A stretch of DNA of 60,736 bases, filler included, from Basidiobolus ranarum (GCA_040143965.1; 14 parts of 14 records of this genome joined end to end with filler, not necessarily neighbours in it); one strand, 5' to 3'. Numbered from the whole stretch's first letter, positions 1-60,736 are shown. Numbers and translations: made by a program. The notes: a model not told the origin generated them from the sequence alone.

Positions 1-165
1 AGACCAAGTCTACTGATTGGGTGATGGTAACAATGTAATATAATATGACCAGCAGAGCTATAAAAATGATACCTAGGAACATCACTATAAGTGAAATATC
101 CACCGCCTATCCTCTATTCACACTTAAGTCAATCTTTGATCTCTACTCAACGTAGTTTTAAAAGC

Positions 166-1680
166 ATGGAGAACAGTCGTATTGCCTGGATATCTCAACT
201 CAGCATCGATGTCAAGACTAAAGCCAAGAGAAAAACCTCAATCATTTGCACAATTGGACCAAAGACTAACAGTGTAGAAATGATGAATGCACTTAGACAG
301 GCTGGCATGAATATCGTTCGAATGAATTTCTCCCATGGGTCTTACGATTATCATGGGTCAGTCATAGCCAACGCACGCGCGAGTAAAGGGAATAGCCCTA
401 TTGCTATTGCGTTGGACTCTAAAGGACCAGAAATCAGAACCGGCTTATGTGAAAATGATGTTGAAACTGCAATATCTGCAGGTCACGAAATGCTTATCAC
501 CACTGATGATAAATACCAAGAGAAATGCAATGGGGAAAGAATGTATGTGGATTATAAGAATTTACCCAAGGTAATTGAAAAGGGAAAGATAATCTATGTT
601 GACGATGGTATTCTTTCGTTTGAGGTTCTTGAAGTTGGGAATGTGGACGTCAAAGTTCGAGCCTTGAATAATGGTAAGATTTGCAGCCGAAAGGGTGTAA
701 ACCTACCCAAGACTGATGTTGATCTTCCTGCCCTATCCGAGAAAGACAAATCTGATCTCCGCTTTGGTGTGGAACAAGGCGTAGACATGATTTTCGCCTC
801 TTTCATTCGCTCAGCCCAGGATGTTCGCGATATCAGATCCGTACTTGGGGAGAAAGGTAAACACATTAAAATCATCGTGAAGATTGAAAACTATCAGGGT
901 GTGTACAATTTTCCCGAGATTTTGAAAGAAACCGACGGTGTCATGGTTGCTCGTGGTGATTTGGGTATTGAGATTCCTTGTGAGCGAGTTTTCATTGCCC
1001 AAAAGTCCATAATCGCTCAATGTAACCTAGCTGGGAAACCAGTTGTGTGTGCTACTCAAATGCTTGAATCAATGACATATAATCCTAGACCTACGCGCGC
1101 CGAAGTGAGCGATGTAGCCAATGCTGTCCTTGATGGTGCTGACTGTGTTATGTTGTCCGGTGAAACTGCCAAAGGATCTTACCCTCTCGAAGCGGTAACT
1201 ACCATGGCGCAAGCGTGTCAGTTGGCCGAATCTGTCATCTGTTACCCGCCACTATTCAACGATCTTAGAGCACTAACTAAAAGACCGACTGATACCACCG
1301 AGACAGTGGCGTCCTCTGCTGTTAACGCTTCATTAGAGGCAGATGCTGGGGCGATTATAGTATTGACTCAAACTGGTAATACTGCTCGATTGATATCAAA
1401 ATACCGCCCGGTTTGCCCCATTATCACTGTTACCCGTAACCCGGCAGTTGCTCGGCAAATACATTTGCACTCTGGCTGCTACCCCTTCATATACGATAAA
1501 CCTCAGGTTAAAGAGTCCGACCCCCAAGAATGGCAATCAGATGTTGATAACCGGGTGGCATTCGCTCTTGAATGTGGCAGTAAATTTGGACTACTTCAGA
1601 AAGGTCAACCAGTGATTGTTATTCAAGGTTTTAAAGAAGGTATAGGAAACACCAATAGTATGCGATTAATTAGTGCATAA
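166..1680 (+). CDS. PYK1: Pyruvate kinase (intronless)
   Basis: Motifs [67 protein letters not shown]. The first ATG is at 166 (MENSRIAW); the ORF-track start at 91 is a GTG. A TATAAAA lies at 59-65. Confidence 0.97.
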
Positions 1681-2387
1681 GTATTTTGTTATAACTAGTT
1701 CAGTGAAGCAAAATGTAAATGATGTGTACTTGATAAACGCTTTTTTCCAATGATTGCCTGACTACTGAATATTTAATAATAATTTCTGTTGATATCTACA
1801 TCTCTTCCATTGACACTCTTAAAGATGTATTCGAACTTGGCCAACACGAATAGCTTAAGGAAATGGATAGTGGATTAGGAAAGGGCTATTTATCATGGAG
1901 TAAAATGCCCATATTTTACACACGCGTTCGTCAGGTGAAATTACCTATATTACCAGAAGTAGAATACTGTCAAGAACTCTTATGTTTGCCATGAAAACAT
2001 CATTACAGACTAAGGAATCTAAAGCATATATAGTTTGAACTTAGGAAATTATCGTAATCAACCATATTTCGGAGATCAAATATATATCGAATTCCCTTGA
2101 TCCTATCATAATAATATTTTTACACCTTCTACAATCCTACTCTCTAAGATTGCATTATTTTGTGTATTCTAGTTGAGATACCATTCCAGTTTCGAAAAAA
2201 AATCATTCGAATAATTGGTATCGAAAATACCCTAGAATTCTCCTCGTGTACACTGTACAGAGCGTTGTGGCGTGGACTCTAGGTACTACAAAATTTTGCC
2301 TATTCTTTCACTTCTTTGTCTTGGGGTTTCTTTGATACTTTCTTCGATAGATTATTAATATTTGTTTGATTCACATAATTCTCAGTC

Positions 2388-3942
2388 ATGTCGGTCTCTT
2401 TCGAACCAAGCAATGAGAAGGAAAGAATCCGTCAAGGAATACTGCGAATCGGTACGGAGAGAGCAATTGGAGAACTCCAAATGGAAACTCCCAATTGTTT
2501 GATGTATAGCCATCGTGGCGCTACTCCTCATCTAACTCCCGATGTTGCTCGTACAGTACCGAATCGTGGAATTCAAATCTCTTTGAGTCACATGTACGCT
2601 TCCTTTGAACATTCACATACCCGTATTGATTCTAAACTATGACTCCATAGGTTAGACAATTTGCCTCCTGTTTCGATCAAATTCGAGCCTGGACTTCATA
2701 AATTATTGAACCTTGAGGTACCCGTCTTGCTCCTTCATCACTGATCAGTATCAGATATGCGACAAGCACCTGTCTCATTTCCATTATAGGACTATTTTGT
2801 GTTTGTCGACATGCTAGATCCCTCCCCTGAATTAGAGCAAACGCCCTTCAATGGTGAAAAATATATCTCCGTCAACACCTATGGTGGTATGCGTAAAGTA
2901 AGTGACTATGACTCGACTGTGTGAAAATCTTAATTCCACGATATCATGTAGCTTAATGGTAAAATTGCTATTTTAGATAACTCCTGAGGATTTTATCAAA
3001 ACCGTCAATGTGTATAAGCCCGACATCACCATAGCCATGGCTGATATTGTAGTTGATAAGAATCCTAGCGCTAAACGTGCACGGAATTCTGTGAATCGGA
3101 CATTGAAATGGCTAGATGAAATCATTGCAGAGAAACAGGTTGGTACTATCACGGTACTTTAATGGCGTAGAGGTAATATTAACTGCCGTATATCTGCCAG
3201 CAAAACATCCGACTATTTGGTGTTTTGGTAGGCTCTCAGCATGAAGGTGAACGTCAAAGATGTGCTGAAGAAGTTGTCAAGAGAAATGTTGATGGTGATT
3301 ACTCTATCCAGATATATGTATATACACCTCTTCGCTCCTTCACAATTAAGACGGACATTTTTCCTTTTAGGTTATGTTCTCGATGCACGTAGCTTTGATG
3401 TTACTCTTGAGGAAAAAGAAAGATTACTCAAAATTTCTCTTGATTGTTTGCCCACGGACAAGCCAAGAATGGGCTACGGCTTCAGTACACCTGGTAACAG
3501 CTAGAATTTTAGTCACTCTACATTACTAAGCTAACCCGCTTTACTTTTAGATGAAATCTTGCGTGGCGTTTCTCTTGGTATTGACCTATTTGACTCTACT
3601 TTTCCCTGTACTGTTACCGAAAAAGGACATGCCTTGACATTTAAATTCTGTCAGCAACAGGATGATACCTCTGCAGACCTCGCTTACGATCTCTGGGATC
3701 CCAAGAACAAAAAAGACCAACGACCATTCCTTGAGGGCTGTGAATGCTTTGCTTGCCAAAATCATACCCGTTGCTACACTCACCACCTCCTTAATACTCA
3801 CGAAATGCTGGCCTCTGTTCTATTGATGGTTCACAATTTCCATCACTATTCACGCTTCTTCAAGGAAATTAGAGACAGCATTAGTAATAATACATTTGAA
3901 CAGAAGCGTGGCGACTTCTTGCTACAATACTACAAACCATAG
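2388..3942 (+). CDS. QTRT2: Queuine tRNA-ribosyltransferase accessory subunit 2, 7 exons (2388-2593, 2651-2717, 2790-2897, 2977-3138, 3201-3294, 3371-3493, 3551-3942)
   Basis: Six GT-AG introns of 57-79 nt give one continuous frame: TPNCLMYSHRGATPHLTPD ... ISVNTYGGMRKITPEDF ... SVNRTLKWLDE ... LPTDKPR ... GIDLFDS, plus the TGT zinc site CECFAC...HEMLASVLLMVHN. GATPHLT and the missing DSGGFQ catalytic motif point to the non-catalytic subunit. Confidence 0.9.
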
Positions 3943-4257
3943 ATCGAAATAAACCTTGATTTGGTAATCACACAAGATATTATTGAATCCTCGGATCTTT
4001 CCCCCAATGACCACAGCCTTTGACCGATGACAAATCAATCTCTAAATGGCTCGACTAGCCCTTGATTTGCTTTCAAAAACCCTCATCCATCCATAGTAAG
4101 CGTTGCTTCCATGTCAAATAGAACAAAGGTTTACAAACAACTCAACCATAATCACGATGCCTCTAGTAAGAGCGGAAGGTCATTTGGTTGCCTATGAATT
4201 AGGTATATCTATCTACTCCAGATGCCATTTCCCAAAACCCTTGGAAATCTCAGTTAG

Positions 4258-4357
4258 NNNNNNNNNNNNNNNNNNNNNNNNNNNNNNNNNNNNNNNNNNN
4301 NTTAATTAATTAANNNNNNNNNNNNNNNNNNNNNNNNNNNNNNNNNNNNNNNNNNNN
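4258..4357. other. Artificial contig spacer (44 N + TTAATTAATTAA + 44 N), first of 13
   Basis: Identical 100-nt spacers start at 4258, 8613, 12966, 17317, 21667, 26013, 30359, 34702, 39044, 43385, 47726, 52065 and 56402. The intervening contigs shrink from 4257 to 4235 nt and never get longer. Confidence 0.99.
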
Positions 4358-5068
4358 AAGTGTAACACAGATCCCGCCAAGATTATAGAAGGAACTGTAT
4401 ACTATACCATAGAGATATGCCGGAACCCACTCGCTAAGGACGACTTCCATGGGTATGTATGATATTCGGGGGGGGGGAGGATTACTAGTAGCCTGTATCT
4501 AAATAGAGACTCATTTTTTCAGATTCCCAAGCGGACATGCGTCTACGGCGTTCTGCGGTTGGTCCTATTTTTCACTTTACTTGGCAGGGAAAATGAAAAT
4601 CTATAATGGCACCCACCATTTCTGGAAGGTAATATTGCCACTCAGTATCCTTCAAAAGTGAATGTACACTAATATATGATGTAAATGATATCTATAGTTG
4701 GTTATTGTAGTAGTCTTACCATTGGTCGTAGCAGTCTGGGTTAGCGCCAGTCGTATTCTCGATTTCAACCATTTCTTCTACCAACTTCTCTTTGGTGGAA
4801 TTCTTGGACTCATTGCGACTTACTGTAGCTACAAACTGCACTTTGATTATACTTGGATGCATTCCCTGGACTACCGTAACAGTCATGTAAGTTGATAGCG
4901 CAACAATTATCCATTAGAACGACTTCTAAACATATCTTTATCCAGATCCCTGTGCATTATTTAACCGATAATGAACTAGAGAATGGGGAATCGCACCCTA
5001 ACATGTCTATGGTAGATAGAACCGATCGATCTGACGACGAATATGAGCTGCGCAACGTGTCACCGTAA
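4358..5068 (+). CDS. PAP2-family lipid phosphate phosphatase (DPP1/LPP1-like), 3' part; exons 4358-4452, 4523-4628, 4698-4886, 4946-5068
   Basis: The spliced frame reads ...DDFHGFPSGHASTAF...SLYLAGKM...VSASRILDFNHFFYQLLFGGILG..., giving PAP2 motifs 2 and 3. Introns are GT-AG. The 5' end is cut by the contig edge. Confidence 0.88.
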
Positions 5069-6609
5069 TCACCGTATGTACGAAAGACAGAAAAACTCAT
5101 GTGAAGACAATAATTACCTGTGAATATAATAGCATTTTTCTAAACACTACTATTCCCCAAACCATGCAACCTTCTACGAAAGATTTGTAATTACATAACC
5201 TTGTGGAACCCAAACATAAATGTACTTCAATCCCATCCCATCGATTTGTGACTCTTGTTAGTGATCAGCAAGTTATTGGGTCATTTTAATCCGAATTTTT
5301 CTCGTCCTTGCCCCACCCAACTTCATGTTGTAGTAGTGACCTGTCTGAGTTATTAAGAGAGACATTGAATTAAGAGTAAACACTAGATTTCTTCCAATGC
5401 TGTGGTAGACACCAAACGAACCTTAATCAGACAGAGGTTTAATGGAACTTGTTTATGACGACATCAATATCACATACTTGCATAGGGAATTTCCAAATTA
5501 GCTCGAGTAGATATACTAGATGAGATGTTGTCACAATACAGCTCTTAATTCCAATGCTATACAAACGCCAATCAAACTGTCCCCTCCACCCCCCTTCCCA
5601 TTTCCTGAATGAACTTTAGCATGGACTGTAGGTAGACAAGGGAATGCAGGATCTCTATGATTCGTTGATTGTTATCATGTACGTCTATCATTGCTGATTT
5701 AGCCATATTAAAAGACTGGTTGGGATTCAATGATGTAATGAGATGGAATTCAATTCCGACCTTGCGTGTCATTGTAGAGCTGTCTTTTAGACATAGGCTG
5801 ATGGTGATCCAAGGAGAGAGGTTCAATGTCCTAATAGCCGTTAAGTAAGCGATAACCATCCAAATTTGTACATATCAGCCAACAATAAAGATTGCACATC
5901 TAGAAAATCGAATGATCCCAACCAATCGCCCTATCATGCCTCCAAGGCTCTAGATGGTTAGAGATTCAATATTTTCCAGTGATATCAACTACTTGTTGAT
6001 CCGAGGATCCGCCATCCCTCAACTCTTGTTATTAGAATAGCTGGTTTATAGTATGGATTATTGGTGATTTCTCCCTTTGTAATCATCAACTGAACCGGAT
6101 ATTTTTGGATTGGTTCGATTTTATAGTATAGTGGTTACATCTGGCATGGCATGATAACTACGTCACTAAATAACAGCTAAATTCGATACTAGAGCTTTAG
6201 TATTAACCTATATTTAGTACATGATTTATATGGTCTCAAAGATGAAGTTCTTGGCTGATATAATTTGATCGGATCATATTATGAATTAACTGGTATATTT
6301 CACAGTTCTACTCACTTTAAATATTGCTAATTCTTTACTATACAAAATACAATAAAATAGTATTGTACTTCGAGGCTTTAGCAATCAATCTGATTCTAAA
6401 AGACTTCTTGTAAGAAGTGATCAATGCAGGTACTGTATATTCTTACATCATGTTTGTGATCTCACTTAGAATAGGCATACATAAATACAAATACTTAGAT
6501 AACTCTAATTGACCCAAATGCAGTTAAGGTGAAATTATTGCTCAATATCAGATAACTAAATACTAAGCTATATATGACTAAATAGGTATCTAGGCAATGC
6601 AAATTTTTA

Positions 6610-8381
6610 CCAAGATTTCACCCATTATTTGATATTGGAATTTACTTAGAAGTTCTTGGATATATAGTTTTCTCAGAGGAGCCCCAAACTTTGCACACAT
6701 GTTAGTCTATTTACATCTTGACAAAATTATAAATGTCAACTTTCAACTCAATAAATCAATAAGTGAAAACCACAAATTTTGATAATTCTCCAAACCACCT
6801 CCAACAGGCTCCCAAAATACTTTAACAGTATTTATTGTCAATGGTTTATGATGGGTTTCTTTACATTGCCCAACACCCATGATAGTCCATGAGCACAGCT
6901 CAATGTTCAAACTTAATTAATCAACAAGTGAAAGCCATGAATTTCTCAAACCACCTCCCATAGGCTCTCAATAGTGTTTAACAGGCTATGAGACTCAAGC
7001 TTGTACTCTCTGCAATATCTACTTCTCAAATTTCTGTAAATTTCTCCTTTTCTAAAAATTGGATGGAACTAATTATCAAGTTTGGAGAAATAAAATCAAA
7101 GTGATGCTGCCAGAAAAAGGACTTTGCAACATTGTTGTAAAAGAAGTAGATAATGCAAAACTATCTAAAACCAAAACTTTACTCCAGGTTAAAAAAAACA
7201 AAGTGCCTTTAACACATTTTGTCTCAATGTTAAAGACAAATTGCTAGTTCAACAATCAAAAGTCAAATTGCCAGGAAGGTATGGAAAGCCTTGAAAGACA
7301 CCTATCAAACACATTCAGCTACCAACAAGAAGTGTCCAAGGAGACAGTTCTTCCACTCAAGGATGAAGCCAGTAGAAGATATTAAATCGCAAATTAATAG
7401 TCACTATTTTGGTGGCCACAATGGAATATATTGGAGTACCTATTACTGATCAAGAAATCATAGTTACAGTCCTGAATAGCCTGTCAAACAAGTTTCAGAG
7501 CCTAGTATTGGCTCTAGAATCCAGAACTGAAAACTTGACCTTAATTTATGTGTATGGCAAACTCCTGGATGAAGATTTATACATATTAGGATCACCCAAA
7601 AGAATTAGGAAATACTCTAATAGGCTATGGGAAGCCTCTCTATTGTTGAGATTAGCATTGGCTAGGCACCTAAGTAGTCATATATAGATTAGTGTATAGC
7701 AATTGTGTACTACACTTAGATATTATACATTATTCTTAATTCAAACTTACTTGCATGTATTTCACTACTTAGAAGCTCTCATGTATATAGATTTTTCAAA
7801 CAAGTGCTAGAGAACCCAAACATTGCACATATGCTTCTGAGACCTTCCTTAGCACATTCTATATGCTATTTCTTTATATCTTGACAAAAGTTTAAATATC
7901 AACTTTCTACTCAATAACTCAAATATACAAAACCACCAATATATCTAATTCTCCAAGCCACTTCCAACAGACTCCCAAATGCTTTGACATCCATAAAAGT
8001 CTAAAGCACTTGAAGAAGAGAAGTAGCAGACTCTGTGATTACTGTAGCAGAATAGGCCATTTAAGCAAAGATTGCCTTAAAAGAATTGCAAAAGAACAAA
8101 AATGTACTCAATCTGGAAATGTGTTTATAATAAAAGAGCACTTTTTCATATCTGCTCTATCTATAACTACCAACATGGATGCTTAAAGAGAGTATATTGA
8201 TTCTGTTGCCTCACAGCATTTCACTAATGAAAAACATTGGTTTGTGGATTACAAAGAAATCCCAATTAGCAAGGTTTTCATGGGAGATGACCATACATTG
8301 GATGCCATTGGAATAGGATCAATTGAAGTTAATATAACTGGTGCTTCTGATGAGAAGTGTATACTTTTACAGATGTAATAC
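6610..8381 (+). mobile_element. Decayed Ty1/copia element, family A: LTR remnants, PBS, gag, zinc knuckle, protease
   Basis: LTR end TTAACA at 6983, then PBS-like GGCTATGAGACTC. Gag: KLDGTNYQVWRNKIK. Knuckle: CDYCSRIGHLSKDC. Protease: YIDSVASQHFT. Many stops and frameshifts. Confidence 0.9.
7644..7989 (+). mobile_element. Solo LTR of family A inserted into family-A gag
   Basis: TGTTGAG...TTTGACA, homologous to LTR 47865-48212. Flanks TCTAT/TCCAT are a 4/5 match TSD. The gag reading resumes across the insertion. Confidence 0.85.
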
Positions 8382-8432
8382 TGTTAGATAATTAATCTTC
8401 ATTCAACATCTTAGTTAACTTTAGTTAAGATA
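8382..8432 (+). mobile_element. Start of a family-B copia LTR interrupting the family-A protease region
   Basis: TGTTAGATAATTAATCTTCATTCAACATCTTAGTTAAC matches the LTR starts at 20770 and 21181. Confidence 0.8.
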
Positions 8433-9010
8433 CCCCTAACAAAAATAAAATTGATTTGATCCGGATCGGATCCACCCTCCAAAATAGCAAAACCGTCAGA
8501 GAACTGTCACAATATTGCTGGCTTGCATTCTGCCAGGGTTTTTGATGGTGGGATGGCGGTTTCCTGACGGTATCTTAACGGTATTCATACATGTAAAAAT
8601 ATTGATCCTCAANNNNNNNNNNNNNNNNNNNNNNNNNNNNNNNNNNNNNNNNNNNNTTAATTAATTAANNNNNNNNNNNNNNNNNNNNNNNNNNNNNNNN
8701 NNNNNNNNNNNNATTCTCATAAATTTGTGAGTTGCATCCCAGCAATGGGTTATGATGTACCTCACAGTAAAGCCTGGTTGCTATATATATAAGCCATAAT
8801 ATCCAATGCATGTCAACACTACCTTTTCCTTCATGATCATTACCTCATCTCCAGAAATCCTAAGTACTTTTGGTTGATATTGAAAATATGCTTTGACTTT
8901 GAGTTCTATTTATAAGCACATTTTCTAACTTTTACATTAGATATGGAAAGTAAACGAGCTTGGGAGTCTACTAACACGAAGGTGGTGTGAATAAAGTAGT
9001 ATTACATAGT

Positions 9011-9189
9011 GGACTTGCTCCCTGTGATAGTGCCAGATTGTGCTGTATTTATCATATTGGATAAAGTATTCTAGAATTTATGTGGCACAATTTGGCACGA
9101 TTCAGCACCCTCTGGCATGATCAATTTCAATCACAATTACTCTAATATATTGAGCCAAGGTCTGATAAATCCTGGAACAATAGAACAAG
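9011..9189 (+). repeat. Internal fragment of the family-B LTR
   Basis: Near-identical to about 21456-21633 (GTGATAGTGCCAGATTGTGCTG...AAGGTCTGATAAATCCTGG). Confidence 0.8.
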
Positions 9190-10972
9190 TCCAGTTATTG
9201 ATTCTTATCTTATTATGATATTTGGCACTCAAATACCCAAATACTTTTGAATATAAATATAACACAATCTTTAGAGCTAATATGTTCATTTAAATTACTC
9301 CAAATCCAGTCATCATCACCTAGTGATTGAACAGATAATATGAACAGCTCTAAACGGCTTGTCAAGTATCTTCCGCCGAAAAATAGACAATTTACGGCAA
9401 ATTATCTATCCGGAATAAATATCACTTGGTTGAAGGAGCCAATGCCTACCTCGGCGCCTTTACGTGATTAGTTTATACCCGTTATGGCTAAATACAGTTA
9501 GTAGAGTTAAAATGGACCTATTCTTTATATTACATCGGAGCTTAAAATTATACAGCAATTCAACTTCTATAAACAGATTACTGGTTTTTCATATATGGCT
9601 TCCGAATTACGAGCGAACCAATCATGGTGACGGTGTAACATCATGAAACAGTTTCAAGCTAAATTTGGCCCAATACGAGTGAAGTCCGGATTGGTCTTCG
9701 ACTGGGATCGTACATGAATCATAAAGATGATGACAATGACTATAAAGTTACATCAAATACAGTTTTTTAGGTAATAGAAAACTTCGATCTCAAACACATT
9801 GAAATGATGACAATGCGACCTGTCAAGCTTTTTTAAATTATGGATATTTGAATTACTGGAATTACTAAAAATCCCCAGGATTCCACCCAGCATGATGGCC
9901 CTATATTCTACTGGCAATATCGAGTTCAAGTGTTCAAACCTCTCTACAGACTTGTTCGCCTTGAGACAACAAAATTTTTTCAACTTAAATTCGATTTTTT
10001 TTTGACTTCCAAGGAGTACATTTCGAAGCTTGGTTGGCTTAAGGTTTAAGCTGATGGCAGAGTATCTATCTGTGCAACACTCATGAATCCACTCAGCGAT
10101 CTTCCAAATTCATATCCTCTCATATGTTTGTTTTCCCATTCTGGATCCTATTTCCACGGACTCGATCATTTGCTTCCCAGAACGCCTAAAACGTATACCA
10201 AAATGGTTCATTAATAATCACTGCAGGTGTTTCCTGATTATTTTCTACCAAGTACATTGATGTTTCCCATATTTATTTTGGCCGCTATCAGTACTCGTAT
10301 GTATGTCATGATTACGCCATTATTTAGCACACTAATCACTTAAATCTCAAAATTACTCTTTACGAATACCTATATTATGGGTAATCCAGCTTGTAACAAT
10401 TGAAATGACCTGCTTAGACACGGTGTATCAAAGAAATCCTTTTTGACTTTACGATGGTAATAAATTCGATAATAAAGTTTCATAGAATTGATCCCTAACC
10501 CTAAATTTTTCGATTGCTCTAGAGGTCTGCCTTCGATAATAGTCCTATATTTACTAAATCAAGAATGGGGAAGCAGATGTTTCTCTATATATTAGACCCA
10601 GTAAATGCCACTATTTTGGTACGTGGGTTGCTATAGGGTAATTGAAAATTAAATGTATTTAATCAAAAAAACCACTTTTTTTTCAGCATGCCAATGCCCA
10701 TATATATCGAAAGGGGCAATAGAGCGGCCATATTCACTCGAGATCAGAATAGCTGTCTATTTTAGTATGGGTAATCATCAGCAGGCTCAGTGTAGACATT
10801 CTGGTGTAGAGAATCCTAGCTGCCTATAAAAGTGAAGTGTCTGCTGATTTCTCTTCTCTTTACCTTCATTCCAGCTCACCTTCATTCCAGATCCCTTTGG
10901 ACAGCGCGAGCATCTTCAGCTCGTCCCACGTTCCACCTATAATTTCTAATTCTTTTCCCAGCAACAAACAGT

Positions 10973-12370
10973 ATGTGGGAAATCCTCACCATTTTGGCTT
11001 GCATATTTGGCCCACTGTGGTTGATACATTGTATTTACATTGGGTACGCATTTTGGATTCGTCGCGACAGTGATTACATTAAATACAGGTCACCTGCTTT
11101 GACGCTGTTTGCCGAAGTGATGGTATGCATATTGGGTCTGATGTATATTATACGTTGGTCTACCTACTACCAAGTCCCATGTTTTATCAGCGTCTGGGTC
11201 ACTCAGTTTAGTTATCCAGTGGTTTATTGTGCAATCCTGGCCCGTTCGATAAGATTGCTGTTTTTATACCGACTGAGTGAAGCTAGGCTATTTGCCGCTG
11301 TTAATATCCAAGAGAATCGCAAAGGGCAAACGTTTGGCACCTCCAAATCCGAGCGAATGAATAGTGTTAAACACTCCGATGGTGAGTCAGTGATGGAGAT
11401 GTGTACCCTAACATATCCGTCAGATTCATCCTTTGTAAATGTGTGCCATCGGAATCTTCCTTTAGAAGATAGCTGGTTCCTAAGACATCTCAAAGTAATC
11501 AGTAGTACCTATATGAAAGGGTCGATTGGAGTAGTGTTGGCCGCCCATGTTGTGGTGCTCATTGTAATCCAGAGTCTGAGCACTCGAATCTCCATATACC
11601 CTACTATCGCCACAACTAACTGCTTTAATGGCTGGGAATGGGTACCACATCAAATCTTCATCACACTGTACAACGTCTGCATGCTATTCCTGATTGTCGT
11701 CCTGAGAAATGTAGTGGACGCGTACGGCATTAGAACCGAGCTTACAGTTATGTGCGTTGTCAATGCAATAATCGATGTCTTTTTCATCATCTACTACAAT
11801 CAAGTGGGTGTTAAGGAGATCGATCCCAACAATCACCTTGTGAATATCGCGTTTATTTATTTGCTGACTTTCCAATATCAAATGGTCATTAGACCAATCA
11901 TGGTGGTTAGGGGATACCGCTCGATTTTCCTACCGATGTCACGTTCATCTGACAATCAGAATCTAACCTTATGCATGGAGTCCCTTGATCTCTTGCTTAG
12001 TAGCCCCCCATTGATGGAGCAATTCAAGATGTTTTCTGTCAAAGATTTCACGGTGGAGAATGTACTTTTCTATGAACGCTGCATGCGATTCAGAAACGAT
12101 ATTGGTGAGGGAACCGGATCCAATATCGCGGCCGAAGTGTCGGATATTTTCGATACATTCATCGCATACGAATCCCGGTTGATGATCAATCTAACTGGTC
12201 GAACCCGTCAAACGATTCAAGAGATGATAAATGGAAACGTGTATCACCTGACAATGTTCGATATCGCTGTCGAGGAAGTAAAGGATTTGATGTTTAGAAA
12301 TACCTATCCGCGATTCCTACAAAGCAAACGTCATATGTATTTCGGTTGGGATTCGGTGGCTCAAGTATAG
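10973..12370 (+). CDS. Seven-transmembrane protein with C-terminal RGS domain (GprK/AtRGS1-type), intronless
   Basis: Seven hydrophobic segments with family-like motifs (IKYRSPAL, PCF, DAYGIRTEL), followed by an RGS domain: FKMFSVKDFTVENVLFY, IFDTFI, MINL, MFDIAVEEVKDLMFRNTYPRF. TATAAAA near 10825. Confidence 0.92.
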   Translation: MWEILTILACIFGPLWLIHCIYIGYAFWIRRDSDYIKYRSPALTLFAEVMVCILGLMYIIRWSTYYQVPCFISVWVTQFSYPVVYCAILARSIRLLFLYRLSEARLFAAVNIQENRKGQTFGTSKSERMNSVKHSDGESVMEMCTLTYPSDSSFVNVCHRNLPLEDSWFLRHLKVISSTYMKGSIGVVLAAHVVVLIVIQSLSTRISIYPTIATTNCFNGWEWVPHQIFITLYNVCMLFLIVVLRNVVDAYGIRTELTVMCVVNAIIDVFFIIYYNQVGVKEIDPNNHLVNIAFIYLLTFQYQMVIRPIMVVRGYRSIFLPMSRSSDNQNLTLCMESLDLLLSSPPLMEQFKMFSVKDFTVENVLFYERCMRFRNDIGEGTGSNIAAEVSDIFDTFIAYESRLMINLTGRTRQTIQEMINGNVYHLTMFDIAVEEVKDLMFRNTYPRFLQSKRHMYFGWDSVAQV

Positions 12371-13065
12371 GACGAAGACAAACTGCGTTGGTGTGGTGGT
12401 TTGGACATAATCTTTCCAAATTCACATCTGACCAGTTCTATTAAATCCACACTCTTCCCCATTTCTTTTTTATCCGCACTAGTCTCATTTCCTGCCATAA
12501 TTTGTATCATAAAACTTAGACAATTCGGTGATTTAATGAATGTAGATTGATGCAATTTTGCAAATATTCGTGCATTATCTAAGTTCGTCAAATCCATTAC
12601 ACCTAAAATACCCCAATTATTCCAGGAGAAATTACCCATACAACACATACTTGAGCTAAGTCGTAATAAACACATCACTTTATTTTGGGCGTCTTCCCAC
12701 TCGAAATTTAGCATGTTCGCTTACTCTGTTGACAATACATCCTTACGAGTATATCTACATTGTAGTTTCAAAGTGACATGGAACATTTTGGTCAATTAGG
12801 TACCGACCACACCAGAAACGCTCCTGCTTGTTTGAATCACTCGTCCTACCATGACTGATTGTTTGTAGCCTCATAGTCAATCTAAATTCGCATGGCAGTT
12901 GCAACGACAATTACCCTATCTTGTAATATTTGCAGGATAGGTTAGGGCTGAGATAATCCAACTCTNNNNNNNNNNNNNNNNNNNNNNNNNNNNNNNNNNN
13001 NNNNNNNNNTTAATTAATTAANNNNNNNNNNNNNNNNNNNNNNNNNNNNNNNNNNNNNNNNNNNN

Positions 13066-14530
13066 TATCACCATAAATCATAAGATTAGTAATCCATGGA
13101 ATGTTTTGGAAGGTTGTAGAATAATCCAGAAAGTCATGGAATGTTCTGGCTTAATCAAGCTTTGATTGGTCAAAACTCAACCAATCATCAAATATTCTAG
13201 AAATCTTTCAGAATGTTCCGGAAGATTGTAGAATTTTCCAGAAAATAATAGGGTGAAGCTGGTTTAATAGTGATAAATCTGAAATAATAGGAGATAATAC
13301 TGAAGGTGCAAAATGATGGCTAGAAAATGTGGGTAAGTCAAATATCATAATGAAATAGAAACTGTGCAATAGTAATGATATGAGCTTGGAGTCGAAATAA
13401 GTCAATCTGCCAGTGGGTAGCAATGCTGCCCCACTACATCCACCCCCTCTGAATTTTAAACTCCAGTGAAAAAGCACACTCAGCAGGTTGGGTTATTTCC
13501 TCTGGTCTAGAATAACTTTAGCTGGTTCCCTGCAACTGGTAGTCTGAGTACTGTTCCATCTAGTTCTGCTGTGTAATAGCATCCATTACCTACAGCTTTA
13601 ACAATTTTGTATGGGCCTCTCCATTGGTTGTCAAACTTCCTACTCCATTGTTTGTCAAAAGTGGAATCATATTCCAAGATGAGGTCATCAGCTTGTAGTG
13701 GCTTAGGTTGGAGGGGATGGGTTTTGTCAGAGTAGTCCTTGTTAGCATTTCTGGCTTTCTTCAGTTTTTCAGCAGCTTTTTCTACATCATCACGGTGTCT
13801 GTCAATTTAGGCTATCTTGTTGATGAGAAGTAGTTTGGTAGTCATACTTGTCTTCTAGTTCAAAGTGTTCCAAGTTGTGGCCTCAGTTTCAATGGGAAGG
13901 ATGCATTCTTTTCCATAGATCAGTCTGTAGGGTGACATTCTAGTTGTTCTCTTTGCAGTGAACCTGTCAGCCCATAGTGCTAAGTGTAGCTTTTGAAACC
14001 AAAGTTGTGATTTGCCTTAGCAGGTCTTGACTATTGAGTGCACTAAGGGTCCATGCCCTTTCTCTATCATCCCATTTGCCTGTGGATGATAAGCTGTGGT
14101 TTGGGCAATATGTATGCAATACTTCAAGCAGAGGTTCTGGATCAGCTGTGACATCATCTCTCCTTAGTCAGCAGTGAATTGTCCTATAGTTCCATATCCA
14201 CAAATAATGTCTTCAAAGATGAACTTCCAAACTGTTTCTGCTTTGTTGTTAGGTAGAGCTCTGGCTTCCATCCAACCACTAAGATCATCTCTGGCAACAA
14301 CAATGTTCTGGAAGATTGTAGAATTTTCCAGAAAATAATAGGGCTAAGATGGGTTAATACTAAGAAATTTGAAATAATAGGGGATAATACTAATGGAGCA
14401 ATATGATTGGCTAGAAAATATGGGTAAGTCAAATATGAACAATAAAATAGAAATTGTGCAATTGAAATGATATGAGCTTGGAGTAGAAATAAGTCAATCT
14501 GGCAGTGGGTAGCAATGCTGCCCCACTACA
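13066..14530 (-). mobile_element. Internally deleted Ty3/gypsy element: partial 5' LTR (14530-14301), integrase, PPT, 3' LTR (13438 to contig edge)
   Basis: The minus strand gives VARDDLSGWMEARAL, AYHPQANGMIE, SPYRLIYG and WRGPYKI (GPY/F), with stops. PPT GAGGGGGTGGA abuts TGTAGTGGGGCAGCATTGC, and the same LTR start recurs at 14530. Confidence 0.9.
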
Positions 14531-16619
14531 CTGTGCAGATATTTGGAAAGAACTTAATACCAAGTGGCACAATATTGCAGGGCATCTGCCTGATGGCTGG
14601 AAGAATGTTGATTCATCAATGTTAATATGATATTGGTCTTTGATGGAAATATTGATACAAACTTGTGTTGGATATGCACTAAACCTTGGGTATGAAGAGC
14701 TCTACAAAAATATTCAGGAGAATATATCAAAGAAACTAGGAATTTCAAAGATGACAACTTAGTGTTCAAGTGGTAAATGTTTAAATTTGAGTTACATTTT
14801 TTGCACATGTGCTGATCCATAGTTTGCTGAGATTGTAGCCAATCATGTGCAATTACTTTGCACAATCTTGAATTTTTACTCCTGAAACTGAAAAAATTGA
14901 TTAAAATTGAATCTAACTTGACAATTTTATGATGGTATGTAAACATTCAATCCCTAATGGATTAAAATTGTGAGTTTTCCTAGGATAACAATCCTCAAAT
15001 TTCTATTAGGGAACAGACAGTCACACATTAATCTTGGGTTTAGCTACAAGCCTGAGATTATATTACTAGGGGTGATCAGCTGGAGCCAGAGCTTCCCATT
15101 GGTCACTATGCACTTACTATTCAACAACATTTCAATACTACTTACTCCGCTATAAAGTGGAAAATTCTATTTGAACAAGCCATTCATGATAGGATCAATG
15201 TTTTAATCAATTGTGGAAGTGCTTGAAAAAGTCAAGATACCATCATAATTTACCAGAACTCCTATCAATATCTACTCAACTAGGCATGTATTCAAATGCA
15301 TGGACTGGAAGTATTGGATTCACATACATTCAAGTGAAATCTTGAAAATATTTCTGCCTGATAGGTATTAGCAAAATCAAGATTTGTTTGTGGATATTGT
15401 CTATTTGTTGTCATCACATCAACTCACATTGCCAGATCTTGGGAAGATGTAACAACTGTGCAAAAATTTTGTAAATGGAAATAAAACTTTAGTACAGATT
15501 CAAAGTAGATAGAATGAATACATGCTTCATTAAATACATCTCTGCTAAATCTTTGATAGTACTTAGAGATTATAGGCCCTTGCTATATATTCTGGGAGTT
15601 TCCAATGGAGCCCACCCATGGTGAAACAATGCTCCATGCAAAATCTTCAGCAGTAATATCTGCTAATCTGATTAACAATGTATCAGTTCAATCAATGATG
15701 GATGCAACATAATGGGTTAAGGAGACTCCAGAATATACTAACATTGCAACAAAGGAGTCTTTTCAACATGCTCACAGGTTTTTGTATTGTTTGAGTGCAA
15801 TAACTGTAACAAAACCCAATTGATGGACTCAGGGTAAGTACCTGTACTTTTTGGACTAATTTGTTTGTGTGATAATCTGTTGATATTTTAGGAAGGCTGC
15901 AAGTCAGATATCTTGGTGAGATAGATTGAAATATACTCTATTTATGTTTTAGGCATAGGGAAATCTATTCAAGCATTGACATATTTGCTTTTAGCAGGAC
16001 ATTTGTTGAATGCAAGTTGTGGATATTTGGGCTAGTTCTTTATGGAAATTAGCCCAAATATAAGAGCCTATTCTCATTGTGAATGGTAACAAGAGTCAAC
16101 TATTTGCAAAGTGTCAGTACTTTTGAAAATTTCAGATGTTTAGCAATTTTTCCTCAGCTAGTTTGCTGGTAGAGCATATTGTTGTTGTTTGGTCATGTCT
16201 GATCAGTCACATATTTGCGTATGTTAATACCAAACATAACAAGATTCTTTTTTTTTTTAATTCTCACTATGGCTGGAATACATAGTGTAAAATATCTAAA
16301 TAAAGGCATGCATATTAATTTAAATTCCTAGAGCAGTGAACCCAATAATTTGCCATTTGAAATTTAGTTCTTTGCAAAAATTGTTGCAAGTTGTATAATG
16401 CAGGCCAAATATATGGCTCAGTATCATACCATGTATGAATACCATCAAGAAGCTGCCTTCTCATCATCAAAATCCCTGGCAGAGTGTAAGCCACCAATAT
16501 TGTGTATATTCTCTGACAGTCTTGGAAACCAGAAAGGTGGATCCAATCCAGATCAAAGCCATTCCAATTTTGTTAGGGAATCTTTGCTTAAATGGCCAGT
16601 TCTTTTAAAGTCATCACAG

Positions 16620-17316
16620 AATGTGCTATTTTTCTTCTAAAAGTGCCAGTGGCCTTTATAGGAAGATTTCCCAGAGCCAATTAAATGATTTTCATTGTCC
16701 AGTAGGTTCAATCCTAATTAGCATCAACCTTCATCCAGTAGTCTGCCAATTACAGATTTTAAGGTCAAAATTATAATTCTTGATTTTGTAGTCATTACTG
16801 GGCTCTGAAACATCTGTGGTAAGCTATCAGGACTGAAACTATGATATCTGGGTTAGTAACAGGTATTCCAATGCATTCTATTTCATTTACTAAAATAGTG
16901 ACTCTATTAATTAGAGATTTGCTCTCTTCTCCTAGCTTCATTTTTAAGTTCAAGAATTGTCTTCTTAGAAAAATGTTGTTTGCAGCGGAACATGTTTGAT
17001 AGGTGTCTTCCAAAGTTTTTCATACCGTCTTTGCAGCTTTAGCTCTTGAACATTGAAGTAGCAATTTGTCTAATACACTAAGACAAAGTGAATTAAAGGC
17101 ACTTTGTTCTTTTTTAACTAGGAGCAAAACTTTAGTTTTGGATAGTTTTCCATTGTTTGCTTCTGCTACAACAGTATCCCAGAGTTAATTTTTTTGTAGA
17201 ACCCATTTCAGTTGAATTTTCCTAACCTGATAATTGGTTTTGTTCAATATTTCAGTAAGGGAAAAGTTCCATAAATTTGAGAAGTGAACATTACAGAGAG
17301 TACAAGCTTGGGGTTC
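16620..17316 (-). mobile_element. Family-A copia gag remnant
   Basis: EDTYQTCSAANNIFLRRQFLNLKM...LINRVTILVNEIECIGIP, homologous to 7040-7640 and 34008-34701. Confidence 0.85.
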
Positions 17317-18486
17317 NNNNNNNNNNNNNNNNNNNNNNNNNNNNNNNNNNNNNNNNNNNNTTAATTAATTAANNNNNNNNNNNNNNNNNNNNNNNNNNNN
17401 NNNNNNNNNNNNNNNNGTTTATTATCTTTATCATATTTGGTATCTCTATCTCTATATACCTAGCTATTTCATATATCATATATAAGTTAGTTAAGATCAC
17501 TTAGTCAAATATCACTTAACTGTAAATCAGAACATATACTATATATATATGGGAATAATGTGAGAATCAGCAGTTGCATATTGAAAATTTCAAACTTGTC
17601 TAAATTGGCCCAGAGCTAGCTCATTTTACTCCCACAGATGTTCTGAACATAACCCCAGTATTACGTTCCTATATTTCCACCAAAATGAATAAATGCTTCT
17701 TTTCTAGACAGTAAATAGTTGTCTCACAGCAGCTATTCACAACTCCACTTTTCAAAATTCCTTCAAATAGCCCATATTTTCCTAATATTGTTCATACCCA
17801 TGGTTGAACTCACATCAAACAAGAGTTTGTATCAATATCTTTGTCAAAGCTCACCACTGTATTACCATTGCTGAATTAACATTCTTCCAGCTATCTGGCA
17901 GATACCCTGCAACATTGTGCCACTGCATATTAAGTTCTTCCCAGATATATGCATGGTCTACACTTGACTGAACATCAAGTTGAATGTTCTTCTTCTGAAG
18001 CCACTTTTTGAATACTTGCACTGCATCATTCCCTTCGTACTTTTGAAAACACTCCTCAAGCACTTTTGTTATTTTTATATGTCCTGCAGTGTGACACTAC
18101 TAAGGGTGCTTTGTGGTGTTTGTGCAGCTTTTTGCTTGCCTTTAAGTTTGGGGCTAATTTCAACACTCTGAAAAGTACTAGCTGATGTTGGAGAGCTGTG
18201 AGTGTTATTTGCTGGTGTTTTGGCTTGTTGAGAGGTGCCAAGTGTTGGATAAACTTCCAAATTTAGCACTCCCAGCTGGTGAACCTGGTTCCTTGGTGAA
18301 ATTTATTGAAAGTCTGAAGACTTGTGGTACAAGCAATAATTCCCAGAGAGGAAAATATGGAGTATGGTGACTACATCTGAACACAAAGTCTAAGGCCAAT
18401 CAGTTGCTTGTATTGCTGAAATGCCAATGTACCATACATTGACAGACTAGGTTAAGGTTCCCTAGCAATATAGGCATAGCATACAA

Positions 18487-18558
18487 GCACTGGTAGCTAG
18501 TGGTTAGAGCACCTTGCTAGAGTGAAGGAGGTCCCAGGTTCAGAGCCTGGCCAGACCA
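18487..18558 (+). pseudogene. Degenerate tRNA-like sequence inside repeat DNA
   Basis: A-box-like TAGCTAGTGGTTAGAGC, stem CCTT/AAGG, variable loop AGGTC, T arm CCAGG-TTCAGAG-CCTGG, and acceptor GCACTGG/CCAGACC with 2 mismatches; 72 nt. Confidence 0.65.
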
Positions 18559-19849
18559 ATATTTCTCCCTAAATAATTTCAACAAAATTAAGCTTTTTTG
18601 CCAGTATATCTGACTCTGGAAATATAGATCTTTGTAATGGTGTGAAGAATTTGGTAAATGGGACAGTAGAGCCTAAACTCACTGACTCCTTTGCTTCTCC
18701 TTTGAGTTTACTAACTTCCTGCTCCTTGAGTACTACTTTAGCTGATTTTCTTTCTTTTGAAGTTGATAATTGTGTACATTTTGGAGATGTTTCATTAATA
18801 GGCCTATACTAGCCCAATTGCCATTTGCTTGCAAAAACCCAGGATAAGCCACATCAAATAAGTCAAGAACCTTCACAGTAATGCCTGGTCTTTGGTTTTT
18901 GGCATAATTGGCTCAAATTGAGTTGATTTTGGGCAAGATTCTGCACAGTTTCCAAAATGTTAAACCACTCATCATCAGAGCAAGTGATGCCAGCTCTGAC
19001 ATTCAGAGTCTTTTAGTTTGCCAATTTTCCTGTGAGATTTCTACTTTGATATGCCCAAGTTTTTTTGGGTTTTTATTTAGGCTTAATGGTCTGACACATA
19101 TTCTGCTCTGCTCTATTGTCATGGTGATGTTCATATGCATGGTGCAAGACTGATAAAAATCCCATATGAGAATGGACAAAGGAAGCAGCTTGTTGCTGTA
19201 GCTCAAATACAGCATTCTGAAGGACTTGTATCTTTGCTGAGTGACTCTCTAATTGTTGACTAGTTGCTTCAGAATGCTGTATTAATTGCAATATTGTGGT
19301 GTTATTGCTTGTCATGGCCTGTATAGCTTCTTTGTAGTTGTTGCTTATGATTGCATGCAAATCATTGTGGTGTTCTGCCTGTGATTTCCTTGTAATAATT
19401 CTATCAAAAATTTTATAGAGGGTTGTTCAATAGTTGGCAAAGGAGCCATTGTGGAAGTTGATGATCATGACAGTGTTTCTGTTGAACTTTGCTCAACCAT
19501 TGATTTACTACTAAATCAGGGGATTACAATCTTTTCACTTGCACTAGTGCTGGAAAGGAACACATCTGGTAATTTGATTAATGCCTCATCATTACTTGAG
19601 TTAGTTTCCAGCTTGCCAATTGCTTTCAAAGTGGATAGAGGATTGATAGACTGCTCATCAATTAAGTTGTCTGTTCATGCTAGTTTTTTTCCTTTCATGC
19701 CAGCAGGCTTTTGCTTGGAAGCCAAATTTGATTTAGATTTTGAATGCTTTCTGAATGGCATTACATGCTTGGTGGAGGACCTGGGTAGCTTAAAACTTCA
19801 TGTGTATTCTAATTCTGTTAAACACCTTATATCTCTCTCCCTATTCTAT

Positions 19850-21666
19850 GATACCTTTACAAGCAATTACAGAAGCCATATCTTGCTATAAGCAATTATT
19901 GAGCTTTCTTCTGAATATTTAAGTTAACACCCCTATCCCACACCACAACATATGCTAAAACTCACTAGGGATATGGAACCAAAAACCTCTGATGATATTG
20001 CAATCATCAAACATATTCTGTACAGTAATGCAGTTGGAAGTCTCATATATTCAATAACTGGTTCTGTGATTGATATTGCTACAGCTTTAAGCATAGTGAG
20101 TAAATATATGGAAAATCCTGCAATAACCTTTGAAGATATTTGAGTCACAAAGTATATTCCTCCCTATAGTGCAGTGGGAAGTATCATATATAAAACAACT
20201 TGTACTAGGCCTTATATTGCTACAGCTGTAAGCATAGTAAGCAAATATACGGAAAATCCTGCAATGGAACATTGAATAGCTATGAAAGAGATAATATGCT
20301 ATCTGAGAGGAACAAGACATCATGTATTCAATTTAGTAAGTAGTACAAAGTGTCACTCAATTTGGAAGGATATGCTGTGGCAGACTTGGCTAACAATGTT
20401 GAAGACTGTAACTCCAGAACTGGTTATTTGTTTAAGCTAACATAGGGGCCAATAAGCTGGATTAGTAAGAAACAACAAACTGTTGCATTATTAATAACAG
20501 AAGCAGAATATATGGCAAGCTCTGTGGCTACTCAAGAAGCTATAGGGCTAAGGAGTCTTCACAAGGAACTAAGATATGATCAAGTTAATCCTACCCCAAT
20601 ATATCAAGATAATATTAGGTGTATTCAGATCACCAAAAATCCTGAGCAACTCTCAATGATGAAACAGATTGACATAGGACATCATTTTGTATAAGAGAAA
20701 GTTCTAGACAACAAAGTAACATCTATTTAATGTAATACTGAAAACATGCTTGCAGATATACTAGCAAAGTGTTGGATAATTAATCTTTATTCAACATCTT
20801 AGTTAACTTTAGTTATGATGCATATATCAGAAACAGAAAGCAATATATCTATAGCCCCTATATTCTGAATAGGAATATCTCTATATTTATATAACAAGTA
20901 TGTCTTATTACCCCTACTTATCTATTACATCTTAGTACACAAACTCCTGAATATCTCAAACAATTATTTTACTTTTCTACTCATTAAGTCATCATATACT
21001 CTTAAGAATAAAGTAACTGAAACACAATATCATAAGTTGCATCTAGTACACAAAGTCTACCCCCATTATGTCAAGATCCTCCAACACAAAGCCACTCAAA
21101 ACTTCAGGTTTTGAGAAGTTACAAGCAGGCATAGGCATTAGTGATTATAGGCACAATGCTGAATAAGAATTATGGGAAGATGTTGGATAATTAATCTTTA
21201 TTCAATATCTTTGTTAACTTTAGTTATGATACATATATTAGAAACAGATAGCAATGTATCATTAGCCCCTATATTCTAAATAGGAATATCACTATATCTA
21301 GATAACAAGTATGCCTTATTACCCCCACTTATCTATTGTATCTTATTACATAACTCCTGAATATCTCAAACAATGACTTACTTCTCTACTATCTAAGTCA
21401 CCATATTCTCTTACAAATAAAGTAACCAAAAACACTATCATAAGTTGCCTCTAATGGATTTGTTCCTGGTGATAGTGCCAGATTGTGCTGTATATATCAT
21501 ATTGGATAATGTGTTCTGTGATTTATGAGCCATAATTTGGCACCATCCAGCACCCTCTGGCTTGATCAATTTCAATCACTACTACTCTAATATATTGAGC
21601 AAAGGTCTGATAAATCCTGGCCCAATAGTACAGGGCTAATACACAAAGTCTATCCCCATTATGTCA
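19850..21666 (+). mobile_element. Decayed copia family-B 3' end: RT C-terminus (locally duplicated), RNase H, PPT, 3' LTR from 21181
   Basis: YSNAVGSLIY, ISWISKKQQTVAL, EAEYMA, IYQDN, KQIDIGHHF, MLADILAK; GGGAAGA followed by TGTTGGATAATTAATC. Confidence 0.88.
20770..21086 (+). mobile_element. Solo family-B LTR with perfect 5-bp TSD
   Basis: TGTTGG...CCAACA flanked by CAAAG at 20765-20769 and 21087-21091. Confidence 0.93.
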
Positions 21667-21766
21667 NNNNNNNNNNNNNNNNNNNNNNNNNNNNNNNNNN
21701 NNNNNNNNNNTTAATTAATTAANNNNNNNNNNNNNNNNNNNNNNNNNNNNNNNNNNNNNNNNNNNN

Positions 21767-21824
21767 CCTGCTTTCTAGCCTCTTGTCTCTGCTTCCACTC
21801 CTTGTCCAGTTCTTTATTGTGACA
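21767..21824 (+). repeat. 3' end of a family-C LTR (...ATTGTGACA)
   Basis: Homologous to 26246-26302 and, reversed, to the start of 30042-30358. Confidence 0.75.
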
Positions 21825-24800
21825 CCTACTGTTTTCTAAGATAAAATGCAAGTATTTCAAAGATGTAGTCATTTTGAAAGTCACTTGGATTTTTTAAGAT
21901 GTTGCCAAACTTGAAAACCATACCTTAGTTTCATTAATTTAAAAGCTTGGATAGTAATGCTATATATATTATAGCTTGGAAGTAAAGCTATTTGAAGGTC
22001 CCAGAGAATTAACAGCTAGCTATACAAGTACAGCTACTAGACAGACTTGTACAGCTTTTAGGAAACATTTGGACATGTTGCCAACTGGACTATAGTATTA
22101 TGACAAATTGCTATCAATTCTATGACACCCAACAGAATAAAATTTGAGAATTTCATAATAACATAAAGAATGATATCCATTTCTGGGACCATGCAATTCC
22201 TGGATGCAAGATCTTGCACATGTTTCTTAACACTATTCATGAATTATATATTGTTTGAACCATCAAACTTAGAGGTGTTTGGGAATTTTTTTCTGAGCAA
22301 TGGTAGTTGGGCAAGCTACTTTTATAAGCATGATGCCATTAGGAATTTGGATTCATTTTTGACAGTGTGAACATCTCTGTCTAGAACTAGTTACATGATT
22401 CTAGTCAGATATATTTTTACCTATATGGCTATTTGTTACTTGCTACAAACATTATGCAAGTTTCTTTATGTCTGGGCTTCTGAATTTAGTGTCAGCAACA
22501 GTACTTTCTCTTTCAAAAATTTAGACTTCTTCATGTGGCTCAACTACCACCCAGATATATTCACCTTCAGGTACAAGTTGCATCATGAATATTCATTCTT
22601 TAGTACCTTCATCATGCAATATTGGATTTTATTTTACTCATGGATACCATGTTGCAGGAACTGGTCATAACAAGCAGAGTATTTTAAACTTAGGGACATC
22701 TTGTGATTCTGCTTTACTTGCCTTAGTCTCAATGTAGTGTGTGTACTTGCATAGCATCAAAGTAAATCATTTGTTTAGTTAATTTAGGAGAATGTGTAAT
22801 AGAATATAATAGTTAATTCAGGGTATTAAAACTTACTTGCTTCATAGATATTAAGATATACAGAAAGAGAATATGGAGGCAATTGATAGATTTCTTTCTT
22901 GTTTCAGATTCATATTTCATGCCTGATTATAGCAAGATGATAAATAAAGTGCAGGTATCAATGTGCATGTACTGAGTATCAGGTGAAGAGGTAATATGGA
23001 CTTCTCATGTCCCAGGAGTAGTAATAAACATAACTGTGGGACAGTTTCTTGAAACCCATGAATTGGTAAACAGTAGTCCAGTTTTGGATTGATTAACTGT
23101 TACTAGCACCAGGATGTTAAAAACCAAGGATATCAGGAGGGTCACAGAAAATGGAACATATATCCTTTGAGATAGCATCATCTGACCTAATATGCAGATA
23201 CTATGATATATACTCCAAAACTGGTGATCATTAAGGCCCCAATCAGAAAATGGTAGCAATCGGCACTAGACCTTTCTATTGCATTAATGTAACATCTTTT
23301 TGAAATTGGAAATCAGCATACATATTTGTGTTGAACAAGAAGAAGTTCTGACAATAATAAGTAGTAATATGGTAATGTAGATAGAAGCAAGTTCAAGTCC
23401 AACAAGAAGAAATTACTACCAGGCTTATATTCTGAAGTATGCAAAAAGGGAGAGGTAAAGCAATTGGAGATTTATGAGGAGACTGAAACACTGTCTTTCT
23501 TCCTGATTCCTGGAATAGGCTCCAGGGTATAATGTAGTGAATTTATTGTAAATTTCTTAAATATTATGATATTAACGTAGAGAAGATCTCAGTATTTGGA
23601 TTCTGAAATGAAATATTTAGTAATATATGTATTCGAATCAGACACCAAAAACGAGCTTCAACAGGAAAGTTTTTACCAAGGAGGCTCACCAATTACTGTG
23701 TGGGCGAAAATTCAGACCACATAAAACCAGAACTTTAATTTTACTGGAATGTATCACATATTAAATATGTCCCAATTTTTCAAATATTCTTTACTGGTGC
23801 TAGCCTAGTAAAATCACCGTGTGATGGATACGACGTATCAGTAGTATATTTTCATCACCTGAATTATACTAAAGCTGAGTGTACCATGTGAATCAAAGCT
23901 TAGCATTGCCTATCTTTTACTTCACAGCGTTCAGCGGTCTGGAAGCTGATGGTCATATATCACTAGCTACATTAATCCTTTCGCATTTATGGTTGCTACC
24001 ACACAATATTTGTATAACATGCTGCGACTATAGTGGCTTTTATTTGTATATCGAAGGAAGTGACAACTAACCGAATATCCATTGCCATCTCCAAAGCAAA
24101 GAATCACTCTATACGAGAATAATATTCATATTCATACTCTAGCATCAGTAATATCAAATAAACGAATGAATGTAGTCACAGATTTAGAGATTAATTATGT
24201 CTTCAGGAACCCAACTATTGAACTAAACAAGTGCTCGATTGTGGACGAAAATTTCAGCACAGGCTAATCATTGCTACAAGACGAATCATTGGCTTGAGCG
24301 CATACGGAACCTCTAATGCCAGATCGACTACAGTTAATTTGGCCTCATGCTTGGCAGATGTTTGTAGTAAGCAGTATCCCTCATGACCAACTAAGGTTCT
24401 GACTCTCCCTCATAACAGAGTGGTCGTAACACACCATGTTAGAAACACACTGAGTCACCGTGTACAGGGATATTTAAGGATCGCTATTCGATGACTCAGG
24501 TGAACAAGTATCACATCACAAAATCAGCTTGATCTTCTATTTAGATTGTTTCCTTGGGCATGGGGAGTGCTGCTATGGGTCCAGAACAGTAGGTTAAGAA
24601 GTGCACGAGTTCTCTGAATCTGCCAAGATGCCCGTAGTATTAAGAAATCGAAGAATACATGCAGGGTTGATGAGTACGAGTAGAATAAGGGAAAGTGGAT
24701 TATGGATCTCAATTTTAAATGAATCACGGAAAGACCACCAGGCACCTATTTCGTCGGAGTAGAGTTACACAATATGCTTGTACTATGGCAATGGAATCTA

Positions 24801-25919
24801 TACTTCGCATCAGCTTAGAATCTGACACTGTATGGAGCACCTACTATGTTGACAAGTAAACAACCCACTCTTGGCCAGCCCACTCCAAACAGCTGGTAGA
24901 GAGGAAAAGTTTAGCCGGATCCTGTACATGTCTCGGACATAAGCTTTCATATACACCACACCACACCACAACCACTTTCCTCAAAGTCAAACCCGTGTTG
25001 GTGAGATTCCAATCACTCAAACAACCTTTGTAAAGCATCCATCAGGAATCAGTCCCTCTGAAACCGGTGGATAGTGGGTTTTGTAATCAATTATTACCTA
25101 ACAATCATTTGGGTTCATCTGTCCGCAGCCTATGACAATGACTTTGCGTAATGCAAACCACCTTCCTGAACAATCATGGGGTGGTTTCATAGATGCTGGT
25201 GGAGATTTCGCGCAAAAAGATTTGATGAAGGATGCGATGGTGTCACAAGACGTATCCTGTTGTTTAGTAAGGGCGGTGTTGGGCTGACTGGGGGTGGTTT
25301 AATCTGGTTCGATCCCGTTAAATTGCTGATACACTGGTCATTGGTCGAGTCAATATTTGAGAAATGAGTCTTTATATGTTAATATATACACTATGACAAT
25401 ATCATCCATCCCGTATTCTCAAACAACAAAAGAATATCTCCAACCATAAGTCAAGTATACAGTCAAAGAAATTGAACATGCTATGAAGCCCCTATTGAAG
25501 AATAACAATAAAAATCAACTTGACTAACGTATCTCTAGAAACCATATAAAACCTAGCCTAGCCCGCCTCGCCTCGCCTTCTCTCTCCTCCCCCGCTCGGC
25601 CTCGCCTCCATGAACTTAGTTTACAAAGAAAATAATGGGAAATCTAAAATAAATAAAAATCGGAAAGTACACTCCTGTCAATTACTAGCTTTCTGCGGTC
25701 GAAACGTCCTGGTAAAGAGAAATGCCCAGTGTCTTCCACCGCCCATCGGTGCTCTCCACCCTGTTGTTCGAAGATATTATGTTGTGGGTACGGGGGATCA
25801 CTGGCTACTCAATGCTTCATTAAGGATTAAATTGTATAGGGTAGTGGTATGGATAGTTGAGGTGATCCTATGATGACCCTTAAGATTGAGACTGTTTAAC
25901 TGTTTGTGGCAAACTGATG

Positions 25920-26012
25920 CCGCTTAACTGCTGCATAATGTTCAGATCCTGGATTTTGCACATGTTGGCTGACTACTCCCACTGCAAAAGAGATATCTGG
26001 CCGGGTTCCAGT
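25920..26012 (-). mobile_element. Copia RT C-terminal fragment
   Basis: The minus strand reads TGTRPDISFAVGVVSQHVQNPGSEHYAAVKR. Confidence 0.8.
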
Positions 26013-26112
26013 NNNNNNNNNNNNNNNNNNNNNNNNNNNNNNNNNNNNNNNNNNNNTTAATTAATTAANNNNNNNNNNNNNNNNNNNNNNNNNNNNNNNN
26101 NNNNNNNNNNNN

Positions 26113-26302
26113 TATCTATATAAGCACCATGTATTTCTTGATCAGACCTCAGTCTGATCAACGCCAGTTATCAATAAAGATTCTTGCCAAAGTATCTTCC
26201 TTGTCCAGTCTTGTCTTGTCTTGCGGTCTACACCCAAGTACTCTCCTGCCTTCTAGCCTCTTGTTATTGTTTCCAGTCCTTGTCCAGTTCCTTATTGTGA
26301 CA
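26113..26302 (+). mobile_element. Family-C LTR (3' half) inserted at the gag/protease junction of a copia element
   Basis: TATATAA, AATAAA and terminal TGTGACA; copia sequence resumes directly at 26303. Confidence 0.8.
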
Positions 26303-39170: not shown

Positions 39171-40036
39171 CTCCTAGCTGCCTTTTTGTATGATATTCTA
39201 ATACCCTGTAGTTTTAAGAATATTGGATATTTCGCATCGGTATTAGACTCCAATATATTTAGACAATAAATTACTTTCATTTTGTATACTTCGTATGATA
39301 TAGTAGATATAAATCTTATTCTAGTCTTTAGCATCAATTACTTAGTTGGTCAGTTCAATACTCGTGTTCTTTTTCAGATTGAAGATAAAATATTTTCCCA
39401 CTTTTTCGCAACTAATATAAACTTTTTTATCTGAGGATGTTATAAGATAACACCCAGAATGAAAAACTTATCAAACAAGTTGGTCAACAGGATATCCTAT
39501 AGCTAAAAACTAAGAGAACTGAATTCTGTGACTTGGCATGTATATAAACAAGTCCTAGTCAATTTTTACTCTAACAATAAGATACGCACTATGTTAATCT
39601 CTAGCTTCATACTTTATTCCAAGTGAATATTTATCGAGAATGAAGCCATGACATAATGTAAAATTTCTGAATTTATCACAAAGTTACATAGGGGAGTATA
39701 CCATTTGCATTTGTTGATTTGTTCTTATTCCTGCTGGCTATATCGTTCATTTACAAATGTACACTTTTGCTATTAAAATATGGAATTCATACTTCAGCAA
39801 TTTAATCAGGATTAGGAAATATTTCTGTGAGAACAATGCTGTTAATATCCTGAGCTTTGGTGTTCAATTTGCATTCGTCTGCATACGATGGTTTCTATAT
39901 AAAGTGAGATCTGATTGATTAGTTGAAGTATTAAACTCTCTTTCATCGGCTCTCTATCATAGGACTCGAATTGTTCGGCTCCACCGACCATAGCAACTCG
40001 CGTCAAAGCCCTCATCAAATATATTCCAACCTCAAA

Positions 40037-41251
40037 ATGTACCTATCTTCCATTCAGTTGTTATTTTTTCTTTCTGCTGCCTCATTGGGCTCAGGAGCTA
40101 GTGTTGCCGAGAGAGCTTACTCACCTGCTCACAGTGGTGACCACTATGGGTTAAGAAACGATTGGAACAATATAAATCGCTCTGAATGGAGAGAAGACGA
40201 TGAATATGACAGCCGTCGTGATAGCAATGATTACAGACGCGACAATAGCTATCCACATGATTACGATTTTGATCATGGTGACTATGAACCGGGTGACAAC
40301 AGACACGAAGATCATCACGATAATTACAGAAATGCTTCTCATCATGATGAAGAGGATTGGGATAATGATAATAATAATGAAGGCAGTAGCAAAGGTAGGG
40401 ACAACTACTATAATAACAATGTCCCATCTGGAGGGAATCTTAGTGTAGGGAACGGATCATCGAACTCTGGCCCACCAGCTAGTGGAGGTGGCGGGGTGCC
40501 TAGCAGTCAAGAAAATGTTGATCCAGCGGCTGGAAATGACTCTGGTGAAACGGCAGGAAGTAAGGAGACCATGAAACCAGGAAACTTACCAGCTGGAGAT
40601 GCGACGAATATTCATGAGGATGATGACTGCCATAGAAATCTTGTCGATGGGCGTCTAAACGTACTCGACATCAAAGCTAAAGTTTGCCTTGGCTTAGATT
40701 TGGCTGGTAATATCCTCAATAATGACAGAGATACATCCTCTCCGGGAACTCCCAGTGGCCTCACTGAAGGATCGCCAAGTGGTGTTCCTTCGGGTACATT
40801 CAATGGCTTACCTGGAGGTTCAGCAGGTGATGCTACCCCTAATGGTTCTAACATTCCTAAAACACCAGGAGCAGCTGCTGGAGATACTGACAGCTTGGCA
40901 AGTGGTACACCTGGAGCTCCTAGTCCCCCAGGCAACCTCAGTAACCCACTCAACCGAGGTGGAGAGTCATCCGACACACACTCTGGTCATTGCAAAGATA
41001 TTGCTGTCAAAGTTCGTCAATTGTTGGGAATCAATGCCGATGCTGTTGTGTGCCTTGATAGGCTGATTAGAGTTGATACTCACGATGACTCCAGCAGTAG
41101 TCTAGATGATCTTTTGCCTGGAGTGTTAACTGGTGGTAACCACCTAAAGCAGCGACGCACGAACTGTGAGGTAATTAAGGCGCATGCTGACATACTTGGA
41201 ATCAAAGTGGATGCTATCATCTGTTTACCTGAGATTGTGATAAGATTATAG
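40037..41251 (+). CDS. Secreted low-complexity protein (D/H/R/Y-rich, then G/S/P-rich) with three Cys-pair hydrophobic motifs
   Basis: ATG at 40037 with signal peptide MYLSSIQLLFFLSAASLGSGA; TATATAAA near 39896; 404 codons; paralogs on both sides. Confidence 0.88.
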   Translation: MYLSSIQLLFFLSAASLGSGASVAERAYSPAHSGDHYGLRNDWNNINRSEWREDDEYDSRRDSNDYRRDNSYPHDYDFDHGDYEPGDNRHEDHHDNYRNASHHDEEDWDNDNNNEGSSKGRDNYYNNNVPSGGNLSVGNGSSNSGPPASGGGGVPSSQENVDPAAGNDSGETAGSKETMKPGNLPAGDATNIHEDDDCHRNLVDGRLNVLDIKAKVCLGLDLAGNILNNDRDTSSPGTPSGLTEGSPSGVPSGTFNGLPGGSAGDATPNGSNIPKTPGAAAGDTDSLASGTPGAPSPPGNLSNPLNRGGESSDTHSGHCKDIAVKVRQLLGINADAVVCLDRLIRVDTHDDSSSSLDDLLPGVLTGGNHLKQRRTNCEVIKAHADILGIKVDAIICLPEIVIRL

Positions 41252-41449
41252 CCGAAGTTACCCGTCATAAGATTTCTTTTATACCCTTTTGGTTTTAACA
41301 TTTACTTTTAATATTTTGATTAGACTCTTTGATTCACGTATACTAGAAAAATAAATAATCTGCAATTGCACGTTACTCTTAAGCATTGCTCTCTTGAAAT
41401 CATCCAGTCAGATATATTAAATTAGTGACCATATAACACCTTTAAATAG

Positions 41450-41833
41450 GGAAAATGATGGTCCTGTTGACACAGTCGGAAACAAGAAGATCACGAAACC
41501 TTGAAGCTCACCAGCTGCAGAGCAGGTGAACATTCGCAAAGAGAATGACGTACAGAAATCTTCATAGGCGAATAAATACCCTTAACACTAAAACAAAAGA
41601 TTCCCTTGTCTTGGATTTAGCGAGTAGAATTCTCAATAATTTCCGAAGTACAATATCTCCCGGGGTTCTCATCCGCATTAGCACACCTGAAAGCCCTGGT
41701 TACGATACCAAGTGTATTAGATTGTGGTGCTCACGAAAAACACCGATGGGAGAACTATCAGATGATTGAAGCGCATATTGATATACTTGGGGATGCAGCT
41801 GTATTTCTACTTGCGATTATGATTAGACTGTAG
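41450..41833 (+). pseudogene. Decayed partial copy of the 40037-41251 gene
   Basis: DNA similarity to 40530-40750 and to the 3' end (IEAHIDILG...IRL*), with frameshifts. Confidence 0.7.
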
Positions 41834-42387
41834 TTTTTTTGAGTGATCCTCTATACCCCCCCCCAATGAGTTTAATCATTAATAGCAATCAGTATATAGC
41901 TGATTATGGCAAAATAAATCACTAGCTATATGTACTGATGGATTTCTCTGATTATTGGTATACAGTAAATATTGTTCATGGCCCTTCCGGATACTAATGG
42001 AGCACTACCCATGGTGATATCTCTTGTCAAAGGATCAGCACTAGCTTCTATGAACTTGAGCATTGAATTTAATTTGAATTATTTAAATGCTGCTCTTTTG
42101 GTGTGAGGATGCACAGCATGTGCCTACGAAATCAGGTCGGATTTAGGAAATTTACCAATCGAAATAATAGTAATTCCCATCAGTAATTCCGTGGCTACTT
42201 GACATACACCTGCATTACCCATTTTATATATATATTCATAATAACCATCTAGGTGTCAAGTATCAAATTTTCATTCATCAGTTCTCTGTCCCAAGAAAAT
42301 TGTGTTTAGTGGTAGACCGTTTCTTGTTTCATTTCATCTACACATAGCAATTAGCATTAAGCATCATATCGAGTTAATAAGTACAAA

Positions 42388-43384
42388 ATGCACCTTTCTT
42401 CCGTTCAATTATTGTTTATTCTCTCTGCAGCTTCCGTAATCTCAGGAGCTAGCGTTGCTGAGAGAGAATACTTCCCTGTCCACAATAGTGACCGCCATAG
42501 ACTAAGAAACGATTGGGACCACAGTAATCGCCCCGGATGGAGAGATGATGATGATGAATATGATAATCGTCACGATGATAGTGATTACAGGCGCATTAGT
42601 AACTATCGTCATGATAAAGATAATGACAACGAACCTGAAAACTATAGACACGTAAATCGCCACGATGAAAATAGAAGTGAATATGATCGTAATAAGAAGG
42701 ATTCGGATCGTGAACGTGATCATGACTACAGAAATGACACAAACCATGATAAAGATGATGAGTACAGAGATGAACACAGAAAGCCCAATACTGGGGGTGA
42801 CAGTGGCTCACCAAACAACCATGATAGTGACAATCCCTCTAGAGATGGTGACCCGAAAGATACGCCTGGAAAAAAGGGAGGTACACCAAGTGGAAAAGAA
42901 ATGGACACTCCAGACCATGGAGGTGACGTTCCTGACCGAATTCCTGGTGGTATAAATGAGAGCTTCCCAAAAGATATTCCCGGTCGTATACCTGGTGACC
43001 TACCAAATGGCTTCCCTGGTCGTATTCCGGGTGGCGTACCGGGTGACCCACCAAATGGCTTCCCTGGTCGCATTCCAGGTGGCCTACCTGGTGACTTACC
43101 AAAAGATTTCCCTGATCGTATACCTGGTGATTTACCAAATGGCTTCCCAGGCCGCATCCCAGGTGGCTTACCTGATGACTTACCAAAAGATTTCCCTAGT
43201 CGTATTCCAGGTGGCTTACCCGGTGATCTACCAAATGGCTTTCCTGGTCGCATCCCAGGTGGCCTACCCGGCAACTTACCAAAAGATTTCCCTGGTCGTA
43301 TTCCAGGTGGCCTTCCTGGTGACCTACCAAATGGCTTCCCTGGTCGCATCCCAGGTGGCCTACCTGGTGACTTACCAAAAGATT
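42388..43384 (+). CDS. Secreted paralog with D/H/R-rich region and Pro/Gly tandem repeat; 3'-truncated by the contig end
   Basis: MHLSSVQLLFILSAASVISGASVAERE...LRNDW matches the 40037 paralog; the frame stays open to the contig edge. Confidence 0.88.
42930..43384 (+). repeat. Coding minisatellite, 48-nt unit GRIPGGLPGDLP(NG/KD)FP with some 36-nt variants
   Basis: About ten units visible in the translation, with synonymous variation between units. Confidence 0.93.
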
Positions 43385-45139
43385 NNNNNNNNNNNNNNNN
43401 NNNNNNNNNNNNNNNNNNNNNNNNNNNNTTAATTAATTAANNNNNNNNNNNNNNNNNNNNNNNNNNNNNNNNNNNNNNNNNNNNACTGCAGAACATCACA
43501 ATACTAGCGATCATTACACAGAATACAGTGTATGAAGGGTAGTTGACGTTGCGAGAGTCATGTGGACTCGCAACCTGAGTAGAATCTTGTTTAATTTCAC
43601 CCATTTGTAGAAGCAAAGATTAAGCGTTGGAATTGTTTTTATTGTTCAAACTTTGAGAGCTTGGTCCTTATAAGCAAAAGGTTGAGGTGAATCATTTACC
43701 ATTGAATCCAGGCGCCTCATCAGCACCCTATCCAAAGAAGGATCTTTGTGACGGTGGTTATAAGCCTTTTCGTCATAAGCAATGGTCCTTCCTCTTACTC
43801 CATCTTTCTTACCCCCCTGCGTACGTGCAAATCATGGCATACCATATGCATACTATTTCAGCCAACTGTGTTAGTGGTGAACGACCAAAATACTCCAATA
43901 ATTAGCACTAGCCACATTGTTGGAGTGCCACTCAAATCCGCAAATCAAACTGATTCTATATTTGAGATGAATTGAGAAGAATCTATACTTTGTTGGAAAA
44001 TTAATTTCCTATATTCTGGTATCGATCATGTCTAGATCAATCAATCCTACTTACTGGAATAATGGAATCCGTTGTTTTTTCAAAGCCCGCATTTATCTAA
44101 ATCAAGTATTGTTTTAGACTAATGTTACTGAGTACTTGAGGAACGCTTTACATCCACAAGTCATTACTTTCCCCTAAGTGGAGAGTAACCACCAAGTAAC
44201 CCTAGCGATGGTGATAACGGTAGCGATAATCTTGAATACGAATACCTAACAGTTGCTTCAACCGATAATTTGTACAAATACGCTATTATTACGCTAGTGT
44301 TCCAGATACCCTAACATTAAGCCAAAATGCCTCAACACACTAATGTTCCAACTGGTATTGACAGTGATCAGTATATGGTGGCAAGTAAATGCTACGATTT
44401 CATTGTGATCCCATATATTGACTTATTGAATTAAATCTCGATAATTGATGGTTGATGCTAATCTGATACAGTTAATTAGTTAATCGATCAATTATGGAAA
44501 GATCGATAATACTTGGCACATGCTTCTGTAGGGTTAGTTTCCTTTCTCATATAAATGTAAATTCCTAGTACTTCCGAAACTTGTGAAAGAAATACGAAAT
44601 TTTGAAGAAGTAATATTCTAAAGAGTTTCATATAACTATGACCTCTTCTAGAACGCACTTTGATATTGAAATATTTCGATCAAACATCGTGTATCACGCT
44701 TATCATATTTAAAGTACTTAAAGTGTTTCTAATATATATTTTCGGAATCTTTTTTGCTAACAAACTTGGTCATATATTCCTGAACATATGCCTACATATT
44801 ATTGTAAAATCATCATTCATTTATTAAGCCTAATTTCGGTGTGGTAACTGATTCTGAACTCTACAAATATTGAGCAAATCTTATGCTAATCTACTTCTAG
44901 TTTCTTACCTTGATCTTATTAAAATATTTAAGTTTAATACACAATAAATGTTATACTCTTTTGCTTAGCATAAATGTCGAGTTTCTACTAAATTCTCTCT
45001 AAGTCATAATTTTGACATCTTTTTTGCCAAGTCGCAGTGACCATTAAGCTTATTTGATTACCCTAACTGTCTCCTCCACTTCCAACTTCTTTAGCACACT
45101 ATTGTTGCGAATATTAAAATAATTGAACATTTATAATTC

Positions 45140-46500
45140 AGTATTCAGTTGACATTAGTAATTTTGTCAAGATGTAAGCAAACTAACATGCCGAGTGTGT
45201 TAAGGAAGGTCCCAGAAGCATGTGTGCAAAGTTTGGGGCTACTATCACAAGTTTGAAAAATCTATATACCTGAGAACTTCTTAGTTGGTGTCAATATTCC
45301 AAGTAAATTCCTGATGAGAATAATGGGTAATATCTTGGTGAAATATAAGATAACTAAGTTTTAAGCTATATATTACTATGAAGGTGTTTAGGCACCACTA
45401 ACTTCAACAAAGCCAATCTATATAAATCATATGTTATGCACCAACATTTAAACTTGCAAAACATATTTCTTAATGCCTAACCTACATAATTCTTCAATTA
45501 TCTGAAATCCAAGCTCATTACATTATGTGACCAGCCCATCTTATCTCACACTTGGCAATCAATAATACTATTAAAAGTCAACTTCTTCTATCACTCTTCT
45601 ATGACATCTATTTGTCATCAGATTTCCAAGCTCATATGTTTATTTGCCTTTTTTTTGTTCCATATTCATCAAAGACAATATCCTTGGACTTGATTAACTT
45701 TGAAACAATGATATTGTGGTGCTTGAAAGCTTTGGATTGAGCGTAATAACCTAAAAGAGGCATTTCTTACTTTTTGGCTCTGTGTGGTCATAATTTTGAT
45801 GCAAGTAGTGAGTACAAATAGTCATAAGTGTTTTATATGAAGTTTAACTCCACACCATGCTTGATATGGTGTTGAGTTATGCAGACGTCTGCTAAAACCT
45901 CAATTTTCCATATATTTTGCTGTAGAAACATATTTTACCCACATATTATGACATGACTTATGCTTATTTATGCTACTTCTTGCCATTTCATGTATGGTCC
46001 TGTTTGCTATTGCAGTATTCTCACTTGGTTGAGACAAATACAGTGTAATGGTATGTTTCATAAATCCATACACTTTACAAAAGTACTTCACCCTTATCAG
46101 AGAAAATTTCTTGATTATAATTCCAGTTGCAATCCTCCCAGTTGTTTTAGAAATACTGAAGATAGAGAAAGCGTCATTCCTTTCTTTAAAGTAGCCCTAT
46201 GTATATCTTACATAATGGTCTATAGAAGTGCTCAAATATCTGTTTCTGCCAAAAGAGAAATAATGCCTAGGGCCACTTTAATCCTACAGAAATATATCCA
46301 GCTTTAGACCTAATTTAATTAGGCCAAAGCTGTTGAATGGTTAATTGGCTGTTCTTCTTTATATGTAACCTTTAAAAGCTATATGTTGGTTGGGAGATTA
46401 ATTTGGTTGTCAGGAATTTGGAAATGTTTGATCATTTTACTCAAATAATATGGTCATATCTCTTGATCATAATGCAATAGCTTTTTCCTTGAAGTAACTT
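45140..46500 (-). mobile_element. Decayed copia integrase region and family-A LTR (45409-45140), reverse strand
   Basis: Reverse complement of LTR A. Integrase-like AIANRTIHEMARS and STPYQAWCGVK on the minus strand. Confidence 0.75.
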
Positions 46501-47298
46501 GTATTTACACATCCCAAAAGTTAAATAATTCCCATTTTGCTCAGTCATAATGGGTTTGTCTCATAGTTTTGACTACAAACATTTTGTACTAAACTTATTT
46601 TCCCACTTGTGGATTGATATAACCATGATTATTGAGCACCTTTACAATATGAATGATAGTCCATGCCCTTCGATACTTTCTGGTTAGGCCCTACAATAAA
46701 AGTCAATTAGGGTGGTGCACAATAGTCACGAATGATATAATATGATATGATGACATGTAATTTGCCGCTCACTTGCATTTAGAGTTAGGGTTAAGAAAGT
46801 TACTTTCGAAATGCACTAAAGAAAAGATCTCTATTACCTTCTCTCGATTTTCCATGATGAATAAATATATACTTGAGTGTGAATAAATGGTTTTCTGGAT
46901 GATAAAAAAACTATCTAGATATATAAATTGAGGACGTTACCAAAATTTCGGGTTTAACATTGGATCAAGCAGTGGATGTTTAAAACGGAATTTGATTTAT
47001 TATATAACTGCACAGTAACTCGCACTCGAACCAGTATTTCTCTCTTTTTTAGTGGTTTTTGGGTATAGGGACTCTCGTGTATTTGACCTTACCCTCGTTA
47101 TCCTATCTTTTGGACTTGGCAAAAAACGAAACAAAGTACATAATATAACTAGCAGCCAATTCTCAAAAAAGTTAAAGATGATTTTTAGATGCAAAAAGGA
47201 TATGTGAAAATGAGCTTTCAAGTTAGTGGTTAATAGATAGGACTAATGTGAAACTGAATAGAACTGAGATAAATACAAATTATTCAAGGGTTATGTTT

Positions 47299-47725
47299 TC
47301 AAGTAGAGCGTTGATTCAAGAATTGTGACCATTCGGCATGTTCCTGTTCTTTACTACATCTTTCAAATCTCATCCCATTTTCTCCTTTGACAAGGCGCAC
47401 GATCTTGCCAAATGCTCGAAAACGAATGATTTGCCCTGGAACAGCAGGGAATAGGCGATCTTGGATGGTAACACGTACAAAGCAGCACAGAATTAGTCCC
47501 ACCACCACAAATGCCAAAATCCAATACACGTTTGTCGAGTAGAGAATTGGACTCTTGGGGCCATGAGTGTCTTTCAGTGATTGGAACACGGCAGTGAAGA
47601 CCAATCCACCTCCAACACCAGCAATAGACCAAGCGGTAAGAATGATGCCGTGGCAGGCTCCAATATTAGTAGGTCCGTACATATCAGCCAAGAATGCGGG
47701 AATAACTCCGAAACCTCCACCATAG
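47299..47725 (-). CDS. MFS transporter, OFA (oxalate:formate antiporter)-like, 3' end
   Basis: YGGGFGVIPAFLADMYGPTNIGACHGIILTAWSIAGVGG; the 5' part lies beyond the contig edge. Confidence 0.85.
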
Positions 47726-47864
47726 NNNNNNNNNNNNNNNNNNNNNNNNNNNNNNNNNNNNNNNNNNNNTTAATTAATTAANNNNNNNNNNNNNNNNNNN
47801 NNNNNNNNNNNNNNNNNNNNNNNNNATTAGTATTAGTGTATATGACTATTTAGTTGAGGGAGAG

Positions 47865-48212
47865 TGTTGAAATTAGCATTGCCTAAACACCTATATAGTC
47901 ATATATAGCTTAGTACTTAGTTATCTTATGTTTCACTAAGACATTATCCATTATTCTCAATTGAAATTTACTTAGAATATATTTACCAACTTAGAAGTTC
48001 TCAGTTATATAGATTTTTCAGACTTGTGCTAGAAGCCCCAAACTTTGTACACATGTTTCTGGGACCTCCTTTAATACATTTTACCCATTAGTTTGCTTAC
48101 ATCATGACAAAACTATAAATGTCAACTGAATACTCAATAAATCAATAAGTGAAAACCACCAATTCCTCTAATTCTCTAAACCACTTCCAACAGGCTCCCA
48201 AATACTTCAACA
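47865..48212 (+). mobile_element. Complete family-A copia 3' LTR (348 bp) preceded by PPT
   Basis: GAGGGAGAG, then TGTTGAA...TTCAACA inverted termini with an internal AATAAA. More LTR fragments continue to about 48533. Confidence 0.93.
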
Positions 48213-51200
48213 ATATATATGTATGAGTAAGTTCCTCTTCAGGTGATATCTTAGTTCAATATGAAGTTACTAAATACCAAGCTATATATGACTATATAGG
48301 TGTTTAGGTTATGCTTACTTCATCAGAATAAAAGTACATTATCCAACAAGTATTGTGACCAACTTGAAAGTTCTCCAACTATATGGTTTTCTCAAACTTC
48401 TACTTTACATGTTAGTTTATCTACTTCATGACAAAAGAATAAATGTCAACTTGCACTCAAGAAATCAGTAATTGAAGACACCAATTCTTGTAGCTCACAA
48501 ATTACTTCCAACAACTCCCAAAATACTTCAACAAATGGCAATTTAGAGAATCATAGATATTTGCATCAAGTAAATTGTTTCATCATGGCTGCAATTCCAT
48601 TTTTTATAGTCATTGAGAAGTAAGTCTAGCCGGAAATTGATACATCCTAAACTACCTCTCAAGCTTCTTCATTGACTAAAATATTTGTGTTTTCAGCTTA
48701 GGTATCTTACTCTTAAATCTCCCAGATGTCTGCAAAAGTATAAAGGACTATTTAGAAGAATTTGATGTTGCTCTTCTTTATATCAACATAAAGAAATCAA
48801 CAATCATCTTGGCACAACTCTTTTTGTATTAATGGGAGTTTTAGAATCTCTGTGAGCTAAGAACAGGTTGGCAGCGATATATAAGCAATGAAGTATTGTT
48901 GGGATGTATGGATGGCAATTTCAAATGTAGAGTGATTAAGTACATTCTGCTCGAATATTACGCTACAATTTATATTCTTTCACATTGAATTTTGAAAATG
49001 ATTCTTCAGGTTTCTCATCCATCAGCACTTTGCCACAAATGATTTTCCAAATCCTGTATTTTCCATGACTGACTCCAATTATTTTTGATAGAATTGGAAA
49101 TTTGTTGAGTGACTATTAAGGATGTCCAGATGAAATAGGGGGAAACATGCTTTTGAGAGATATTGATTAACTAATCTTACATAAAATACACACTTAAAAG
49201 TAATACTAAGGACAAAGGATGTGTTTGGATTTAGATAATCAGCAAAAGTAAAATGAGCCATTTTGGGATTAATTTAGGCAACTATGAATCTCCAATCTCT
49301 ACTTGGCGTAAATCGGAACAGACATTGAGGTTACATGTGAATTATCCTAGAATTAGCCAAGTGATGTTTAACTAATATTGGTAACCGACTCAGATACGGA
49401 ATAGTTCGATGTAAACAGCAACACTTCCAACATTTTACTCCTTCCAAGATTCTTATAAGTCTAGATTTTCTCAGGAAATATTCACTTTCCTTTTTTGAAA
49501 ACAATGACAAGACTTTGCACTTGACTATTCCTTTCCGCAGTGCAAGGCTTCTGATTATATATACGTATTTCTCTTCGTCATAAACATATTTTGATGTATC
49601 TGTCTCGATTACCGTTGCTCTACTTTCTCGCTGGAAATCGAAGAGTAGATACATTTATTAAACATATTGTTTAATGAGGCATTTGTTGGATTCGAAATAT
49701 TGTAACTGAAACATGTCAGTAATTTGTCAAGTAGCACTGCGGAAATGTCATAGTTATGCATCAATGTGTGGGCATCTGTAATATTCATTGCTGTTTTTCT
49801 AAATGTCTCTACAGTGGAAATCAATCATCTGTTAGTGAATGTAGAGTAAATATCATACTTTTCCAAGCCTTCCCAATATCGTCAAGATCTTTCCGTCAGA
49901 GATTTTTCTTCATTTCTAACTCAATTACAAACACTTCATCTCAACATTATAAACCAACTCAACCATAGAGACCGCGGTTTTCGATAATCATCCATATACA
50001 TAACTGCAGATCATATACTTACAGAATTGGATAATTACCTATGATCTCGTTCTTTCAATCTAAGTAATCTTTCAGCCTTTATAAACCGATCTAGTTGTGC
50101 CAATGGTAAAACCTTACGTCATTGGAGTTACCTTATAAGCTCTTCGATGTTTACTTGATCAGATCCAGCACTATGGGCCAAAGCAGGAAAATCACCATTG
50201 GTATCTCATTTTTTGATGGAAAAATTCAGCTAGTAGATGCTTCATTGTTCTCATAGTTGTAATCGGAAATTTACTCTTAACTAGATATGTTGGCGGAACT
50301 AGTTTCTTGTGCACTATGTAGCTTCAAACTCAATTCGTTTGTAAGCAGATATGTGAAAGTATTTAGTGATATAAGTGAATTCGGTTCTTAACTTTATGTC
50401 TGCATATCCTTATATTATACACCCGTTGTGACAGTAATCTTCTAAATGACATCGTCCAATATTTCCCTAGCTCATATCTCCCAAAAAATACTCTCATTAC
50501 TAAGCTAGACTCTGGTATGGTAATCGTAAGGGTTCCATGCACACTAGAGCGATGAAAGTATGAAAGTTTTAACAAGTACTCCCCTGGTATAGAAAAGATA
50601 TTCTTTAGACAAAGGTTGGTACGAAGCTAAATGGTACAAGTTAACTGGTTATTATCCTATTAAACAACGTATATTGGACTTGGGGCCAAAGTAATGCTCA
50701 GTGACTCACCCGCAAAGCTCCACTTATAAAGTTTACAAAGCAATTGGTGTACTCTATAAGTATTGACGTTTTGAGGGATTTTCAGTTGAACTGAACTGCT
50801 TATTGATTCATAGTTTATCCAAGAACCGTCACACAATATCGCTTAGCCAAAAACTATAGCAGCTCTAAAGAATAGTTGTTAGAACAGGGCAAGTTATCCG
50901 AAGGAGAAACTATCGAATAGAGATGGTATTGAGCCAATCATTGCCTCATCCGTATGCACCTGGTGCCTAAACGTAGTAATCACACAGTGTGGAATTTGAA
51001 TTAGATTAGCTCGTATGACCAATTAACATGTGAAAATGCCATTTGACATTCAGTCTTGGGAAGAAAATTCACCCAGCTACCAAGGTTTACCACTATACAA
51101 AACTCATTAGATCGGAAGATTAAGGCCGGAATCTACTTTTCCATGAGCCCTTCGCCTACTGCGCAGTCTCGTTCGTTTCTTTGTGGAGTGGTACAGGCCT

Positions 51201-51867
51201 TGGATGGCCTCTACCGCTCTTCGGTGACATGAATTGGCTACTTCTTACCCATACACAGATCTATTTGAAATCGAGACATGCTACATGAATAAGGACTTGG
51301 AATGTTGCTAGAAGCCATAAGGTTACATCCGACTTGCCCATTGAAATCAGCAAGTACATGAACTAACTAATTTCATGTATGAATGCAAGAATTCTTGATA
51401 CCCAAACATTGGGAGAACTCGGAAATCACGTGGATAGTTGCATCGATGTCGATCGAGACTGCGCTTTATGATTGAACCTGAAGTGAGTTCCTTTTAGGGA
51501 TGTCAGCCGTCCAAATTTAGAAGGGGTTAAGTTCACTCTGGTATTAGTTAAGAGGGGCCACTTTCTTTACTTCCAAAAATTGCAATTTTCGCTCGATTTT
51601 ACCAATCCTTATTTCCTAATTCCCCCGAAAAAGAAAATTCAATGAAAAAAAGAGAATTTCCATGTTCAATGTTTTTATGGCTCAATCATCACATTAGGTA
51701 ATTGTCTAGTTTTGAGCGGTGTTTGTGGGGTTGCTAAATTAACCTCAGCACACAAGTGTGGATATTTAAAGGGCAGCATTGCAAAGAATACTTCATCTGA
51801 TAATTTCAAGAAACATACTTCTTCTCTTCTACACCGCTTTTCCTTTCGATCTCACACCATTTCTAAA

Positions 51868-52064
51868 ATGTATGATCTTATGAGCCTACCGCATGAGATT
51901 CTTGATCACATTTGTACCCATCTATCAGCTCTCGACTTGGTCCACTTAGCTGGTACCAATCACTACTTTTACAGTCTAGTTTTAAACAGCGACTGCTGGA
52001 GTCATGTAGATTTTTCTTGTGTACCAAAACTGAAAAAAGGAACCGTGGAGGTCTGCGCTTCTCC
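51868..52064 (+). CDS. F-box protein, N-terminal part
   Basis: MYDLMSLPHEILDHICTHLSALDLVHLAGTNHYFYSLV...CWSHVDF fits the F-box consensus; cut by the contig end. Confidence 0.85.
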
Positions 52065-52515
52065 NNNNNNNNNNNNNNNNNNNNNNNNNNNNNNNNNNNN
52101 NNNNNNNNTTAATTAATTAANNNNNNNNNNNNNNNNNNNNNNNNNNNNNNNNNNNNNNNNNNNNAACTAAGAGATATTAGTACTACTGCAAACTAAGAGA
52201 TATTAGTACTACTGCAGCAACATCGAGTCTGAAATATATATTAGCTTAATTAATTCAGGATTAGAAGGTAGGATTAGAATGTATCTTAGTGAAATTCCTG
52301 TTCTCAGCATTTTCCAGGTCAAGTACGCTACCAATATCCATTGTCTCTTCGATTTTCACTGGTAGTACTATTGATGCTATATAATCCTATGTAAACTATA
52401 CTATTCTGAGGATTAGTTGTTATTAATCCGTACTGTAATTACGAATGATAGAAGAAAACTATCGTGAATTCGAAATCCATCGAAATATGGTTAATTCTTT
52501 CTTGGAAAAATATTT

Positions 52516-52528
52516 CAATCCCACAATT
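52516..52528 (+). promoter_or_regulatory. Candidate snRNA-type PSE/USE element CAATCCCACAATT
   Basis: At -68 to -56 from the inferred RNA start, conserved in both copies, and marks the 5' limit of the duplication. Confidence 0.5.
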
Positions 52529-52583
52529 AAATATCATCTCATTGTTTGGTCAAAAGCGAGTGGCGATTCTTACAAGAAAATCA

Positions 52584-52727
52584 ATTCTCAGTAGGAAACT
52601 TTTACCTGTTATTTTATAATAACAATTAGTTTTCAAATGATGTAATCTGGGCGACATTACTCAATTGTGATTAAAACCCCCCAGGTGAGCTCGGATTGCA
52701 ACCCGGGTAGTTCACCGCTTACTGATT
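52584..52727 (+). ncRNA. SNORD118: U8-like (SNORD118) box C/D snoRNA, copy 1
   Basis: Colinear U8 motifs TCAG..GGA, TTACCTGTT, ATTAG, box C ATGATGT (52637-52643), GTGATTAA, TTGCAAC, box D CTGA (52722-52725), plus four U8-like stems. Compared with human U8 from memory; ends inferred. Confidence 0.8.
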
Positions 52728-53051
52728 TGAGAAATCACCATTTTATCAAATCTTTTAATCTCAATATACATATATTACAAAACGTAGTGAAAAGTTAGAT
52801 TTCCTGTATATAGTCGTACTCAACATGCTATAACATTAGCGTAGAGTTGGGGCAAAAGGGATATGTAATCATTTCTGGTTATAATAAAAATCTCATTACT
52901 GATGAAACGAATTATTTACCCTTCACTTATCATATCACACTTTATACTATAAATACGTGAGAGATATGTGGGACTACATCAAATAGAAAAGCAGTCAAAA
53001 CATCAGCGCTTCAACTTTGTATTCAAGTGCTGGTTATACAATATGTCAAAA

Positions 53052-53133
53052 TGATGAGAGTGGGGTTCGAACCCACGCCTCCTGGGAGACTGCGACCTGA
53101 ACGCAGCGCCTTAGACCACTCGGCCATCTCACC
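53052..53133 (-). tRNA. tRNA-Leu(CAG)
   Basis: GGTGAGA/TCTCATC acceptor, CTGCG-TTCAGGT-CGCAG anticodon arm, long variable arm, GGTTCGAACC, TTTT terminator; 82 nt. Confidence 0.97.
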
Positions 53134-53768
53134 TTATACAAATCTTGGGATATAACCCATTTGACGGAGTAAATATTTTGGTATACTTCATTTAATGCAA
53201 AACATGACATGAGCATACTCTATAATGAGAACATGTTTAAGATTTATCCCTAAATGTCTACGATCTTAATATTATTAATTAATTGTACTATGGAATCCTC
53301 ATATGGATGCCATACATAGTTCAAACAGTTACCATAAAGGTATACATATATTTCCTTGTTCTCTTCAAATGCTTGTATAAAAGAAAAACACGCGAAGTTG
53401 AGGATTACGGTATTCGTTGGACACCAGCTTTAAAACAAGTATTCAATAGAATAATGGAACCCAAGATCCTAACTTAATCAGTAACATCTAGGCATTTTAA
53501 GCCAGTATTTTATTACACACTCTAGCGGTTGATGATAGTCCTGGAGACTTAATAACGATAAACTTTTGCAAGTATCTCTATCTTCAAATTTCTTTGCCTA
53601 TACTAATATTTGGATACAATTTAACATTGAATCTCAAATAAACATCTATGTAGAAATATTAGAGATTATTGAGTAATTATCACTTTATTATTCTAATTGA
53701 TTCTCTAGGGTTGCGTGCGTGCAGTGAGCTAGTCTCAGTATTAAGCTACGTGATCTAGTGCTTCTATT

Positions 53769-54251
53769 TTAGCTACGTTTGCTGTTTCTAATTAACCTTA
53801 GAGATCTTCTTCTCAGAGTCATGGGTGTTGCAAACTCTTGCGTCCAATAACTCCCACGAGCATCGTACGCGATTCCAATCTGCGTAAATATAGGGTTTAG
53901 GATATTGCTACGGTGTTCAGGTGAGTTCATCCAAGCATTCATTACTGATGCTTCATCACCAAATCCCGCTGCTACATTTTCTCCAACATTGCTCCACCCA
54001 TAACCAGTTTCACTGATTCGCTGTCCTAGTGATCTATTGGGTTCATCGTGGGTCATCCTCTGAACAGCGACTTGGTAGAGAGTATGTCTTTCTGCGGCGA
54101 CGGTGAGTCTTTGTTCTATAGTCAACGCTGGAATGCCGATGTTTTGACGCTGTTGATTCACTAAAGCTAGGAGAGTATTGGCGTCAAAAGAAAGCGCAAC
54201 CTTCGCGAAAATGAACAAGGTTAAGATTAGGTGAAAAGTTGAGAATTTCAT
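53769..54251 (-). CDS. Secreted CAP/SCP-domain protein (YkwD-like, Cys-free)
   Basis: ATG at 54251 with signal peptide; LVNQQR, MTH, GENVAAG, WMNSPEHRSNILNP, YWTQEF. Confidence 0.93.
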   Translation of the reverse strand: MKFSTFHLILTLFIFAKVALSFDANTLLALVNQQRQNIGIPALTIEQRLTVAAERHTLYQVAVQRMTHDEPNRSLGQRISETGYGWSNVGENVAAGFGDEASVMNAWMNSPEHRSNILNPIFTQIGIAYDARGSYWTQEFATPMTLRRRSLRLIRNSKRS

Positions 54252-55412
54252 GGCAGAAGAATTTAATGACAATCTATGGAACATATTGGACATTTATATA
54301 CTTGTTGACATCTTCATCGTTAAGGAGGGAGAGGGAATATATGAGAATTATTTGATGAATACAAGTGCACCATCTAATCAAAACTGATTGCTATGTTGAA
54401 TGCTCACTCCATCTAATGAGAACTGATTGCTATGTTGAGTATTCCAATCAATCAACCCGAACCACCAACACTGACCAATCCGTTACAATAATGTGGCTGT
54501 AAAGCCAATGCGAAAGAGTAGTCTTTAAGTAAAGCCTTTCGTTACTTTATCTATAACCCCACAACACACCGCATTTTTAAGTTCCATGCTCTTTGTATCA
54601 CCATTCAACAGAACAAATATAGAAATACATAGAATGGGAACATTGCCCACAGCCAATTGTTTTGATTTAGTTATTTCCATTTGTAGCTAATTGCTATAAA
54701 TGATAATAGTAAAATTTGTTTGGAGGAATAAACCCTAATCCTAAGGATGAAGGAATTTACAACGTGGCTTTAGTAGCACACTCGGCATACACCATAAGAG
54801 GAGTTTCATTGATAGTACTGAATAAGGTCTAGTATTTATAATTTGCAGAGATTGGCCAATCATTCAAGCTCCATAAATAGCGCCAAGAATCAACAAAATT
54901 TCCACGCTGGTTTTGCTAAATGGAATTGGCTGTACTAATCTTTATACCAATTTAGATTACAAAAGATATGAATTTTTTTTATCGAACTATTGTAGGGAAA
55001 TTAATATTGGCTTGGAGATTTTCAATAGGCAACTCTGAAATCTGAATAGAATCTCTACTCTAGTTCCATTTTAAATACCTACCTAGAGGTACAAATCCAT
55101 CCTTAACTACTATGTCACTTCAACATTTATGCACCTTATACTTTTTCAAGACTTTATCGCAGTATGGGTGGCAAAGAATGTCCTTTAGGACACCTAGCCA
55201 TATCCTATTGAGCCAAAGAAAAAAATACTAAAGTTGTAGTTTAGCAGAATATCTTATAGCATGATCAATGATTATTAGTTAAATTCGTTAATAGTTGAAC
55301 CAAGTCGTATATGTTAACATTACTCCATCCACTCTGCCTAATTCTTAGGGATTGATGTACTCTGCTCTATCAAGAAACAAATTGGTGATGGAATTATTTG
55401 ATTAATGCTCTG

Positions 55413-55425
55413 CAATCCCACAATT
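55413..55425 (+). promoter_or_regulatory. Candidate PSE/USE element, copy 2
   Basis: Same CAATCCCACAATT at the same distance from the RNA. Confidence 0.5.
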
Positions 55426-55480
55426 GAACATTATCTCATTGTTTGGTCAAAAGCGAGTGGCGATTCTTACAAGAAAATCA

Positions 55481-55624
55481 ATTCTCAGTAGGAAACTTTT
55501 ACCTGTTATTTTATAATAACAATTAGTTTTCAAATGATGTAATCTGGGCGACATTACTCAATTGTGATTAAAACCCCCCAGGTGAGCTCGGATTGCAACC
55601 CGGGTAGTTCACCGCTTACTGACT
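55481..55624 (+). ncRNA. SNORD118: U8-like (SNORD118) box C/D snoRNA, copy 2
   Basis: Identical to copy 1 through box D (box C 55534-55540, box D 55619-55622). Confidence 0.8.
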
Positions 55625-55945
55625 TGAGAAATCTCTTTTTATGAAATCTTTCAATCTCAATGTACGTATATTACAAAATGTAGTGAAAATCTAGTTTTCC
55701 TGTATGTAGTTGGACTTAACATGCTATATTATCCTGGAGTTAGAGTAAAAGGGATATGCAGTCATTTCTGGTTGTAGTAAAAACATCTTCACTGATAAAA
55801 GGAATTATCCACCTTTCACTTTTCATGTCACACTTTGCTATAAATACGTGAGAGATATGTAGAGCTACATGAAATAGAAAAGCAGCCAAAACATCAGGCC
55901 TTCAACTTTGTATTTGTATTCACATGCTGGTCGTACATGTCAAAA

Positions 55946-56027
55946 TGATGAGAGTGGGGTTCGAACCCACGCCTCCTGAGAGACTGCGACCTGAACGCAG
56001 CGCCTTAGACCACTCGGCCATCTCACC
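55946..56027 (-). tRNA. tRNA-Leu(CAG)
   Basis: Same cloverleaf as 53052-53133 with one substitution in the variable arm. Confidence 0.97.
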
Positions 56028-56501
56028 GTATACAAATCTTGGGTTATAATTGTTATTACCAAAAATAGGATAACAATAAAAATCCAAATTAGCTTGTACC
56101 AAGTGATTTTAAGGTTGAATTATTACAAAGCATTGATTAGACTTCCACCAGAATTAATATTGTGAATATTGTTCGAACTTTACTGTAAATCTAGCAATAA
56201 TGGCAGTCTGTGGCTGATGTGCTTATCCTATGTTACATGTTGATTTATAATTTCTGCTGTTGCAAGAATTAGGATAACAATGAAAATGCAAATTATGCAC
56301 TAAAAGGTATGGTTCTGAGAACACACATTCTCAGAACTTAAATATCCTATATATATATCAACGTATTAACATATGAATAAATTGAAGTTCTTAAGCTATT
56401 TNNNNNNNNNNNNNNNNNNNNNNNNNNNNNNNNNNNNNNNNNNNNTTAATTAATTAANNNNNNNNNNNNNNNNNNNNNNNNNNNNNNNNNNNNNNNNNNN
56501 N

Positions 56502-57487
56502 AGCATGTTTCTTAAACTTTTCCAAGAACTCATCGTAAATACTTTCTTGAACATAAACTCTGGAACCTGCCGTACAGCATTGCCCATGATTGAAGAAAAT
56601 GCCGCTACTAGCCCATTGGACAGCCTTGTCAATATTGGCATCTGCAAATATGATATTGGGACTTTTGCCCCCCAATTCCAAAGAAATCTTTTTTAAATTA
56701 CTATCGGCAGCTGCATTCATAATTGACCGTCCAGTGACGGTAGAGCGGTAAATGCAATTTTATGAACATCTTTGTGAGAAACCAGAGCTGCTCCAGCTAT
56801 TTTTCCATAACCGTTGATAACATTGACGACTCCTGGTGGGAACCCAGCTTCTTTAGTTAAGCTAGCAATATACAATCCCGATAAGGGGGTTTGCTCCGCA
56901 AGCTTCACTATCACAGTGTTTCCGGCGGCAAGGGCTGGACCAAGTTTCCAAGATTGCATTAAAATTGGGAAATTCCAAGGAATTATACAACCCACAACAC
57001 CAATGGGTTCATGGCGAGTATAACTGAATTGGTCAAGGTTATCGGTTTGAATAACTTTCCCGTGAATTTTGTCCGCCCAACCCGCATAGTAACGATAGCA
57101 CTCAACTGCTAGACGTAAGTCACCATTCTTAGCATCAGACACAGTTTTACCATTGTCAAGAGACTCCAGGGCAGCTAATTCATCAGCATTTTGTTCAATT
57201 AAATCAGCCAGTTTGTAAAGCAGGCGACCACGCTGAGAGCCGGTAGTTTTAGACCAAGAACCGTAATAAGCGTTGGTAGCAGCTTTGACAGCAATGTCAA
57301 TATCCTTCTCGTCGGCTTCAGCTACCTTACAAATTACCTTTTCGGTGACGGGATTGATAGTATCGAAAGTTTTACCACTCTGGGAAGGAACAAATTCACC
57401 GTTGATGAATAGGTTCGTGTTCACATGAATGGATTTCCCATTTGGTAATTCAAGGGATTGAGTTATATCATTTTTACTAACGCCCAT
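56502..57487 (-). CDS. Aldehyde dehydrogenase (ALDH1/2-like), 5' part, with a 1-nt frameshift near 56746
   Basis: [39 protein letters not shown] then (second frame) STVTGR...[10 protein letters not shown]...[11 protein letters not shown]. Confidence 0.93.
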
Positions 57488-57603
57488 GATTTTAGTTCTT
57501 TAAATTGGTGATAATGAATATGATGTGGGCCAAGTCATTCATTTATACGAAGGTTGTGGCAACATTGCCTCTTCCTTCTCCAATTAAAAGAACAAAAGAT
57601 CAG

Positions 57604-57623
57604 TGACTCCTGGATATGACTCA
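57604..57623. promoter_or_regulatory. Two AP-1/Gcn4-type sites (TGACTC, TGACTCA) upstream of the ALDH TATA-like element
   Basis: Motif match only, about 120-135 nt upstream of the ALDH ATG. Confidence 0.3.
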
Positions 57624-58778
57624 GTCTTTCCATTGAACATAATCACCGGTGATTCCTTGATCTTGGTGAAACCTTTGAGACAGTAGCCTCAGTATTCCAG
57701 GTAATAAGCCATATTCTGTAGTATAGAATGGTATTTCTCACCTATGCCATCACCTCAAGTGGATGCTAGGAGATCAGGCTAAAATTGATGACGCTAAGAG
57801 AGGAATGAAATCTCTTGAAACAGCAGCTTAGAGACTGCTGATAATCACTAATGGATATGTGTATACATTGAGCTTGCGGTTGCGCAATTTCTACAGTGGG
57901 TGAGTTTTTATTTGCTCAAGATGGACTGATTCACCAAATAGCACGAGTTCCATATCAGTATAGCTACGAATAGATATACAGGTCGAAATATTCCCACAGA
58001 GCTGAGTCCTTAGTATGAATAACAATCCTAACACCAACCCCCTAACCATTCGGGAATTCACTCGAATATATTCAAAAAATACATTTCTGCTCAAATCTCG
58101 AATCTTGAACCCTCCTCTAGTTCTGGGTAAACTATATGAAAATCATCTTCAAAACCTGATAAAAACTCATTTCTCAACAGATATAACATCCAGGAATTGG
58201 AACAGTTACCCCCAAGTATAGTCTGCCACTAGAGGTGCCATGCGGCGGAGTAAATTAAGGCTGTATGTCTTAATCGTTATTAAGCCTTCGCATCAAGCCG
58301 CTAAGCCCTCGTCAGCTATCCTAACGGGCAACTTAGGTTTACTACCAAACTTAGGACATATATTTTCTTGCAACAGGATACTGCATGAGATTGAGACCTG
58401 GCGCATTTTGATTGGAATTTTAGTTTCATCTTACCCAAGTGATAAGCATGGGTTCACATCTCATTCTACCTTAATTGAGCATACTACTGTTTAGTCATCA
58501 TGCGAATCGTAATGCTTGACTATAATGCAGTTCGAGAATTCGGATTTCGTGACGTTACATCTACTGGATCTAGAGGCTATGAGGTTGAAGACTCAGGGTC
58601 AGATGAGAACATATTCCCCCATACATCCTTTGAAACAGTGATATAAATAAATAATTTGTCTGTCCCAGTTGCATTGTTAACAAGTAGTAAAGATAAATTG
58701 CTTCCAAAGTGATTTCATTGAACTGTGCGTTTATGCTTGATATGCGCTATTTATACATTCAGTCATAGATATTGCAAT

Positions 58779-59427
58779 TCAGAGCTCATAACCCAACAGA
58801 AGATATTCAGGTTCTTGATTGTATACAGAAGGACTTACCACCTCAAATCCTATGTACATAAATGTACGTAATAAAGATGCGGTATCGGATTTCTTTTTTG
58901 GCATACATATTACTAGCTTCATACATTTCAGTATTGTGTCGGCTAATTCCAAAATTGACATTAACGATTCACGAAATTCACTATCTGCCCAGCCAGCTGA
59001 ATTCGGCGGACTTAAAAATAAGGTCTTATCTGTGGTAAACCCAAGCCACTCATTAGTATTAACTTCCATTCCACGGGAAGAAATGGATAATACTGCATCG
59101 ATTTCATGAAATGAACCTTCGGGTATGCGAAGCAACTTGTGAGCAAAGTCTGTTGATGCTACGAGTCCACCAGTGGCTCTTGAGGCCAGTCCGATCTCTG
59201 TTCTCCTTCCGTCACCATCAGACAAAGTAATGGAAGGAACGTCAAAAACACCACGAAGCTCGATTACCCAGGCTATAATAATAGTTTTCCTTGTGACATG
59301 TGGCAGTGCGAAGAATGGAACAGACGGCGAGGCAAGATGATCCATTTTGAGCAACAAAATCCTTAGGAGTTATGTTGAGTTTTTGCATTGGTATAAGCAT
59401 TTCTGAGTTGTCATTAAGATAAGCCAT
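58779..59427 (-). CDS. OAZ1: Ornithine decarboxylase antizyme, +1 programmed frameshift (ORF1 59427-59245 joined to ORF2 59243-58779; ~215 aa)
   Basis: ORF1 ends TGG-TGT-TTT-TGA-C. The +1 frame continues DVP... into the antizyme domain FRESLMSILELADTILKCMKLVICMPK...LLRTFMYIGFEVV. Confidence 0.95.
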
Positions 59428-60736
59428 CTTGAATTGCGTTGATAAAACTGGTGTTGTTATGAAACTCTGTTGTTAAATTGGTTTACTGGGGCGAGGCTTT
59501 TCTGGCTTGGTGGCTTTGCTATAAGCTGATGATGATGATGAAAGTAAGAGCACTAGTGAATTCGCCACTGCTACGGTGTTTTGAGTGAAGGCTGGGAGCT
59601 TAGATATGGACACTATATTGGTAGTGACTCTGAGAATTGTACGCTGGGGCGGGTGTGTAGTGAGAACAACAAATATGTAACTGTTGGTCAACTTGTGTAA
59701 AAGAGTTTGAAAAGTAATCTAGAGTACACGGTTCAATCCTGGGGTTTATATCCTTATTAGGTCCAATATACCAAATCTCAGACTGGTATTCCACGTGATG
59801 AGCGTTGAGGTGGATGGTCCCGCAACTATTGCATCTATTTCTGACAATGCCCTGAGCCAAGTATCAGCTACATGATTGGGTTTCTGGTTCTGTCCAAGTG
59901 TCTGTGTTGATCATAATCTAGGGATTCGAATATAGGGGAATATTCGGCCAATGATTGCTGATTGTTACTCCCGATCCTCCATCGACTTGTGAAACAATTT
60001 CACATTGTTTCAGAGAGACAAATTTGATGGGAGTGAAACCAAATGCCAGCAGGCTGACTCATAAATAGCACTTCGGGACATGGCTGTTGTTAAAGCCAAC
60101 ATTGCTGTTCCAGGATCCAATATCTTTGGTATTGACAGAGATTGAACGATTTCTACAGACGACCAATGAAAAGGCCCAGTTTTAGGGGCAAATGAGTTCC
60201 TTTGTGAAAGTATACTAGCATGTGACTTGTTTAAAGCCTCTAAGATCGCCGAATTTCATATTTGGAAGTCCAATGGATGCAACAAAAAAGGCTGGGCCAG
60301 CACCCATTTCTTGATCCGGTAGTATGACTGCTACATCAGTCAAGGGCCTTGGTTCTGATCGAATCTGTACTAGGGCTTGGCGGGCGGCTTAGATACTTAT
60401 GCTAGGCCAAGGCCAACTGGGGCGCATTAGTTGGTACTAGAAACCGAGTTGACTGGTAGCACCTTGCGTGCTGACATGTAGGTTCTAAAAATCGCCGATT
60501 GAGGATATTCTTAGTCTGTATTAATTTCGGTCTCTTTCATTTATCCATGAAGCCCTGGCTTGGGAACAGCGAGTCCATCAACTTTATTTCCCAACTCCGG
60601 ACCATAGCGTACAATACAGTCCAAACTATTGGGACTTGCAATCATACTCATGTGGCTTCATCCTTGAGGCACCCAAGAGAATAATGAACACCCGTGCCAT
60701 TCAGCCCTCAGTCGATGTCACCACCCCAATACAATG

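Follow-up and report, generated by a model that had tools for sequence, protein, structure and literature searches.

A duplicated U8-like box C/D RNA gene in the fungus Basidiobolus ranarum

Animals depend on the small nucleolar RNA U8 to complete their large ribosomal RNA. U8 is described as being found 'only in metazoans', with no functional homologue in yeast (PMC10068337, PMC9196750), and base-pairing with the start of 28S rRNA is attributed to it (PMC9196750, PMC2943600, PMC3273799). Whether a fungus can also encode an RNA of this kind is the question raised by a locus of Basidiobolus ranarum, in which an earlier note had recognized an apparent U8 (SNORD118) gene. The locus lies in the window, that is, the whole 60,736-nt stretch of DNA analysed here. 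The premise of that note, that U8 is specific to animals, is itself outdated, since the Tetrahymena RNA TtnuCD26 has been proposed as 'the first U8 outside metazoans' (Andersen & Nielsen, 2011; PMC3273799). The U8-decapping enzyme NUDT16 is reportedly without a fungal orthologue (PMC12210691), a point against a fungal U8. The note's impression that no fungal U8 had been described agrees with the literature searched on U8/SNORD118 in fungi and on snoRNAs in Basidiobolus, which covered papers rather than Rfam's own U8 taxonomy and yielded no such RNA. Neither any of five U8 phrases nor the name 'Basidiobolus' occurs in the main text, as distinct from the supplements, of 'The fungal snoRNAome' (PMC5824354). 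What PMC10672711 names as a fungal 'U8' is a UTP15-domain protein and no RNA.

The candidate RNA, hereafter copy A, is built from the following elements.

52584-52736, plus strand: U8-like box C/D RNA, copy A (Rfam match 52585-52726; end at about 52736 taken from the kept 3' tail)
52587-52609, plus strand: 5' domain, UCAGUAGG...UUUUACCUGU, placed on positions 1-27 of the U8 model with high posterior
52589-52608, plus strand: first hairpin, CAG-UAGGA / UUUUA-C-CUG, as read in the sequence
52607-52624, plus strand: stem-loop 5' of box C, UGUUAUU / AAUAACA (GUUAUU/AAUAAC core at 52608-52623)
52630-52637 with 52726-52733, plus strand: 8-bp stem flanking boxes C and D, its 5' strand ending on the first base of box C
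52637-52643, plus strand: box C, AUGAUGU, as read in the sequence
52647-52651 with 52680-52684, plus strand: stem CUGGG / CCCAG, with UGAUUAA inside its 28-nt loop
52667-52674, plus strand: GUGAUUAA, inside the CUGGG/CCCAG loop
52668-52674, plus strand: UGAUUAA, LSm-motif-like, aligned to invariant loop letters of the U8 model
52685-52715, plus strand: 3' hairpin with the cap AUUGCAAC (UUGCAAC at 52696-52702)
52722-52725, plus strand: box D, CUGA, as read in the sequence
52726-52736, plus strand: kept tail after box D, UUUGAGAAAUC, 3' strand of the C/D flanking stem
52741-52744, plus strand: T-run 3' of the tail

Every box and stem that had been listed for this stretch was found in place on the plus strand, as was the extension of 53 nt that precedes box C and begins with UUCUCAGUAGGAAACUUUUACCUGU. 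The elements follow one another in the order 5' UCAG...UUACCUGU, hairpin, box C, UGAUUAA loop, UUGCAAC-loop hairpin and box D, a single stem-loop preceding box C and a further two separating it from box D. The stretch is non-coding, as had been claimed: of the stop-to-stop frames that overlap 52165-53060 and reach 25 aa, 26 in all, the longest over the RNA measures 55 aa. The neighbours of copy A are an F-box-like ORF ending near 52196 and a tRNA-Leu(CAG) on the opposite strand. A pair of N runs at 52065-52164 interrupts the F-box-like ORF; the window holds 26 such runs, 44 nt each, paired and recurring every ~4350 nt, and they look like withheld stretches rather than assembly gaps.

The order of these elements is that of U8. 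Copy A aligns to the Rfam U8 model (RF00096) over its full extent, positions 1-135, with a score of 24.6 bits, and matches the model's conserved blocks UCAG, UUACCUGU (UUAC-GU), AUGAUG, UGAUUAA, UUGCAAC and CUGAU. The UGAUUAA in the loop after box C, a predicted LSm-type motif, matches the model at the level of sequence, and the UUGCAAC of the 3' hairpin aligns to the model's uuGCAAC loop. When the interval 52400-52900 (501 nt) was scanned with all families, copy A reached E = 0.021 and U8 was the best of 7 Rfam matches at E<=10; no other C/D family among the remaining 6 did better. TtnuCD26 (RF02302) scored 16.9 bits (E 7.9) on the same interval, with good alignment in the 5' ~25 nt and box D only, and the other C/D matches were snoR28 (16.0 bits, opposite strand, upstream) and sR33 (13.4 bits). 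The U8 score nevertheless stays below the gathering score of 41 bits, and a scan of the window at gathering thresholds returned two tRNAs only and no U8. The earlier assignment thus holds for the best family and the full-length extent of the match and not for the family threshold, for which reason the RNA is termed U8-like and not a filed member. Across the window and 4227 families, the E-values are 2.5 for copy A and 5.8 for a second match, copy B, neither significant alone; simple arithmetic (2.5/4227) gives a U8-only E of ~6e-4 per window for copy A. Two further C/D matches in the window are likewise sub-threshold, SNORD44 at 22918-22977 (plus strand, 21.4 bits) and snoR101 at 17955-18002 (plus strand, 21.1 bits); these may be additional unannotated snoRNAs or chance.

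Copy B is absent from the earlier note and surfaced in the whole-window Rfam scan. It belongs to a duplicated unit with these features.

52517-52583, plus strand: block kept 5' of copy A, at which the duplicated unit begins; putatively either a compact promoter or a 5' leader
53052-53133, minus strand: tRNA-Leu(CAG) of unit A, convergent with the RNA and last gene of the unit 52516-53155
55414-55480, plus strand: conserved upstream block of copy B, from alignment of the two copies
55481-55633, plus strand: U8-like box C/D RNA, copy B (23.0 bits with the Rfam U8 model, whose positions 1-135 cover 55482-55623)
55946-56027, minus strand: tRNA-Leu(CAG) of unit B, within the unit 55413-56049

The module of ~640 bp (52516-53155 and 55413-56049) thus occurs twice, 2.9 kb apart with a CAP-domain gene in between, and comprises in order the upstream block, the U8-like RNA, a ~315-nt spacer and the convergent tRNA-Leu(CAG). 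Upstream of ~52516 the two copies are 38% identical, and homology is absent. Identity rises to 16/19 over 52517-52535 and to 48/48 over 52536-52583, is complete over the RNA at 52584-52725 (142/142), and amounts to 10/11 over the tail at 52726-52736 and 81/82 over the tRNA-Leu. The only substitution in the RNA and tail falls at position 52726, T in copy A and C in copy B. By contrast, the spacer has accumulated 47 substitutions in 306 aligned positions together with 15 gap columns (321 columns in all), against no change in the 190 nt made up of the RNA and the adjoining 48 nt on its 5' side. Were the RNA to change as fast as the spacer, its 142 nt would stay unaltered with a probability of ~5e-11. 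An RNA and upstream block left unchanged beside a diverged spacer argue for a constrained gene instead of a chance cluster of motifs. One conserved block corresponds to a U8 alignment of full length, detected without reference to the duplication, and the other is a known gene, so that the former is best read as a functional RNA gene as well. A real, constrained and duplicated small-RNA gene is therefore very probable. The spacer contains one further fully conserved stretch, with TATAAATACGTGAGAGATATGT, at about 52949-52970.

The boundaries of conservation also bear on the ends of the gene. Homology between the copies starts just 67 nt upstream of the RNA, so the promoter should be compact or internal. 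The block opens with AATCCCACAATT, whose exact occurrences in the window are 52517 and 55414 only, and which we take to resemble the plant snRNA upstream element. At the other end, conservation of the tail suggests a mature 3' end near 52736 and not at 52727, and a T-run follows the tail in copy A and copy B alike.

Could the conserved block be something other than an RNA gene? It might represent a gene-conversion tract, or a cis-regulatory or mobile-element part of the tRNA-Leu module, with the likeness to U8 arising by chance. The whole-window E-values are insignificant on their own, the two U8 matches are not independent of each other, and one conversion tract could yield the identity; gene conversion could indeed account for part of the identity of the 200-nt block. 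Yet the conserved block agrees, to within ~10 nt at its 3' end, with a full-length U8 alignment in whose detection the duplication played no part, and the module's second conserved block is a bona fide tRNA gene. Furthermore, the 8-bp stem of copy A exactly flanks boxes C and D. Among 37 RTGATG...CTGA pairs spaced 50-120 nt apart in the whole window, the flanking stem exceeds 2 bp in copy A alone and measures 2 bp or less in the other 36; the stem of copy A lies outside the Rfam U8 model. In copy B the first pair becomes A.C and is followed by 7 pairs. The fold of the RNA speaks in the same direction, as the whole 144 nt reach -37.2 kcal/mol (z -2.78), a stability equalled by 2 of 200 shuffles. 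Taken together, these observations make a locus without an RNA gene quite improbable.

Taken stem by stem, the folding gives a mixed picture. The stem-loop 5' of box C (-3.4 kcal/mol) is clearly non-random, none of 200 shuffles equalling it, and the first hairpin (-1.2 kcal/mol), which 138 of 200 shuffles equal, is possible but weak. The CUGGG/CCCAG stem and the 3' hairpin (-11.1 kcal/mol) are ordinary, with 30 and 22 of 200 shuffles, respectively, as good.

A different concern is the origin of the DNA. Basidiobolus inhabits the guts of amphibians and reptiles and U8 is otherwise an animal RNA, so that an ordinary animal U8 on a contaminating host contig would present a simple explanation. However, genes at both ends and between the copies match Basidiobolus best. 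For the pyruvate kinase encoded at 166-1677, identity is 91% to Basidiobolus meristosporus and 82% and 80% to B. ranarum; the next proteins of usual length are a second one from B. meristosporus (74%) and then those of Mortierellomycota (~72%), just above which scores an 833-aa sturgeon record that bears a contamination flag (58% identity across 68% of the query). For the CAP-domain protein between the copies, the best named matches are B. ranarum at 77% and B. meristosporus at 69%, and the top 15 named matches after the window's own protein all come from these two species. In addition, the U8 score lies far below those of animal-like metagenomic U8s (39-46 bits). Neighbouring genes of such Basidiobolus character exclude animal contamination for practical purposes, and we attach next to no weight to it. 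The CAP/SCP-domain gene (53772-54293, minus strand) encodes a secreted protein of a family expanded in Basidiobolus; beyond Basidiobolus, it is most closely related to proteins of the oomycete Pythium insidiosum and to bacterial YkwD-like proteins, which hints at horizontal transfer. Elsewhere in the window, at 39935-43440 (plus strand), two adjacent long ORFs have signal-peptide-like N-termini and repetitive Asp/Asn/His-rich and Pro/Gly-rich (GRIPGGLPGDLP...) tracts.

Granting a fungal gene, is its product a U8? In metazoan U8 (SNORD118, RF00096), an RNA of ~140 nt, box C is internal, after a 5' domain of ~53 nt, and box D lies at the 3' end (PMC2943600). The Basidiobolus RNA has the same layout. 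It also shares with metazoan U8 the 5' UCAG...UUACCUGU block and the arrangement of hairpins, a single one ahead of box C and a further two separating it from box D, of which the first holds UGAUUAA in its loop and the last UUGCAAC. It departs from metazoan U8 in several respects. Its stem sequences are unrelated, and it scores 24.6 and 23.0 bits where the cut-off is 41. The loop carrying UGAUUAA is far larger (28 nt) and closed by a distal 5-bp stem, and the RNA adds the 8-bp flanking stem and the conserved 11-nt tail to a model that ends at CUGAU. The proposed rRNA-pairing segment takes in the 3' strand of the first hairpin, and the gene sits within a duplicated tRNA module.

Unrelated stem sequences with pairing kept would be expected of a true homologue, and the earlier note had leaned on such a pattern; the comparative data do not establish it statistically. 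RNAalifold on 5 sequences, including four metagenomic U8s, placed 25 pairs, 3 of them compensatory, with a covariation term of +1.2, which is uninformative, and copies A and B do not differ inside stems. The metagenomic sequences came from a three-motif pattern that matched at least 119 loci, of which 7, chosen by eye and with a simple filter, were examined with Rfam; U8 was recognized in four of these 7, with scores of 39.2-46.1 bits. Copies A and B were in turn made into a covariance model (R1), which scores copy B, one of its own source sequences, at 199 bits. With default filters it had no match at E<=10 among the 119 listed metagenome loci, including the four Rfam-verified U8 loci; with filters off and on 401-nt pieces, it recovered the U8 positions of L069 and L025, at no more than 8.8 bits (E 0.044) and 9.4 bits (E 0.032). 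Against the U8 of L069, the hairpin before box C and the 3' hairpin align hairpin to hairpin with different letters. Reciprocal model support is accordingly weak. No fungal relative appeared among the metagenome matches listed, and contigs L116 and L025, being gene-poor, are probably animal and uninformative on fungi. Loci L015/L032 and the L042 family looked like U8 by eye and were set aside, L015, L042 and L055 having no U8 at E<=1. A U8 search of 5 prokaryotic assemblies with eukaryotic rDNA (18.9 Mb) gave a best score of 17.6 bits and no U8, which serves as an empirical yardstick for the scores of copies A and B. L025 is a gene-poor eukaryote contig from a marine metagenome, on which a U11 minor-spliceosome snRNA gene (89.2 bits) and the U8 (39.2 bits) lie 1.5 kb apart (8756-8883 and 10365-10495).

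The score below the Rfam threshold, the weak reciprocal search and the uninformative covariation would also be expected of a genuine Basidiobolus box C/D snoRNA other than U8, an orphan or guide peculiar to the lineage, whose 5' extension is long and whose U8 motifs arose by chance or convergence, all the more as part of the score is supplied by generic boxes C and D. Two observations speak against such an RNA. No Rfam snoRNA family outscores U8, and the next in rank, TtnuCD26, is itself a U8 candidate. Moreover, UGAUUAA and UUGCAAC occupy U8's loop positions and are accompanied by the 5' UCAG...UUACCUGU block, none of which is generic to C/D RNAs. A non-U8 snoRNA is therefore considered unlikely. 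That the RNA is of the box C/D class is strongly favoured, and its boxes, 5' block and loop motifs suggest that it is probably a divergent homologue of U8.

Divergent U8 candidates from other organisms provide a useful frame. TtnuCD26 of Tetrahymena thermophila is, like the Basidiobolus RNA, a non-metazoan candidate (PMC3273799). Its 5' end, UCAGUAGG..UUACCU, aligns base for base and with equal spacing with that of the Basidiobolus RNA, and complementarity to the LSU 5' end has been claimed for it (PMC3273799). The ciliate RNA differs in being 98 nt long and, as described, in having neither a hairpin before box C nor an LSm motif (PMC3273799), and the Basidiobolus RNA falls far short of the 90-bit cut-off of its family. 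Possession of the hairpin and LSm-like motif missing from the ciliate RNA as described brings the Basidiobolus RNA closer to the animal form. A second precedent is CeR-2 of Caenorhabditis elegans, which is similarly divergent and was known by its architecture, 26S 5'-end complementarity and LSm-like motif and not by score, and which also has multiple gene copies (PMC2943600). CeR-2 has experimental support of its own, as it bears a TMG cap and localises to the nucleolus and its mutant is defective in processing (PMC2943600), whereas the case for the Basidiobolus RNA is one of sequence.

If the RNA is a U8, its 5' domain should be complementary to the start of the large-subunit rRNA. As targets, 54 eukaryotic LSU loci (110 kb) that contaminate prokaryote assemblies were used as surrogate rDNA and not the organism's own. 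The segment 52587-52609 forms an almost continuous duplex of -23.0 kcal/mol with the fungal-type LSU 5' end of one surrogate locus, L146 (...GACCTCAAATCAGGTAGGAGTACCCGCTGAA...), in which 52598-52608 pairs with CAGGTAGGAGT and 52588-52592 with GCTGA. Of 16,774 window tiles, 177 (~1%) equal this duplex. Complementarity to fungal-type 28S 5' ends is thus suggestive (p~0.01, surrogate rDNA). Perfect complements of at least 11 nt across the 54 loci fall only within the first ~60 nt of the LSU and include box D. The matches next to box D, to LSU CUCAAAUCAG (10 nt) and AUCAGUAAGCGG (12 nt), were dropped as firm evidence because both contain box D, because the 12-nt match requires an LSU variant not seen together with the fungal-type 5' end, and because such lengths turn up by pooling targets: in a control with 39 LSU ends, 12-mer matches arose at 4 places in the window. 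Both are also weakened by the one substitution of copy B.

The same surrogate loci bear on the idea of a lineage-specific guide RNA. With box D excluded, just 7 nt upstream of it (CCGCUUA) pair with the LSU in the 54 loci, and no guide-like antisense of at least 10 nt was found directly upstream of box D in this surrogate rDNA, which may count further against a methylation guide unrelated to U8.

In the surrogate loci the 3' region of 5.8S (CCTGT..GAG) co-varies with the LSU 5' end (CTC..ATCAGG), and UACCUGUU of the U8-like RNA resembles the CCTGT..GAG strand of 5.8S, a likeness that would fit the idea that the RNA acts as a stand-in for 5.8S. Other sources of rDNA were less rewarding: IMG/VR, queried with an LR0R-based pattern, gave 2 chimeric contigs without an LSU 5' end, and the ITS3 primer had 0 matches. 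These two 'viral' contigs, L120 (6300-6348) and L121 (2520-2607), end in a piece of eukaryotic LSU rRNA whose abrupt start coincides with the LR0R site and is preceded by unrelated sequence, and they are probably assembly chimeras. As for the surrogate loci themselves (L122-L175), at least 54 contigs in a one-genome-per-species prokaryote collection carry 5.8S-ITS2-LSU rDNA, often of fungal type, and this is contamination of bacterial assemblies and MAGs.

By analogy with vertebrate U8, a mechanism can be proposed for the Basidiobolus RNA read as a U8 homologue. Transcription would be driven by a promoter within the 67 conserved upstream nt or by an internal one. The core C/D proteins would assemble on the kink-turn made by boxes C and D, and the 5' domain would open and pair with the first ~35 nt of 25S/28S in the pre-rRNA, the very segment that is later to pair with the 3' end of 5.8S. 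In so doing, the RNA would chaperone ITS2-proximal folding and 5.8S/25S maturation, as vertebrate U8 does, until a helicase removed it from the pre-rRNA. That it acts on the 25S 5' end in this manner seems to us slightly favoured. A related purpose in early 60S assembly is served in budding yeast by a cis-acting ITS2 hairpin together with the chaperone snoRNA snR190, which time the pairing of 25S domain I with 5.8S and chaperone 25S folding (PMC9196750); neither is homologous to the U8-like RNA, and yeast is described as having no functional U8 homologue (PMC9196750).

What would such an RNA imply for the history of U8? The earlier note took U8-dependent processing to predate the animal-fungal split, which is plausible; an origin before the split was, however, already implied by the published ciliate candidate. 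Loss of U8 in yeasts is something that we infer. The full scenario, in which the RNA is a true functional U8 orthologue, U8-assisted maturation is ancestral to animals and fungi, at least one early-diverging fungal lineage has kept it and ITS2 has replaced it in yeasts, is a serious but tentative possibility that falls somewhat short of being probable. The compact ~640-bp module of U8-like RNA and tRNA-Leu, its promoter of at most 67 nt and the T-run suggest that transcription and 3'-end formation may differ from those of the animal Pol II snRNA-type gene. This RNA escapes detection at the usual Rfam cut-offs, and the known sets of snoRNAs in early-diverging fungi therefore probably have gaps.

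The sole non-animal U8 candidate found in print is that of a ciliate (PMC3273799), and a fungal U8, if true, would bridge the gap from animals to ciliates. Together with the ciliate candidate, it would make U8-assisted 5.8S/25S maturation probably much older still. The absence of U8 from yeasts would then become a datable loss within fungi, and the fungal RNA would offer a natural comparison for the replacement of a trans-acting chaperone by an ITS2 structure.
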